A model generated the notes under the pieces. It did no database searches. It saw only the letters and a program-made list of their open reading frames with translations, and was not told where the DNA came from. A DNA stretch of 64,000 nucleotides from Nitrospirota bacterium. GTDB taxonomy: Bacteria > Nitrospirota > UBA9217. The stretch lies in NCBI GenBank assembly GCA_963754875.1, contig CAVWHO010000016.1:64001-128000 (forward strand). Reading direction: 5' to 3'. Made by a program: the position numbers and the translations under genes. Positions 1 through 64,000 of the stretch are shown here, piece after piece. How positions within the stretch are numbered: position 1 is the stretch's first letter; each line of letters begins with the position of its first letter.

Positions 1-72
1 TTCAGGGGACTATGCTACTATGCTGATGAGATGAATGGCCGCACAAAAAATTCCCGGGAGCTCGCAAAACTA

Positions 73-2040
73 TTACGATAGAACCCTGAGATCGTTGGGC
101 TCATGGATCGGTTCAGAACACGCATTTTGGCCGCAGGGTATGACGCGGTCATGATCGTCCCCATAAACGATCGCTGCGTACACTTTCCCCGTGAGAGCCC
201 GGGCAGTGGCGGCAAGGTCGCTCCCCGGCGCCGCTTCAACAGCAAGTTTGAGCATGCGAAACGACGCATCAAGACTGCAAAAGTAGGTGCCTGCATGCAC
301 GCCTATTTCGCGCGCAAAGCCGGCAAAGAGCCTGAGCGACTGCTCGCCGAACTGCCGGTATTCGTCCTTTCCGGTCATGAGGGACAGTTTCAGCAGCAGG
401 AGGATGGCCACGGCGTTTGCCGAGGGATGAGGAGTGTCCTCGATCTTCTTGAGCCTCGTGCCCAGCACCTCCTGTTCCGTGTCGAAGAAGCCGCCGTGAG
501 CGGGATCGAAAAAATTTTTGATGCAGGTTGTCATGAGCTCTTCAGCCAGGAGAAGATAGCGCTGCGCGGCCGTTGCTTCGTAACCGGCAACCAACGCGTC
601 GATGAGGTGAATATAATCATCCAGGCCTGCTGGGATAGTCTCTGCGTGCATCAGGGCGCGGCCGCCGTACCGTTCCTTCAGGATGCGTTCAAGGCTCTTC
701 ACACCGAGGGCCCTGATTTCTTCATCGCCCAGCACGTTAAATGCATGGAAATAGGCGGCAATGAGCATACCGTTCAGGGACGTATAGAGGGTCCGGTCGA
801 TAAAGGGCGTCACACGCTTTGACCTGGCAATGAGCAATTTTTTCTTTCCGCTCACAACGATCCGACGCGCGTCTTCGACGCTCTTCCCGAGACTTTTTGC
901 AATCTCCTCAAGGGGCCGTTCTTCGAAGACGACCTTTTTTGCGGGATCATGATGCATGCTCCCCTTTTCATGCAGTAAATAAACCGACAGTACGCCATAC
1001 TCTTCCGGGCCGAGCGCCGATCTCAAATCTTCATCGGTCCAGGTAAAGTATCCTCCTTCGTCATCCGGCGTTACGTCGGCATCCTGGCTCGCGTAGAATC
1101 CGCCCTGCGGATCGGACAGCACTTCCCGCGTAAAAGTGATAATGTCCATAGCGATGTCGCGAAACCGCTTGTCTCTGAATACTGCGAAAGCATCCGTGTA
1201 ATTTCTGAGGAGCCCCGCATTGTCATCAGCCATCTTTTCGAAGTGCGGTACAATCCACGACTCGTCTGTAGAATACCGATGAAACCCGCCGCCGAGGTGG
1301 TCGTGGAACCCGCCGCGCGCCATGGCATCGAGCATTCCGCGCGCGGCTTTGGCCGCCGCAGGATCGTCCTGTACCCGGGACCTCCGTAGCAGGAACTCGA
1401 GGGCCCCGGGCATGGGGAACTTGGGGGCCGAACCGAACCCGCCGTGTTCCCTGTCAAATTGAGAAAGCAGGGAGCGCTCAGCCTCACTGATCAGCGTCTC
1501 GCTGATCGTAGACGGCTCAAGGGCCTCTGATTTGAGCGCGTCCATCACCCGCCGGGAGAATGCCGCGGCGTCTGCATGTTTGGTTTCGTAGAAATTACTC
1601 ACCGCCGTAAGTACTTTCTTGAACCCCGGCCTTCCCTGTCTGTCCTCGGGCGGGAAATAGGTCCCCCCGTAAAAAGGCTTTTTGTCCGGCATCAGAAACA
1701 CGGAAAGCGGCCATCCGCTTCCGCTCCCCATGGCCGCAACCGCCTGCTGATACCTTCGGTCAATGTCGGGCCGCTCGTCACGGTCCAGTTTGATATTGAT
1801 GAAGAGTTCATTCAGGAGCCGCGCGGTCTCTTCCTCTTCAAAGGACTCTTTCGCCATCACATGGCACCAGTGGCACCATACGGCTCCCGTGCTCAGGAAC
1901 ACGGGTTTGTTCTCCCTGCGTGCGCGCTCGAAGGCCTCTTCGGACCAGGGATACCACTCGATCTTCTGGTTTGCGGCGTGCTTGAGATAGGCCGACTTTT
2001 CATTTGCGAGTCTGTTCATAGCAAAAGACAAATCCGCCAT
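73..2040 (-). CDS. Thioredoxin-domain / six-hairpin glycosidase-like protein (YyaL, DUF255, SPATA20-like)
   Basis: NRLANEKSAYLKHAA, WCHWCHVM, DREERPD-like DRDERPDID, GGFGSAPKFP, VPHFEKM and SQDAD motifs. The true start may be the second Met (MNRL). Confidence 0.9.
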   Translation of the reverse strand: MADLSFAMNRLANEKSAYLKHAANQKIEWYPWSEEAFERARRENKPVFLSTGAVWCHWCHVMAKESFEEEETARLLNELFINIKLDRDERPDIDRRYQQAVAAMGSGSGWPLSVFLMPDKKPFYGGTYFPPEDRQGRPGFKKVLTAVSNFYETKHADAAAFSRRVMDALKSEALEPSTISETLISEAERSLLSQFDREHGGFGSAPKFPMPGALEFLLRRSRVQDDPAAAKAARGMLDAMARGGFHDHLGGGFHRYSTDESWIVPHFEKMADDNAGLLRNYTDAFAVFRDKRFRDIAMDIITFTREVLSDPQGGFYASQDADVTPDDEGGYFTWTDEDLRSALGPEEYGVLSVYLLHEKGSMHHDPAKKVVFEERPLEEIAKSLGKSVEDARRIVVSGKKKLLIARSKRVTPFIDRTLYTSLNGMLIAAYFHAFNVLGDEEIRALGVKSLERILKERYGGRALMHAETIPAGLDDYIHLIDALVAGYEATAAQRYLLLAEELMTTCIKNFFDPAHGGFFDTEQEVLGTRLKKIEDTPHPSANAVAILLLLKLSLMTGKDEYRQFGEQSLRLFAGFAREIGVHAGTYFCSLDASFRMLKLAVEAAPGSDLAATARALTGKVYAAIVYGDDHDRVIPCGQNACSEPIHEPNDLRVLS

Positions 2041-2116
2041 GGAGGTTGGTACTGCGACGCGGAGCTATAATTGTACCCGTGACCGCGGCGCTCTGTGCCT
2101 CTGGCTTTTCTGATTT

Positions 2117-2563
2117 TTAAAACGTCTTCGGGTCTTCCGGCGGGAGAGATGTTTCGTCAAAGGGCATTACGCCAAGCTGGACCATCACGGAATCGATGTC
2201 CCTGACAAGTTGCCGATACTCATATCCCGGCAGTTCTTCGTGCAAGGCCCGTTCGGCTAGACGGTCGAACGCATCGAAATCAAAGGTACCATCGAGCACG
2301 CGCGAACGAACGAGCGCGGCATACAGCGTCCTCTCGTTATTCAGGTCCTCGCCAGGTCGAACATCGAGGCGCACGCGGAGGCCTGGATCTTCAACATAGG
2401 ACCTCATTGCTCCTTCGAGCGCGTCATAAAGCGTCACGACCCCCGCAGCGATTTTACCCTCTCTCAGTCTGCGTTTACCGCCGCGAATGTGGAGCCGCGC
2501 GCGCAGGAACGGCCCTTTCCCGGGTCCGAGTTTTTTTTCGTCCATCAAACCAAAGTGCGGCAT
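2117..2563 (-). CDS. Hypothetical protein (148 aa)
   Basis: ATG preceded by a GAGG RBS; co-oriented with its neighbours; no family recognised. Confidence 0.7.
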   Translation of the reverse strand: MPHFGLMDEKKLGPGKGPFLRARLHIRGGKRRLREGKIAAGVVTLYDALEGAMRSYVEDPGLRVRLDVRPGEDLNNERTLYAALVRSRVLDGTFDFDAFDRLAERALHEELPGYEYRQLVRDIDSVMVQLGVMPFDETSLPPEDPKTF

Positions 2564-2745
2564 AAAAACCTCGCCTCGCTCAGGAAAACGACTCTCTAGG
2601 GGCTGCCTTCTAATCGTCTCTTGTAGCCTGATTAAAGTATAGCACAGGGGAAGGATGCGGACATTATCCGGAAACGGATGGCCCCGCGAACAAAAAGGGA
2701 GGAGAGGAGTGACGATGCTCCTTAAAAATGGAAACAGCGCCTTGG

Positions 2746-4050
2746 TCAGACCGGGGAGGAATAGGCGTAGCCGTTGTTTCTGTTTTCCTTTACGACGTAC
2801 ATTGCAGCATCGGCTTTATTGACGAGCGTTTCCACGTCATCGCCGTCCTGCGGATAAATGCTGATACCGATGCTTGCGCCGATCGTGCACACATGTCCCT
2901 TGAGATGGAAAGGCTCTGAAAGAACGGCAAGGATCTTCTCTGCCACGATACCGGCATCCATTGGCGCCGCGATACGGCCGCAGATGCCGATAAATTCATC
3001 TCCCCCCATACGCGCAACGGTGTCGGCTTTGCGGGTACAGGTGGTCATCCGTTTCCCTGCTTCGACGAGGAGCAGGTCCCCCACTTCGTGGCCGAGCGTA
3101 TCGTTGATCTTCTTGAAGCGGTCCAGGTCCATGTACAGGAGAGCGAGGACATAGTGGTTCCGCTTGGCGAGCGCCAGCAGCTGGTTCATGCGGTCAAAAA
3201 AAAGCGTGCGGTTCGGCAGCCCCGTAAGCGTGTCGTACAACGCGAGCCGCTGAAGCCTTTCTTCCACGATCTTCCGTTCGCTGATGTCCCGGAAAATCTG
3301 CTGGATCGCCGGCCTCCCCTCGTAGGTGAAGAATACTCCCGCGACTTCCACGTTGATCTCCTTGCCGTCGAGGCGGATGAATTTTTGTTCGATCCAGGGC
3401 GCGCAGTTTTTGTTCTGTTCAATGAGTCGCACCCGTTCGGTCGTGATCTGCCGGAAATCAGGATGAACGAAGTCCATGATGTTTGCGCCGATAAGCTGCT
3501 CGGGACCCGCTGCTCCGAGGAAACGCGCGCCAGCAGGGTTCAGAAAAACGAATTTCCCTTCGGCATGCACGGCAATCCCGTCCGGAGAAAGCTCCACGAG
3601 CAAGCGGTAGCGTTCTTCACCTTCCTGTACCGCCGCTTCCATCTGTTTTCGTTCCTGGAGAAGATGCTGCTGGTAAAGTACGCGGTCGATGACCACGGGA
3701 AGCAGCTCGAAGTACTTCATCTCGACGTCTTTGACGATATAGTCCTTGGCCCCGAGCCTGAGCGCTTCGACGGCCACTCCTTCGTTCCCTTGCCCGGTGA
3801 CCATGATCGTCGGAACGACAGTTCCCCGCTCGTTAAGCGCACGGATGACGTCGATGCCGCCGCGAAACGGCATATTGTAATCGACGAGCAGCAAATCGTA
3901 GTGCGTTGCCGCAAGTTTCGCGAGCCCCTCCTCGCCGTCTGCGGCGGTGTCGATGATGTAACCGCGGCGCTGCAGGCTCTTCTGCAAAAGACGGGCGAGC
4001 CCGGGGTCGTCTTCCATATAGAGGATGCGGTTTGCCGTTCTATCAACCAT
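2746..4050 (-). CDS. REC-PAS-GGDEF diguanylate cyclase
   Basis: N-terminal receiver (EDD, D, T, K), PAS domain, YDTLTGLPNR, DLDRFK and RMGGDEF with an RxxD I-site (RKAD). Confidence 0.92.
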   Translation of the reverse strand: MVDRTANRILYMEDDPGLARLLQKSLQRRGYIIDTAADGEEGLAKLAATHYDLLLVDYNMPFRGGIDVIRALNERGTVVPTIMVTGQGNEGVAVEALRLGAKDYIVKDVEMKYFELLPVVIDRVLYQQHLLQERKQMEAAVQEGEERYRLLVELSPDGIAVHAEGKFVFLNPAGARFLGAAGPEQLIGANIMDFVHPDFRQITTERVRLIEQNKNCAPWIEQKFIRLDGKEINVEVAGVFFTYEGRPAIQQIFRDISERKIVEERLQRLALYDTLTGLPNRTLFFDRMNQLLALAKRNHYVLALLYMDLDRFKKINDTLGHEVGDLLLVEAGKRMTTCTRKADTVARMGGDEFIGICGRIAAPMDAGIVAEKILAVLSEPFHLKGHVCTIGASIGISIYPQDGDDVETLVNKADAAMYVVKENRNNGYAYSSPV

Positions 4051-4498
4051 TGCCGTCCCCCCTCGTGGGAATTTTTACAACGGTGAGGAATATCCTGAGC
4101 TTTTTGAGGACATCGGAGAATTGATCGTACACGACCGGTTTGGTGATGTACATGTTGCAGCCGAGGTCATGGCACCGTTCGATCTCCTGCGGGTTGTCGG
4201 TCGTCGTCAAGACCACGACAGGGATGCGCCGTGTGCGCTCGTCTTTTTTGAGCCGTTTAAGCACGGTGTAGCCATCGATCACGGGCAGGTTGAGGTCGAG
4301 GAGAACAAGCATCTGCGGGGGGGCCTGCGGTCTTCCTGAATTTTCCGGGGGAAGCAGGAAATCCAGGGCCGTAGCGCCGTCTCGAATCAACGTGATCGGG
4401 TTGATAAGCCCGGCGCGTCTGAGGTTCTTCTCAATCAGTATCGCGTGGCCAGGATCGTCCTCGATCAGGACAATAGGGACCTCCTCGGATCCATTCAT
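4043..4498 (-). CDS. Single-domain response regulator (Rcp1-like)
   Basis: IEDD, LLDLNLP, VVLTT and YITKPV motifs. Confidence 0.9.
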   Translation of the reverse strand: MNGSEEVPIVLIEDDPGHAILIEKNLRRAGLINPITLIRDGATALDFLLPPENSGRPQAPPQMLVLLDLNLPVIDGYTVLKRLKKDERTRRIPVVVLTTTDNPQEIERCHDLGCNMYITKPVVYDQFSDVLKKLRIFLTVVKIPTRGDGNG

Positions 4499-4522
4499 CT
4501 TTCTCTCTGTCTCCTCAGGATA

Positions 4523-7219
4523 TCAGACCTCTTTTTCGGGCCGCTGTATCGTAAAGCTGAATGTCGTCCCGACGCCAGGCACGGACTCGCACCAGATGCG
4601 GCCTCCCTGGAGCCGCACCAGCGTTTTCACGAACGCGAGCCCCATGCCTTCCCCGGAAACATCCTGTTTCCCGACGCGCCGGAATATCTCAAAGGCTTTA
4701 GGGATGTCCTCTTTCGCCATACCTCTGCCGTTATCCCGGACATGGAAGACCACCTCGTTGCCGTGCTCCTCGGCCGTTACTTCGATCTCACCCGGACGCC
4801 CGGGCTCGAGATATTTTATCGCGTTGTCGAGCAAATTGCCGACGATCTGTTCGAGCGCCGTCTTGTCCGCAATCACTTCCGGAAGGTCCTTTGAGACTAC
4901 GCGGACGTGCCCATTCTCGATCTGGTGGGCGAAGGAATTGAGGATGCTGTGGATCAGTTCCCTCATGCATACGGGTTCCGGATTCAGCTTGCGCCGGCCG
5001 GCGCGGGACAGCTTGAGGATGGAGCTGATGAGATTGTCCATTCTCGTGACCGACGACCGGATAAAAGTGAGGGCCTCGGGAATATCCTGTTGCAAAATGG
5101 GGCCAAGCTTCATTTTCTCAGACGCATCAAGCACCGGAAGGTGCTTCCGGAAGCACGGCTCGATTTCCTGGAGCGACCGGTCAAGCTCCTCGGAGAACCC
5201 TTTGATGTTGACCAGCGGTGCGCGCAGGTCGTGGGACACGATATAAGCAAAGTTCTTGAGCTCTTCATTGATCTCACTCAGCTCTTCAGAGTATTTCTTC
5301 AGTCGTTCCTCCGCCCGCTTGCGCTCGGAGACATCTCGGAAACTCCACACCCTGCCGACGCTCTTGCCTTCCAAACGGTGTGGGATGGAATAGCGTTCGA
5401 AAATGCGTCCGTCCTTGAAGTGCACCTCATCGAAGTCTTCGGCCTCCGGCTTATCGTACAGCTCTTTGACCTTATTAACAAAAGACTCCGGATCCTTTAG
5501 CTGGCTGAGGACGCGCCGAAGGAGCCGATCATCGTCCTTTTGTTCCATGAGATCCGGAGGAATACCCCAAAGCTCCATGAACTTCTTGTTAAAGTCGACA
5601 ACTTTTCCCTGGCCGTTGACGACAAGTATTCCGTCCGCAGTGGATTCCAGCGTGGCCCGCTTTAGAGAGAGTGATTCCGTAAGTCGCTCCTCAGCCTGTT
5701 TGCGCTCGGTGATATCGCTAAAATACCAGACTCTTCCATAGTACTTCCCGTTGGAAGCAAACATCGGCGAGGAATATCGATCAATTACCCTGCCGTCTTT
5801 CAGCAGGATTTCCTCATGACTCTTTTCTTCCTTGTGCGCGTACAGGTACTTGACCCGCGCTATGAAACCTGCCGGATCAGCGGTCTGGCTGGTGACCAGC
5901 TGCAGCACAGGCAGATCATCCTTGGCTGCCGCCATATCAGGCGGAATGTGCATGAGCTCAATAAACCGTTGATTGTACGATATGATAGTAGCGTCTTCAT
6001 GGACCACCAGAATACCGTCGAGGGAGGTTTCCTGCTGGGTGGAGAGGATGAGATTCCTAAATTCCAGCTCGTTCTGGACGCGCCGTCGCTCGGTGATATC
6101 CTGTGCCACGCACACGATGCCCTGGACGCGGCCGTTGTCATCGTGCATGACCGAAGCGGAAAAGAGCACCGGAATTTTTCTCCCGTCCCAGGTTCGATAA
6201 GTCCGCTCACTCGTGCCGGCCGTCTCAGCGGCGAGCATTGCCAGGATATCTGATGTCCTGCCAGGCTCCGTCGCAACGATCGTGTCTATGTGCCGGCCGA
6301 TGAGTTCCGCCTCAGCATAACCCAGCAACGTGCAGGCAGCGGCGTTCAGCCTCATGATCGTACCTTCGGGCGAAACCACGATCAGTGTATCCAGCATGCT
6401 CGCAATGATGTTGTCGACATAATCCCGGGAAACCGTGGTCCTCTTGAGGTCCTCGGTCATCTGATTAAAGCCGTCAACCAGCATCTGCAGTTCCCCCACT
6501 GTCTTGACCGTGACATGAGTGGAAAGATCGCCTTTTGCAACCCGCGCAGCGGCATGACCAAGTTCTATGATCGGATCTAATATTGTCTTTTTTGAAGTAA
6601 TAAACAGCACCCAACCAAGCACTATTGCTACCATAAGATTGAGCGTAACGACAAAGAGTGCTGTTTTCACGATCTGTTTACTGATATTATGCTCCGACAT
6701 GCCGATAGATACTTTGCCCAGAATGTCCGTGCCGATCATGATGGGAACAGAGATCTCTCTGACAGCAACGTGCTTTTTGATGGTTTCGATAATGTCCGAA
6801 AGTTCGCTGTCTCTTGACAACATCGGGAGGATTTCTTTAAGCCCCGGCCACTTAAAGTTAACACTCTCAAATTGGGTGGTAAGAATTTTCCCGTTGTTGT
6901 CCTGGATAATCGTATAGATGATTTCTTCATCGGTAATCAATTCGCTGTAAACAGTACTCAGTTGGGTGCCGCCATTCATGATTAAGGCGTTTTCGTTGCG
7001 TTTGGCTATGTTGGTCGCGAAACTGAGCCCCTTGCTCGTCAAAGCGTTTTCGAGTGTTGTTCCTACATTGAGTGCAATGACAGCGCTCAGCACACAGGTG
7101 CCGACAAAAAGGATGACAGATATGTCCTTTAAGAATTTATATCGGATGCTTTTCTTAAAACCCTTTTTGAACATGCTGCATTTCCCCATGCCGACTATGG
7201 TTTTCGCAGTCGGCTCCAC
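4523..7219 (-). CDS. Membrane sensor histidine kinase (2 TM, HAMP, 3 PAS, HisKA, HATPase)
   Basis: SHDLRAPL H-box, NLLDNAIKY N-box, DNGRG and GMGL motifs. Start codon uncertain; it may be an internal Met. Confidence 0.92.
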   Translation of the reverse strand: MEPTAKTIVGMGKCSMFKKGFKKSIRYKFLKDISVILFVGTCVLSAVIALNVGTTLENALTSKGLSFATNIAKRNENALIMNGGTQLSTVYSELITDEEIIYTIIQDNNGKILTTQFESVNFKWPGLKEILPMLSRDSELSDIIETIKKHVAVREISVPIMIGTDILGKVSIGMSEHNISKQIVKTALFVVTLNLMVAIVLGWVLFITSKKTILDPIIELGHAAARVAKGDLSTHVTVKTVGELQMLVDGFNQMTEDLKRTTVSRDYVDNIIASMLDTLIVVSPEGTIMRLNAAACTLLGYAEAELIGRHIDTIVATEPGRTSDILAMLAAETAGTSERTYRTWDGRKIPVLFSASVMHDDNGRVQGIVCVAQDITERRRVQNELEFRNLILSTQQETSLDGILVVHEDATIISYNQRFIELMHIPPDMAAAKDDLPVLQLVTSQTADPAGFIARVKYLYAHKEEKSHEEILLKDGRVIDRYSSPMFASNGKYYGRVWYFSDITERKQAEERLTESLSLKRATLESTADGILVVNGQGKVVDFNKKFMELWGIPPDLMEQKDDDRLLRRVLSQLKDPESFVNKVKELYDKPEAEDFDEVHFKDGRIFERYSIPHRLEGKSVGRVWSFRDVSERKRAEERLKKYSEELSEINEELKNFAYIVSHDLRAPLVNIKGFSEELDRSLQEIEPCFRKHLPVLDASEKMKLGPILQQDIPEALTFIRSSVTRMDNLISSILKLSRAGRRKLNPEPVCMRELIHSILNSFAHQIENGHVRVVSKDLPEVIADKTALEQIVGNLLDNAIKYLEPGRPGEIEVTAEEHGNEVVFHVRDNGRGMAKEDIPKAFEIFRRVGKQDVSGEGMGLAFVKTLVRLQGGRIWCESVPGVGTTFSFTIQRPEKEV

Positions 7220-7223
7220 ATTG

Positions 7224-8612
7224 CTATTCTATGGTCCTTGTTACTTTTTTCATAAAGTCAGCAGGAATCTGAAACTGGCCGGCGTTTGCCGACCTCATGT
7301 TGAGAATCAAGTCTAATTTTTTCTGAACTCCTATGGGAAGAGAGGATGGCTTTGCGCCGTTCAAAATCATTGCTGCCTTCCTTCCCGCCAGACGACCTAC
7401 GCGATAGGAATTTGCGCATACCCCGAGGAGCGCCCCCTTCTCTGCCAGGTCATCGAGGTGGGTTATGGTGATCACTTTTGCTTTATTCGCTATCGTTGCA
7501 ATTATTGGAGCTGTCTCTCCGACAATACTGCTGCCCGTAAGATAGATTGCATCTGCGGTATGTACGACCTCCGGCAAAATCTGGCCCACTTCCTCTTTGT
7601 TGGTCAAAGGTACCGCGACGATCTTTATTTCAGCACCGGTTTGAAGCCCCTGCAGTTCTTTCAGTTGTGACTCTGAGTTTTTCTCGCCGGGAGTAAAAAG
7701 CACCGCCAGTCTCTTGAACGGCCCAAGTTCCTGCAGCCTTTGCATGAGGACCGACAAGGGGAACCGATTACTGGCACCGGTACTGTTGTTGCCTGAACTC
7801 TTCCAATTCCTGGTTATTCCTGCCTCTACAGGGTCATAAACCATGCTGAAGACTACCGGCACGTCTTTAATCTCTCTCGTGACCGCAGTGGTGGCAAGGG
7901 TGCCTAAGGTAACGATCAAATCCAATTTTGCTGCGGCCAATTTCGACACCTGTTCCGCCGCCCTTACATGACTGCCCTGCGCGTTTTCTATGATGAATGT
8001 TACTGCCGGTTTTTTATAACCGTCTCGCTCAAGCTGGTCCATAATGCCTTTCAGGGACTCGTCGTAACGGGTCTGTTCAAAAGACACAAGGATGCCTATT
8101 CTTTTCTCCGCCCATGGCTGGGCTTCTTTCCCGTATACGCCACAGCCTATCCAGATATTGTCGTCGATTTTTTTCACATAGGTCATTTTTGCTTCGATCT
8201 TCTTTGTTACCGGGTTTGTCCATTTATAGACAGGGGACCAGCCGCTCCCTTTTTTAGATGCAATATCGATATGCCCCCTTATGTTATATCTGCCGTCCGC
8301 ATCCTGCCAGTCAAAGAGATTTTTCCCTACCAGCTTGGGGTTGTCCCCTTGCGCCAGACAAACGCCATGAAAATCGTAGGCGAATATATAAAGGTCCCTG
8401 TCTTTAAACGCGCCTTTCTTTTCAATTCCGGCGCGCGTGATCTCCGCCAGGGTCCTCTCTTTACCGTACTTTTTGAACCAATACGCAGCCTTTTCGACCA
8501 AGGCTTGTGCCTCTTCTTTTGTGCCCTGCTCGCTTTTTTGTTTGGCAAAGACAAAATTCACAGACCCTATCAAGAAAAGACTCGCCACAAGGGCTGCCAG
8601 TATCTTTTTCAT
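7224..8612 (-). CDS. Secreted fusion of a single Cache domain and an ABC_sub_bind-type substrate-binding domain
   Basis: Signal peptide; Cache motifs (DLYIFAYD, GKNL, GSGW, YKW, KMTYV, IGCGVY); then PVVFSMVYDPV, NNSTG and LILNM motifs of ABC_sub_bind proteins. Confidence 0.8.
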   Translation of the reverse strand: MKKILAALVASLFLIGSVNFVFAKQKSEQGTKEEAQALVEKAAYWFKKYGKERTLAEITRAGIEKKGAFKDRDLYIFAYDFHGVCLAQGDNPKLVGKNLFDWQDADGRYNIRGHIDIASKKGSGWSPVYKWTNPVTKKIEAKMTYVKKIDDNIWIGCGVYGKEAQPWAEKRIGILVSFEQTRYDESLKGIMDQLERDGYKKPAVTFIIENAQGSHVRAAEQVSKLAAAKLDLIVTLGTLATTAVTREIKDVPVVFSMVYDPVEAGITRNWKSSGNNSTGASNRFPLSVLMQRLQELGPFKRLAVLFTPGEKNSESQLKELQGLQTGAEIKIVAVPLTNKEEVGQILPEVVHTADAIYLTGSSIVGETAPIIATIANKAKVITITHLDDLAEKGALLGVCANSYRVGRLAGRKAAMILNGAKPSSLPIGVQKKLDLILNMRSANAGQFQIPADFMKKVTRTIE

Positions 8613-8732
8613 CTTCTTGCCACCTTTTTATAAGACATTTTCAAGCACCGCGTCCTGTCTGCTGATCCTTGTTCCTTATCCATAAATCACGCTGAATCTG
8701 CACTGTTCTTTTTCTTCTTCAGGGAGCGTCGA

Positions 8733-10979
8733 TCACCCTGTCTTCTCCTGCAGCGGCCCGTAAGAATGATGGTCCCGGGGGATGACGAAGCTGAAGGTGC
8801 TGCCCACCCCCTCCTCGGAATCGCACCAGATCCGGCCCCCGTGCAGGCGGACGAGGGCCCGCACGAAGGCAAGACCCACCCCTTCGCCCGGCACGTCCAG
8901 TTGCCCCAGACGGCGGAAAATGTTGAAGAGTTTCGGCAGATCGTCCCGGCTGATACCGCGGCCGTTGTCCCGGACACGGTAGATCACCCCGGTCGGAGTC
9001 CGTTCACCGCTGATTTCTATTCTTCCGGGCCGACCGCTGTCCAGGTATTTTACCGCATTGTCCAAAAGATTTCCCATTATCTGGTTCAGTGCCGTTCTGT
9101 CCGCCGTCACGTCCGGAAGGGAATTGACGATCACTGCAGCGTTCTTCTCCCGGGTTTGACAAGCAAGGCCGCGTATCGAGGACGCCACCAGGTCTTTCAT
9201 GGAGATCGTCTCCGGTCTCAGTTCACGGTAGCCGATCTGTGACAGTTTTAGTAAAGCGTCGATGATACTCGCCATGCGTTCTACCGACGACCCGACAAAA
9301 CCTGCTGCCGCCTGGATGTCATCCTCAAAAAGGGCGGCAAGACGTTTCCGGGCATAACCGGGAAGGTATTCAGCATTTCGATCGACGATAGCCTGGATAT
9401 CCTGGAGTGAGCGGACAATCTCGTCGGTAAAGCCCTTGATGTTCACCAGCGGCTGGCGGAGGTCATGGGCCGCGCTGTAGATGAAGGACTTAAGCTCAGC
9501 GTTGCTGTCCTGCAGTTCCTCTGAATAGTTCTTAAGCTGCTCCTCAGCCTGCTTGCGCTCTGAGACACTTCGAAAACTCCACACCCTGCCTACGCTCTTG
9601 CCTTCCAAACGGTGTGGGATGGAGTAGCGTTCGAAAATCCGTCCGTCCTTGAATTGGACCTCATCGAAGTCTTCGGCATACGGATGATCATACAGCTCTC
9701 TGACCTTATTAACAAAAGACTCCGGATTCTTTAGCTGGCTGAGGACGTGCTGAAGAAGCCGATCATCATCCTTTTGCTCCATGAGATCTGGAGGAATACC
9801 CCAAAGCTCCGTGAACTTGTTGTTAAAGTCGACAACTTTTCCCTGGCTGTTGACGACAAGTATTCCGTCCGCAGTGGATTCCAGCGTGGCCCGCTTTAGG
9901 GAGAGAGATTCCCTAAGTCGCTCCTCAGCCTGCTTGCGTTCGGTGATATCATGGGCTATATAGACAGTTCCCACAAACGAGCGGTCCCGGTCATCCATTG
10001 CCGGTGATGCGGATACGCTGACGTCAAACCGCCTTCCGTTCCTACCGTACCAAGTCATCTCGTGGGAAACTGCGCGCTCTCCGGCATCGACGGTGGCTTT
10101 GAATTCGGCAAGAACGGGAAGAATCAAAACAAGATCGCTGTCGATAAGCTCCGTTTTTTGATAACCGAGCATCTCCTGGGCAGTACGGTTGATAACCCGG
10201 ATCCTGCCTTCAAGGTCTACGACGATCACGGCACCTTGCATGGTTTCAAGGACCTGTTTGGTTACCAACTCCGGCGTAATGTCTACCAGCCGGTAGCGGA
10301 GGATGATGTATGCCATGCTCACGACGAAGATAGAAACAGGGATATAACCGAAAGCATAGAGGGGAATACCCAGCGCCGGGAGAATGTCGATCGCACCCAG
10401 GTATCCGCTGCCGAAGGTCAGGATCATGGCTCTGAGTCTTTTCTTATGCAATTCCGTCGTACTTCGCCGGTATTCCTTCCAGAAGAGTCGAAGGCTGAAC
10501 ACCATCATGCAGACGAGATACGCCATGGCGAAAACGGCAAAGGGGCCGTACCGGGGATAGTATCCCCAGGAATAATGGTACAATCCCGATATATACTCAT
10601 CGCCCGTATAGACGCCGCAGGCGAACAGGAAAGAGAGCAGCAGGCCGGCCCGAAGCACGATGCGAAACTGTTGTCTCCTCTGGATGATCGCAAGCGTCAA
10701 GGCGATGATGCCGGCGGGGATGAAGACGACGCCCGCTTGCGCGGCCCTGATCCACCACAAGGCCTGGGTTTGATCGATACTCGCGTAGTCCGCACCATAG
10801 GCAAGAAGCCAGGTGCTGATGCACAGCGCAAGAAACAAAAACGTGAGGCCTAGATACGATCCGTGCTCCCGGATCATGACAAAAAGTCCAAGAGCCGCAA
10901 TCGAGCCCCCCACCAGCAAAAGGGGGACGGCATAGATCGTGAGCGTGTAGTTGTCCGGATTCAGGACCTGCAGTATCAT
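8733..10979 (-). CDS. Histidine kinase with an N-terminal 7TM region and 2 PAS domains
   Basis: About 7 hydrophobic helices, RYRLVDITP linker, AHDLRQPL, NLLDNAVKY and GVGL. Confidence 0.9.
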   Translation of the reverse strand: MILQVLNPDNYTLTIYAVPLLLVGGSIAALGLFVMIREHGSYLGLTFLFLALCISTWLLAYGADYASIDQTQALWWIRAAQAGVVFIPAGIIALTLAIIQRRQQFRIVLRAGLLLSFLFACGVYTGDEYISGLYHYSWGYYPRYGPFAVFAMAYLVCMMVFSLRLFWKEYRRSTTELHKKRLRAMILTFGSGYLGAIDILPALGIPLYAFGYIPVSIFVVSMAYIILRYRLVDITPELVTKQVLETMQGAVIVVDLEGRIRVINRTAQEMLGYQKTELIDSDLVLILPVLAEFKATVDAGERAVSHEMTWYGRNGRRFDVSVSASPAMDDRDRSFVGTVYIAHDITERKQAEERLRESLSLKRATLESTADGILVVNSQGKVVDFNNKFTELWGIPPDLMEQKDDDRLLQHVLSQLKNPESFVNKVRELYDHPYAEDFDEVQFKDGRIFERYSIPHRLEGKSVGRVWSFRSVSERKQAEEQLKNYSEELQDSNAELKSFIYSAAHDLRQPLVNIKGFTDEIVRSLQDIQAIVDRNAEYLPGYARKRLAALFEDDIQAAAGFVGSSVERMASIIDALLKLSQIGYRELRPETISMKDLVASSIRGLACQTREKNAAVIVNSLPDVTADRTALNQIMGNLLDNAVKYLDSGRPGRIEISGERTPTGVIYRVRDNGRGISRDDLPKLFNIFRRLGQLDVPGEGVGLAFVRALVRLHGGRIWCDSEEGVGSTFSFVIPRDHHSYGPLQEKTG

Positions 10980-11024
10980 GCCTTCCCCATCGCCTTCTTG
11001 CCCGGAAGAATTCTCATCAAGATA

Positions 11025-11468
11025 TCAGCACTTCTCCGGAACCTTGACGACCGCAAGAAACAGGCCGAGCCTCCGGATTGCCTCGCTAAACTTGTCGTAC
11101 TCCACCGGTTTCGTAACATATGCATTACACCCCAGTTCGTAGCATCGCGAGACCTCGTGCGGCGTATCGGTGGTTGTGAGCATCACGACCGGGATCTGTT
11201 TGGTACGATCGTCGTTCTTAATAATCGTGAGCACCTGAAAACCGTCCAGGACCGGGAGGTTCAAATCGAGCAGGATGAGGTGCGGTGCTGTGTGCTCGTC
11301 CCCGCTGTAGCTGCCCTGCTTGAAAAGAAAATCAACGGCCTTCCGCCCGTCGTCAAGCGTAATGATGTCATTAACGATCCCTGCTCTTCGAAGGTTCCTT
11401 TCGATGAGGAGAGCATGGCCTTTATCGTCCTCGACCAGAAGGAATGTTACGGGTTGATGTTTTTCCAT
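11025..11468 (-). CDS. Single-domain response regulator (Rcp1-like), paralogue of 4043-4498
   Basis: VEDD, LLDLNLP and YVTKPV motifs. Confidence 0.9.
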   Translation of the reverse strand: MEKHQPVTFLLVEDDKGHALLIERNLRRAGIVNDIITLDDGRKAVDFLFKQGSYSGDEHTAPHLILLDLNLPVLDGFQVLTIIKNDDRTKQIPVVMLTTTDTPHEVSRCYELGCNAYVTKPVEYDKFSEAIRRLGLFLAVVKVPEKC

Positions 11469-11495
11469 GTTTAGTTTTTTTCCTCTCCGTCCGAG

Positions 11496-11561
11496 TTACG
11501 CTTTGCGCGAGACGCGGTCCGGCACCGTCGATGTGAACGTCGTTCCATCCCCGGCAGTGGA
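11496..11561 (-). pseudogene. Remnant of a histidine kinase HATPase C-terminus
   Basis: The minus strand reads STAGDGTTFTSTVPDRVSRKA*, like the ESxPGxGTTFSFTI ends of the neighbouring kinases; the frame is closed upstream. Confidence 0.45.
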
Positions 11562-11967
11562 TGGATACTGGAGGAGACTTTCGCGCAAGGGGACGCATCA
11601 GGACCAACCGCAGCCTTCTCGGGCAGTGAGGCGGCTACTTCGGCACCGGGTCGAAAAGCCGGTGCGCCCCAGGACGAAAGCATGCAAACCAGGGAGCCCC
11701 TCCGGCAGGAGCCGGGGGATTGCACGTCGTGGGATTCAAAACCGCTGTTGTTTCAATGTCTCGGCCAGACAGTCCTTGATGGGTGAATAAGCACGCTGAC
11801 GGAAATCATGGAGACCACGCTGTACGGACGACAAGCGACGTCAACTGCATTTACGCGCACGGCCCATCATTACCGTTACGCTCAAAAACCCGGCAATGTA
11901 CATTTTTTATCGGCATTTCATGCAAAATCTTTATGGATTTTTTTGTAGTTCAGCGCAGGTAACGGTC

Positions 11968-13293
11968 TCACGGCGACCAGGCCGGCGACGTATAGTTTGC
12001 ATCATTTGGCGTTATTCGCTCGACGTCGGTGCCGTCCGCATTCATGATATAGAGGTTGAATTTTCCTTCGCGGTTCGAGCTGAAAATAATCTGCCTGCCC
12101 GAGGGCGACCAGGAGGGGTTTTCATCGCTGCCCGGGCCGTTCGTAAGGATGCGGAAATCCGAACCGTCGGGGTTCACCGTCGCGATCTTGAACAGGCCAT
12201 GGACCTGTGAGGCGAACACGATCCGGTCTCCCCGCGATGACCAGTTTGGAGATGCATTGTAGCTTCCTTCAAACGTGACCCTGCGGACATCGGTCCCATC
12301 GGTGCCCATGATATACACCTGAGGCGTGCCTGCCTTGCCGGACGTAAAGGCGATCTCCCTGCCGTTTGGCGCCCACGTAGGAGACACATTGTCCGACGCC
12401 CCGTAAGTGAGACGCTCCAGGTCGTTTCCGTTCCGGCTCATGGTGTAGATTTCCGTGCCGCTGTCCTTGGTCAAGGCCAGCGCAAGACGCTTCCCATCCG
12501 GCGACCACGCCGGGGATATGTTCAAGCCTTCGGTACCGGACATTTTCCACCGTTTGCCGGTTTCCATGTCAAGTCCATAGAGATCGGGGTTCTTGTCGCG
12601 GTAGGATACGTAGGCGAGCACCTTGCCGTCCGGACTCCAGGCCGGTGACAGACAGATGGAGCGGTCCGCCGTGATTCGCAACGGGCTCTGGCCGTCGTAG
12701 TCCATGACGTATAGTTCTTTGAATCGAGTCTTGTCCGACACATAGGCGATATGGGTCCGTGCAATGCCACGCTCGCCCGTGTACCGGGACACAATCTCGT
12801 CGGCGAAGCTATGGACCATGCGCCGAAAGGTTTCTTCATTGCCAAAATACTCCTTGTTCGTGATGCGCATTCCCGATGCGGCATCAAAGAGCTTTCCCTG
12901 CAGCACGAGGTCCTTGTTTTTTCTCTTGAGATTGACCCAGACCACGCCGCTCAAGCCGAAGGTGCCGCCGCGCTTGATCACGTCCACTGGCGGCTCGGTC
13001 TTGCCCGCGTAAACTACGTCCAACTTTTTCGGGTCCATGACGTCGAATATCTGGGAGCGCCTCAGATCGGCCTGCAGGACGTCGAGGGCCAGGGCGCGGA
13101 GCGCGGGCGAGCCTGCTTCATCGTTCACATCGAGCACTGCGATCGGGATCTTCTTGCTCTCTCCCTGAACGACTCCGAGGTAATACTGAGCAGACACGGG
13201 TGCGCCCGTGAGAACGCAGAGCAGTATGAGCACTATGAGACGTTTTATCATGAGTAATGAGTAGAGGTCATGGACCAATGGCGTACGCATCAA
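11968..13293 (-). CDS. tolB: Tol-Pal beta-propeller protein TolB
   Basis: KIPIAV N-domain and repeated SPAWSPDG (PD40) units. The likely start is the internal MIKRLIV signal peptide. Confidence 0.92.
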   Translation of the reverse strand: MMRTPLVHDLYSLLMIKRLIVLILLCVLTGAPVSAQYYLGVVQGESKKIPIAVLDVNDEAGSPALRALALDVLQADLRRSQIFDVMDPKKLDVVYAGKTEPPVDVIKRGGTFGLSGVVWVNLKRKNKDLVLQGKLFDAASGMRITNKEYFGNEETFRRMVHSFADEIVSRYTGERGIARTHIAYVSDKTRFKELYVMDYDGQSPLRITADRSICLSPAWSPDGKVLAYVSYRDKNPDLYGLDMETGKRWKMSGTEGLNISPAWSPDGKRLALALTKDSGTEIYTMSRNGNDLERLTYGASDNVSPTWAPNGREIAFTSGKAGTPQVYIMGTDGTDVRRVTFEGSYNASPNWSSRGDRIVFASQVHGLFKIATVNPDGSDFRILTNGPGSDENPSWSPSGRQIIFSSNREGKFNLYIMNADGTDVERITPNDANYTSPAWSP

Positions 13294-13338
13294 AAAAACA
13301 TGCCCGATATACGCTTGACCGTGTACCTTGATTGATCG

Positions 13339-14082
13339 TTATTCCGCCATCAGATCGACGCTGAACTCCAGTGACTGCTTTCCAAACTCTTCCGGCAACG
13401 GTGGAAAGGGGTTCGACGACTGTATTGCCCGTATCGCCGCCTGCATAAACATTGTAGCTCCGCTTGAGTGATCCCCGTCGATGTTCACATTCAATACCCA
13501 ACCTGATCGGTTAATTGCAAATATGACCCTGGCCTTGGCATCCTTAGCGTCCGGCGGAGGTCTCCAATTCTGTCCTATCTTATCGCGGACTTGAGTGAGA
13601 TACCAGGAATATTTAAATTCCTCCTGCGGTGTTGTTACTGCGACGTTTTCAGTCTTGGCCGTTGACTTCTGCAGCTGCCCCTCGGCCGCTTCTGAAGGTT
13701 TTATTTCTTCAGGTTTCTGTTTCTGTTTCTGTTTCTGTTTCTGTTTCTGTTGGGAGAACTCCGGCATAGCGGCTTTTTTTGCGGTTGTTCTGGCCGCCTT
13801 GGGCGCTGCCTTTTTTGCCTTTTTGGGTTCCGCCTTCCTTTCTTCCTTCGGCGGAGGAGGAAGCGGAGCAGTCTGCTGGACCGGCGTCGGCGGCGTGGTC
13901 TCCGCCGGCAATCCCACAAGCTTTACGTTATAGAGCGGAGGGACATACACTTTTGGGGACACTGCCATATAGAGGAAGAGCGCGGCGGCAATGATGGCGG
14001 CATGGATGAAAAAAGAAAAGAAGACCGCAAGCGCCAGTTCGTAGCCTGACTGCCCGATCCTCTTCCCGGAAAGCAGTTTCAT
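13339..14082 (-). CDS. tolA: TolA/TonB-family energy transducer
   Basis: One N-terminal TM helix with His, Pro/Lys-rich linker, C-terminal KIGQNWRPP...PFPPLP; lies between tolR and tolB. Confidence 0.8.
   Translation of the reverse strand: MKLLSGKRIGQSGYELALAVFFSFFIHAAIIAAALFLYMAVSPKVYVPPLYNVKLVGLPAETTPPTPVQQTAPLPPPPKEERKAEPKKAKKAAPKAARTTAKKAAMPEFSQQKQKQKQKQKQKPEEIKPSEAAEGQLQKSTAKTENVAVTTPQEEFKYSWYLTQVRDKIGQNWRPPPDAKDAKARVIFAINRSGWVLNVNIDGDHSSGATMFMQAAIRAIQSSNPFPPLPEEFGKQSLEFSVDLMAE
13714..13749. repeat. (TTTCTG)x6 in-frame microsatellite encoding (QK)6 in the TolA linker
   Basis: Six perfect hexamer copies read directly. Confidence 0.9.
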
Positions 14083-14498
14083 TTACCGGTCTCGCCCCCG
14101 GACGAGGCTTCGGTCACCATCCCGAGTCGGTCGATGCCCGCCCGTTTCACTACGTCCATCACCTGCACTACGGCGCCGTAGGGCGCGTCTTTGTCCGCCC
14201 GGAGATACACATTGATGAGCGGCTTGGTTTTACGAATAGCGTCAAGCACGTCTTTCAGTTTTGCAACGCTCACCCGTTCTTTTTCAACGAAGACCTCCTG
14301 GTCACGGGTGACCGTCAGCACGATGCGGTCCTCGGGCTTGACGGTGTTGGCCTCGGACTTGGGAAGGTTCACATCCAGCCCCCTGCTCATCATGGGGGAG
14401 ACGATCATATAGAAGAAAAGGATCGTCAGCAGCACGTCGATGAGCGGCACGAGGTTCAACTCGCGGATAATATGCCGTTCCCGCCGTTCGAAGCTCAT
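14079..14498 (-). CDS. tolR: TolR/ExbD
   Basis: LNLVPLIDVLL, VNLP and LRADKDAPYGAVVQVMD. Confidence 0.9.
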   Translation of the reverse strand: MSFERRERHIIRELNLVPLIDVLLTILFFYMIVSPMMSRGLDVNLPKSEANTVKPEDRIVLTVTRDQEVFVEKERVSVAKLKDVLDAIRKTKPLINVYLRADKDAPYGAVVQVMDVVKRAGIDRLGMVTEASSGGETGK

Positions 14499-15211
14499 GA
14501 CTTCCTCCGGAGGAGGTTCCGCTCGAGATAGCTCAGAAACTCCATGGAAAATGAATCACACCGGATCGCAATATCGCGGATTTTATCGGCGAAATAATTG
14601 TAGGCGATGATCGCGGGAATCGCCACGAACAGTCCCGAGACAGTGTTGATCAGCGCCGCCGCAAGACCCGGGGCCAGTGCCCCGATATCGCCTGCACCCT
14701 TGAGACCGATACCGTAAAAAGCGTCCATGATTCCCCAGACAGTTCCGAACAGTCCCAGGAGCGGCCCCACGGTCCCTGTAGTGCCCAGAAACGCAAGATA
14801 GCGCTCCATGTACACGATCTCGTCCTGCGTCGTGATCTTGAGCGAGCGCTCGATTTCCTGGGAGATGAGCGGCCGTTCGTCATCGGTCACCAAGCCATCG
14901 GGGAGGGTCTTGATGATGGACTCGGCTTCGCGGTACCCCTCGACAAAGAGCGTCGCCAGGGGGCTGAACTTCTTCGTTTCCGCGTACTTCAAAAGATCAT
15001 GAATATTTTTGGTCTTCCGGTAAGTCTGAAGGAAGGAATGGGATTCCTTCTCTGCTCTTCGCAGGAATTGATACTTGAGCAGGATCATGGCCCAGGACAC
15101 AACGGAAAAGCCCATCAGGATGAACACGATCCCCTTGCCGACCCATCCGGTCTCGCCGAAGAGACCGAGCACTCCCGTGCCCAAACCGGGCATTGCTGCT
15201 ATTGCGAGCAT
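14495..15211 (-). CDS. tolQ: TolQ/ExbB (MotA family)
   Basis: PLLGLFGTVWGIM, ALAPGLAAAL and AIPAIIAYN. Confidence 0.9.
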   Translation of the reverse strand: MLAIAAMPGLGTGVLGLFGETGWVGKGIVFILMGFSVVSWAMILLKYQFLRRAEKESHSFLQTYRKTKNIHDLLKYAETKKFSPLATLFVEGYREAESIIKTLPDGLVTDDERPLISQEIERSLKITTQDEIVYMERYLAFLGTTGTVGPLLGLFGTVWGIMDAFYGIGLKGAGDIGALAPGLAAALINTVSGLFVAIPAIIAYNYFADKIRDIAIRCDSFSMEFLSYLERNLLRRKS

Positions 15212-15237
15212 GTATAATACCTCCGTCAGTCAATTGT

Positions 15238-15307
15238 AAATTGAAGATTAGAAATTTTAAATTTCGAGGCCTTACAACTACGATCTAAAATTTCTAATCT
15301 TCAATTT
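15238..15307. repeat. Perfect 22-bp AT-rich inverted repeat with 7-nt periodicity
   Basis: AAATTGAAGATTAGAAATTTTA (15238-15259) pairs with TAAAATTTCTAATCTTCAATTT (15286-15307). Confidence 0.85.
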
Positions 15308-15318
15308 CCAATACCCCG

Positions 15319-17252
15319 TCAATAGACGCCGATCACTTTTCCCATCTCCGAAATATCATAGCCCCCCATGGCCACGATCTGGTCCCGGAATGCTTTGTCC
15401 TCACGAATGATGGCCAAGAGCGCCTGCATCATGGGCATGTCATAGAACTCCTGTCGTGATTGCCAGATCATACCGCTCCTGCGCCACAGGGATGAAATCC
15501 AGCTGGAGCGCCTGGGCTGCAGAGAGTACGGCAAGCCCCGTATCCGCTGCCCCGGAGAGCACGGCGGCAGCCACGGCCATGTGCGTAAATTCCTCGTGAT
15601 CATACCCTTTTACATTCTTTGGGTCAATCTTTAATCGTTTCAAGTACAGGTCCGTCAGAAGCCGCGTGCCTGCGCCGGCCTGGCGGTTCACAAAGACCAC
15701 GTCCTCGCGCACAAGGTCTTCGAATCCTTTGATGCCCTTCGGATTGCCTTGGGGAACAATGAAGCCCTGGGTCCGGTACACGAGGTTAATGAGCACGGTT
15801 TTTTGGTCCAGGAAGCATTTTTTTGATATAGCTTACGTTATATTCCCCCGTCTCCTCGTCAAGAAGATGGGTCCCGGCGAGATGGGCCTCCCGGCGCTTC
15901 AGCGCCAACAGCCCGCCCATGCTGCCCACATGGGCCGAGGAGAACGAAAACTCGGGATGTTTTTTCTTGAGGAAGTTCGCAAGCACGTCGAGCACATTGT
16001 CGTGAGAGCCGATACAGACGATCGTGTTCTCGATATCGTGGGAAGAACGAAGCAGTTCGACCGTTACCTCGTGGTTCGATGCAATACCCTCGCTCGAGGC
16101 CGGTACGCGGATGATGCCGTCAGCGCGTACGAGCGACATGAGTGCCCCGGCCCCCCGGGTCACTGGCGTGGCGATCAGGTTCCCTGCGACGCTGCCGAGC
16201 TTGACGCGGATGAATTCCTCCTGCCCCAGCGATGACGCCACCTGGCGGCTCAGCTTTGCCGTAATCGTTCCCGGGTTAGGAGGCATAGTGCCGAGGAGGG
16301 CGTAGATGAGCGGCTTGACGAAGAGATTGAACGTGAGCGCTGCCGAGACCGGATATCCGGGGATGCCGACGACCGGTTTCCCATTCACGATGCCCAGAAT
16401 GACCGGCTTCCCGGGTTTGATCGCGACACCGTGCACAACGACCTTGCCAAGGTCGGCGATCACATCGGAGGTAAAATCCTCTCTCCCGGCTGACGAGCCG
16501 GCGTTGATCACCACGATATCCGAGTCAGCGAGTGCAGCAAGAATCGTCTTGCGCAGGAGAGCGGCATCGTCCTTGACGATGTTCTTGCGAATCGCATGGG
16601 CGCCACACTCGCTCGCCATCGCGGACAGCATGGTTGAATTGAAATCGATGATATCGCCCTTTTTGGGTAGGCTCCCCGGATCGACCAGCTCCGTTCCCGT
16701 AGGGATGATCGAGACAACGGGCCGCGGTCGCAACATGACTGAGGTATGCCCGCTCGCGATCATGGCGGCCATGTCCACAGGACGGACCACGTGGTTCTCG
16801 GAGATGATGAGCTCCGTTGCAACGATGTCCTCGCCCACGAGCCGCACATGCTGCCACGGAGTGGACGGCTTCAAAATTTCGATCTCGGAGTCGGAAACTT
16901 TTTCCACGTCCTCGATCATGATCACGGCGTTAAACTCATCGGGCAGGGGATCGCCGGTGTCGATGGCAACGGCCTGGGTCGGTACTGTGAGGCGTTTGGG
17001 TCTTGTTTCTGCGGCGCCGAAGGTGTCGATGAACCGGACGGCGTAACCGTCCATAGCAGCGGAATGGTAAAAGGGCGACGAGATTTTCGCGATCACGGCC
17101 TCGGACGTGACCCGGCCGAGCGCATCGCCTACTTGTATGCGTTCTCCTCCAAGCGATCCGCCAAGAACGGCGGTTTTGAGCGCTTCTTGATATTTCCGGA
17201 TTGCATCGGCAAGCGGCTCGTTATCGAGATATTTTTTTTGCTTGAATGCCAT
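15319..17252 (-). CDS. moeA: MoeA fused to a C-terminal periplasmic-binding-fold (PBP) domain; reading frame broken twice (about 15808 and 15458)
   Basis: SAAMDGYAV, PTGTEL, GSSAGREDF, IKPGKP, IGSHD, VNRQAGAGTR and ERYDL. Removing one base at each site restores LPDQKTVLINL and YDLAIRQEFY. Confidence 0.85.
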
Positions 17253-17381
17253 ATTGAGTGACCTGTCTGTTTCGCGGGGGTTATCCCGCCATCCCACGGT
17301 GCGTGATCAGCACAACCTCCGACTGGCGAGGCGAGGTTTTTTTGTTTCGACCTGTCACGGTGCCTCTGTGGCGAACATCCT

Positions 17382-18662
17382 TTAAAACAATCTCACTTCC
17401 ACTTCTTCACCTGCTTCGATCCCGATTTTTTTTATTGGCACAACTACCGTGCCCACCGCCTTGACCAGCGTGCTGATAAGCCCTGAAGCGCCGAAGATGG
17501 GCCGGGCCCAGAGCCCGTCGTCCCGTTTTTCGAGCGCTACGCGAACATGGTCCTCGCGGCCGGGGCTGGAGGCGATACTTCGCGCGAGACGCGCCCTGAC
17601 CGTGCGATAGGGCGTTACATTTTCGAGTGCAGGATCAAGGATCTCGCCGGCCAGACGGGTGAGTACCGGCTTAACAAAAAGCTCGAAGCAGATGCTGACT
17701 GCTGCCGGGTGGCCGGGCAATCCGAAGATCGGGACAAGGCCGTGGGACGACCCGACGAGGCCGACGACAAGGGGCTTGCCCGGTTTGATCGAAACACCGT
17801 GCACAAGTACGCCGGGCTGACCTGCACCGTTGATCACTTTTGCAGTGAGATCAGCCGTGCCGACCGAACTTCCGCCGGTCATCAGGACAAGAGCGCTGTC
17901 CTTGACCGCTCCATCGAGCGTTTGCCGCAGGCTTTCGTACTCGTCACGGATGATGCCCTTCTTCACCGGTTCGCCGTAACATTGCCTTATCAGACCTTCT
18001 AAATTATAAGAATTGCTGTCTCGTATCTGGCCCGGTCCTAGGGCCGCGTCTGCAGGTACGATCTCATTCCCCGTCGAGATAATGGCCACTTTCGGTTTTT
18101 TGAAAACACTGATGCTCATGATGCCCACGCTTGCGAGCGCCGACATGTCCTGAGGGCGCATGCGGTGGCCGCGGCCGAGGATGGTCTCGTCTTGTTTGAT
18201 GTCGTCTCCGGCCTGGACGATATTTTCCAGCGGTGCAACGGACTTCACGACTTCGATATTACCGGCATCGACGGACTGGGTCTGCTCGAACATGACGACT
18301 GCATCGCCGCCCTTCGGCAGTGCGCCGCCGGTGGCGATCTTCATGGCTTCGCCTTTGGCAAGGGTACGATCCGGCATAGTCCCCATAAGGATATCGCCCA
18401 CGACATGAAGAAAAGCCGGCCGCGATTCTGCGGCTCCGAACGTGTCTGCGCTGCTAACCGCATATCCGTCCATGGTAGACCGGTCAAACTCGGGAAGGTT
18501 CGAAGGGGAGATAATGTCATTCGCGAGGACACGTCCCAAAGCGGAGCTGATCGAAATCTCTTCCGTGGAAAGGCCAGGGAGGACAAAGTGCTCGTTCAGG
18601 ATCTTGAGTGCATCCTCACGGGTAATAACACCGCTCCTGCCAAGCATGTCTTTAACGGTCAT
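17382..18662 (-). CDS. moeA: Molybdopterin molybdenum/tungsten transferase MoeA
   Basis: STMDGYAV, IATGGALP, STGNE, TGGSSVG, IKPGKP and GLPGHP. Confidence 0.93.
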   Translation of the reverse strand: MTVKDMLGRSGVITREDALKILNEHFVLPGLSTEEISISSALGRVLANDIISPSNLPEFDRSTMDGYAVSSADTFGAAESRPAFLHVVGDILMGTMPDRTLAKGEAMKIATGGALPKGGDAVVMFEQTQSVDAGNIEVVKSVAPLENIVQAGDDIKQDETILGRGHRMRPQDMSALASVGIMSISVFKKPKVAIISTGNEIVPADAALGPGQIRDSNSYNLEGLIRQCYGEPVKKGIIRDEYESLRQTLDGAVKDSALVLMTGGSSVGTADLTAKVINGAGQPGVLVHGVSIKPGKPLVVGLVGSSHGLVPIFGLPGHPAAVSICFELFVKPVLTRLAGEILDPALENVTPYRTVRARLARSIASSPGREDHVRVALEKRDDGLWARPIFGASGLISTLVKAVGTVVVPIKKIGIEAGEEVEVRLF

Positions 18663-18766
18663 GAATTACCCCAAGATGAAACAAATGAACCGTGAAGGTG
18701 TACGGTACCTGATGTTTTTTTATGATCGGAGCGTCCTTGCGGTTCGGTATTTATTTTATTGAGGAC

Positions 18767-19699
18767 TTACTTTCCTGCCGCCTTCGTCTTCAACTTGCGT
18801 ACATAGGATGCAGCGCGCATGCCGGCAACGGACCCTTCACCGGCCGCTGCCACGATCTGCATGCCGCCGCAGGTGCAGTCCCCCGCCGCAAACACGCCGT
18901 CGAGGTTCATCCGCTGGTGTTTATCGACAATCAGGCAGCCGCGGTCATCGGTCAGACCTCCTGCCTTCAGGATAAGCTGCGAAATGGGTGTGGAGCCCAT
19001 GGCGATGAACACGCCTTCGAGGTCCAACACGGTCTCCGCGCTGTCGCGGCTGATCCGAAGTCCGGTGACCAGTTCATCGCCGACGACCGCGTGGATCTTT
19101 GAGACCGGCAGAATTTCGACGTTCGATTTGGACTTGAGCCTGTTCATGACCGCAGTCACAACATTGAGTTCCCTGTGCGGGACCATGATCACTTTCTCCG
19201 CGAGGTCGGCCAGGTGAAGCGCTTCTTCTGCCGCTTCATCATCGGCGCCAACGACCGCCACGGTTCGTCCTTTAAAGAAGTTGCCGTCGCAGGTTGCACA
19301 ATAGGACACACCCTTGCCGAGGAACTCCTTGGCGCCGGGCACTTCAAGCTTCTTCCTGGCCACGCCGATTGCGATGATCACAACGTGGGCTTCGTACACC
19401 TCATCACGCGTGCGTACCCGCTTTACCTCGGACTGCAGTTCCATGTCCACGACTTCCACGGGAAAGGTTATCGTCGCGCCGAATTTTTCAGCTTGTTTTG
19501 CCATGATCTGGGTCAAATCCATGCCGTTGATGGTTTCATACCCTGGATAATTTTCGATGTGCGCGATCTTGGCCGTATAACCACCGACGAAATCTTTTTC
19601 CAGCACGATACATTTCTGGCCTGCTCTGCCGAGATAGAGTGCCGCAGTCAGCCCTGCCGGGCCGGAACCGATGATGATTACGTCATAAAACTGTGCCAT
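18767..19699 (-). CDS. trxB: Thioredoxin reductase-like flavoprotein (TrxB fold)
   Basis: GSGPAG, IENYPG, GKGVSYCATCDG and GVFAAGD. NADPH motifs are degenerate (see findings). Confidence 0.85.
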   Translation of the reverse strand: MAQFYDVIIIGSGPAGLTAALYLGRAGQKCIVLEKDFVGGYTAKIAHIENYPGYETINGMDLTQIMAKQAEKFGATITFPVEVVDMELQSEVKRVRTRDEVYEAHVVIIAIGVARKKLEVPGAKEFLGKGVSYCATCDGNFFKGRTVAVVGADDEAAEEALHLADLAEKVIMVPHRELNVVTAVMNRLKSKSNVEILPVSKIHAVVGDELVTGLRISRDSAETVLDLEGVFIAMGSTPISQLILKAGGLTDDRGCLIVDKHQRMNLDGVFAAGDCTCGGMQIVAAAGEGSVAGMRAASYVRKLKTKAAGK

Positions 19700-19895
19700 G
19701 CAAATCCCTCCTTGATGCCGATGAATACTCCATTTTATCCGAGAGCTGGGGACAAGTCAACTGCGTAAACGTTTTTGAAGTTTGAGAGAGCGGGTCCTGT
19801 CCCGGGAGTAACCAGAAAAGTGATGCTTGTTCTCTTCTTGTCTTGCGGAGAACGTCGCGATTCGGGTACTATGGTGCGATGCCAGAGGAGGGTTC

Positions 19896-20069
19896 ATGAC
19901 AAAGGAAAAATTAATTGACGCGATTCGGTCCGGAACGGTTGACAACCGGCTCAGCTGCGAAAAGGCGCATGAGCTGTCTGCTGCGCTGCGCATCCCGTTA
20001 CGGGAGATCGGCGTGCTTTGCAACGAATTGAAAATAAAAATATCCACCTGCCAGCTCGGCTGTTTTTAA
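19896..20069 (+). CDS. Small conserved protein ending in CQLGCF (57 aa)
   Basis: GAGGAGG RBS, ATG at 19896; LSC...IG..CNELKIKISTCQLGCF pattern. Confidence 0.75.
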   Translation: MTKEKLIDAIRSGTVDNRLSCEKAHELSAALRIPLREIGVLCNELKIKISTCQLGCF

Positions 20070-20189
20070 CTTTGGCCACGAACGCGTTCGCTGGTGCACG
20101 GACACGGGCATCTGTCTTAGCCCGTAATGATAAGCGGTGAATGCTCTCGCTGGTTCAAGGTTCACGGGGAAATAGGCCAGGTTGGGGAA

Positions 20190-21348
20190 TCAGGAGATAG
20201 AGGTAGGGCCTGGGGAACTCTGGTCGCCCCTTATGCCGGGCATGGTCAACTTGTCGCAGTAACAGGTGACTCTGTTCTTGCCCAATGATTTCGACCGGTA
20301 GAGAGCTATATCGGCTTCGTGGATCAGCTCGGAGACCGGCTTCATCGAGTCCACTTCCATGGTAGCGACGCCGAGACTGACGGTCACTCTTTCATTCGGG
20401 TGGGCGACTTTTACGGTAAAGGGATACTCATCAACGGATTTTCGTACGCGTTCGGCAACTGCCATGGCTTCTTCGATGTCGGTCTCCGTGAGCAGGACGG
20501 AAAATTCCTCGCCGCCGTACCGGAAGCAGGTGTCAGTGCTGCCGGTCCGGCATGCCGCTTTCAGCAACGGGCCCATCTGCGCGATCAGCCTGCTTCCTTC
20601 GAGGTGCCCGTAGCGGTCATTGATCCGTTTGAAATCGTCAATATCGATCATGATGAACGAAAACTCGCGGCCGGTTCGAAGCTTCCTGCGCACCTCGTCG
20701 TCAAGTTTTTCGAGCAGCACACGGTAGTTTAACATCCCCGTCAATTCATCTACCCGCGAAAGTTCAAGAGTCTTTCGAAAGAGTTCCGCCTTCTCCAACC
20801 CGGCCGAGATGAGGTGGGACAGGGTCCGGAGAAGGTCGAAATCCTCGACCCGAAATGCCGACGTTTTACTATGGCTGAATCCCATGACGCCGACAATGCG
20901 GTTTTCATTCTTGAGCGGAATGCCGATATAACTGCCGTAGTCTTTCTGCTCATCGGGGTGGTGCAGAAAACTATCGAATAGGGCGGTGTCATCCAGAAAG
21001 AGCGGCTCGCCGCTGGCGGCAATAGTGCCCGGCGCCCCGTTATCGAAGTAGATGACGTCCTTCATTTTTGACTGCGAGGAGGGGATTATACAGGAGGATC
21101 GGTTCCAGTCCCGTCAGGTCTTTTTTTACGATGTACACGGAAGCATCTTCAAAAATGATGGTCTTGCCTATGATGGCGACTATTTTTTGGATCAGTTCGG
21201 TCGGTTCGAGTTCCGACGCGATGATTTTCCCGACCTCATAAAAAAGATGAGTCTCCGTCAGTTTTCGGTAGAAGAGGGTCTTGAAATCCCGTTCTCCGGC
21301 AGACGGCGTACCGAGTTTTTCCGCGGTTTTTTTCACTTTTGGCATCAC
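20190..21348 (-). CDS. GAF-GGDEF diguanylate cyclase, split by one frameshift near 21065
   Basis: The N-part ORF 21040-21348 continues into the GAF domain; DELTGMLN, DIDDFKRIND and RYGGEEF. Confidence 0.82.
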
Positions 21349-21639
21349 CCACCTGCTCGATCCATAAAATGGGTACTTCTACAAAAGGAGTATACCACAT
21401 TTTTATTTTTTAAACCACAATTAATTTTCATTTTTTCTGCTTAAAACTTTTTGTTCATTAAAATGCTACTTTCTGTCTGTTCCAGCGGGCAATAGCCGTA
21501 GTTATGGCGGTACTTGACAAGTTTCGCGGGCGCTCGACGGAATCATGGACAGGCCGCATCAGACAGGCCGAATGCCGCTTGGGAAATATGCTCTCTCTAA
21601 AGGACGAGGTCGGCAGTTCCCGTTTCGGCTACTCAAACA

Positions 21640-24240
21640 TCATAACGCTCCAACCGTCTGAACGCCCGTTCTGAAAACGAGATGTCTGTTCTCGCGGTCG
21701 ATAACCACCCGCGTTCCTTCCTTCACTTCCCCGGAAAGGATCTTCGAGGCAAGCGTATTCAAAATTTCCCGCTGGATCACCCGCTTGAGCGGCCGTGCGC
21801 CGTACATGAGGTCGAAGCCATCTTCGGCCATCAGCTCTTTCGCACCGTCGGTAAGTTCGATCTCTATTTTCTTGTCCGCCAGCCGCTTCTGGACCTGACC
21901 GACCTGGATCGCAACGATCTTTTTCAACACCTCCGCATCGAGTGGATGGAAGATGATCGTGTCATCGACGCGGTTCAGGAATTCAGGCCGGAAGTGCTGT
22001 CGCATCGCCTCCGTCACGCGTCTCCGCATCTCGTCCTCGTCGTTCTGGAGGTCCTGAATATATTGACTCCCGATGTTCGACGTCATGATGACCACCGTGT
22101 TCTTAAAATCCACTGTCCGTCCCTGGCCGTCGGTAAGCCTGCCGTCGTCAAGGAGCTGGAGCAAAACGTTAAACACTTCGGGATGCGCTTTCTCGATCTC
22201 GTCGAAGAGAATCACGGCATAGGGCCTGCGACGGACCGCTTCGGTAAGCTGTCCCCCTTCTTCATACCCGACGTATCCGGGAGGAGCTCCGATCAGGCGG
22301 GAAACCGTATGTCGCTCCTGGTATTCGGACATGTCGATGCGTATCATGGCCTGCTCGTCGTCGAAAAGAAACTCGGCAAGCGCACGCGCGAGTTCGGTTT
22401 TGCCCACACCCGTGGGCCCCATGAAGATGAAGCTCCCGATCGGCCGGTTCGGGTCCTGGATCCCTGCGCGGGCACGGCGCACTGCATCGGACACGGCAAT
22501 GATCGCGTCGTCCTGGCCGATGACACGCATGCGCAGGCGGTCCTCCATATGAAGGAGCTTCTGCATCTCGCCCTCGAGCATCTTGCTCACCGGAATACCG
22601 GTCCACTTGGACACGATCTCCGCCACGTCCTCCTCGTCAACTTCCTCTTTCAGGATCTTTGTCTCGGCCTGCACGGCACTCAGTTTGACCGATTCCGCGT
22701 CGAGCTGCTTCTGCAAATCGAGCAGCTTGCCGTAGCGCAGTTCCGCCGCACGGCCGAGATTGCCTTCCCGTTCGGCCTTCTCAGCTTCGATCTTGGCCTT
22801 TTCGATCTGTTCCTTGGTGCCCCGTATTTTCTGGATGCCCTCTTTTTCCGATTGCCACTGCGCCCTGAGGCCGCTTTTCTTTTCACCGAGCTCGGCGATT
22901 TCCTTCTCTATCTTCGCGAGCCGCTCGCGCGAGGCCGGATCATGCTCTTTTTTTACGGCTTCGCGTTCGATCTCGAGCTGCCGCGTCCTGCGTTCGACCT
23001 CATCAAGTTCGGTCGGCATGCTGTCGATCTCCATACGGAGGCGCGAGGCTGCTTCATCTATCAGATCAATGGCCTTGTCGGGAAGGAACCGGTCGGCAAT
23101 ATAGCGGTGCGAAAGGATCGCCGCGCTCACCAGCGCCGCATCCTTGATCTTGACGCCATGGTGGATCTCATAGCGCTCCTTGAGACCGCGCAGAATGGAT
23201 ATTGAGTCCTCGACTGATGGTTCGCGCACAAGTACCGGCTGGAACCGCCGTGCGAGCGCCGGATCTTTCTCAATGTGCTTGCGGTATTCGTTCAAGGTCG
23301 TTGCGCCCACGCACCGGAGTTCGCCGCGGGCAAGGGCCGGTTTCAGCATGTTCGATGCGTCCATGGCGCCTTCGGCTGCCCCTGCTCCCACGACGGTATG
23401 GAGCTCGTCAATGAATAAAATCACCTCGCCGCTCGCTTCGGTCACTTCCTTGAGAACCGCCTTGAGCCGGTCCTCAAATTCGCCGCGGTATTTTGCGCCG
23501 GCAATGAGGGCACCCATGTCGAGCGCAATGACGCGTTTGTCCTTGAGCCCCTCAGGCACGTCACCGGAGACGATACGCTGCGCGAGCCCCTCGGCGATCG
23601 CGGTCTTGCCCACGCCCGGCTCGCCGATAAGCACCGGGTTGTTCTTGGTCCTGCGGGAAAGCACCTGGACCACGCGCCGGATCTCTTCATCCCTGCCGAT
23701 CACGGGATCGAGCTTGCCACGCCTGGCCAGATCGGTCAGATCCCGCCCATAACGGGCCAGGGCCTGGTACTTGTCTTCGGGATTCTGGTCCGTAACACGC
23801 TGGCTGCCGCGGATATCGACGAGGACCGTAAAGATCGCGTCTTTGGTAACCCCGTGCCTCGCAAGAATGTCCCGGGCCGCGCCGTCGCCGTCTGCAGCCG
23901 CGATCAGGAGATGTTCGGTGCTCACATATTCGTCCTTCAGCCGCTCAGCTTCCTGTTCGGCACGCTCGAACAACTTGCCGAGACGCGGAGAGAGATAGGT
24001 CTGCACCAGCCCTTCGACTTTCGGAAGTCTGTTTAAAACATCCTCAATATCCCCCTTGATCCTCCCCGGGTCTGCACCCAGTTTTTTGAGCAGGGGAGGA
24101 ACAACCCCATCCGTCTGCTCAAGCAGCGCGAGCAGGAGATGTTCCGTTTCAATGTGCTGATGATGCCGCTTCGCCGCGCCGTCTTGCGCTGTTTGCAGTG
24201 CCTCTGACGCTTTCAACGTTAATTTATCGAACCGTGCCAT
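21640..24240 (-). CDS. clpB: Chaperone ClpB
   Basis: Two AAA+ domains ([16 protein letters not shown]) and a coiled-coil M domain (AAELRYG). Start placed at MARFDK after a GGAGG RBS. Confidence 0.97.
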
Positions 24241-24348
24241 GCTAACCTCCGTATGAATCAACGAGAGACGACAAATCCTGATGGATATCGTTCGCTGCGC
24301 TCACTCGGATGATGGACGAAAACCTTTGCGCCCTTCATCCTTCGTCCC

Positions 24349-24729
24349 TCATCCCTCGTTTCTAATAATCCGGATCCTTCTCACCGGCACGAGGGCGTTC
24401 CGCAGCTCTTCCCTGCGCCTCATCTCGCGGGCAAGTTCCTCGCGGAGCTGCAGAATAGTATCCTCCATTTCCTTCTGCATCTGCTCCATTTTCTCGCGCA
24501 TCGAGAGAATAACTTCCACACCGGCGAGGTTCACGCCGAGTTCCCTCGTGAGCCGCAGGATCATCTCGAGCTTTTCTACGTCTTCCTCGGAATAAAGCCG
24601 CGTGTTCCCATCGCTCCGCTTGGGCTTGATGAATCCCTCACGCTCGTAAAGCCTGAGTGTCTGGGGATGGATCCCCAGCATCTCCGACACGACGCTGATC
24701 ATGAATAGCCGGTGCTCACGCGATGCCAT
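24349..24729 (-). CDS. hspR: MerR-family heat-shock repressor HspR
   Basis: ISVVSEMLGIHPQTLRLYEREG, RLYS and GVNLAGVEVIL; lies between dnaJ and clpB. Confidence 0.88.
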   Translation of the reverse strand: MASREHRLFMISVVSEMLGIHPQTLRLYEREGFIKPKRSDGNTRLYSEEDVEKLEMILRLTRELGVNLAGVEVILSMREKMEQMQKEMEDTILQLREELAREMRRREELRNALVPVRRIRIIRNEG

Positions 24730-24804
24730 AATTTGTTCCTTTTGTACCAAGACAACCATGTTGCCGTTTTTTTATTTACGCCGACGCGGTCGGCTCGCTC
24801 CACA

Positions 24805-25935
24805 TTACCTTTTCCTGAACCCCCTGAAGGTAATAGCGCTCCTCGGGTTGGAAGGGTGTAATCGGTCAAGCTCCCGAAGGAGTTCCTTGCCTCGATCAGA
24901 AAGTCCTATCGGCGTAACGACTTTAATCGTCACGTAGTGGTCACCTACGCCTACGCCGCCGAAATGGGGCACGCCTTTGCCTTTCAGTTTCATCTGTTGG
25001 CCCGTCTGCACCCCCTCCGGAAGGGTCAGAGATACGATTCCGTCAACCGTCGGGATCTCGATTTTCTCTCCCAGCGCAGCTTCCTTGACGGTAACGCTTG
25101 ATTCCGAATACAGATTATCGCCTTTCCGTTCGAAATAGGGGTGCGACCTCACCTTGGTTACAATATATACATCACCCGGAGGTCCGCCTTTTTCGCCGGG
25201 ACCGCCTAAGCCTGCCATACGTACTTTGGAACCGTTGTCAACACCCGGAGGGATCTTCACACTGATCCGGTCCGCCTTGGACGTAACTCCCCGGCCCGCG
25301 CAGTTCTTGCAAGGATTCTGATTGATTGTTCCTTCGCCGCGGCAGGTGGGACAGGGCTGCGCGATTTGCATGAATCCTCTGCCCTGCGAGATGCTCCCTG
25401 TGCCCATACACGTCGGGCAGGTACGGGGCGTGGTCCCCGGCTGCGCACCTGAGCCGTTGCAGACCGTACACGTTACTTCACGCTGAAGGTCAACCTGCAT
25501 GGTTTTACCGAGGATTGCATCCTCCAGGTCGACCTCGACGGCATAGGTAATGTCCTCACCTTTTACCGGTCCCCGCTGTCTTGCGCGCTCACTGAATATA
25601 TTGCCGAATATGTCCTCAAAGCCGCGAACGCCGGAAAAACCAGCGTTGCGCCCAAACCCTTCAAACCCCTGCCCAGGACCGGCACCTTGTCCAAAACTCT
25701 GATCAAATGCAGCATGGCCGAACTGATCGTACTGCTTTTTCTTTTTTGCGTCCGAGAGTACCTCATAAGCTTCATTGATTTCCTTAAACTTCCCCTCGGA
25801 AACTTTATCTCCAGGGTTGACATCTGGATGGTATTTTCTCGCGAGTTTTCTGAATGCCTTCTTTATTTCAGATTCAGTAGCGCCTTTTTTTATGCCGAGG
25901 AGCTCGTAATAATCTTTTTTTGTCGTTGGTCCCAT
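24805..25935 (-). CDS. dnaJ: Chaperone DnaJ
   Basis: HPD J-domain, G/F region and four CxxCxGxG repeats. Confidence 0.96.
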
Positions 25936-25972
25936 AATGTATGCATACCTCTAATAATGTTATTATGTTAGT

Positions 25973-26002
25973 ATTATAAAATATGAGTGCATCATTGTCA
26001 AG
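25973..26002 (-). promoter_or_regulatory. Consensus sigma70 promoter of dnaJ-hspR-clpB overlapped by a HAIR-like operator
   Basis: TTGACA (26001-25996), 17 nt, TATAAT (25978-25973); CTTGACA-N7-ACTCATA spans the -35 box. Confidence 0.75.
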
Positions 26003-26129
26003 TATAGCAAAAAAAATTATGGTAGCGTATAACCACCATAAAGCAATACTTTCAAAAAAATGAGTACTATTACCCACTTTTATATACTTTTTAGCATTTT
26101 TTACATCAAACTAACTATTTCTTGACTGT

Positions 26130-26816
26130 TTATAGGTTATTTTTCAAATTGTCATAAGCTTTTTTTGCAACTTCCCTTACTTCCAAATCCTCAAATCCAT
26201 CATTTCTATATACCCAAACCACGGCTCCATCCTGCTTCAGATTCTCAACCTGGCAGATTATTTTTTTAAAATCCTGAGGGCTAAACCGTTCTTTTAACAG
26301 AGGTACAATTTCAAGAGCATAAATTCTGGCAAGCGGATCTTCCTCAGCAAGTCCGCGCAAAACCACGCTCTTGAACGGCACGATCGACTCGGGACGGGCC
26401 TCGGAGATCTTTTTCAGTGCATAGAGAACTCCGGGTCTGAAGACGCGTTCGTCAATTGCGAATATTTCGGCAATTAAGGGGATAACATCCGACATTTTTA
26501 CCGGATCAGCGCTGACAATTTCTCCCAGAATCTCAGGAGCTGACCATCCAATACCGCCGGATTCATCTGACAGGGACCATAACAGCTTCCGGATGGCATC
26601 TCGGAGGAAATCATAGTTGTTCTTTACGAACAGCGACGAAACGTGACCGATTGCCTTGATTGCCCGCCAGCCGACGAGCGTGGTCTTGTCATAGGAAAGC
26701 CGGACCAGAACGCTAAACACCTTCCTGCTCTGCAAGGCCAACGTTGTGACGGTTTCGTAATCATTTGCTTCCAGAGCATGCACAAGCGTCTGCTTCATTT
26801 CCAGCTGGGTTAACAT
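26130..26816 (-). CDS. HEAT-repeat protein (DVU0298-like)
   Basis: LLWSLSDESGGIGWSAPEILGEI motif. Confidence 0.75.
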   Translation of the reverse strand: MLTQLEMKQTLVHALEANDYETVTTLALQSRKVFSVLVRLSYDKTTLVGWRAIKAIGHVSSLFVKNNYDFLRDAIRKLLWSLSDESGGIGWSAPEILGEIVSADPVKMSDVIPLIAEIFAIDERVFRPGVLYALKKISEARPESIVPFKSVVLRGLAEEDPLARIYALEIVPLLKERFSPQDFKKIICQVENLKQDGAVVWVYRNDGFEDLEVREVAKKAYDNLKNNL

Positions 26817-26830
26817 CGTTCACCTGCAAT

Positions 26831-27337
26831 CTACACACGGACCTCTTTGAAGGTAATCAACTCCGACAGTGTCATGGCCAGCCATGCCATGACCTGGACC
26901 GCGATGGGCAGGACCAGGCTGGAGAAAACTGCCATGGCGGCCCGGTTCTTCGAGGTCTTCTGTTCCTGCAGAACAGGCCCCTTGGCCGTTGTCAAGGCAT
27001 AATTCAGCAGGATGGCGAGGGGCAGATAGGCAAGGACCCGAAAATAGAATTTCGTCTGGAGAATGACTAAAATCGCAACGAGGAGGACCACCTCAATGAA
27101 GGTGATAAGAGCTGTTCTTTTCATTGAAAGCTGCCATATTTTTTTAGAAAGGAAATATTTAACAACCAGCGTCAGGCCTACGCCGATCACAAACATTGTC
27201 GAGACGAATACGAATGTGCAGAAACATCCCACTTCCACGGCGCTTGCGGACGACGGATATGCCAAGAGTCCCGCAATAAGGACTGCAGTGCAAAAAAAGG
27301 AATTTAACCCCGCCTTGAGCCTCCCCTGAACATCCAT
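26831..27337 (-). CDS. Hypothetical membrane protein
   Basis: GGGAGG RBS; 4-5 hydrophobic segments. Confidence 0.65.
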   Translation of the reverse strand: MDVQGRLKAGLNSFFCTAVLIAGLLAYPSSASAVEVGCFCTFVFVSTMFVIGVGLTLVVKYFLSKKIWQLSMKRTALITFIEVVLLVAILVILQTKFYFRVLAYLPLAILLNYALTTAKGPVLQEQKTSKNRAAMAVFSSLVLPIAVQVMAWLAMTLSELITFKEVRV

Positions 27338-27708
27338 ACGGACCTCCCTTGAAAAAAGGCCGCTCCTCCCCTTTTGATGAGCGTACCCGCGGAACTAGGC
27401 TTGCCCTTTCCGGCAACAGACACCTTGCCCAGAATATTAATGAATGCGGTTCTTCTTGTCAAAGGAATTCGCAATAAAATGCAGCAGGACATGCCGATCA
27501 CGTGAATTTTTGTTACAACTTTATGAGCTGCCCTCAAGAGGAAGGCGTGAAATACTCTATGACCAGTGCTTTTGCTTTAAGCGAATAAATATAATCGAGG
27601 GGAAAATCAGGCTCCCTCAACTTTTTCATTTTTCGACTTGCGTCGCGACGGCTACGAACCGCCCCAACTTCGGCCCATTATTATCTTCATGCCGCACGCC
27701 CTTTCCTA

Positions 27709-27936
27709 TCACGGCCCTTTTTTATGACAGATGAGGCATTGCTCTTTGGGCGGATGAGTCGCCTTGAGCGGGGCCAGTTTGCCCGGAGCATGGCAATCTA
27801 TGCAGGAAGCGTCGGTGGCCGCGTTTTTATGGCGTTCGTCCTGCGGAACAGGAGGAACTTTATGGTTCGAAGACAGGTAAAAGAGAAAGATCAGAATAAA
27901 AGCAGCTACGACAATAAGTATGCGGCTACTTTTCAC
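27709..27936 (-). CDS. Small dihaem c-type cytochrome
   Basis: GTG start after AGGAGG; N-terminal anchor or signal; CIDCH and CLICH, each preceded by a His. Confidence 0.8.
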   Translation of the reverse strand: MKSSRILIVVAAFILIFLFYLSSNHKVPPVPQDERHKNAATDASCIDCHAPGKLAPLKATHPPKEQCLICHKKGP

Positions 27937-28218
27937 GGAGACCTCCTGTTTGCAGTAACGGGAAACGACGCCTGCCCGCACGAAATCACGATCCTCGGGC
28001 GATTTTCTGCTCCCCTGATTTTCAGGGTACCGGCATTACGAGTATGCCGGTAACGAGAGCTTCTGTCAAGTCTTCATGAAGCTCACTTCGCCAATTGCAC
28101 GATCTAAACATGGTCAGAGGAGAAGGTTTCTGGTATACTTTTTCTTAGTAACTCTTTTCCTCCACAAACTTCAGACTTCACGCCTCTTCACATCGATTTT
28201 CTTGTATAAGGAGCGTCC

Positions 28219-31200
28219 ATGAACCATTATCGATTCGATGTCGCTATTATCGGGGCCGGACCTGCCGGAGTAGCTGCTGCAGGATCGCTCGCCGGCTCCG
28301 GTATAACCGTGGCTCTGGTTGAAGCTGGTGTGTACGCCGGGGCCGAAAACTGGTCCGGCTGCGTTTACTTCACGGAAAACCTCGCTGAAAAGGATTGTTT
28401 CGGCGCCGAAGCAATAGAGGCGGCCCCTTTTGAACGGCGTATTGCGCGCCGGGGCACTCTTATGCACAACGGGATCGACGTCATCGGCATCGAACTTACG
28501 AGTCTGGAGGCATTCAAGAACTGCTATACCGTTCTCCGCCCTGTCTTCGATCCCTATTTTGCTCATCTTGCCCGGGAGAAGGGCGCGGTCCACATCACCG
28601 GCACGACGGTGACCTCACTCATCAGGAAAGAAGGAAGGGTCGTCGGCGTCATGACGGATCGCGGTCCGCTTTATGCCGGCGTCGTTTTCCTGGCAGAGGG
28701 CGATGCTTCTCACCTTGTCCGGTCGGAGCAACTCGAGAACACCGCGCAGCCGCACTTTCTTCAGGGAGTGAAAGCCGTACTTTCGCTCGCGTCGGAGGAG
28801 ATCGAAAAACGGTTCAAACTCGATCCGGGCAAAGGCGCGGCCTACGAACTGCTCCTTCGGAACCCTTCCCTCTCCGGCAGGACCGCAAAACTGAACGTCG
28901 GCGGTTTCCTGTACACAAACCGGGACAGCCTTTCGATGGGCTACGTTGTCCCCCTCGACAATCTGCGGGACTATTACCGTGGCAGCCACGACATGCTCTT
29001 TGAATGGATGCGAGGCCTTCCGTATCTCCGGGAACTGACCGAGGGCGCGGCGCTATCGGCTTACGGCACGAAGATCATCAGAAGCGGTGGATGGCGCGAA
29101 CGGCCCGTGCTCGTTCAAAACGGCCTTGCAGTCGGTGGAGCATCAACGGGCCTCGGCGTGGACATTCCCTTCCCGAACTTCACCGGCCCTGCATCCGCAA
29201 CAGGACTCTATTTCGCGCGGGCAGTCAAAAATATTTTCAAACGAGGGGGCGCCTTTGATGCCAAAACACTGAGCCGGGAATATCTTGAGCCGCTCCTCGA
29301 AAGCGTACATGGGGAAAACTCCCGCTATCTTTCCGCGTGGCCGGGCTATTTCGGGAAATCGAACGTCCTCTTCAGCAGGACCGTGGACATGGCCTGCGGC
29401 AGCGTTCACTTCTTGTCAAAGAAAGATATTGTCGAAACAGGGCGGTTTCTCAGAAACCATGTCCTTTCCGTTCGGGGGATCAAGGAATCAATCGTTGACA
29501 CGATGCATGCAATCAGCGCGCTCAGGCTCTGGAGGCCCCTGGCAAAAACAGTGATCAATCCCCTGACGATCGGTCGCTGGTTCGCCAATCTTTTTAAAAG
29601 AGCGCCCGCCCCGGACCGGAAACTCGGCTTCATCATACAGATTGCCGGAAAAGAAAGGAACGCTGCGTCGCTGCCCTGGCCTACGGGCTCGCTTGTCAGA
29701 CGGCTCTCTCCTGCACTTGTCCTTGCGCTCGAACAGATCTATGCAAATGACAACCGGCCTGCAGAGAAAAAGTTTTCTCACGCTGTCCGGAGTCTTCTGC
29801 AGGGACTCAAGCTGACTGATTTCATAATCCTTCCCGCCTTTGGCTTCGTTCTCGTTTTCTTTGCGCTCGGAACTGCGCTCTGGGATGCCTTTCGTTTCTA
29901 TTTGCTCAAGACGCCTGTGGACAAGCTCCTTGCGGAACCGGTCATGGCGTACAATGAATCCCTAAGGAAAGCGCGTGATCTCGACGCAGTGAAACCCCGG
30001 CAGAGCCTGGAGGCGAAACTGGCGACGAACACCTACCATGTCGGGGACGCGTCGCACATCAGGACGCTCTGGCCCGAGGCTATCCCCGCCCATCCGGACA
30101 TGTCTCAGGCAGCGCTCTGGTGGCTATGCCCTGCGCGGGTCTACGTGTACGACGCTCCACTCGCAGGCCGCGGCAAGGTCACGGTAAACTTCGAGAACTG
30201 TATCAAGTGCGAATCCTGCTGGAGGGCGGAACCTCAACGCGTGCTCTGGGGGCGCCACACAGATCACAAGCTTATTTACCGGCCCGACAGCGCAGCGATA
30301 CCGGTTCTCCTGCATGCTCTTCGGGAAAATCTCCCTTCAAGAAAAGGGACGCATCCGGCGATTGCCCCCCTGGACGAAAAGCTCTGGTACCTGAACGAAG
30401 ACGTGCTGCAGCTTGGACAGGAGGCGTTCAATGCATCATCGGCTTTCATTGATGCCGTTGCAAAGCTGCCCGCTTCGTCCGACCGAGGCAGAAATGCCTG
30501 GCCGCTTTCGCTCGGGAAAAGACTGTCCGAAAAACTCTTGAAGCTCGAAGCCGCTTTCACGAACGACGGCAGATACGCGCAGGCTGAAATTATTCAGGTC
30601 GAAAGGAAAGACATCGAGCTCAAGCTTACGGAAGGAAGACTTCTCCATGCGCTCTATTGCTGCCGCAGGTTTGAGCAGGGCATTCTGTCGTGGGTGCGTG
30701 AGGATGATGGTTATACGATTCCCGCATCAACAGTGAAAAAATATGACCGCACCCTCTCTTACGAAGAAGTCTCCCGCATCTTCCCTGACCGGATCGTAAA
30801 ACAGTGGGAGGAAGAATTCATGCCCGATGCATGGGCAGAAACACTGCGGCAATTCATCCTCGAGCAGCGCGATAAACCGCTTGAGGCAATACGGGCGCTC
30901 TCCTCAGTGAACCCGGCCCTCGGACTGATTGCAGCGCACCAGCTTCTTGCCAATGAACTGCTCACGAAATCGAGTATCGAGCCTGGCCCGGGCATCTGCG
31001 CCGCAGCCGCCGACCATCTCGATATCGAAGAGGAGGGCAGCGGCAGCGTCCGCATAAAAGGCCCCCTGTCACTCGTCCCTATTGCGGCGAGCCGCACCCT
31101 GCTGCTCACGTCCGGTGGGAAAGGATACATTATCCCCCTTGCCGACGCGGGTGTTACGATCTCACACACGCCGACGATCGGGTTCAGGGCTGCGGGATTT

Positions 31201-34200
31201 GCCGATGTTTCGCTTGACGTGACCGTAACAACGTACGCTGTGCTATCGGCCGAAAGAACAGACATCCCTGAAGCTGCTTCCTACCTCGCCATCGCACTTG
31301 GAGCCGGCGACTACCTCTGCAAGAGGATAAAAGAACACGCTGCAGGAAGAGTTCAATTCCCGGGCCAGATGCTCGACACCGAGGGCAGGGATGGTATTGC
31401 GAAGCTCGGCGCAGTCAAGGCCATGATCGCCAGAACTGAAGCGTGGCGGCTCCTGCTTGAGAACCTTTACGACGTTTATGCCAAACCGGAAAGCCGAAAT
31501 CCGCAAACCGAAATGAATTTCTCCCTCATCTGCACTTCGCTCGCTGCCATGTCTTTCAGCCCGGAGCCGGGCGCCATGGGATACGATGCGGGCCAGGTCT
31601 TCGGCGGATTCGCGTACTCCGAAGACGACCTGCTCTCGCGGTTCTACCGGGACAGCGCTCTCTTCCGGTTCCTGGCGCCGGGATACGGCGCATCGACTAA
31701 GCTGCATGCCGCTCTCGTCTCCCTCAGTGATGACATCGTGTTTTCCGGCTTTGGCGACCTCGGAAAAATTCAAAATGCACCGCTCAGGGACTTCGTGCAC
31801 GGCCTTTCGGACGTTGAGAACAAATGCCGTACCCTGCCCGAAAAAGCAGATCCGGGTCTCACGGGTGAAGCGCAAGCCGTCATCATCGGCATTCGCAGGC
31901 TTCTCATCAGCATTGAAAACGGACTGAACCAGGGCAGGAGCACGGAACGAGAAGCTGCTGCCGCAGAAGTGCTCCTTGGTCTGGCGGAAGACGCGCTTCA
32001 GAAGGCCCGTCTCTCAACAGGACGCGGCCGCGTATCGCCCTTTGCTCTGTTCCCGGTGGAGCCCGGAGGTACGCCCGCCACGCTCGACAGGGACTATGAA
32101 TCCTTCTGCAGAGCGCCCGGCGCTCCGCATATATCGGGTAGCTTCCTCCTGTCTGCATTCGACCGGGCATTGCGTTTTGTCCCTGAAGTGCAGCTCCATG
32201 ACGCCCGCCTCCGAAACCGCTGGACCGAACTCACTGATTGGTTCAAACAGAACTGCCGCGACAAGAAATTCGAGGGACTTTTTATCGAACGGTATATCGA
32301 GAAAATCCACGGCCTTCCTGACGAGGTCATCGATGCCGTCAAGAACAATAAGTGGCTCGCCACGTACGTTCCGAAATCCGAGGACGGGCTCGGATGGCGC
32401 AAGGCTGAATATTACATCCTGAATTCCGCGGCAGGGAGCTTCGGTGACGCAGGCATCGATCTCCTCATCATGGCAAGCACGAGCATCGGCACAACACCCA
32501 TTCTCCTGGGACTCGAGGACGAGCTGCCGCGCGTGCGCCAGGAACTGGCGCCCCTGGCACAGGATGCAGGCATTCTGGGCGAGATCAACACAAAGCTTTC
32601 CAGGATCATCGGGATGTTCTCGAACCCCAACCCGTCCCTGATCAGGAAAGAATACGAAGCGCTGATAAAACTCGTGGACGTCCGGGTCCGCCGCACCCGA
32701 GTGGTCAAGTATCTGGCCGCAAATTTCCTGCGCGCTTTTTACAGCGCAGGCATTGCAGGCAGGCGCGGCGATTTCAGCGGGTTCACTGCAAACCTCAAAC
32801 ACGCAGGCGGCCTTTTCGAAAACATCATGCCCGATGTCCGTGCCGCCCTGGAAGAACTTCCTCGGCGCGAGCGATGCCATAAACTTTTCCTCCGTTATCT
32901 TGGCCACGGCGGCGTGAGCGCCTTTGCTCTTACTGAACCGACCGCGGGCTCGGACTCCGGCGGTGTCAAGACCACGGCGAAGTTAGAGACGATAAAACTC
33001 CTTCCCCGTGATGACGGAAGGTATGCTTTCCAGCTTGACGGGCAGAACGACAAAAGCGAGCGCTATTTGATCGACGCAGACAAGATTGCCTTTACCGATC
33101 GGGGTATCTCATATCAGACGCCGGACGGGCAGTCTGCGTTAATTCAATATGACCGCTATGATTATGCAACTGACCAGGGGACGAGATACTACCTGTACCA
33201 GGGGAACGTCTGCGAGTTCCATGACATCGGCCAGGTGCGAAAGACCAATGCCGGGCTTACGTATGAGTATTACAGCCTGACCGGTGCGAAGATGTGGATC
33301 ACGAACGGAAGCATCGCGACCCAATTTTCCCTTTTTGCCCAGACAAACGAAGGCGTCACAGGTTTCATGGTGGACCGGCACAGCGAAGGACTCAAGGTCG
33401 GGGCGGACGAAGAAAAAATGGGGCAGCGAGGCTCGCCTACGAACGAAATCTCGATCGACGCTGTGCGCGTTCCGCGCGAGGCCGTGATCGGCTACGAAGG
33501 CCACGGCCAGGTGAATGCCCTCGAAACGCTGAACGTCGGGCGCTGCGGTCTTTCCGTCGTGTCCGGCGCGCTCAGTCGCAAGCTGTTGGAAGAAGCACGC
33601 CGAAATATTCCCTCAACGCCGGAGCGGGACCGATTGCTCGGCGAAGCTGCAGCGATCATGTTCGGCAGCGAGTCCCTTGCCTACTACCTCGTAGGCCTAT
33701 TCGACCGGCCTCACGAGTCGGTCCGCATGGAGTCAGCAATTGCAAAATATGTCTGCTCCGACGATATCCATGAACTCATCTCGCTCGTCGAGTATGCCTA
33801 CGGCCCCTCCGGCCAGACGGAAAAGTTCCTGCTCGAAAAAGCGCGGCGCGATGCGCGCATCCTGACCATCTACGAAGGAACGAATGAAGTGCAGCGATTT
33901 TTGATCCTGAAGGACCTGATCGCCATGGCCCCAGCCTGGTCCGAGATACCCGTGCCGCAGGATGATCCCGCATCACGAACGCTTGCAGAATGGAAGAACA
34001 AGCTGAGAAACCAGGTGAAGGAAGCGGCCCGCTTGCTCGGCGATGCGTCGTGGTCCGACGCGATGCTCCAGCCCGCACTTTTCCCAATTGCCGATACGGC
34101 GGGTGAGGTCCTGCGGCTTGACTGCATATACTACCGCATGGAGTGGCTCGAACAGCAAAGAGCGGTCCTCGAACAGGGAGATCGGGACTACGTGCTCGAT

Positions 34201-36138
34201 CTCCTTGATGCCGGCAATCGCGCTGCAGAAAGGTCCCTCGCGCGGCTTGCTTATCTCGACAAAAAGTACTCCTCTGCCCTGGCGCTCCTCCGGGAAAACA
34301 ACACTATGCCCGAGGTACGCGCTGCGGATGCCGCCCTTGATGCTTTTGCGGAACACGAAAGGGTGGCTGGCCCTTCTCCCGGCAGCGTGCGGGCCCAACT
34401 GAACTGCCTCGTCATTGTCCGGCCCGTTGCCGAACTTTCTCCGCGCCCGAGGATCGCGGACAACGCGCTTCAGGAGATCCTGTGGCAACTTGATCCATGC
34501 GATCTTTCCGGTCTGGTCCAAATGCGGGAACTCAAACAAGCAAGCGATTCCAGCCTGACCATCGACGTGCTCATGCCCGGCGGCCCCGAGTTTGATCATC
34601 TTTTGAGAACAGCGGCAGGCGCCCGCGCAGACAACCTCCTTCGCCTTGCTGTCGATCCTGCGGCAGGTCCGGGATCTTACGTGAAGGCCGTGAAAGACCT
34701 CGAAGTGCTGAGACCATACGATCTCATCGTGATTGGTGCAGACTGCCTCGATGGCGACCGGAGTCTCGGCGCCTATTTGGCAGGATGTTTCAAGAAGAAC
34801 CTTTACCGCAGAGACCGAATCGAAGCCAAACCGGACGGGACCGGCTTGACCCGTGTCGTACTGCCGGCAGTGATCAGCATGACCTCGCCAGTGAAGGACA
34901 AGGGCTGCGACATGAAATCGGCCGTAGCCGCCGCCTTTTCGATTATACGGGTAATCGGGCCTTCGATGAATGAGCCATCGACCGAGCCCGGTCGTTACGA
35001 ACGAGTATCCGGGAAAGAAACCATTGCGCAGACTGTGACGGACACGGCTTCGGCAGCGGTCTATCTCAAGGAGTTTGCAGCTTCAGCGAGTGCTGCAGCT
35101 GCCGGAGAGTATGCCGGTCCGGTAAAGAAGGGAACGTTTGCGCAGGACAGTGCGGTCTGGGCTTTGCTCGGACCTCATGAGCAGAAATCCAACATCGCGG
35201 TGCTCCGTGCTGCACGGCTTGCTGCCGACCTTACTGGCAGGAAGGCGCGTGCCGTCATCCCCGCACCGAGAGGAATGTGGCCAGCTCTCCTCGGGCTTGC
35301 AAAAGCCCAGGGGTGTGAGCAGGCATTCTGTGTGGACACGCAGGACAATAGGTTGTCGAGTGAGGGAAAGCGAAAAATCGTCCGCGTTGTCCAAAAGACA
35401 GCGGACGAGACATTTCTCTGTGCAGGGCCGGAATGGACAGGCGCATTCGCCTACGCCGGCGGCGAGTCCGACAACCCCAAGTCGCCTGTCCTTCTCTGCT
35501 CCGGAGTTACGGGAATTGAAAAAGGAGGGACCGGCTCTCTCGCCTTTGCGCTTCAGTCCTATGAAGGTAAACTCGTCCGGCGTTTAGTGCAGAAACGCGG
35601 TTCTTCTTTCATCACCACTGTCCCTGAAGCAGATTTCCCTGTTGCTCCGGAAGCGTTGACGTTCGACGCCGCAGTCCTCGACTTTGCAATTGACCCCGAA
35701 TTACTCATGCCTTTGCCGCCCGTAGCAGCCCCAACGCTCTCGCAGGCGGACGTTATCATCGATCTCGGTTACGGTATCAAGGATAAGGCGGGGCGTGAAC
35801 TGGCGGAAAAACTCAGGACAAAACTCGAGGCACTGGGACTCGCACCGATGTTCGGCGCAACGCGCAAGGTGACGCAGGACTTGAAGCTCCTGCCGCTGGA
35901 CGCCCAGATCGGCCAGACGGGCATCCGCGTCAACCCGAAGCTCATCATTGCGCTCGGCATCTCGGGCGCGCCGCAGCATATCGACTACGTCGGCACACGC
36001 GCGGAGATTCTCTGCTTCAATAAAGACCCCGAGGCTCCGCTCATGAAGCTGAACCAGACGAGGCCTTCACCGCGCGTTCATCCCATCGTGGGTGATCTTT
36101 TCGTGACGGTGCGGGAGATCATCGCCAGGCTTTCGTAA
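28219..36138 (+). CDS. 2639-aa fusion: FixC/ETF-QO flavoprotein, FixX ferredoxin, ACAD, ACAD, EtfB, EtfA
   Basis: GAGPAG and GAENWSG (FixC); CPA...CIKCESC (FixX); RVQFPG and QVFGGFAY (ACAD 1); AFALTEPTAGSD, KMWITNG, KMGQRGS and IYEGTNEVQR (ACAD 2); LVIVRPV..LDPCD..DLIVIG (EtfB); QIGQTG and GISGAPQH..NKDPEAP (EtfA). TAAGGAG RBS. Confidence 0.9.
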   Translation: MNHYRFDVAIIGAGPAGVAAAGSLAGSGITVALVEAGVYAGAENWSGCVYFTENLAEKDCFGAEAIEAAPFERRIARRGTLMHNGIDVIGIELTSLEAFKNCYTVLRPVFDPYFAHLAREKGAVHITGTTVTSLIRKEGRVVGVMTDRGPLYAGVVFLAEGDASHLVRSEQLENTAQPHFLQGVKAVLSLASEEIEKRFKLDPGKGAAYELLLRNPSLSGRTAKLNVGGFLYTNRDSLSMGYVVPLDNLRDYYRGSHDMLFEWMRGLPYLRELTEGAALSAYGTKIIRSGGWRERPVLVQNGLAVGGASTGLGVDIPFPNFTGPASATGLYFARAVKNIFKRGGAFDAKTLSREYLEPLLESVHGENSRYLSAWPGYFGKSNVLFSRTVDMACGSVHFLSKKDIVETGRFLRNHVLSVRGIKESIVDTMHAISALRLWRPLAKTVINPLTIGRWFANLFKRAPAPDRKLGFIIQIAGKERNAASLPWPTGSLVRRLSPALVLALEQIYANDNRPAEKKFSHAVRSLLQGLKLTDFIILPAFGFVLVFFALGTALWDAFRFYLLKTPVDKLLAEPVMAYNESLRKARDLDAVKPRQSLEAKLATNTYHVGDASHIRTLWPEAIPAHPDMSQAALWWLCPARVYVYDAPLAGRGKVTVNFENCIKCESCWRAEPQRVLWGRHTDHKLIYRPDSAAIPVLLHALRENLPSRKGTHPAIAPLDEKLWYLNEDVLQLGQEAFNASSAFIDAVAKLPASSDRGRNAWPLSLGKRLSEKLLKLEAAFTNDGRYAQAEIIQVERKDIELKLTEGRLLHALYCCRRFEQGILSWVREDDGYTIPASTVKKYDRTLSYEEVSRIFPDRIVKQWEEEFMPDAWAETLRQFILEQRDKPLEAIRALSSVNPALGLIAAHQLLANELLTKSSIEPGPGICAAAADHLDIEEEGSGSVRIKGPLSLVPIAASRTLLLTSGGKGYIIPLADAGVTISHTPTIGFRAAGFADVSLDVTVTTYAVLSAERTDIPEAASYLAIALGAGDYLCKRIKEHAAGRVQFPGQMLDTEGRDGIAKLGAVKAMIARTEAWRLLLENLYDVYAKPESRNPQTEMNFSLICTSLAAMSFSPEPGAMGYDAGQVFGGFAYSEDDLLSRFYRDSALFRFLAPGYGASTKLHAALVSLSDDIVFSGFGDLGKIQNAPLRDFVHGLSDVENKCRTLPEKADPGLTGEAQAVIIGIRRLLISIENGLNQGRSTEREAAAAEVLLGLAEDALQKARLSTGRGRVSPFALFPVEPGGTPATLDRDYESFCRAPGAPHISGSFLLSAFDRALRFVPEVQLHDARLRNRWTELTDWFKQNCRDKKFEGLFIERYIEKIHGLPDEVIDAVKNNKWLATYVPKSEDGLGWRKAEYYILNSAAGSFGDAGIDLLIMASTSIGTTPILLGLEDELPRVRQELAPLAQDAGILGEINTKLSRIIGMFSNPNPSLIRKEYEALIKLVDVRVRRTRVVKYLAANFLRAFYSAGIAGRRGDFSGFTANLKHAGGLFENIMPDVRAALEELPRRERCHKLFLRYLGHGGVSAFALTEPTAGSDSGGVKTTAKLETIKLLPRDDGRYAFQLDGQNDKSERYLIDADKIAFTDRGISYQTPDGQSALIQYDRYDYATDQGTRYYLYQGNVCEFHDIGQVRKTNAGLTYEYYSLTGAKMWITNGSIATQFSLFAQTNEGVTGFMVDRHSEGLKVGADEEKMGQRGSPTNEISIDAVRVPREAVIGYEGHGQVNALETLNVGRCGLSVVSGALSRKLLEEARRNIPSTPERDRLLGEAAAIMFGSESLAYYLVGLFDRPHESVRMESAIAKYVCSDDIHELISLVEYAYGPSGQTEKFLLEKARRDARILTIYEGTNEVQRFLILKDLIAMAPAWSEIPVPQDDPASRTLAEWKNKLRNQVKEAARLLGDASWSDAMLQPALFPIADTAGEVLRLDCIYYRMEWLEQQRAVLEQGDRDYVLDLLDAGNRAAERSLARLAYLDKKYSSALALLRENNTMPEVRAADAALDAFAEHERVAGPSPGSVRAQLNCLVIVRPVAELSPRPRIADNALQEILWQLDPCDLSGLVQMRELKQASDSSLTIDVLMPGGPEFDHLLRTAAGARADNLLRLAVDPAAGPGSYVKAVKDLEVLRPYDLIVIGADCLDGDRSLGAYLAGCFKKNLYRRDRIEAKPDGTGLTRVVLPAVISMTSPVKDKGCDMKSAVAAAFSIIRVIGPSMNEPSTEPGRYERVSGKETIAQTVTDTASAAVYLKEFAASASAAAAGEYAGPVKKGTFAQDSAVWALLGPHEQKSNIAVLRAARLAADLTGRKARAVIPAPRGMWPALLGLAKAQGCEQAFCVDTQDNRLSSEGKRKIVRVVQKTADETFLCAGPEWTGAFAYAGGESDNPKSPVLLCSGVTGIEKGGTGSLAFALQSYEGKLVRRLVQKRGSSFITTVPEADFPVAPEALTFDAAVLDFAIDPELLMPLPPVAAPTLSQADVIIDLGYGIKDKAGRELAEKLRTKLEALGLAPMFGATRKVTQDLKLLPLDAQIGQTGIRVNPKLIIALGISGAPQHIDYVGTRAEILCFNKDPEAPLMKLNQTRPSPRVHPIVGDLFVTVREIIARLS

Positions 36139-36510
36139 CTGCAAGGGGATGTTGAAGAAACGGGGCTTTCATAAACCATAATGCCGACTCGATGCAGAAT
36201 GAGGGACATGCGGTTTTGCGCACGATGTTTGGAGGGTGCGTCCCTTCGGGGGGAGCAGGCATCAACAGTTCTTTGTTACATGCATTTTCCCGATATGTAG
36301 AAATGTATAAGTCAAAAACAGCGAGACGCTCCCCAGACGAGGTATCTCGTAGGCTATCAGCGGCAGCTCTGGGAGGATTTCACGCCGGACTCCCGTAGGA
36401 ATTGGGGATCATTAGGTTATTGCCCGACCGGTCTTCTCTCGAATCGCAGTACCCCGCTTCGACCATTCCAGTATACCGACAGGTGTTAATAACCTTCACT
36501 CACTCGATAT

Positions 36511-37161
36511 CTACTGCCCCCCGCGCACAGGCCATACATAGAAATATCTGGTCTTATTGAGGTATTTCATGTTGCCCCAGACCATGTCGACGGCCCATGC
36601 CATGGCTGCATCGTTGGTATACGAGGTAGACGACCAATAGAAGTCGCTGGCCCGTACATTGGTGAATCCCTGGCTATTCAGCCATTCGGCGGTATTGGTC
36701 TGAGCGTTGTTAACAAGGCTTCCTATCTCCTTGAAGTTCGGCAAGCGCCAGTCATTATGTCCCAGGTATTTTTCAGCATTCAGTTTTGCCACATAATCAA
36801 GGGCATGCTGCCATGTAACCGCTCCGACGAATGTCTGGCTTTCTTTCCAATTAGGATCTCTTGTCTGCATAAGATTGCCGTTGGGCGCCCAGACAAGCCC
36901 CGTTAGATTGTCGGTAACCGTGGTATCAGCGTTTGCGGTAAACCGCTGAGTCGGCCAGGCAGCGCCTTTTTGCAGTTCTCCATCCTGCCCTGTATTCGTA
37001 CAGGATATGACGTTGCCTGAGCTGTCATAACAAGTCGTCTGGCCGGTCTTGGGAAGTCTGATTGCGGTATCCTTACTTCCACCATTGCCTACACTGACAA
37101 TACCCGTCACTATAATAACCGGCAATAATGCCGCAAACCAAAAGCCCTGTCGTACTTTCAT
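36511..37161 (-). CDS. DUF1566 (Lcl C-terminal) domain secreted protein
   Basis: LPKTGQTTCY, TVTDNLTGLVW, DWRLPN, YWSSTS and VWPVRGG. Confidence 0.88.
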   Translation of the reverse strand: MKVRQGFWFAALLPVIIVTGIVSVGNGGSKDTAIRLPKTGQTTCYDSSGNVISCTNTGQDGELQKGAAWPTQRFTANADTTVTDNLTGLVWAPNGNLMQTRDPNWKESQTFVGAVTWQHALDYVAKLNAEKYLGHNDWRLPNFKEIGSLVNNAQTNTAEWLNSQGFTNVRASDFYWSSTSYTNDAAMAWAVDMVWGNMKYLNKTRYFYVWPVRGGQ

Positions 37162-37217
37162 GTCATAACCTCCCTATATTGAAATTAATCGATACGCTGT
37201 TAATGTCTACGACCATT

Positions 37218-37406
37218 TCATCGTATTTCCGTCTTGAAAAGCCAGCCCTGCGTCAACGTTATCAAAGCGGGCAGATACAGTATCGTCATTAAAGCGCTTA
37301 ACAGCATCATGCTGACGATGAAAGCGCCCACCGTAATATAGGTGTAGACCTGGCACAGTTCGTCATGGACGCACATGATCGACACATTTTTTACTATTTT
37401 GGTCAT
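37218..37406 (-). pseudogene. Chimeric remnant: possible DsrE-like N-terminus joined to an MMPL/RND-like last TM helix
   Basis: AAGGAG RBS, MTKIVKNVSIMCVHDELCQVY, then YITVGAFIVSMMLLSALMTILYLPALITL. Confidence 0.45.
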
Positions 37407-37746
37407 AGTGTTTCTCCTTATACATGCCAAGTTCTTTTCTCCCTGTAACCGGAGCATCACCAAAAAGCTGTTCCAGGCCATCCTGCATCAGGCTGCATGC
37501 CTGACAAATTTTCTTGTTGGCGATTCCATAATAAACATTCGTGCCTTCTCTTCTTGTCGTGACGATGCGCTCCATGCGCATGAGGGCCAGGTGCTGCAAC
37601 GAATTCGCCTTTGAAACTCCGAGTTTTTCGGTGATCTCGCCGGCAGTCAGTTCGCCTTCTCTAAGCAGGCAGAGTATCTCAAGCCTCGTGGGATTGGGAA
37701 ATATCTTGCAAAAATCAGCGTGCAGCTTCAATATCTCTTTCTTCAT
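37363..37746 (-). CDS. ArsR/SmtB-family repressor, possibly persulfide-sensing
   Basis: NPTRLEILCLLR, LTAGEI, QHLALMR and RREGTNVYY. The ATG overlaps the sqr stop codon (ATGA). Confidence 0.85.
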   Translation of the reverse strand: MKKEILKLHADFCKIFPNPTRLEILCLLREGELTAGEITEKLGVSKANSLQHLALMRMERIVTTRREGTNVYYGIANKKICQACSLMQDGLEQLFGDAPVTGRKELGMYKEKHYDQNSKKCVDHVRP

Positions 37747-38245
37747 GGCAGATTGCTGAACCCCCTCTTCATCTTCCAGAGGAAGTATTTCTCGAACCGG
37801 ACCTTCATCCACTTCGCCCAGATGGTCTTCTTCGAATAGGAACTCTGGCGCGGCGGAAGCACGGGATAGGCCTTCATGTATGCGGCTGTGTTTCCCATGT
37901 CCATGAGACAAACCACGCCGATTTCCGACGGAGGAGGCGGGGTCTTCCCGGTGATGCCGGCAGCGATAGTTGCCGCGGCAATCTTCGCCATCTTCACCGT
38001 CATAAATCCGGTCTTGGGAACGCCCCGTCGGCACCGGCGTCGCCTCCGGCGGTGCGATGGCCATGGTAACGCCGATGGCAAAAATATTTTTAAATTTCGT
38101 GTGACGATAGTTCTTGTCAACCGGGATGAACCCGCGGGGATTTCCCAACGGCATGACGGCAGGCACGCCTTTGAACGGCGGCGCGATCATGGCGAGTTTG
38201 AAGGGTAGCTTTGTGCCGTCCTTGAGTTTGATTTCTCCGGGCGTC
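37743..38245 (-). pseudogene. sqr: 5'-truncated sulfide:quinone oxidoreductase (C-terminal part), with a frameshift near 38025
   Basis: PPFKGV, GFIPVD, NIFAIGV, TPVPTG|VPKTG, VCLMDMG and KVRFEKYFLWK; the N-terminal FAD domain is absent. Confidence 0.85.
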
Positions 38246-38413
38246 TTACGCCCGATTGCAGGGCCGGCGGGAGATCTTTTCCCACGTATCCCCGTCCACC
38301 TCATTAATATACTCTTTGATCGAAAAAACTTTGCCGCACGACGTGCAGCGGAAGGTGATTGTTTTTCAGCCGATGCGGAGTTCGACTTCTTTGCCGCAGA
38401 TCTTACACTTCAT
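38246..38413 (-). CDS. Small dual-CxxC probable selenoprotein (55 aa, in-frame TGA at codon 16)
   Basis: GAGG RBS; MKCKICGKEVELRIG-U-KTITFRCTSCGKVFSIKEYINEVDGDTWEKISRRPCNRA*; SECIS-like hairpin downstream of the TGA. Confidence 0.8.
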
Positions 38414-38532
38414 AAAAACCTCGACAAAGAACAGGTGTCAGCAGCCAGAATCCAGTAGTCAGGAGAACACGCCGACAATAATCGCAACCAAGCTTCTGGA
38501 TTCCAACTTCTGGCTCCTGCATACTGCGGCTC

Positions 38533-40305
38533 TTATTCCACCACATCCAGCTTGATCGACAGTTCTTTGAGCTGGGCCTGAGTCACGCGTGACGGCGCCT
38601 CGGTCATGACGCAGACGGCCTTTTGTGTTTTGGGGAAGGCAATCACGTCTCGGATCGACTGCGCGCCCGTAAGGATCGCCGTGATCCGATCGAGACCGAA
38701 GGCCAAGCCGCCGTGGGGCGGTGCGCCGTATTCGAGCGCTTCGAGCAGGAACCCGAACTTTTTCCTTGCATCTTCTTCTGCAATGTTCAGCAGGCCGAAC
38801 ATCTGTGACTGGACCTCCGACCGGTGGATACGGATGCTGCCGCCGCCGATCTCCGAGCCGTTCAACACGATATCATAGGCCTTGGCCCGTACCTTGAGCG
38901 GATCGGTTTTCATGAATTCGAAGTCTTCGTCCTTCGGCGCGGTAAAAGGATGGTGCATGGCGTCGTACCGCTTTTCATCGGCGTTCCATTCCACGAGCGG
39001 GAAGTCGGTGACCCAGAGGAAGTCCAGTTTGCTTTCGTCAATGAGGCCCAAGCGCTTAGCCACGAGCAGCCGCAGATAGCCCAGCGTCTCGGCAACAATC
39101 TTGGGGCTGTCGGCGATGAACATCATGAGGTCGCCGGGCTTTGCAGCAAGCCGCTCGGCCATGGATTTGACCTGGCCGTCTTTGAAAAATTTGGCGATCG
39201 GCGACTCAAACCCCGATGCGGTCACTTTGATCCAGGCAAGTCCTTTTGCTCCGAATACCTTTGCCTCATTCGTGAGGTCGTCCACTTCCTTGCGCGAAAG
39301 ACCGGCCATGCCGGGAGCGGCAAACCCCTTTACCTTGCCGCCGAGTTCCACGGCCTGAAGAAAGACCTTGAAGGCGGAAGCCTTGGCAATGTCGGAGATG
39401 TCCTTGAGTTCCAGCCCGAAACGCGTGTCCGGCTTGTCTGAGCCGTAGCGGTCCATGGCCACGTGATAGGGAAGACGTGGGAACGGCACGGCGATCTCGA
39501 TGCCTTTCACCTGCCGGACAACTTCAGCAACGAGCTTTTCCATGAGCGCAATGACATCGTCTTCGTCGATGAACGACATCTCAAGATCGATCTGCGTAAA
39601 CTCGGGCTGCCGGTCCGCGCGAAGGTCCTCATCGCGGAAGCACTTGACGATCTGGTAATAACGTTCGAAGCCGGCCACCATCAGGATCTGCTTGAAGAGC
39701 TGGGGCGACTGCGGAAGCGCGAAGAACATGCCGGGATTCACCCTGCTCGGAACAAGATAGTCCCGGGCGCCTTCGGGCGTGCTCTTCGTGAGGAAGGGTG
39801 TTTCGATGTCTACGAAGCCGTTGCTGTCGAGGAAGCGCCTCACGGTCTGGGTGATCTGATGGCGCGTGATCAGGACCTTTTGCAGGCTCGGCCGCCGCAA
39901 GTCAAGATAGCGGTACTTGAGCCTCAGCATCTCTGCGACATCTGTTTCGTCTTCGATCATGAAAGGAGGTGTCTTTGCCTGATTCAGGACCGTCAAATCG
40001 GTCACGAGCACTTCGATCTCGCCGGTCGGGAGCTTGGAGTTCACGGTATTGCCCGGCCGGGGCGCAACAGCGCCCGTGACAGCGATCACGTATTCGCTCC
40101 TGATATCATGGGCCAAAGCATGGGCATTCGATGCCGTTTCGGGGTTGAAGACCACTTGCGTGATGCCGCCCCGGTCCCTAAGGTCCACGAAGATGAGTCC
40201 GCCGTGGTCTCGTCTCGTGTGCACCCATCCCATGAGCGTCACGACAGCAGCCACGTCTTTTTTTGTCAGTTCACCGCAGGTATGCGTTTTTTTTTGTGCT
40301 TTCAC
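38533..40305 (-). CDS. aspS: Aspartate--tRNA ligase, probably non-discriminating
   Basis: [32 protein letters not shown] and GAPPHGG. GTG start at 40305 after GAGGGG. Confidence 0.96.
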
Positions 40306-40455
40306 GGGCCTGATTCCCCTCTTTCGTCGTTTCAAAAACAGGCTGGATAATAGCATCTCATACAGCACAAAGTCAAGCGCCCAATGCAGGGGAACAGCGC
40401 CACGCGCCCCTGAAATCGCTGTCTGTCTTGAACGGGTTATGCTATAGTAAAAGAC

Positions 40456-41290
40456 ATGTCCGCCCGGATTGTCGCACTCGTGCTTGCATTCTTGCTCCAC
40501 GGTTCTGCGGGGCAGTCCCATTCCCAGCCAAAGTCCCTTATACTGAAGCTCGACTATATAGCGGAAAAGACGGACTTAAAATAGCGGTCCCTCCCACGGT
40601 CGGGGAAATGCCGAAACTCGGTCTCGCGCTGGCTGGCGGCGGAGCAAAGGCCGCTGCATCGACCGAGGGACTGAAGGTCCTGGACAAAGAAGGTATCCCC
40701 GTGTCCTTCATTGCGGGGACAAGCATGAGTGCGGGCCCGTCGACACTTGAGACACGCGTGTCTGACCCCACTCCGGTATTCTTGTCAAGGGGTCCTACGA
40801 GATGGCGCAGCCCGGCTGTGGGAGCACCAATGCCTTTACGAAAGCATCAGTGTATGCTCAAGGGAACCTGCCGCTGGGAGATCGGCATACGATCATCATG
40901 GAAGGCTCCGGCAGGGTCGGCAGCGGCGAACTGCCGTACCAGGAAAAGTTCGGGATCGGCGGGGCAGACTATCTATTGGGATTTCCTCTCATGGGATACC
41001 AGCGCAGGGAATTCGTAGGTGCCGATGAGCTGAGGTTCTCGCTGTCCTACCGGTGGAAGATCAAGGACTACCAGCTCAAGGCCGTGAAGGCCCTCTGCCT
41101 GAACGTTGCCTGACAAGAGGCAAGTGTCTGGAACAGCAGGAGCTCGATGTCGTCCGGTAATTTGTGGAACGGGGTCGGCATCGGCCTGCACGCAGATACC
41201 ATTATCGGGCCCGTTAAGCTCGATTACGCAGTCGGGGGACACGACCGTTACGCGGTCTATTTTTCAGCGGGATTCGATTTTTTGAAAGGG
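40456..41290 (+). pseudogene. Internally deleted patatin plus Omp85/BamA-barrel gene (PlpD-like)
   Basis: Signal-like start; LGLALAGGGAKA and IAGTSM (patatin); then barrel strands ending GPVKLDY..YFSAGFDF. Frameshifts and an internal TGA at 41111. Confidence 0.75.
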
Positions 41291-41397
41291 GGCTGCGAGC
41301 ACACCTGCTCCCGGCACTCTGTACCGCTGTAATCATGCCTACCTGAACCGGTTCTGCTGAAGAGACGTCGAGGCACCGGTAACTCTGTGGCATTATC

Positions 41398-41751
41398 TTA
41401 TGTTAGATAGCGCAGGTATTTTTTCAGCCTGTCCATTTCATGCCTTGCAAAGCATTCTTCCGCTCCCGCATCGATCAGACTTGCCCGGTCCTCGGTTGCA
41501 GCATGATTCGTGAATATGATAATCCGCGCTGCGGGGTTGTTCCTTTTCATACGTTTGAGCCGATTGAAGTAATCCAGACAGAACATCCGCATATCGAGGA
41601 GAACGGCGATGTCCGTCGCGTTTCCAGGGAAAACGGTCTCGTTGAACGCCCCTTGATCTGCGACATCAACCGAGTGTCCTTCGTCTTCAAGCTCGTATTT
41701 GAGAACACTCGCGAGATTTTTTTCGATGTCTGCAATAAGTATCCGTGCCAT
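41398..41751 (-). CDS. Atypical single-domain receiver protein
   Basis: RILIAD, LLDMRM, IIIFT and AGA; the conserved Lys is absent. Confidence 0.75.
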   Translation of the reverse strand: MARILIADIEKNLASVLKYELEDEGHSVDVADQGAFNETVFPGNATDIAVLLDMRMFCLDYFNRLKRMKRNNPAARIIIFTNHAATEDRASLIDAGAEECFARHEMDRLKKYLRYLT

Positions 41752-41919
41752 AGTTCCTGTTCATTCTTGACGATGCGAGGGAGTATTTTTCAATCTGGCA
41801 TCGCTGCTCTTTTTGTCCAGACTGTTCCGTTCCTCTTTTACAAAGCTTTCCAGTTCCCAATAGAGATGCTTCAGTTTACCGAGTGCTGCAGACAGAGCGC
41901 ATCAAGGTGATGCCGCTCG

Positions 41920-42237
41920 TCAGCCGCCCTTCAATCTATGGAAAAGACAGGCGTACAGCTGGAAGTTCGATCCCTCTTCTTCTCGTACCTTTAAATAAAA
42001 ATCACATTGCTCGCAATGCTCGAACTTCATACCGCACATTCCCTGGACCTTGCCGCTGCACAAGGTGCCCGCGATCATCCAGCAGGCTCTTCCACTGTTT
42101 TTCCCGCCGTGCACGCCATTCAGACGGGTATCCGTCGTTGCCGGGCAAACGCCCGACACGGCGGCGCGTTCACCACCGGGTTCCCTTCCACAACCCTTCA
42201 ATTCCCAGCAATTCAATTTTGTTATGACATCGTCCAC
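41920..42237 (-). CDS. Two-CW-motif Cys-rich protein
   Basis: NCWE..CGR..CP..GRACW..AGTLC..C..CDF. Confidence 0.85.
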   Translation of the reverse strand: MDDVITKLNCWELKGCGREPGGERAAVSGVCPATTDTRLNGVHGGKNSGRACWMIAGTLCSGKVQGMCGMKFEHCEQCDFYLKVREEEGSNFQLYACLFHRLKGG

Positions 42238-42278
42238 GATTTCACCGCGTCCGGAAAAAAGGTCTCCTCTGAGGCTTT

Positions 42279-42641
42279 CTATTTCTTGGGCTTCTCCTGG
42301 GGAGTGGCCGGAGCTATTGATGGAAATTTTTGTTTTTCAAGGCACCGCTCTATCCCGAGACGCGTGACCGAAAAACCCAAGGCTGAGGGTTCTTCTTCCT
42401 GTTTCACTCGTGTCATGAATTCACAGCGCCAGCAATTATGTAATTTCTGCGCATAGGTGCCTTCAATTTTTCCGCCGCACAGGGATCCCGCCACGACCCA
42501 GCATGCCCTTCCTGCGTTCTGGCCGCCGTGGGCGCCGCCCAAGTCCTGAGATGTGGACACCGGGCAGATGCCGAGTTCTTGCGCTTTATGGCCGCCAGGC
42601 TGACGTCCGCAATTCTTGAATTCCCAGCAATTCTTTTTCAT
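42279..42641 (-). CDS. Two-CW-motif Cys-rich protein (paralogue of 41920-42237)
   Basis: NCWEFKNCGR..CP..GRACWVVAGSLC..CWRCEF; AGGAGG RBS. Confidence 0.85.
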   Translation of the reverse strand: MKKNCWEFKNCGRQPGGHKAQELGICPVSTSQDLGGAHGGQNAGRACWVVAGSLCGGKIEGTYAQKLHNCWRCEFMTRVKQEEEPSALGFSVTRLGIERCLEKQKFPSIAPATPQEKPKK

Positions 42642-42794
42642 ACCGTCCCTCCTGTATACCGTTCTCGATAATGCTCATCCCGTATCGCGATGAGGTGGCT
42701 GGTCCCATATTCTGTAAGACATTGCAGCAACCACGGAAAAACGTTTTTCCGTTTCCGACAGATTGACACCGAGGAATGCGCTGCATGAATGTCT

Positions 42795-42810
42795 AGCAAA
42801 AATATTGCCA
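42795..42810 (-). promoter_or_regulatory. sigma54 -24/-12 promoter for the CW-protein genes
   Basis: TGGCAATATTTTTGCT on the minus strand; exact GG-N10-GC spacing. Confidence 0.7.
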
Positions 42811-43109
42811 TCTCTAACCAATTGTTTTTTAAATTTTTAAGCAGTGAGAGAGCTGAAATGCCGGGCAATTTATCTTGGCATGACGGCAGAATGCCTGATT
42901 GAGAAGATGCGAAGGACAAAAAAATATTCAGGGTTTTACAATCACGGGTCCTGATGTTGACCGCCTCAACCCAGCATCCGTTTTATTCGCTCTTTCTGCT
43001 TCTATTTACACCACGCCTTATCGGGCATTCTGTCTTCCAGATAGGGAGAGATTCCCGACTGTGCAGCGTGCTCGCATCACTATACTATAAAAAATCAGTG
43101 CGTTAGCAA

Positions 43110-43125
43110 TGGCAGCATTTATGCT
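43110..43125 (+). promoter_or_regulatory. sigma54 -24/-12 promoter for the cytochrome c7-like gene
   Basis: TGGCAGCATTTATGCT; IHF-like AATCAGTGCGTTA at 43093-43105. Confidence 0.65.
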
Positions 43126-43152
43126 AGGAGAAGACGGCGGGAGGGAGTGGGC

Positions 43153-43470
43153 ATGAAAAAATATATTTTTATGATCGAGCTTATTTCACTTTTTCTCACA
43201 CCAACGGCATGGTCAAAGATCGGAGGCGGAGATATAACGTTCCTGGTGAAAGATGCGGGGAATGTTGTATACAACCATGATTCCCATGTCGATAAATTGG
43301 GGCTGGGGTGTTCAGCGTGTCACTACGGTATTTTTGCCCGGGCCGCACATAACATCAGGGATAAAGCGACCATGACAGAGATGCAGAATGGGAAGTCTTG
43401 CGGCAGTTGCCATAACGGACGAAGAGCATTCGGGGTAGATAAAAACTGCTCACGCTGCCATCATAAATGA
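43153..43470 (+). CDS. Trihaem c7-type periplasmic cytochrome
   Basis: Signal peptide; YNHDSH, CSACH, M..M..GKSCGSCH and CSRCH. Confidence 0.88.
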   Translation: MKKYIFMIELISLFLTPTAWSKIGGGDITFLVKDAGNVVYNHDSHVDKLGLGCSACHYGIFARAAHNIRDKATMTEMQNGKSCGSCHNGRRAFGVDKNCSRCHHK

Positions 43471-43693
43471 CAACGTGTCAGCAGGAAAGTAACATCCGTA
43501 ATTCCCTGTAGACGGAGCGGCGGAGCTGCATTTCTCACCGAGGGGACACATGACCCTGTGAAGTGAGCGTTGCGACGTGAGGCGGTATTCGGGAAAATAA
43601 ATTTTTGCTAGAATGTCGGCAGGTGCGTCAAGCATAAAAAAGCCAGTTCTGCACTTTGCAAATCTTACCTCTTAAGTTGAAAGATCATGATAC

Positions 43694-46369
43694 ATGGAAA
43701 AAATTAAAAGAATAACCATCTCGGGCAAGCGGTATGATTTTTATCTGTTGTCGGCATGGACCGCGGTAATTGCTTTTGCTTTTATTTTTTCTGCTTATTA
43801 TTATCATCAAAACATGCTCGGCCAGGCCGCAATCGAAGCGCGAACACACTTGGATCTGGATATGGAATACAGGTCTTTTATAACAACATTAGGAGGTGTG
43901 TATGTTCCCGCTTCGGTTGTTCGCCCGAATCCATTCCTCGTTGCCCGGAATAAAAATATCACGACAACCGAGGGAAATAAACTGACGCTTGTTAACTCGG
44001 CATATATGACGAGATTGTTATTCGACACAGACAATACAAGTACGGGACAGCCCGCTATCAGCAAAATTACCAGTTTAAAGCCCATTAATCCGGGCAACAA
44101 GCCGGACGCCTGGGAAAGGGACGCCTTGCTCTCCTTCGAGAAAGGTCGACAGGAGGCCCGTGAAGTCAAAACAATAAATGGAGAACCCTTTTTGAGACTC
44201 ATGCGACCGCTCGTCACCGAAAGAAGATGCCTCATGTGTCATGCATACCAGGGGTATAAGGACGGAGATATCCGCGGCGGCATCAGCGTGGCCGTTCCGT
44301 TAAAACAGTATCTGAAAACAGAATCAAGAACAAGAAGCAAATTATTTATTATCGATATTTTCGTTTGGCTTATCGGATGCGCAGGGATCGTCGGCTTTTC
44401 CAGGGTCAGGCAAGAACAGGAAAAAGATCTTGTGGAAAGCGAATGGAAGTTCAGGACTGTATCAGAATCAACTCATGACTGGGAGTATTGGGCTGCTGAA
44501 GATGGGTCAATAGCATATATGTCCCCTTCCAGCACGATCATCACCGGTTACAGCCCCGAGGAGTTCTTAACGAAGCCCGACCTTCTCATGGAAATCATGC
44601 ATGATGAAGACAGAGCTACCTTTAGTTGTCACTTGAGTGATGTGAGGGCCAAGCAACACCGGGAAATAGAAATCAGAATTATCACAAAGGACGGCCATCT
44701 GAAATGGATTGCTCATTCATGTTCTCCTCTCTATAAGAAGGAAAGATTCCTCGGAAGGCGTGTAAACAACAGGGACATTACCGAACGCAAACAGGCCGAG
44801 GAGGCCCTGATCGAACAGGAGGGGTTTTCAGCAAATCTTATCGGGCACTCGGCAACGGCAACTTTCGTTTTGGATAAAAACCACAAGATCATGCTCTGGA
44901 ATAGGGCATGCGAAGAACTTACCGGGCTTCGTGAATCCCAGATGATAGATACCGATGACCAGTGGAAACCCTTCTACAGCTACAAGAGGCCCACCATCGC
45001 AGATTTCATTATTGACAACGATTTCGAAGAGCTTTTTAAATATTATGACAATTATACAAAATCACCACTCCTCCCCCAGGGAATCAAGGCCGAAGGCTGG
45101 TATCGAGATCTCGGTGGCAAGGACAGATACATCATCTTTGAGGCGTCTCCGATACATAGCAGCAAAGGAAAGCTGATAGCCGCGATTGAGACACTGCAGG
45201 ATATAACGGAAAACAAAAAACTTGAGGAACAACTTCTTCAGTCCCAGAAGCTAGACGCCATCGGTAAACTCGCTGGCGGCGTGGCCCACGACTTTAATAA
45301 TATACTGACCGCTATCATGGGGTTTTCTCATCTCACGCTTTCGAAACTGCCTGAAGACGATCCGTTGAGAGGCAACATGGATCAAATTCTCCTCGCGTCG
45401 AACCGGGCAGTCGAGCTTACCCAGGGTCTTCTTTCTTTCAGCAGGAAACGTATTATGAACCCTGCGCCGCACAGCCTGACTGACATTGTCGTGAAACTGA
45501 AAAAATTTTTGCTGCGGTTGATCAGGGAGGACATACAGCTGCTTATTACGCTGTCGGAGGAGGAACTGACTGTTTTCGTTGACAGCGGCCAGATTGAGCA
45601 GGTGCTGATGAACCTCGTTACAAATGCAAGAGATGCCCTGCCGACGGGTGGGCAAATAGCTATCCGAACTGAGTCTGCATACTTGGATGAGTCCTTTGCC
45701 GAGACGCATGGGTATGGGGAGGCGGGCAGATATGCCGTTCTCATTGTTTCTGATACAGGCAAGGGAATGGATGCAAAAACGAGAGATAGGATATTCGAGC
45801 CTTTTTTTACAACAAAAGAACAGGGGAAAGGGACAGGTCTCGGCCTCGCAGTAGTATACGGCATCATCAAGCAGCATAATGGATTTATCAACGTCTATAG
45901 CGAGCCGGGGAAAGGTACGTCGTTTAAAATCTATCTGCCTCAATTGAGAGGGAGCCACAAGGTAGAGCAAAGAGAGGTGCAATCCAGCACAATACAAGGC
46001 GGCTCAGAGACGGTACTCATAGCCGAGGACGACGCAGTGTTGAGGGAACTATCGTCCACAATACTGCGCAATCACGGATACCACGTGATCGAGGCGGTTG
46101 ACGGCGAAGACGTAGTGGTCAAATTCAACGAAAACAAGGGTCGCGTGAAATTGATTATCTTCGACGTCATTATGCCGAAGAAGAACGGTTTAGAAGCGTA
46201 TCAGGATATTCGGAGGATAGACCAAGCGGTGAAAGCAATTTTCGTCAGTGGTTATGCGGAAGACTTAATGAATAAAGAAGGTCTGCTTGAGCCCGGCATC
46301 AATTTCATTTCTAAACCCATTATCCCATCAACGTTGTTGCAGAATGTGAGAAAAGTGTTGACTTCGTAA
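43694..46369 (+). CDS. Hybrid histidine kinase: haem-c (DUF3365-like) sensor, 2 PAS, HisKA, HATPase, REC
   Basis: PINPGNKPDAWE, CLMCH, AHDFNNIL, GKGTGLGL and a C-terminal receiver. Confidence 0.92.
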   Translation: MEKIKRITISGKRYDFYLLSAWTAVIAFAFIFSAYYYHQNMLGQAAIEARTHLDLDMEYRSFITTLGGVYVPASVVRPNPFLVARNKNITTTEGNKLTLVNSAYMTRLLFDTDNTSTGQPAISKITSLKPINPGNKPDAWERDALLSFEKGRQEAREVKTINGEPFLRLMRPLVTERRCLMCHAYQGYKDGDIRGGISVAVPLKQYLKTESRTRSKLFIIDIFVWLIGCAGIVGFSRVRQEQEKDLVESEWKFRTVSESTHDWEYWAAEDGSIAYMSPSSTIITGYSPEEFLTKPDLLMEIMHDEDRATFSCHLSDVRAKQHREIEIRIITKDGHLKWIAHSCSPLYKKERFLGRRVNNRDITERKQAEEALIEQEGFSANLIGHSATATFVLDKNHKIMLWNRACEELTGLRESQMIDTDDQWKPFYSYKRPTIADFIIDNDFEELFKYYDNYTKSPLLPQGIKAEGWYRDLGGKDRYIIFEASPIHSSKGKLIAAIETLQDITENKKLEEQLLQSQKLDAIGKLAGGVAHDFNNILTAIMGFSHLTLSKLPEDDPLRGNMDQILLASNRAVELTQGLLSFSRKRIMNPAPHSLTDIVVKLKKFLLRLIREDIQLLITLSEEELTVFVDSGQIEQVLMNLVTNARDALPTGGQIAIRTESAYLDESFAETHGYGEAGRYAVLIVSDTGKGMDAKTRDRIFEPFFTTKEQGKGTGLGLAVVYGIIKQHNGFINVYSEPGKGTSFKIYLPQLRGSHKVEQREVQSSTIQGGSETVLIAEDDAVLRELSSTILRNHGYHVIEAVDGEDVVVKFNENKGRVKLIIFDVIMPKKNGLEAYQDIRRIDQAVKAIFVSGYAEDLMNKEGLLEPGINFISKPIIPSTLLQNVRKVLTS

Positions 46370-46480
46370 GCCGGCAGGCGCCCTTAATAGAGTTACCGTT
46401 GAATAATTCGGCAGAGGGATTGCGATTCCACGCTTCTCAAACCGAACACTTACTACAGCTGAAAAGCGAGGAGTTGAACC

Positions 46481-48088
46481 GTGATAATGAAAAAAACTAT
46501 TAACGGCAATATGTCATTGTCTTCGAAAATTGGTGCCCCCATTGTTGTCGCTGTATTTATTGGTATTGCCATTTCCGTACTTGTTACTGGCTATACAATG
46601 AAATTAATTGTTATTCAGGAGGTGGAGAAATCGACGCTGGAAACAACGCGAGATACGGTTCTGAATTCCCTTACAACAATGATGGTGAGTAATGATATTC
46701 AAAATTCAAAGAAATTATTCATCGACCAGATGAAGAATATTGTCGATCTGAAAGTAATCAGGTCAGATAAATTAAACGAACAATTTGGCACGGTTGAAAA
46801 AAGTTATACAAAAGATGATATTCAAGCGGAAGTACTCAGCAAAGGAGTAGAGAAAATAGTCCTTGAAGGTGAGTCTATAAGAGGGGTTTATCCCTATATT
46901 GCCAAGCGGAATATTATGGGGAGAAACTGCCTGAGCTGTCACAATGTGCCCGAAGGGACTGTCCTGGCGGCTGTGGACATAACAGTACCCCTCGGCGCCT
47001 CCTATGCGAGAATTAAAAAATTACAGTGGCTATTTGTCCTTTTGGGTCTTGCAGGAATTTTGACGCTCTTGTTTATTGTCCGTTACATAATGAAAGTCAT
47101 GCTGCGGCCCCTCCACGAAGTTATAAGCAAAATAAAGGAAGTTTCAACGGGCGATCTTACCGTACATTTCCCTTATCATAATAATGACGAAATAGGGGTT
47201 CTCTCACGAAACATGGAAACAATGACGCAGTCGATTTCCTTATTAATCACGCGTATTCTGACAACATCCTCAAAAGTTGTTGATTCTGTCGATGCTCTTC
47301 AGCAAAGCGGAGACCGTCTGTTTACTAGCGCTAAAAACCAAGCCGTGCAGGCTCAACATATTGCGTCAGCGTCGGAAGAGATGAGCCTGACGATCGGAGA
47401 CATAGCAAAAAATTCTTCCGTAGCGGCATCAATTACTTCAAACGCCATGAACATGGCGAACGGAGGAAAATCTGTCGCCGAAGGGGCCGTGCAAATAATC
47501 ACTAATGTGGATGCCTGCAGTGCTGAGTTGCAGCACCTCATTAATGATTTGAATGAAAGCGCTATGGATATAGGCAACATTGTAACTATTATCAATGGAA
47601 TTGCCGATCAGACCAATTTGCTTGCGTTAAATGCATCGGTCGAAGCAGCGCATGCCGGCGATAAGGGCCGTGGTTTTGCTGTTGTTGCTGATGAAGTCCG
47701 CAAATTGGCCGAAAAAACGATTAATGCTACAATAGAAATATCCAGCAAAACAAAAGCAGTACAGCAAAAAACAAACCAAGCTACTATATCGATGGAAAGT
47801 TCCTCGAAGGAAGTAAGTAAAGCCACTACACATATGAAGAGCGTGGGAGAACAATTACACCACATCGTGGATGCTGTTCAAAAAGCCAAGGACGAAATAA
47901 TATCCATTGCTACAGCTGTTGAGGAACAGTCCTCGGTTGCCGAGAATGTCACGAAAAACATAGCAATAACATCTAATACCGCTCAAAGCATGGAAGATCT
48001 GGCAAACAATATTTCACATCAGGTTAATGCTTTAACCAAAGTAGTTACCGAGATGAGAGAATATTCCTCTGAGTTCAAAACTGCCTAA
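46481..48088 (+). CDS. Methyl-accepting chemotaxis protein with a periplasmic haem-c motif
   Basis: CLSCH between two TM helices, HAMP domain, [35 protein letters not shown]. Confidence 0.93.
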
Positions 48089-48134
48089 GGCGAACTGATA
48101 ATGTTGGACCGCTGAAACAGATCACCGTTAGAGG

Positions 48135-50964
48135 TCACTGTCGCGGCAGCGTGATGGAAAAGGTCGTTCCCCTCCCCAATTCGGTCGTAACGCGGATATC
48201 GCCATGATGGTCAACAAGTATTTTTTTTGTAATCGCAAGTCCGAGGCCGGTCCCCCCGTTGGCAGCTTTCGTCGTATAGAAGGGGTCAAAGATCCTATTG
48301 ATCTGCTCCGGCAATATGCCGCCTCCCGTATCGCTGATCCTGATGTTGACCGCCTCCTCCTCAGCAACCGTCTCGATGGCCAAGGCGCCTTTGTCGTCCA
48401 TGGCGTCGAGGCCGTTTGTAATCACCGTGAGAAAGACCTGCCTCAGTTCCCCTTCGTTCCCATAGACGGTAAGGTTCCCTTGTGTATAGCCTCTCACCAC
48501 CTCGACTTCTTTTAATCTGCCTTGAAGGCTGATGACCTCCAGTGTCCTGTCGATCATCTCATGGACATCGATCGTCTTTTTGTCCGGCGAGCCTTTCCGT
48601 ACGAACGAAAGCATGCCTGTGGTTATATTTTTGCACCGCGCAATCTCTTCTTCGATGATCTCCAGATATTTCTTGAACAGCGCCGGCTCAAAGTGTCCCT
48701 GGTTAACCCGGTTCAAGAGACCTTCCGCACATCCCCTGATCGCGGCCAACGGGTTGTTGATCTCATGGGCGATGCTCGCCGCCATCTGTCCGAGAGATGC
48801 CAACCGCTCGTTCATGATGAACCGCATCTCTCGTTCCCGTTCCTGCGTCACGTCTCTTACGATATTGATGGTCCCGCCGGGGGCCCCATCGGGGTTCAGG
48901 TAAGGAAAGTGCGTGGTCACCAACGTTCTTTTATTTATCGGGTCCACCTGTTGGACATCAGCCGCGATGCCTGTTTCCTGTATCCTATGGTGCGGACAAT
49001 CAGTATAGGGATCACGTGATTCGTGGACCAGTTCGTAGCATTTCTGATTGAGAATTGACGAAAAGCTCTTCCCAACATACGCAGCAAAGGCCTTGTTCGC
49101 CTTGATAATCCTGTATTCCCTGTCGGTGATGCAGATGGGGTCCTGGATATTATCGAAAGTATCACTCCATTCTTTCTCGGAACGGCTGACCTGAGCGACC
49201 AGATACTGAAGCTCCATGACGAACTTCTCCCGTTCCATCTCCATCCGCTTTCGCTGTGAAATATCGACCACCGCGATCCGGATCTGACCTGCCTTATCGT
49301 CGACATTATCGGCGATCGTACTCTGGAGTTGGGCGTAAAATGCCGGGGCATTTCTCGGTACTATCCTCAACTCGCAGGTCTGTAATGCTTGGCTCCTGAA
49401 TGTTTCCTTACGATGGCCTTCGTAAACTGCAAGATCGCCCTTTTCGATAAAAGGGGTAAAAGATTCCCCTATCAACAGATGCCTGGTTACGCCCACCATA
49501 TTGGCCCCGGTAAGATTCGCTTCCCGGATCCGACCGCTTGCATCAATCAAGAAATACCCGAACCGGAGAGAAATCAAAGAGGTCCCTATATCTGGCGCGG
49601 GAGGATTCAAGCTCCACCCGCGCGCGGTGCAACGTTTTTTCCGCCTGTTTGCGCTCAGAGATATCGCGTACGATCGCCACCATGTATCGCTTCCCCCCCT
49701 CGGCAACAGGCATGACGTTGATTTCAACGGGGAAGACACTGCCGTCTTTTCGCCGATGCAAACTCTCGATCATAAACGATCGACGCTTGAGGACGTCTTC
49801 GCACCTTTGTTTCCATGAGTGATCGTCCGGAATATTTAGGTCGAAGTCCCTTACCGACAAAGACAGCACTTCCGGGCGGGTGTAACCATACCTCTCGCAG
49901 ACTTTCTCGTTGCAGTCCGAAAAACGGCCGGTTTCGTGATCAGTTACGAATATGCAATCGTTTGACCGGTCGATAAGCGCGCGAAACAGCCTCAGGTCCT
50001 TCTCAGCCTGCTTCCGGCTGGTAATGTCCCTCGCTACTTCAACAGCCGCGACGACCTCCCCCGACACATCGCGCACCGGAGATGCAATAAGTTCGTACGT
50101 TACTTCGCCCCGTTGTTCGATCAGGCCAGTTCGCTCCACGATATGGCGCTTCCCATCCTGGAAGGACAGCACAAGGGGGCAATCTTCACAGACAGCGTCC
50201 TTCTTCCGGTACGCCTTGTAGCAATACTCGCCGACATGGTCTCCGCCGACAAGTTCCCTGTGGAGCCGATTCTGATAAATGACCCTGAAATCCCTGCCCT
50301 GCATGCTGACGCCATCGGCTATAGCCACTATGATAGCCTCGGACTTGTTTTTTTCTTCTACGGTTTTTGCCAGCGCCCGACGCAACGTTTCTTCCGCCTG
50401 TTTGCGCTCGGAGATGTCCACAACGGCAATTCGGATCAGACCGTTCGCCTTGCCATCCTGTTCGACAGCCAAGCAGTGCAACTGAGCAAAAAACGGGGAA
50501 CCGCTCTTTCTTTTGAGTTTAACTTCGCAAGGTTGCTGGTACTTCTTCTCGATGACTTCGGCAAAATGAGAGAGGAACACCCGCTGTTCTTTCCTGTCCG
50601 CGAGAAAAACGGAGAAGGGTCCGTTGATCACTTGCAGCCGGTTGACGCCGAGCAGGGTCGCACAGGCGAGGTTAATTTCCTTGATCGCGCCGCGGGCATC
50701 GAGCGCAAGATAGCCGACAGGCGCAAAATCGTACAAATCGGCCAACTTGTCGCGGGACGATTCCAGTGCCTCCCTCGTACGTCTGAGCTCTTCGTTCTGC
50801 ATTTCGAGCTCGATCTGGTGAGTTCCGAGCTCATTGACGAGCTGTTTTAAATCATAGGTCGTGAGCTTGCTCAAGCCTTTCGTCTGTTCACCGAGCTTTT
50901 TCTTCGCCTTCCGTCGAAGGGCGGCGAGGGTTTCCGATTTTGAACTGGATTTTTTCGTAGGCAT
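48135..50964 (-). CDS. Cytoplasmic multi-PAS histidine kinase, split by one frameshift near 49561
   Basis: HQIELEMQNEEL, several PAS domains, AHEINNPL and GTGLGL. Removing one T restores DFSPVGYFLID, matching the earlier DFAPVGYLALD. Confidence 0.85.
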
Positions 50965-50980
50965 TCTTCTCACCGAATCC

Positions 50981-52297
50981 TCATTCTTCCACCCCGTAGC
51001 TTGCCAGCTTCCGGTACAAGGTCTTCGGGTCAATGCCGAGCAGTTCCGCCGCCTTGCCCCGCTGTCCTGCCGATGCGTCGAGGACGCGCAGGATGTGCTC
51101 CCTCTCGACGTCTTCGAGCCGCGTGGAGGCTGCCTTCGGGCCCGTGACAAGATCGAGAGGGAGGTCGTAGGGTTCAATCACATCGCTGCGCGACAGGAGG
51201 AGCGTCCGGTGCACGACGTTCTGCAGTTCCCGCACGTTTCCGGGCCACGGGTATGCTGTGAGGACGCGGAGCGCCGACTCGCTGAACCGCTTTTGCTTGA
51301 AAGCGGCGTCACGCTTCGTAAAGTAATCGATCAACGCCCGGATGTCCTCCTTGCGCTCCCGCAAGGGCGCAATCGGCACGGTGAGCGCCGTGACCCGGTA
51401 ATACAGGTCTTGCCTGAAGGCCCCTTTCCGGATTTCTTCCTTAAGGTCCTTGTTCGAAGCAGCAAGTATCCTGATGTCCACCTTCTGCTCACGGGTGCCG
51501 CCGAGCCTGAAGAAACTCCCAGTTTCAATGACCCGGAGCAGCTTTATCTGGAGCGCAAGGGGCATGTCACCGATCTCATCGAGGAAGAGCGTCCCGCTGT
51601 TCGCGACTTCCAGGAGTCCGGGTTTTCGTGCTGAAGCGCCGGTAAATGCACCTTTTTCAAAACCGAACAATTCGCTCTCGATCATGTTCTCGGGAATCGC
51701 CCCGCAGTTGATCGGGACAAAGGGACCGCCGGCGCGCTTCGACTCCCGGTGGATGCTCGCTGCAATCAGTTCTTTGCCCACGCCGCTCTCGCCGGTAATG
51801 AGCACGGGGAAATCGGATTGAGCGACCTTTTTCGCGGTCTCCTGCAATTCCTGCATTACGCGACTCGCGGCAATAAGGTGTTTCCGTTCCGTCTGCCGCT
51901 GAATTTGCGTTTTTAAAAGAATATTCTCGCTGCGGAGCTTCTTTTTTTCGTAGGCTTTATCGATGATCGGTCCAAGTTCTTCCAGGCGGAATGGCTTCGA
52001 CAGGTAATCATAGGCCCCGAGTTTCATGGCCTCGACGGCAGTCGATATGGTTGCGTTCGCTGTCAGCACGATCACTTCGGTGGGAATATCGAGAGACTTT
52101 ATTTTTTTTAGGACATCGATGCCCACGAGTCCGGGCATGTTCAGATCGAGAAGGAGAACATCATATTCGTCCTGATCGAGCAGTTCCAGAGCCCGCCGTC
52201 CGTTTTCCACCTCATCTACATGAGTGTGATCGTTCGAAAGCTCCGTACGCAACACCTGCCTGATGTTCTTTTCATCGTCGGCAACGAGCAGTTTCAT
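50981..52297 (-). CDS. NtrC-family sigma54-dependent response regulator
   Basis: REC domain, GESGVGKE, ESELFG, GAFTGA, WPGNVREL and a C-terminal HTH. Confidence 0.95.
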   Translation of the reverse strand: MKLLVADDEKNIRQVLRTELSNDHTHVDEVENGRRALELLDQDEYDVLLLDLNMPGLVGIDVLKKIKSLDIPTEVIVLTANATISTAVEAMKLGAYDYLSKPFRLEELGPIIDKAYEKKKLRSENILLKTQIQRQTERKHLIAASRVMQELQETAKKVAQSDFPVLITGESGVGKELIAASIHRESKRAGGPFVPINCGAIPENMIESELFGFEKGAFTGASARKPGLLEVANSGTLFLDEIGDMPLALQIKLLRVIETGSFFRLGGTREQKVDIRILAASNKDLKEEIRKGAFRQDLYYRVTALTVPIAPLRERKEDIRALIDYFTKRDAAFKQKRFSESALRVLTAYPWPGNVRELQNVVHRTLLLSRSDVIEPYDLPLDLVTGPKAASTRLEDVEREHILRVLDASAGQRGKAAELLGIDPKTLYRKLASYGVEE

Positions 52298-52369
52298 GAC
52301 AGCTTGCCCCCGAAAACCATATCAACCGTGCTGGATAATCACGACAAGCCATTACGGCTCAATTAAAAT

Positions 52370-52398
52370 AGTATACAACAGGACCGGTCTCTATGCAA
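52370..52398 (-). promoter_or_regulatory. Putative sigma70 promoter of the NtrC-kinase operon
   Basis: TTGCAT, 17 nt, TATACT on the minus strand. Confidence 0.5.
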
Positions 52399-52528
52399 GA
52401 GCGACCAGATTGTGCGACCAGATTGTGGAATCTGCCGTTGAGGGAATAGGTAATTTAAAAAAAGGGGGGGGAAGATGGGGGAGGTCAAAAAAAGACCGTC
52501 CAATTGAACACGCTTGCGAGGGAATGTT

Positions 52529-52774
52529 TTATGACTTTTTGGCGGCCTTCAAAAGTTTTTCGAGTTTATCTGATCCGACGCACTCTTTGGCGTAGGCGCA
52601 CCACTCGATACAGGACGTGCCGATGGGCCGTGCATTCAAGTGACCGCACTTCTTGCACTCGGTCTCGGGCTCGTCGCTCCAGATCTCAATCTTCTCGCCG
52701 CACTTCTGGCACCGGATGTCTTCCGGTTTCGGCGACCGTATTTCCGCGCTTCCTGGACAGCCTTCTTTAAACAT
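52529..52774 (-). CDS. Small Cys-rich (8 Cys) metal-binding protein
   Basis: CPG..CQKCG..EIWSDE..CKKCG..CIEWC..AKECVG. Confidence 0.8.
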   Translation of the reverse strand: MFKEGCPGSAEIRSPKPEDIRCQKCGEKIEIWSDEPETECKKCGHLNARPIGTSCIEWCAYAKECVGSDKLEKLLKAAKKS

Positions 52775-52835
52775 GGTCTTACTCTACACGACTTGCATCA
52801 CTACGGCTATGATCTACATCATACCTTCCGTGAGC

Positions 52836-53642
52836 TTAATTCTTGACCGTCTCTTTTACGGCATCGATGATCTCGATTTTAAAATTATAGGGAATGATTG
52901 CCCGGTCTACTTCAACCGGAATAAAAAGATTGAACGACTTTCCCTTCAGACCCGCTGCAACATCACTGTCGAGCGGGAACAGCGGGTGAATGTCGTATCC
53001 CCTTCTTTGCTGGGAAAGAAACACATTGGTCACCGGGATCACGGCTTCCTGTATCGAGCTCTTTGCCAGGACGATCTGATCAGGGAACGGGTTATTCCTG
53101 TCCGGGAAACGGACCGTTGAAGGCATGATCCGGTGCGTCTGGTTGTTCACATCACTGTACTCGGAACGTTCCCACAAGATCCTGACATCGCGATCGCTTC
53201 GGTTGTCGAAGCGCATGTTGAACGACTGCTCCCCGACTGTGAAAGCGATCGCAATGACCCTGTCCCGGAACCGCAGTTCATTCGATGCCACGGGGTCCGT
53301 CATCCGGAATTTCAAGCCATACTTCGCGAGATTCTGGATAATCTTCTCGAGCCTGATATTGAGCGTCTCTCCCGTTTTGACGTCCTGGAGAGGGACGACC
53401 CTCGGTTTATAATTTTCTTTCTGTACTTCGAGAATCGCTTTCGACGCAAGCGCGGGGTCGGTCGGCACGTCGGCCGTTACCGTTGCCGGTGAGCGATACG
53501 TCTGTTCCTTCAAGTCCTTACCGGAGACGACCCTGATGACCGCATCCGGCGGATCGGCAAACACTTTGAAGTTCTTCGTGACCGTGCTTGAGCAACCAGC
53601 TGCAAGGACCGCTGCAAGGGCCACCACAACATATCGTCTCAT
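52836..53642 (-). CDS. Hypothetical lipoprotein
   Basis: Lipobox LAAGC; GAGGAGG RBS. Confidence 0.75.
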   Translation of the reverse strand: MRRYVVVALAAVLAAGCSSTVTKNFKVFADPPDAVIRVVSGKDLKEQTYRSPATVTADVPTDPALASKAILEVQKENYKPRVVPLQDVKTGETLNIRLEKIIQNLAKYGLKFRMTDPVASNELRFRDRVIAIAFTVGEQSFNMRFDNRSDRDVRILWERSEYSDVNNQTHRIMPSTVRFPDRNNPFPDQIVLAKSSIQEAVIPVTNVFLSQQRRGYDIHPLFPLDSDVAAGLKGKSFNLFIPVEVDRAIIPYNFKIEIIDAVKETVKN

Positions 53643-53711
53643 TTATCCCTCCTCATAACACCTATGAACCATATAATAGTACCATATCCGGTCCGGGCTG
53701 TCACAAAAATC

Positions 53712-54929
53712 TCATTGCAGCACCACGTTGAACTCCAATTCCTTGTTTCCCAGCAGAAAAGGCTTCCGCATCACCTTCACCTTGATGGTTTCACCATGGT
53801 GTTTATAAAAAAGCACGATCTTGAGATCGTCAATCGTTCTGACCGGCGAGCCGTCAACGTCCAGGAGGACATCACCGGACCTGAGACCCGCCTTTCGGGA
53901 AACGCTGTCCGCGGGAAAATCCGTAATCAGGACCTTGACGCCCTCCTCCTTGAGCATGACCATCAGTTTGGGTGCAGTCACGCCCTCCTCCTCCTCGGAG
54001 AATATCAGGTAGTCGGCGATGCCCCGGTCCACATCAGCATCGTTCAGGATGGTCACATACTCATAGCCATTGCGCCGGAAAGCCCGTTTAGGAATTCCCG
54101 AGCCGTAGGCAAGGTGTCCCGATCCCGCAACCACGATCATTTGGCGCAAGGGGTTCTTCCGCAGATACTCATCAAGGGACATTGCCATGGTCTCGTCCCA
54201 GAGCACCTGTGCTTCATAAAAAAAATCGAAATTCATTTCTTCGCGGTTTTTATGCTCCGCGAAGGCTTGTTTCAACCGGTCGCGGTAGTCGTTATCGGAG
54301 AGGTCCAACTGCGAGGGGATATCCTTTTTTTCTTCGACGGAGAGGGAAGCGACGCCGCCCTTCGCCACTTTATCGATGATTTCCCTCTTCGCGTTCAAGG
54401 CAACGACCGGGATCTTCTCGGCCCGGGCGAAGTCGAGGATCGGCTTGTACAAATTGAAGTCAAAAACCCATCGCGAAAAATATTCCGTCTTCTTGAGGAA
54501 CTCCCGCTCCCCGATTGCCCCGCCGATATAGTCATCCAGCACCTGTTGGAAAGGTCGCTGAAACATCTCCATGCCGATGGCGATCCTTGGGTTCTTTTTG
54601 AACAGTCCCTTGATGACCTGCAGCTCGACGGTATGGTTGCTGAAGCGGTCGTGATATTCCCCCACGTAAACGATCTTTTTACTTGCAACCTGTTCAATGA
54701 CGCGGGAAAGCGTCTTGAGGTCCGCCATGTCGATGGCCACGGGCTCCGTTCCCTGTTCCATAGTCTTTTTCTTCTCCGATCCGGGTTTTTTTTGTGAGAT
54801 CGCTTCCTGCGAGCCAGCTGGCGAAGAGCCGGCTTCACTGGAAGACGCGATGCAATCCCTTGTCCTTGAGGACAGAAGGAGGAGAGTGGCAAAAATAACA
54901 ATCCCGATACTAACATATTGTTTTTTCAT
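53712..54929 (-). CDS. ChaN (DUF399) family protein with a C-terminal PDZ domain
   Basis: YVGEYHD, IGMEMF, AQVLWDETMA and AGSGH; AGLRSGDVLL..DG PDZ motif. Confidence 0.85.
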   Translation of the reverse strand: MKKQYVSIGIVIFATLLLLSSRTRDCIASSSEAGSSPAGSQEAISQKKPGSEKKKTMEQGTEPVAIDMADLKTLSRVIEQVASKKIVYVGEYHDRFSNHTVELQVIKGLFKKNPRIAIGMEMFQRPFQQVLDDYIGGAIGEREFLKKTEYFSRWVFDFNLYKPILDFARAEKIPVVALNAKREIIDKVAKGGVASLSVEEKKDIPSQLDLSDNDYRDRLKQAFAEHKNREEMNFDFFYEAQVLWDETMAMSLDEYLRKNPLRQMIVVAGSGHLAYGSGIPKRAFRRNGYEYVTILNDADVDRGIADYLIFSEEEEGVTAPKLMVMLKEEGVKVLITDFPADSVSRKAGLRSGDVLLDVDGSPVRTIDDLKIVLFYKHHGETIKVKVMRKPFLLGNKELEFNVVLQ

Positions 54930-55219
54930 GTGTTCCCCGTATCCGAGATATAAAATAATGATCTCATATTACCAGAAAATGCGCAGGATGGCTATGTTTC
55001 CATCATAGGTTAATTGATATACGTGCTTTACCGTGTTACCTGAGCGAACTTAATGAAGTCAAAAAAGCCTAAGTTACCACGGAGTCAGCCAAGTAAACCA
55101 CTCCGGGACCAGTTTCGGCCTTGCAGGAAACTCAGAAAAAACAGAATTTTATTATCTCTGTGCCGTCGTGTATTTGGTGCCTTTTTATGAGATTATGAAT
55201 TTTAAAATGACAAATTGAC

Positions 55220-55248
55220 TTGAATTTGCTTAAATAGATATCTATAAT
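55220..55248 (+). promoter_or_regulatory. Putative sigma70 promoter of the dksA-like gene
   Basis: TTGAAT, 17 nt, TATAAT. Confidence 0.55.
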
Positions 55249-55294
55249 GGTTTCTTAGTACCGACTCTGGACATCAAGAGGGGGAATTTCGAAT

Positions 55295-55879
55295 ATGGCT
55301 GCAAAAAAGAGCGCCAAGAAGAAAGCTGCCAAACAGGTCAAAAAGAAGGTGGCAAAAAAATCTACCAGAAAAGCAACAGTAAAAGCCGCAAAGAAAGCGG
55401 TCAAGAAAGTCGTTAAAAAAACTGCTCGCAAGGCGGTCTCTGCCAAAAAGGCCGCTGAACCGAAACCCATTCGAGTTTCTCCGGCCGTGCAAAAACGCCA
55501 CGAACTCCTGAAGAAAATCCTTCTGAAAAAGCGAAATGAAGTGGTAGACGGCCTGGAAACGCAGATGGGCCGCAGGCTGACGAGGGACATGGGCCAGAAG
55601 ATCGACTCGGCAATGGACAGCGCCGATCAGTCCGCGCTGGACGTTGATCAGGGCATCGACTATTCCCTGCTGGAAATGAAGTACGAACAGTACAAGGACA
55701 TCGCCGACGCCTTCCGCAAGCTCCAGAACAAAACCTTCGGCCTCTGCGAGGAATGCGGCGAAGAGATCGACATCAAGCGGCTCGAGGTGAACCCTCTCGC
55801 CAGGTACTGTATCTCCTGCAAAACGAAAAAAGAAGAAATCGAGAGGATACAGAAGGAAGAAACGAGATTCAAGGAGTAG
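55295..55879 (+). CDS. dksA: DksA/TraR-family protein with a Lys/Ala-rich N-terminal tail
   Basis: DSADQS coiled-coil tip; FGLCEECGEEI..RL..P.ARYCISCK zinc finger. Confidence 0.85.
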   Translation: MAAKKSAKKKAAKQVKKKVAKKSTRKATVKAAKKAVKKVVKKTARKAVSAKKAAEPKPIRVSPAVQKRHELLKKILLKKRNEVVDGLETQMGRRLTRDMGQKIDSAMDSADQSALDVDQGIDYSLLEMKYEQYKDIADAFRKLQNKTFGLCEECGEEIDIKRLEVNPLARYCISCKTKKEEIERIQKEETRFKE

Positions 55880-56014
55880 GTTTTCAAACACAGCCTCACG
55901 GAGTCTTAATCCGGGTTCAAACCGTGTGCAGCCTCTGCCCCGCGTCTCTTACGAGAGACACAGAGCGGGGGAGCCGCCTGTGTTACGTAAGTTCGTGGTC
56001 AGTTACGGTTTTTC

Positions 56015-56043
56015 TTGACAAAAAGGCAGTAATCCAGTATCTT
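56015..56043 (+). promoter_or_regulatory. sigma70 promoter of the tRNA-tilS operon
   Basis: TTGACA, 17 nt, TATCTT. Confidence 0.65.
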
Positions 56044-56063
56044 ATGCCTCTAATTTTTCTTGG

Positions 56064-56139
56064 GGCGGTGTAGCTCAGCTGGTAGAGCAGGGGAATCATA
56101 ATCCCTGTGTCCGGGGTTCGAGTCCCTGCACCGCCACCA
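56064..56139 (+). tRNA. tRNA with CAT anticodon, most likely elongator tRNA-Met
   Basis: GGCGGTG/CACCGCC acceptor stem, TAGCTCAG D-arm, ATCATAA anticodon loop, GGTTCGAGT T-loop, encoded CCA. The paired 1-72 position argues against an initiator tRNA. Confidence 0.95.
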
Positions 56140-56174
56140 TTTTTCCCTTCACTGAACTCATTTTCCCCTTTTCC

Positions 56175-57563
56175 ATGCTGCTCAATAAAATCAAAGACAC
56201 TATCTCGCGTTTTGTCATGCTGGAACCTGGAAACCGGGTGCTTGTAGCCGTCTCGGGTGGACCGGATTCGGTATGCCTCCTTTCTGCCCTCCACGCTCTT
56301 TCCGCGGAATTAAAAATTTCCCTGCATATCGCCCATCTCGATCATATGTTCCGGGGTAAGGAGTCGGCAGAGGAAGCGAACTTCGTCGACGACCTGGGCA
56401 GGAAGCTGGGTATCCCGTCCACCATCGAACACATCGATGTCCCCTCCTATTGCCGTGAACACGGCCTCTCCCCCCAAGTCGGGGCGCGGGAAGTGCGGTA
56501 CTCGTTCTTATCGCGGGTCGCGCTGTCGGCAGGAGCCGCTCGGGTCGCAACAGGACACACGGCCACGGACCAGGCGGAAACGTTCCTGATGCGTCTCCTT
56601 CGCGGCGCCGGGGCCGCTGGGCTTTCGGCCATTCCGCCCGTACGCAGAAACATCATCAGACCGCTTATCGAATCAACGAGAGATGATGTCCTGGAATATC
56701 TCGGGACTACCGGCCTGTCGTACGTGACCGATCCCTCGAATGCCAAGCCGCTCTACACGCGAAACAGGATCAGGCTGGAGCTTCTGCCGGTTTTGAAGCG
56801 GTTTAATCCCCGCATCGAAGAAAGACTCGCTTCAGAGGCCGGCCTGCTTCGTGACGAAGACTCGGCGATCGATGCGCACCTTGAAACTATTATGGAAAGC
56901 ATTATCACAAAAGATCACGATTTCCTCACAATGAGACGGGATGAATTCAATGCCCTGCCCCATGCCTTCCGGCGCAGGATTTTCAGAACAATCACAGCCC
57001 TGGTCGGCCGGGAACCATCGGAACTGTCCCTGGTCCAGATCGATGAGACGCTTGCTTTCATGGCCACGTCTCAGACGGGCAGGTCCATGAACCTGCCGCG
57101 CGGTCTCGCGGTTGGGCGTGAGTACGATCGGTTCATCATCGGCACGTCAAGTGCTGTACAGGACTTTTCCTATGCGCTTGCCCTTCCCGGAACCACACTG
57201 ATTCCCGAGCTCGGCCTGGCCGTGGAAACGCGGCTCACGGGAGACGGGGAAGAACATCCGGAGGGAGAAAATAATCTCTGGCAGGCCGTGTTCGATTATG
57301 ATAAAATAAGCCCGCTTTTGACTGCCAGAAACAGACGTCCGGGCGATACGTTCTGCCCTTCGGGCATGGGAGGCAAGAGCAAAAAGCTTCAGGACTATCT
57401 GGTCGACAAAAAGGTCCCGCAACGGCAGCGGGGCAGGGTTCCTCTCCTCTATGCAGGAGCAGACCTCATTTGGGTCGTGGGATACAGGACGGATTTCCGG
57501 TTCCTGCCCGGACCCGACACGACGCGGACGTTGGTCGTCAGCGTAAAACGACGACAGGTATAA
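56175..57563 (+). CDS. tilS: tRNA(Ile)-lysidine synthetase
   Basis: AVSGGPDS, AREVRY, GHTATDQAET, DPSN and RNRIR. Confidence 0.96.
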   Translation: MLLNKIKDTISRFVMLEPGNRVLVAVSGGPDSVCLLSALHALSAELKISLHIAHLDHMFRGKESAEEANFVDDLGRKLGIPSTIEHIDVPSYCREHGLSPQVGAREVRYSFLSRVALSAGAARVATGHTATDQAETFLMRLLRGAGAAGLSAIPPVRRNIIRPLIESTRDDVLEYLGTTGLSYVTDPSNAKPLYTRNRIRLELLPVLKRFNPRIEERLASEAGLLRDEDSAIDAHLETIMESIITKDHDFLTMRRDEFNALPHAFRRRIFRTITALVGREPSELSLVQIDETLAFMATSQTGRSMNLPRGLAVGREYDRFIIGTSSAVQDFSYALALPGTTLIPELGLAVETRLTGDGEEHPEGENNLWQAVFDYDKISPLLTARNRRPGDTFCPSGMGGKSKKLQDYLVDKKVPQRQRGRVPLLYAGADLIWVVGYRTDFRFLPGPDTTRTLVVSVKRRQV

Positions 57564-57651
57564 TGCAAGGTTCACAATGCACGAGAGAAGGGCGTCGTGC
57601 ATCCGGCATCAGGCTGCGCGCCGTACATTGTCATTTTTCGAGGAGGAATTC

Positions 57652-58182
57652 ATGGTAGGTATCGATTTCGGCAAACCGCTTTTTACGAGCGAAGAAATTC
57701 AACGGAAGATCCACGAACTCGGATCAAGACTCTCTGCAGATTATGCCGAGAAGGACCTGCTGGTTGTGGGCGTGCTCAAGGGCGCCATATTTTTCATGTC
57801 CGATCTGCTTCGTTCGCTGAAAATCTCCGTCCGGATGGATTTCATTCACTGCACCAGTTCCAAAGGCAGCCATCCTGTCCAGATCATCGCCGACATGAAG
57901 GAGGACATCAAGGGAAAAGACGTCCTTCTTGTAGAGGACATCATGGACTCGGGCGTCACCGTCGATTTCGTGAAGAAAATGCTGCTGGAACGCGGTCCTG
58001 CATCGCTCAAGGTCTGCGTGCTCCTGGACAAGCCCGGACGAAGGAAAGTGCAGATCGAGGCTGACTACCTCGGCTTTCGCATCCCGAACAAATATGTCGT
58101 CGGCTACGGTCTGGATTACAAGGACCGGTACCGAAATTTGCCGTACATCGCCGTACTCCCGTACGAGGAACGGCAAGCGTAA
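57652..58182 (+). CDS. hpt: Hypoxanthine phosphoribosyltransferase
   Basis: VLKGA, LLVEDIMDSG and VVGYGLDY; AGGAGG RBS before the ATG at 57652. Confidence 0.95.
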   Translation: MVGIDFGKPLFTSEEIQRKIHELGSRLSADYAEKDLLVVGVLKGAIFFMSDLLRSLKISVRMDFIHCTSSKGSHPVQIIADMKEDIKGKDVLLVEDIMDSGVTVDFVKKMLLERGPASLKVCVLLDKPGRRKVQIEADYLGFRIPNKYVVGYGLDYKDRYRNLPYIAVLPYEERQA

Positions 58183-58298
58183 CCCCCCCGAACGAGCCTC
58201 AAACAGGATAAATTTGTTGTCACGCTGTCTTCAATATGTTAATATAAATGAATTCCGATAGGATTGGACACCTGTCGGCTTTTCAGGAGGTTCCCTTC

Positions 58299-60095
58299 GT
58301 GAGTGCATTCTATAAAAATCTGGCACTGATACTGCTGTTCGTCGTGGTATCGGTGCTCATCTTTAATCTGTTCAACCCCGTGAGCCAGACGGCGATGCAG
58401 ATCCCCTTCAGCGACGTCATGGACAAGATCTCGAACGGTGAAGTGAACGACGTTACGATCAAGGGCGCAGAAATGTCCGGCACGTTCAAGACCGGCAAGT
58501 CCTTTAAGACGAATCTTCCCGACTATCCTGACCTGGTCAAGGATCTGCGGACCAAGGGTGTCAAGATCAACGTGGAACCGATCAAGGAATCAGGATGGTA
58601 CAACTTCCTCGTGGTATGGGCACCGCTCATCCTCATGGCGCTCTGGTTCTTGTTCATCATGCGCAACATGCAGATGGGCGGAAACAAGGCCATGTCCTTC
58701 GGCAAAAGCAAGGCCAAACTCCTGAACGAAAGCTCCAAGAAGGTGACCTTCAATGAGGTTGCCGGCATGGATGAAGCGAAGGTGGAAGTCCAGGAGATCA
58801 TCGAGATCCTGAAGGACCCGCAGAAGTTCCAGAAACTAGGCGGCAAGATCCCCAAGGGAGTGCTGCTGGTCGGCCCTCCGGGCACGGGAAAGACGCTCCT
58901 TGCGCGCGCTATTGCGGGCGAGGCGGGCGTGCCGTTCCTTTCGATCAGCGGTTCGGATTTCGTCGAGATGTTCGTGGGTGTGGGCGCATCCCGTGTCCGC
59001 GACCTCTTCGAGCAGGGCAAGAAGAATGCTCCCTGCATCATCTTTATCGACGAAATCGACGCCGTGGGCAGGCACCGCGGTGCAGGCCTCGGCGGCGGCC
59101 ACGATGAACGCGAGCAGACGTTAAACCAGCTTTTGGTCGAGATGGATGGTTTTGAAAGCAACGAAGGAGTCATCCTCGTGGCCGCAACGAACCGGCCCGA
59201 CGTGCTCGATCCGGCATTGCTCCGTCCCGGCAGGTTCGACCGCCAAGTCGTGATCCCCCGGCCCGATTTGAACGGAAGGGTCGGCGTTTTGAAGGTCCAT
59301 ACGCAGAAGATAAAGCTTGCCCCGCACGTTGATCTTGAAGCGATTGCCCGCGGCACCCCCGGGCTCTCCGGAGCAGAACTCGCGAACCTCGTGAATGAAG
59401 CAGCGCTCCTCGCCGGCAGAATGGGCAAGACACAGGTTGAAAACGACGACTTCGACCGCGCGAAGGACAAAGTCCTCATGGGCCTTGAACGGAGGTCCAT
59501 GATTATCAGCGACGAAGAAAAGAAGAACACGGCGTACCATGAGGCGGGTCATACTATGGTCGCAAGGCTCATTCCCGGCACCGACCCCGTGCACAAGGTC
59601 TCGATCATCCCGCGCGGCATGGCCTTGGGTATCACGCTCCAATTACCGACTGCTGACCGCTACTCCTATGACCGGGAACATCTCTTGAACAACATAGCAA
59701 TCCTGCTCGGCGGCAGGGCTGCGGAGGAAATCGCACTCAAGCACATGACCACCGGCGCAGGCAATGATATCGAACGCGCGACGGCGCTCGCCCGAAAAAT
59801 GGTGACCGAATGGGGCATGAGCGACAAGATGGGCCCCCTCGCCTACGGCAAGAAGGAAGAGCAGATATTCCTCGGCCGCGAGATTGCACAGCACCGCGAC
59901 TACAGCGAGCATACGGCCATTGAGATCGACGAAGAAGTCAAACGCATCGTATCGGACAACTACGAACGGGCCAAAAAATTGATCAGCGACCGCCGGGAAA
60001 CGCTCGACCAGCTTACCAAGGCACTCCTTGAGAAGGAAACACTCGACGCTTCCGAAATCGATGCCATTGTCAACGGCCAGCCCGCGGTGGCGTAG
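58299..60095 (+). CDS. ftsH: ATP-dependent zinc metalloprotease FtsH
   Basis: GPPGTGKT, second region of homology and HEAGH; GTG start after AGGAGG. Confidence 0.97.
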
Positions 60096-60104
60096 GAGGC
60101 AGGC

Positions 60105-61265
60105 ATGGGGCCTGTTCTTCGGATTTCCGGCCATGAAGTGTTCTCTATAACCGTGGATGGGCTCACGTCCGGACAGGAAGCGGCCATCCGCGACGCCATT
60201 ACCGCATCAGACAACGGGGCAGGTCTTGGACTTGCCCCGTTTTTTTCTTCCTCGCAGCCTTTTTCGGAACTGGTTCTGAGCGGGACCGGGGACCGGATCA
60301 AGCGCGCCTCCCGAATGATTTCTGCCTCCGGCGGTTTTACCGCTGAACTTTCAAAAAAAATTGACTCTCTTCTTGACAACTATGCACGCTCAGATTATAA
60401 GATTGAGTGCAAGGGGAAAGTTCTCGATGTCGGCAGCCGCACCCATATCATGGGCATCCTGAACGTGACTCCTGATTCGTTCTCCGACGGAGGCCTGTTC
60501 GCTGATGTGGAAAAAGCTATTTCCCATGCATGGGAAATGGCAACAGCAGGAGCGGACATCATCGACATCGGAGGAGAATCAACCAGGCCGGGGTCGGAAC
60601 CCCTTGCCGAAGAAGAAGAACTGCGAAGGATCATCCCGCTCATTGAGCGGTTGTCAAAAGAACTGACCGTCCCCATTTCCGTCGACACTTACAAAGCATC
60701 AGTGGCAAAAAAGGCGCTCGAAGCAGGCGCCTCCATCGTAAACGACATCAGCGGCCTCCGGTTCTCGCCGGACATGGCAAGAGTGGTTGCCGAGCACGGA
60801 GCGGCCGTCATCATCATGCACATCAAAGGCACGCCGCGCAACATGCAGCAGGACCCGGTGTATGATGATGTGATCGGAGAAATCATAGCCTACCTCGACG
60901 AAGGGATCGCGATTGCCGAGCGGGCCGGTGTTGACCGGGAAAAAACGCTTATCGACCCCGGCATAGGATTCGGGAAAACACCCGAGCACAACCTCACGAT
61001 CCTGGACCGGCTCGATGAGTTCCGGGCCCTCGGCAGACCGATCGTACTCGGGACATCGAGGAAGAAGTTTATCGGCACGGTCTTGGATATTCCGGCACCC
61101 GAGCAGCGCGTCGAGGGAACAGCCGCAACCGTGGCTATCGGGATCGACCGGGGCGCGAACGTCGTACGGGTCCACGACGTGGCGCGCGTGGCGCAGGTCG
61201 TCCGGATGACCGATGCGATCGTTCGAGCAGGCATCAAACACCAAATCACCTATGAACACGAGTGA
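60105..61265 (+). CDS. folP: Dihydropteroate synthase with an N-terminal extension of about 100 aa
   Basis: MGILNVTPDSFSDGG, GGESTRPG, DPGIGFGK, SRKKF and RVHDV. Confidence 0.95.
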   Translation: MGPVLRISGHEVFSITVDGLTSGQEAAIRDAITASDNGAGLGLAPFFSSSQPFSELVLSGTGDRIKRASRMISASGGFTAELSKKIDSLLDNYARSDYKIECKGKVLDVGSRTHIMGILNVTPDSFSDGGLFADVEKAISHAWEMATAGADIIDIGGESTRPGSEPLAEEEELRRIIPLIERLSKELTVPISVDTYKASVAKKALEAGASIVNDISGLRFSPDMARVVAEHGAAVIIMHIKGTPRNMQQDPVYDDVIGEIIAYLDEGIAIAERAGVDREKTLIDPGIGFGKTPEHNLTILDRLDEFRALGRPIVLGTSRKKFIGTVLDIPAPEQRVEGTAATVAIGIDRGANVVRVHDVARVAQVVRMTDAIVRAGIKHQITYEHE

Positions 61266-61268
61266 AAG

Positions 61269-61389
61269 TACCCCGCAGCAGAGCTGCGGGGCATCTGGCC
61301 TTGGAACCTAAAGATACATCGAAACAAGAGGCTAATCCTGACTACGTCAGGATGTCCTTTTCATCCCAGCAGCAGAGCTGCTGGGTATT
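61269..61389. mobile_element. Putative non-autonomous palindromic element with three hairpins
   Basis: CCCCGCAGC-AGA-GCTGCGGGG (61271-61291), ATCCTGAC-TAC-GTCAGGAT (61335-61353) and CCCAGCAGC-AGA-GCTGCTGGG (61365-61385). Confidence 0.5.
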
Positions 61390-61501
61390 TCAGGACGCTT
61401 TTATAAACACAGGCAAAAACCGCACAGCTTGGAATTTAGAGATTGCCGCTTGGGATTCATTCGGGATGTGAGATTCGCAATTTGGGACTTTTCTTTGCTC
61501 A

Positions 61502-62296
61502 ATGCTCAATAATTTCACTGACATACGCGGTGCCCTTGCACACTTCCGCTGGTTCAACGATACAGTAGACATCGCGCTGGTATATTATCTTTTTTACCGG
61601 CTGCTCCTTCTCATCAAGGGCACGCGCGCATTCCAGATGCTCATCGGCATTGGTCTGATCGTACTGGTACTCGTTGCCTCCCAGACGTTCGAATTCTTCA
61701 CCCTCGACTGGCTCATTCATAGTTTCTGGTCCCAGATCGTGCTCGCTGTCGTGATCCTGTTCCAGCCCGAGATCAGAAGGACCCTCGCCCGGGTCGGCGA
61801 ACGCCCTCTGTTCCGGTCACTCTCAACGGTTGAAGGCTCCAAGTTCATCGAGGAAACGGTCAAGGCGGCCGTATCCATGGCGAACAAGCGGATTGGGGCG
61901 CTCATCGTGCTCGAACGGGACACCGATCTCACGACGATCGTAGAGATGGGCACCGATCTCGATGCCAAAGTCACCAAGGAGATCCTGGTGAGCATCTTCC
62001 TCCCCTACTCCCCGATCCACGATGGCGCCGCCATAATCAGGAACGGGAGGATCGTTGCCGCCGGCTGTTTCCTGCCGCTCACGCTTTCATCGAACCTTTC
62101 AAAGGCGCTCGGTACACGCCACCGAGCCGCGGTCGGTCTCACGGAAGAAGCGGACGCCGTGGTGGTGGTCGTATCGGAGGAAACCGGCGAAATTTCCGTG
62201 GTCAGGAACGGCGCGATCGAGCACAATACAGACGCGTCTGCGCTCAGGACGACGCTATCCAATATTTTCATCCAGAGGAAAAATAGGAAGGCATAG
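61502..62296 (+). CDS. cdaA: Diadenylate cyclase CdaA/DacA
   Basis: 3 TM helices, FQPEIRR, PIHDGA and GTRHRAA. Confidence 0.95.
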   Translation: MLNNFTDIRGALAHFRWFNDTVDIALVYYLFYRLLLLIKGTRAFQMLIGIGLIVLVLVASQTFEFFTLDWLIHSFWSQIVLAVVILFQPEIRRTLARVGERPLFRSLSTVEGSKFIEETVKAAVSMANKRIGALIVLERDTDLTTIVEMGTDLDAKVTKEILVSIFLPYSPIHDGAAIIRNGRIVAAGCFLPLTLSSNLSKALGTRHRAAVGLTEEADAVVVVVSEETGEISVVRNGAIEHNTDASALRTTLSNIFIQRKNRKA

Positions 62297-62297
62297 C

Positions 62298-62954
62298 ATG
62301 GATGTCCGGAAACTTCTCTTCGAAAATTGGGGCATCAAACTCCTCTCGCTGGTTTTATCGGTCTCTCTTTGGTTCTATGTCACTTCAAAAGGCAAGACCG
62401 AGATGACGCTCACCGTGCCGCTCGAGCTGCGAAACATCCCGCAAAACATGGCCGTGGTCGGTAACGTGGCCGGTTCCCTCGACGTGCGTGTGCAAGGACA
62501 GGAGCGGGCGCTCCGTGACATTACGATCGGGAAAAAGGTGTATGGTTCCCTCGACCTGTCCCTGACCAAAATCGGCGAGAATGTCGTGCCAATTTCGCCC
62601 GACGATATTCGCCGGCCTTCAGGGGTGACCGTCATGCATATTTCCCAGTCAGAAGTCAAAGTGAAGCTGGAACCGCTAGTACGAAAAACCTTCCGCCTCA
62701 AGCCCATCCTCTATGGCCTTCCCGCCGCAGGCTATCGTGTCAGAAGGATTGCAGTCACTCCTCACCACATAACGGCGGAAGGCCCGGAAAGTGTTATCAA
62801 GACACTGGAAAGCCTCCAAACCATGCCGATCGACGTTCAGGGGGCAACCACGGGCTTGACCGTCGAACCCAAGATCGACTATCAGGGGAAATCAATCAAG
62901 ATCATTGATACCAATATATCTGTCCGGATAACAATCGAAAGGGCAAACAGATGA
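62298..62954 (+). CDS. cdaR: CdaR (YbbR-domain) regulator
   Basis: [20 protein letters not shown]-terminus and YbbR-like repeats; lies between cdaA and glmM. Confidence 0.88.
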
Positions 62955-64000
62955 AAAAACTATTTGGAACCGATGGGGTCCGGGGAGTGGCGAACAAGGA
63001 TCCCATGACTTCGGAGATGGCGCTCCGCATCGGCAGGGCCGCGGCCCATGTGTTCCGCGATTCTGCACGCAGGCACCGCATCGTTATCGGCAAAGACACG
63101 AGATTGTCGGGCTATATGATCGAAAGCGCACTGACATCGGGCCTCTGCTCCATGGGTATGGACGTGCTGCTCATCGGGCCGGTGCCCACGCCGGGGATTG
63201 CATTCCTGACCAGGAGTCTGCGGGCCGACGCAGGTGTCGTTATTTCTGCGTCGCATAACCCCTACGAAGACAACGGGATCAAATTCTTCGGCAGGGACGG
63301 ATTCAAGCTTCCTGATGAGACGGAAGAAAAGATGGAGGAACTGATCTATTCCGGCGAGATCGACGCCATCCGGCCCACGGCCGCAGAAATCGGCAAGGCG
63401 AACCGCATCGACGATGCAATCGGCAGATACAATGAGTTTGTGAAATCATCGATTCCCCGCGGCATGGACCTCTCGGGACTGCGCATTGTCGTCGATTCGG
63501 CAAACGGCGCGGCATACAAGATAGGCCCGCGCATCCTCATGGAACTGGGAGCAGACGTTATTTCCCTGTACGACCAGCCAACCGGCATGAACATCAACCA
63601 GGGTTGCGGCTCGCTCTATCCCGAAGTCATCTCACGGGCCGTCGTGGCCAACCAGGCACAGGTCGGGATCGCTTTTGACGGGGACGCGGACCGGATCATT
63701 TTCTGCGACGAACGCGGCACGGTGGTGGACGGCGACACAGTCATGGCGATCTGCGCACTCAGGATGATGAAGGAAGGCAGGCTCAAGCAGAACACGCTTG
63801 TTGCCACGGTCATGAGCAATCTCGGTCTTGAACTCGCAATGCAGCACGCGGGCGGCAAGCTGGTTGCGAGCTGCAGTCGGCGACCGGTATGTCATGGAGA
63901 AAATGCTGTCGGGCGGCTTCAATCTCGGAGGCGAGCAGTCGGGCCACATCATCTTCCTGGACCACAATACTACGGGCGATGGCCTCATTTCCGCGCTCCA
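62951..64000 (+). CDS. glmM: Phosphoglucosamine mutase (runs off the window end; frameshift near 63865)
   Basis: [27 protein letters not shown] and FDGDADR; then VGDRYV and GGEQSGH in a shifted frame. Confidence 0.93.

Follow-up and report, generated by a model that had tools for sequence, protein, structure and literature searches.

Can a single polypeptide carry electrons all the way from acyl-CoA to quinone, when the ACAD, ETF and quinone-reductase components usually come as four or five separate proteins, and if so, which pathway does it serve? This question is raised by one gene in a 64,000-nucleotide stretch of Nitrospirota DNA (here called the window; source genome, G000). The original prediction had described an uninterrupted frame of 2639 residues without flanking beta-oxidation genes, and we found the same: positions 28219 to 36138 of the plus strand form a single ORF of 2,639 aa (289 kDa) with no internal stop, and no beta-oxidation or lipid gene adjoins it in the window. 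The gene lies among dnaJ/clpB, a pair of hypothetical genes, an Lcl gene, and aspS. The GC content is even over the fused modules (0.53 to 0.63), and the gene is apparently monocistronic. On the same strand, a ribosome-binding site, AAGGAG, lies at 28208 to 28213 and a predicted extended −10 promoter-like site, TGGTATACT, at 28131 to 28139; of 54 non-redundant upstream regions, 40 have an extended −10-like pattern within the 150 nt upstream of the gene, and none has it on the reverse strand. A palindromic operator shared by the fusion gene and fadD was looked for, and none was found. The hypothetical pair, of 228 and 168 aa, lies between dnaJ and the fusion (window 26130 to 27337, minus strand), recurs at 8 to 9 loci, and gave no convincing Pfam match. 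Elsewhere in the window, a MoeA-PBP fusion with a shortened PBP domain (15786 to 17297) and overlapping PAS and histidine-kinase ORFs (48135 to 51177) look frameshifted.

An assembly artefact was considered as the source of this ORF and rejected, since long homologs are widespread and contigs of related strains span the junctions. Among 7,992 scored, the homolog search yielded 449 long proteins with an E value of at most 1e-20. Long homologs are 30 to 84% identical and come from several phyla, with source labels of Nitrospirota, Nitrospiria, Leptospirillia, Acidobacteriota, Armatimonadota, Planctomycetota, and Acidiferrobacter; Gemmatimonadota, Lentisphaeraceae, and two candidate phyla are represented in addition by N-terminal pieces. 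All taxon-labelled carriers that state their type are MAGs, no cultured carrier appears among the labelled homolog records, and the databases name the fusion homologs after a single domain. The original prediction had called for a look at conservation and at the junctions. The module order FixC, FixX, ACAD-A, ACAD-B, EtfA proved to be kept in 136 of 144 proteins of at least 2,200 aa, with EtfB also matched in 128 of those 136; among the remaining eight, seven lack the N terminus and one lacks EtfA domain II. Contigs from four public runs in three studies, representing related strains and not the source genome's own reads, cross the junctions membrane segment/FixX/linker, linker/ACAD-A/ACAD-B, ACAD-B/EtfB, and EtfB/EtfA without any net frameshift. 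No regular split form was seen: the interrupted relatives (G034, G057, G010, G026, and G035) break at differing places, and 79 shorter homologs, several of them labelled partial, end at scattered lengths. One record titled Betaproteobacteria (L027/L003) has the ORF coordinates and identity of a locus assigned to the window's genus (G009), and its label is probably wrong. Motif counts given below out of 106 refer to the listed full-length homologs, that is, those of at least 2,540 aa, which make up 106 of the best 120 of the 449 matches.

The chain begins with a FixC/YdiS-type FAD quinone-reductase domain (aa 1 to 435; 28219 to 29523, plus strand, as for all modules below). In a search with a profile of aa 1 to 692, T. 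maritima FixC (7koe_C) was matched over aa 3 to 435 at an E value of 7e-46 and ETF-QO (2gmh) at 7.5e-15. The best NCBIfam match of the N terminus, PRK10015, which we take to be YdiS, reached 145 bits (cut-off, 466) and PRK10157 reached 130 bits (cut-off, 610); these scores, both below the curated FixC/YdiS cut-offs, mark the domain as a divergent subfamily. Behind it lies a family-specific helical segment (29524 to 30003) with a predicted membrane helix at aa 536 to 554 (window 29824 to 29880; mean KD, 2.43), where hydropathy is at least 1.6 in 104 of the 106 homologs as well as in 19 of 27 distant representatives. The FixX-like segment that follows (30004 to 30294) carries C637, C661, C664, and C667, all present in 106/106, with CxxCxxC in 30/30 distant representatives. 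These cysteines align to the Fe-S segment of ETF-QO (2gmh), and Fer4_ETF_QO of Pfam matched here at an E value of 0.009, so that a FAD domain homologous to FixC/ETF-QO and a four-Cys Fe-S segment reside in the same chain. As in ETF-QO, four cysteines are one cluster's worth, and a single [4Fe-4S] is predicted. EtfX carries two clusters, according to the accessible part of PMC10734219; with only four conserved cysteines, the fusion has no two-cluster FixX. A poorly conserved linker and helical spacer (aa 693 to 849; 30295 to 30765), whose identity to homologs is 0.42, 0.21, and 0.13 by clade, separates this module from the ACADs, and Pfam found no match in aa 715 to 834.

Two ACAD folds come next, of which only the second is predicted to be catalytic. 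ACAD-A (30766 to 32118), comprising the non-catalytic fold and a C-terminal extension, is weakly detectable at aa ∼850 to 1165 (Pfam E value, 0.007; 2dvl, 0.001). No YEG motif was found in it, and its partner-FAD motifs are kept, with R1044/Q1046/F1047 and G1125/Q1126/F1128/G1129/G1130 in 106/106. ACAD-B (32119 to 34353) is a FadE/VLCAD-like dehydrogenase with the predicted catalytic residue E1886, two inserts, and a C-terminal extension, which is itself FadE/VLCAD-like and into which the 2z1q match extends. Its Pfam matches over aa ∼1301 to 1903 are clear (E values of 4e-17 and 5e-16) and split by the inserts, the middle and C-terminal domains scoring above the cut-off and the N-terminal one, at an E value of 0.006, below it. 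ACAD-B has KMWITN, and F1569-L-T, GSD, and Y1885-E1886-G1887 are present in 106/106; in distant representatives, RxQF and FxLTEP were found in 30/30, strict GQxFGG in 23/30, and strict YEG in 25/30. The inserts, one helical and ∼130 aa long (32506 to 32898) and the other ∼90 aa long (32986 to 33258), are both conserved and matched no known family in Pfam and Atlas searches (the insert match scored below 0.9); Atlas searches with the fusion returned only ACAD clusters.

In ACADs, a subunit's RxQF- and QxxGGxG-type motifs complete its partner's FAD site. ACAD-B has no such motifs of its own and therefore not the motif set of a homo-oligomer, its RxQF segment being deleted and QxxGGxG lost or changed; a control ACAD of the source genome (G000:C20) has both. 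Because the motif losses of ACAD-A and ACAD-B are complementary, the two folds likely form one composite active site, as described for CasC. The two ACAD domains of the original prediction thus stand as folds but not as two catalytic centers, only one catalytic glutamate (E1886, in ACAD-B) being present.

The chain ends in a fused ETF, whose EtfB (domain III; aa ∼2058 to 2250; 34390 to 34968) is degenerate. Profiles matched 4kpu_B (E value, 2e-16) and 1efv_B (5e-12), and Pfam gave no match in the EtfB region of the 2,639-aa fusion. EtfA (35116 to 36135; 6fah_A, 3.5e-25) consists of a divergent domain I and a conserved FAD-binding domain II (35716 to 36135), which has the features of a canonical ET-FAD site, with R2549 in 106/106 and the QIGQTG and SGAPQH columns kept in 105 to 106 of 106. 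Among the same homologs, DGDTxQ and the canonical zipper pattern of EtfB were each found in 0/106, the RPxFGG motif of EtfA in 2/106, and an Arg in the Bf/AMP-site column in 5/106 (the fusion from the window has Leu there); the RxGV bifurcation motif is missing from the fused ETF as well. A stand-alone control ETF at G000:C20 has DGDTAQ, RDGV, and RPAFGG. The part of PMC8958531 available to us states that 447 of 449 canonical ETFs keep the Arg of the AMP site; the fused ETF lacks the canonical combination of this Arg and a DDDxNQ-like zipper. Electron bifurcation by the fused ETF was considered and rejected on the counts for DGDTxQ and RPxFGG and the presence of four cysteines only. With one Cys set, no DGDTAQ/RxGV/RPxFGG, and the ACADs fused in, we infer that the fused ETF is non-bifurcating, and its scaffold is probably nucleotide-free, AMP itself presumably having been lost. 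The original prediction had read the chain as a FixC/ETF-QO domain, a hydrophobic helix, a four-Cys FixX-like segment, EtfB from about aa 2060, and EtfA with its FAD motifs, and profiles, hydropathy, conservation, and motif counts agree with each of these assignments.

The presence of these modules in one conserved chain also supports the proposal, made at the outset, of a membrane-tethered acyl-CoA:quinone oxidoreductase carrying the whole electron chain. In the mechanism that the sequence suggests to us, ACAD-A and ACAD-B would fold into a pseudo-dimer with one FAD, and E1886 would desaturate fatty acyl-CoA. The tethered EtfA domain II would then take single electrons and swing to the [4Fe-4S], electrons flowing from fatty acyl-CoA to the ACAD FAD, the ET-FAD, the [4Fe-4S], the FixC FAD, and finally quinone. 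The FixC FAD would reduce this quinone, likely menaquinone in the source genome, and enoyl-CoA would pass on to FadJ and FadI. Each chain is predicted to hold three FAD and one [4Fe-4S], and the covalent links likely stand in for AMP and the recognition-loop contacts that hold free ETFs together.

The chain might be less self-contained than this, with electrons crossing between copies in an oligomer or with the fused ETF and FixCX also serving other dehydrogenases, as the ETF:quinone hub of the cell. EtfABCX dimerises through EtfC (PMC10734219, accessible part), and no second FixC-type protein was found in the source genome, the best other match having an E value of 3e-8. However, the EtfB surfaces of the fusion are degenerate, and the two other ETFs of the source genome have their own arrangements, one a FadF-like Fe-S membrane protein as partner and the other bifurcation signatures. 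We therefore see very little probability in such sharing of electrons and retain the self-contained chain.

The source genome has two MqnA/D-family matches, two UbiB matches below the cut-off, and no match to UbiG. Searches of f5, one of the two families of the phylum that carry the fusion, gave no MqnA/D or UbiG in two genomes and no UbiB in four (G040, G049, G057, and G065; 98 to 99% complete). The acyl-CoA couple lies at about −10 mV. Menaquinone, for which the accessible part of PMC10734219 gives −74 mV, would be a marginal acceptor, the step being nearly reversible with it; acyl-CoA-driven electron flow via ETF in a menaquinone respiratory chain has a precedent in the available text of PMC13083937. 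In vivo the enzyme could run the other way, reducing enoyl-CoA with menaquinol to provide an electron sink or to serve reverse beta-oxidation, comparable to carnitine reduction by FixABCX of E. coli. A quinone module that is FixC/YdiS-like and not ETF-QO-like, a genome with the menaquinone pathway and without UbiG, and the need for FixAB in anaerobic carnitine reduction (PMC9329746, in the part available) would all suit such a role. Yet the fusion and an ordinary fadE-fadF-etfAB cluster alternate, and no termination or acceptor-supplying genes lie near the fusion loci, so that we consider reversal unlikely and acyl-CoA oxidation the working direction.

The neighborhood was rejected as a pointer to the substrate, since the genes that recur at the fusion loci of relatives (aspS, dnaJ/clpB, proB, and pgi) are unrelated housekeeping genes. 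The original prediction had left the substrate open; genome-wide co-occurrence of the fusion with a fadD-fadI-fadJ operon that has no ACAD points to fatty acyl-CoA as the likely one. In the source genome this operon, with FadJ/FadI-like genes, is located remote from the fusion (G000:C13:29001-34559). Beta-oxidation family searches covered 63 chosen genomes and revealed two locus types, type 1 consisting of fadD-fadI-fadJ and type 2 having its own fadE, fadF-like gene, and etfAB. No ACAD or ETF was found at any of 18 type 1 FadJ loci (15 in fusion genomes, 3 in others; at most 20 kb, some cut by contig ends); at six f5 FadJ loci, fadD is not adjacent.

The tallies of fusion, FadJ, and FadE were treated as one sample of 301 genomes of the phylum. 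The fusion occurs in 46 of them and in two families only (f1, 38 of 63 plus the source genome; f5, 7 of 7). Type 1 FadJ is present in 42 of these 46, the four without it being 74 to 89% complete, and stand-alone FadE was found in 16 genomes, only two of which (G000 and G111) are among the 46. All seven f5 genomes have FadJ and thiolase, and in the five checked (96 to 99% complete) every ACAD and ETF-alpha match lay inside the fusion. In the control family f9, which has a distant FadJ and no fusion, an ordinary ACAD lies ∼2.5 kb from fadJ in all five genomes checked of seven. Within f1 the Fisher p value is about 1e-5, although the genomes are kin in two families and such values overstate the case; a mirror-tree r of 0.98 over 13 genomes is explained by descent.

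Nine of the 51 FadJ-positive f1/f5 genomes, all from f1, had no ACAD-A match. In four of the nine, pieces of the fusion lie at contig ends (G005, G013, G032, and G236); four have stand-alone FadE (G018 and G023, as well as G001 and G019, which also have fusion remnants), and one, G011 (96% complete), has neither. The remnants comprise aa 1 to 495 beside aa 2424 to 2638 in one genome (G019:C2:133903-136191) and aa 1 to 65 only in the other (L137, G001:C2:371288-371473). Their presence in genomes with a stand-alone FadE cluster suggests decay after replacement, and stand-alone FadE largely replaces the fusion elsewhere.

In five f1 genomes checked, one further ACAD of ∼390 aa was found; that of the source genome sits in a fab operon beside a bifurcating ETF. 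This ACAD/ETF pair likely serves another role, because G025 has such a pair yet no hydratase, dehydrogenase, or thiolase match. At the source genome's locus (L114:8360-15620, G000:C20), a plsX-fabH...fabD-fabG operon encloses an ACAD together with EtfB and an EtfA fused to ferredoxin, all bifurcation signatures being present; in fatty-acid synthesis this set may act as an enoyl reductase that depends on ETF, and many relatives have comparable ACAD and ETF pairs. A second beta-oxidation cluster of the source genome (L115:5469-19998, G000:C11) consists of ligase, FadN-like, thiolase, fadE, OYE-family reductase, fadF-like, and etfBA genes. Away from the fusion the source assembly is broken, with this fadE as well as fabH and fabF in pieces, and assembly errors are likely.

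The fusion could instead be a dehydrogenase dedicated to a special acyl substrate (short, branched, or carrier-bound) that the inserts select, its co-occurrence with fadIJ reflecting shared ancestry. M1418, present in 106/106, aligns with a residue that is small in ACAD9/VLCAD and there opens the cavity for long chains, and an invariant Met at this cavity position would fit poorly with a sole long-chain dehydrogenase. The two conserved inserts without known family and the housekeeping neighbors likewise favor a special substrate. On the other hand, none of the five f5 genomes checked has another ACAD to serve FadIJ, and the fusion is nearly mutually exclusive with stand-alone FadE, leaving remnants where FadE is present (G001 and G019). 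A dedicated role is quite improbable on this evidence, and the fusion is probably an acyl-CoA:quinone oxidoreductase, anchored in the membrane, that carries out the first beta-oxidation step for the remote fadD-fadI-fadJ operon. More tentatively, and with some doubt, it may be a covalently locked ternary complex of ACAD, ETF, and quinone reductase in which the nucleotide-free ETF swings in cis, the inserts docking FadIJ into a membrane metabolon. That the fusion keeps electrons off a shared ETF pool, as had been suggested, may hold in the source genome with its two other ETFs but fails as a general reason, since the five f5 genomes checked all lack another ETF.

No account of the fusion was found in the accessible portions of PMC12042025, PMC8958531, PMC3578206, PMC6037941, PMC2702500, and PMC11212195. 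As the original prediction had supposed, a characterised whole-chain protein was not met with in the literature searched, and neither was any description of the fusion; most subscription journals and supplements lie outside that coverage, and a mention in a table of a genome paper is possible. The novelty lies in the architecture and the pathway assignment, the chemistry probably being ordinary. The alternation of ETF between dehydrogenase and quinone reductase is hard to capture, as the complexes are transient. A natural tethered version makes it directly testable by cryo-EM and spectroscopy, and if the locked ternary complex were true, both ETF hand-offs could be imaged in one particle and a one-gene FadE/ETF/ETF-QO module would be at hand. 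The fusion also shows an ETF apparently managing without a second nucleotide, would account for a first beta-oxidation step that is unannotated in many uncultured Nitrospirota, and might serve as a one-gene building block for engineering this pathway or for reversing it.

The fusion resembles the classical chain of ACAD, EtfAB, and ETF-QO (1efv/1t9g/2a1t, 2gmh) in its module set, predicted electron flow, ET-FAD motifs, and four-Cys set but differs in being one polypeptide with a FixC-type quinone domain, an added hydrophobic helix, and an ETF without the nucleotide-site Arg. FixC of the FixABCX/EtfABCX complexes (T. maritima, 7koe) is its best structural relative, and FixX-like and EtfAB modules are shared, whereas the fusion has one Cys set instead of two clusters, no DGDTAQ/RxGV/RPxFGG, and ACADs fused in. 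CasC of Rhodococcus jostii contains two fused ACADs: just the C-terminal one has the catalytic Glu, and the N-terminal one is needed for FAD (PMC8399759, accessible part). Like CasC and the alpha2beta2 steroid ACADs, the fusion has an N-terminal ACAD fold that lacks the catalytic Glu and keeps the FAD-contact motifs; in contrast to CasC, its ACAD-B is FadE/VLCAD-like with two large inserts, and steroid side-chain genes were found neither among its neighbors nor, as steroid ACADs, among its best PDB matches. The tandem ACAD likely arose independently of CasC. SaETF, too, has EtfB followed by EtfA in one chain but bifurcates and stands alone, its partners being encoded by neighboring genes (PMC12042025, in the part available). 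In the proposed anaerobic beta-oxidation system of E. coli, in which YdiO and YdiQRST act with FadIJ/FadK, the five components are the same as those of the fusion but are encoded by separate genes. The accessible text of the review PMC10318755 cites ydiO/ydiQRST as such a complex, and that of another review, PMC9329746, notes that experimental evidence for YdiQR is lacking. The partner operon of the fusion is FadJ/FadI-like.

Follow-up and report, generated by a model that had tools for sequence, protein, structure and literature searches.

A predicted selenoprotein of the small dual-CxxC family, with a hairpin in the codons of its second CxxC motif, in a Nitrospirota bacterium

We analyzed a 64,000-nucleotide stretch of a Nitrospirota genome (the window), in which a short minus-strand gene follows aspS (Table 1). 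The gene starts with an ATG at 38413, runs through 15 sense codons up to an in-frame TGA at 38368-38366 and continues for 39 codons between this TGA and a TAA at 38248-38246. With the TGA read as selenocysteine (Sec), the predicted peptide has 55 residues, comprising C3xxC6, U16, C23xxC26 and the tail RRPCNRA. The gene is present as a single copy in the host genome and lies, co-oriented, 119 nt past the aspS stop; its Shine-Dalgarno-like motif has counterparts in many orthologs, not all. The features that the earlier note had read from the letters, namely GAGG, ATG, TGA, TAA, the peptide, the hairpin position and the co-orientation with aspS, proved correct in every detail. The gap between aspS and the gene (window 38532-38423) also holds an imperfect palindromic element that recurs as partial copies at other sites of the genome, including one (39 bp, 87%, E 1.4e-6) in the selA-selB gap on contig C20. 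Elsewhere in the window, we noted a gene with an Lcl C-terminal domain at 36511-37161 (-), two tandem small Cys-rich ORFs at 41920-42237 (-) and 42279-42641 (-) that share the start N-C-W-E-x-K-x-C-G-R, and a tRNA-Met gene at 56064-56139 (+).

Table 1 Features of the dual-CxxC locus, in window coordinates
Feature	Position	Strand	Basis
Dual-CxxC selenoprotein CDS (NF041197), predicted, 55 aa, stop codon included	38246..38413	-	Sequence, genome matches, family score
Shine-Dalgarno-like GAGG, 5 nt (all T) 5' of the ATG	38419..38422	-	Sequence
In-frame UGA, codon 16, probably read as Sec	38366..38368	-	TGA in 30/30 closest loci; Cys codons in 16 other orthologs
Putative bacterial SECIS hairpin, 7-bp stem, GUC loop, in codons 22-27 encoding the second CxxC	38333..38349	-	Folding, codon freeze, covariation
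aspS ORF (longest-ORF start), upstream neighbour	38533..40521	-	Synteny limited to host family
SQR-like flavoprotein 3' remnant, startless, frameshifted, begins at the selenoprotein stop	37743..38244	-	Comparison with relatives
ArsR/SmtB-family regulator, start overlaps the stop of the remnant	37363..37746	-	Family match

The resemblance to the small dual-CxxC (seleno)proteins that the earlier note had pointed out was borne out by its score of 58.4 bits against NCBIfam NF041197, for which the curated cut-off is 40, over model positions 1-52 of 53. This model (NF041197.2, CxxC_Se_CxxC, "dual CXXC motif small (seleno)protein", an equivalog) describes two CxxC motifs flanking a single Sec or Cys within 55-70 aa, which is the layout found here in 55 aa. 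The likeness extends over CxxC-x9-U/C-x6-CxxC and a conserved [D/N]-R C-terminus, and nothing that defines the family differs. Both Cys forms from Nitrospirota also exceed the cut-off, and NCBI gives Cys-type homologs the name of the family. The branches are nonetheless distinguishable: the Nitrospirota sequences have I-G-U, versus RxU in the table of a 2026 review (PMC13188914), together with a W-E helix and an R-P-C-N-R-A tail, whereas the Desulfovibrio-type branch mostly ends in V-P-M-D-R-I and carries Cys.

According to the same table, NF041197 corresponds both to OS_HP3 and to "hypothetical protein DW", an equation that we take from the table and not from a sequence comparison. OS_HP3 was described in 2007 from two genes with a predicted SECIS (Zhang and Gladyshev, PMC1976440), and protein DW is a deep-Sep prediction (PMC12013277). 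The tables conflict over SMF39960.1, which is OS_HP3 in PMC9312934 and protein DW in PMC13188914. In the passages of PMC13188914, PMC1976440, PMC12013277 and PMC9312934 drawn on here, no function is given for the family. The gene is thus a member of a catalogued family, predicted since 2007, and not a discovery. A Pfam search returned no family at its cut-off; HypA scored 11.9 against a cut-off of 28.9 in Pfam and 13.6 against 125 in NCBIfam, and LysW scored 13.8 against 75. As weak evidence on domain architecture, we found no fused forms among 7998 scored proteins of 127-2000 aa.

The host genome encodes the complete Sec machinery that the earlier note had proposed to look for: selA (profile score 515.6 bits), selB (wing domain, 77.4 bits), selC as a tRNA-Sec(UCA), and selD, which itself contains a TGA. 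Among 61 related genomes, 33 gave a match to the protein, each with one in-frame TGA, and codon 16 was TGA in all 30 of the closest loci fetched. A sample of 301 genomes across the phylum yielded 128 matches to the family model, of which 119 passed its cut-off; setting aside weak partial matches within long ORFs in two genomes (G041 and G050) leaves 126 gene-bearing genomes, 124 with the in-frame TGA and two (G269 and G285) with TGC. The position of the TGA was checked directly in 63 distinct genes. The counts leave out G041, G050, a short divergent second copy (L069), weak partial hits (L104 and L136-L138) and duplicate sequences. Cysteine codons occupy the same site in a further 14 Desulfovibrio-type loci (TGC or TGT). 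At the protein level, 95 of 104 database homologs have a residue at position 16, which is Cys in 94 and Trp in one (P0011), and the other nine are fragments beginning after the TGA. The alternation of TGA and Cys that the earlier note had proposed to look for is therefore present, alongside the machinery to decode it, and neither of the two outcomes that the note had named as refuting (Trp, Arg or Gly at this position in homologues, or a genome without Sec machinery) came about. Across 77 aligned rows, position 16 is Cys or Sec without exception, while C3 and C6 are only nearly invariant, so U16 is likely to be the working residue. Additional copies occur in two assemblies: one (G214) has three copies of the gene, and another (G129) has a second TGA copy (the above-mentioned L069, on G129:C1) that is short and divergent, has no C-terminal tail and lies just after an Mrp/NUBPL gene.

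Bacteria insert Sec when SelB-GTP-Sec-tRNA(Sec) binds a SECIS hairpin. The candidate hairpin of the gene consists of a 5' arm at 38349-38343, a GUC loop at 38342-38340 and a 3' arm at 38339-38333; it starts 16 nt past the UGA, and its loop G is separated from the UGA by 23 nt. The bacterial model summarized in the legend of Fig. 2 of PMC13188914 specifies a 3-9-nt loop, a 4-16-bp stem, G in the first two loop positions, a distance of 16-37 nt from the UGA and a minimum free energy of -7.5 kcal/mol or lower; with a 3-nt loop, 7 bp, G first, 23 nt and -10.7 kcal/mol, the hairpin agrees with every number in that legend. The energy refers to a hand-picked 31-nt piece (z -2.07, 9/200 shuffles equally good). 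The bare 17-nt hairpin folds at -9.2 kcal/mol, a 69-nt piece starting at the UGA gave z -0.27 with 69/200 shuffles equally good, and 2.1% of 5000 synonymous codon redraws produced seven pairs plus the loop G. On the host sequence alone, the hairpin is only modestly unusual, and the comparative evidence is the strong part.

In the 30 closest genes, the codons that form the hairpin are frozen (CGC 29/30, TGC 30/30, ACG 29/30, a variable loop codon, TGC 30/30 and GGC 28/30), whereas the equally conserved Arg50 and Arg54 use six and five codons, respectively, and Cys3 and Cys6 use both of theirs. The hairpin is too invariant for covariation to be visible among these 30 sequences alone; it appears only with 63. 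Across the 63 TGA genes, 96.6% of 441 cells pair and 12 cells are altered on both sides; the inner pair changes from C-G to U-A in nine genes, and the innermost pair is broken in 10. None of 500 shuffles reached the observed pairing, two-sided changes or covariation score, in a control that ignores relatedness. A folding energy of -5 kcal/mol or lower for the 17-nt hairpin was obtained in 61 of the 63 TGA genes (mean -8.2) and in none of the 16 Cys genes (mean -1.7). This contrast is partly confounded, since 14 of the 16 belong to the Desulfovibrio-type clade, in which the hairpin region encodes other residues. The stable stem has likewise been lost from the two Nitrospirota Cys genes, and a TGA-containing member of the Desulfovibrio-type clade (L134/L135, near-identical) retains the hairpin. 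These comparisons indicate that selection maintains the hairpin and that its presence goes along with the TGA; given its frozen codons, compensatory changes and agreement with the published model, the SECIS call made in the earlier note is supported.

The same data bear on an alternative in which translation truly ends at the TGA, or the hairpin acts as an intrinsic terminator, and the long frame is a pseudogene or a chance ORF. Such a view draws on a consensus scan, which marks the hairpin plus AAAGTTTTTT as terminator-like, and on public gene calls in close relatives, which contain only 31-38-aa post-TGA pieces. However, the sequence before and after the TGA is conserved as a single frame in 126 genomes, the TGA itself gives way to Cys codons at exactly that site, and the T run is absent from most orthologs while the stem and the loop G remain. 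The comparative data thus refute both the terminator and the stop, which we consider very improbable, and the 55-codon gene after aspS is a genuine gene. Reading of the TGA as Trp (genetic code 4) or as another standard residue is even less credible: its one favourable observation is the Trp of P0011, probably produced by a gene caller that applied table 4 to a 659-bp contig, and it is ruled out by the many orthologs that terminate with TGA, by a host tRNA set with tRNA-Sec(UCA) and a normal tRNA-Trp(CCA), and by Cys in 94 of 95 homologs. Judged from sequence comparison, UGA16 is almost certainly decoded as Sec, and we regard the selenoprotein call and the family call, taken together, as very nearly certain.

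We then compared gene neighborhoods. Of 30 close loci, 27 have aspS upstream of the gene, as opposed to none of the 25 genomes examined outside the host family; co-orientation downstream of aspS, as the earlier note described it, therefore stands, whereas a conserved partnership does not. A functional tie to aspS was rejected, as the adjacency is local synteny and the gene has other neighbours beyond the host family. Outside that family, a PF03692 CxxCxxCC gene follows directly 3' in 7 of 25 genomes (six of them with only 1.5-kb flanks), often joined by YacP-like NYN and PAP2 genes; PF03692 is absent from host-family loci. The flanking genes in Desulfovibrio-type loci encode an outer-membrane efflux protein on one side and an SLT transglycosylase on the other. 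There is thus no universal partner gene, and the neighbours vary by lineage. In several relatives, long ORFs converge on the gene that resemble a 2639-aa ORF of the window at 28219-36138 (+), in which FAD oxidoreductase, ferredoxin-like, acyl-CoA dehydrogenase-like and electron-transfer flavoprotein-like parts can be made out by eye.

Downstream of the gene, 20 host-family loci with at least 4 kb of sequence (two from one assembly) contain ArsR in 10 cases, a DsrE/F/H-like gene in six and selD in three. A TGA-containing selD lies 0.8-3.8 kb downstream in L089, L092, L095 and L097, three of which come from one assembly. In some relatives, the gene is followed by a selenium/sulfur (Se/S)-relay cluster that encodes a TsoC-like selenoprotein (NF045708, 45.1 versus 45 bits), a TGA-containing DsrE, TauE and an SQR-like flavoprotein. 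Of this cluster, the window retains only the SQR 3' remnant and ArsR, and the SQR-like fragment is a leftover of it. The remnant is part of a 633-bp duplication at 98% identity, which covers the 3' half of the SQR-like gene and the start of the ArsR gene and is shared between window 38244-37612 (-) and positions 232903-233534 of contig C20 of the host assembly (G000:C20:232903-233534). Near 38023, the window copy is frameshifted by one base, a change not shared by two public contigs; an assembly error as the origin of the remnant is ruled out by contigs from two studies that join the gene to it. On contig C20, intact genes for ArsR, a TsoC-like protein (TGA), DsrE (TGA), DsrF, DsrH and the SQR-like flavoprotein lie together between transposase-like genes (L105, G000:C20:229500-236500). 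That relatives have this cluster downstream of the dual-CxxC gene suggests that it moved in the host genome.

The distribution of the gene provides a second view of its context. In the 301-genome sample, selA is present in 119 of the 126 gene-bearing genomes; put the other way, the gene occurs in 119 of 147 selA-positive and 7 of 154 selA-negative genomes. The seven selA-negative carriers are 63-98% complete, and four of the five tested have a TGA-containing selD or a tRNA-Sec (selD in four, tRNA-Sec over the cut-off in two). In the 28 selA-positive genomes without a match, the gene was not found with a 77-row profile either. The host carries dsrA above the cut-off, and among selA-positive genomes that are at least 90% complete, the gene occurs in 103 of 120 with dsrA and two of six without it (hand-tabulated). 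Three selA-positive genomes within gene-bearing families (G025, G039 and G150, 99-100% complete) are without dsrA, dsrB, aprA and the dual-CxxC gene alike, and the gene was found in none of the 12 genomes of family f3, which mostly have dsrA and are without selA. Exceptions run in both directions: 17 genomes with selA and dsrA gave no dual-CxxC gene even on deeper search, one genome (G285) combines the gene with aprA and no dsrAB that we could find, and in another (G111, 94% complete, 180 contigs) the gene is present while dsrAB and aprA are both missing. A DsrD search was uninformative, giving no match in any genome nor in the control. Named hosts of homologs are Pseudodesulfovibrio, Desulfovibrio and Bilophila, in a search seeded with such sequences. 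The distribution follows selA plus dsrA, with exceptions; the events are few and kin are not independent, making this a lead and not a result. Together with the Se/S-relay cluster downstream in some relatives, it is one of two leads that point weakly to sulfur chemistry.

Two AlphaFold2 models of medium confidence (pLDDT 69.6 and 67.1, pTM 0.42 and 0.36) predicted three strands (residues 9-14, 19-23 and 29-31) and one helix (41-48); in both, U16 falls in the turn that connects the two long strands. A deeper alignment did not improve the model. The layout is, at this medium confidence, that of a Cys4 zinc ribbon, in agreement with the earlier idea of a zinc ribbon presenting Sec on its hairpin. 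In zinc ribbons, such a turn points away from the metal. Foldseek found nothing at E 0.001 or better (best E 0.31), and VIA-align gave a best Z of 3.3 with no significant match; the weak fold matches are generic ribbons, many of them from polymerase and ribosome. As judged on the models, these searches show neither a new fold nor a close relative. The best natural sequence match in the PDB was the HypA zinc domain (E 3.1e-4, profile positions 18-51). Generic Cys4 ribbons, including the HypA zinc domain, the LysW carrier, Rpo12/RpoP and ZifS, resemble the dual-CxxC protein in having two CxxC knuckles on what is predicted here to be a short beta ribbon and show a weak likeness in sequence and fold, but all fall below their cut-offs and none has a conserved Sec or Cys in the hairpin turn. 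The C-terminal Glu to which LysW attaches its cargo is absent from the dual-CxxC protein.

What the protein does can be approached from these features. A structural zinc ribbon that presents a reactive Sec for redox chemistry or for sulfur/selenium transfer is a role to which we would give a little less than an even chance. In this mechanism, C3, C6, C23 and C26 would bind a structural Zn, U16 would be kept at a distance from the metal, in the turn that links beta2 to beta3, and the acidic helix with the conserved C-terminal [D/N]-R-x would dock on a partner, while the Sec would alternate between the selenol form and an adduct of the selenenylsulfide or persulfide-like kind. A resolving cysteine would not be required, given that residue 52, a Cys in 24 of 30 close orthologs, is mostly Met among Cys-type homologs (74 of 104 rows).

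A different use of the same residues, which we consider unlikely, is metal handling, with the Sec and the cysteines forming a small metal carrier or metallochaperone partner (a HypA-like zinc domain or a rubredoxin-like Fe site) in which U16 is an extra ligand. The HypA zinc domain as the best real-protein match in solved structures is consistent with this idea, as are the PF03692 gene in 7 of 25 genomes and the divergent short copy after an Mrp/NUBPL gene, but the match to HypA is confined to one knuckle and a helix and is of the degree seen among generic zinc ribbons, the PF03692 neighbour is absent from host-family loci, and in the models U16 is predicted to lie in an inter-strand turn, away from the CxxC pairs. 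Equally doubtful is a housekeeping role, in which the ribbon would bind RNA, the ribosome or RNA polymerase and the Sec would act as a redox switch. Single copies in nearly all gene-bearing genomes, aspS next to the gene in most close loci and hisS, an asnS-like or a YacP-like NYN gene in some others, and polymerase and ribosome ribbons among the many weak fold matches would fit this role. Those matches are, however, non-significant and reflect the abundance of such ribbons in the PDB, and the gene was not found in 28 of 147 selA-positive and 147 of 154 selA-negative genomes, indicating that it is not essential.

Taken as a whole, our reading of the locus is in our view somewhat likelier to be right than wrong: a gene of a known family with UGA16 as Sec, whose product, predicted to be a zinc ribbon, likely employs its exposed Sec for redox chemistry or for carrying sulfur/selenium within the sulfur metabolism of sulfate-reducing anaerobes. 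This reading can be sharpened, at a strength that we would call speculative, into the proposal that this family acts as an accessory, so far overlooked, in dissimilatory sulfur metabolism, serving as a minimal Sec/Cys sulfur carrier or as a redox partner of the Apr/Dsr pathway or the DsrEFH relay, and missed because gene callers cut the gene at the UGA.

For the annotation of these genomes, the finding corrects a gene that is near-universal in Sec-using Nitrospirota (119 of 147 selA-positive genomes) and that public calls in close relatives render only as fragments. It also offers an example of an apparent SECIS element that shares its nucleotides with the codons of a CxxC motif and disappears upon reversion from Sec to Cys. 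The importance of the gene would grow if the proposed connection with dissimilatory sulfur metabolism proved true, and Cys-type orthologs in cultured Pseudodesulfovibrio and Desulfovibrio make this connection directly testable.
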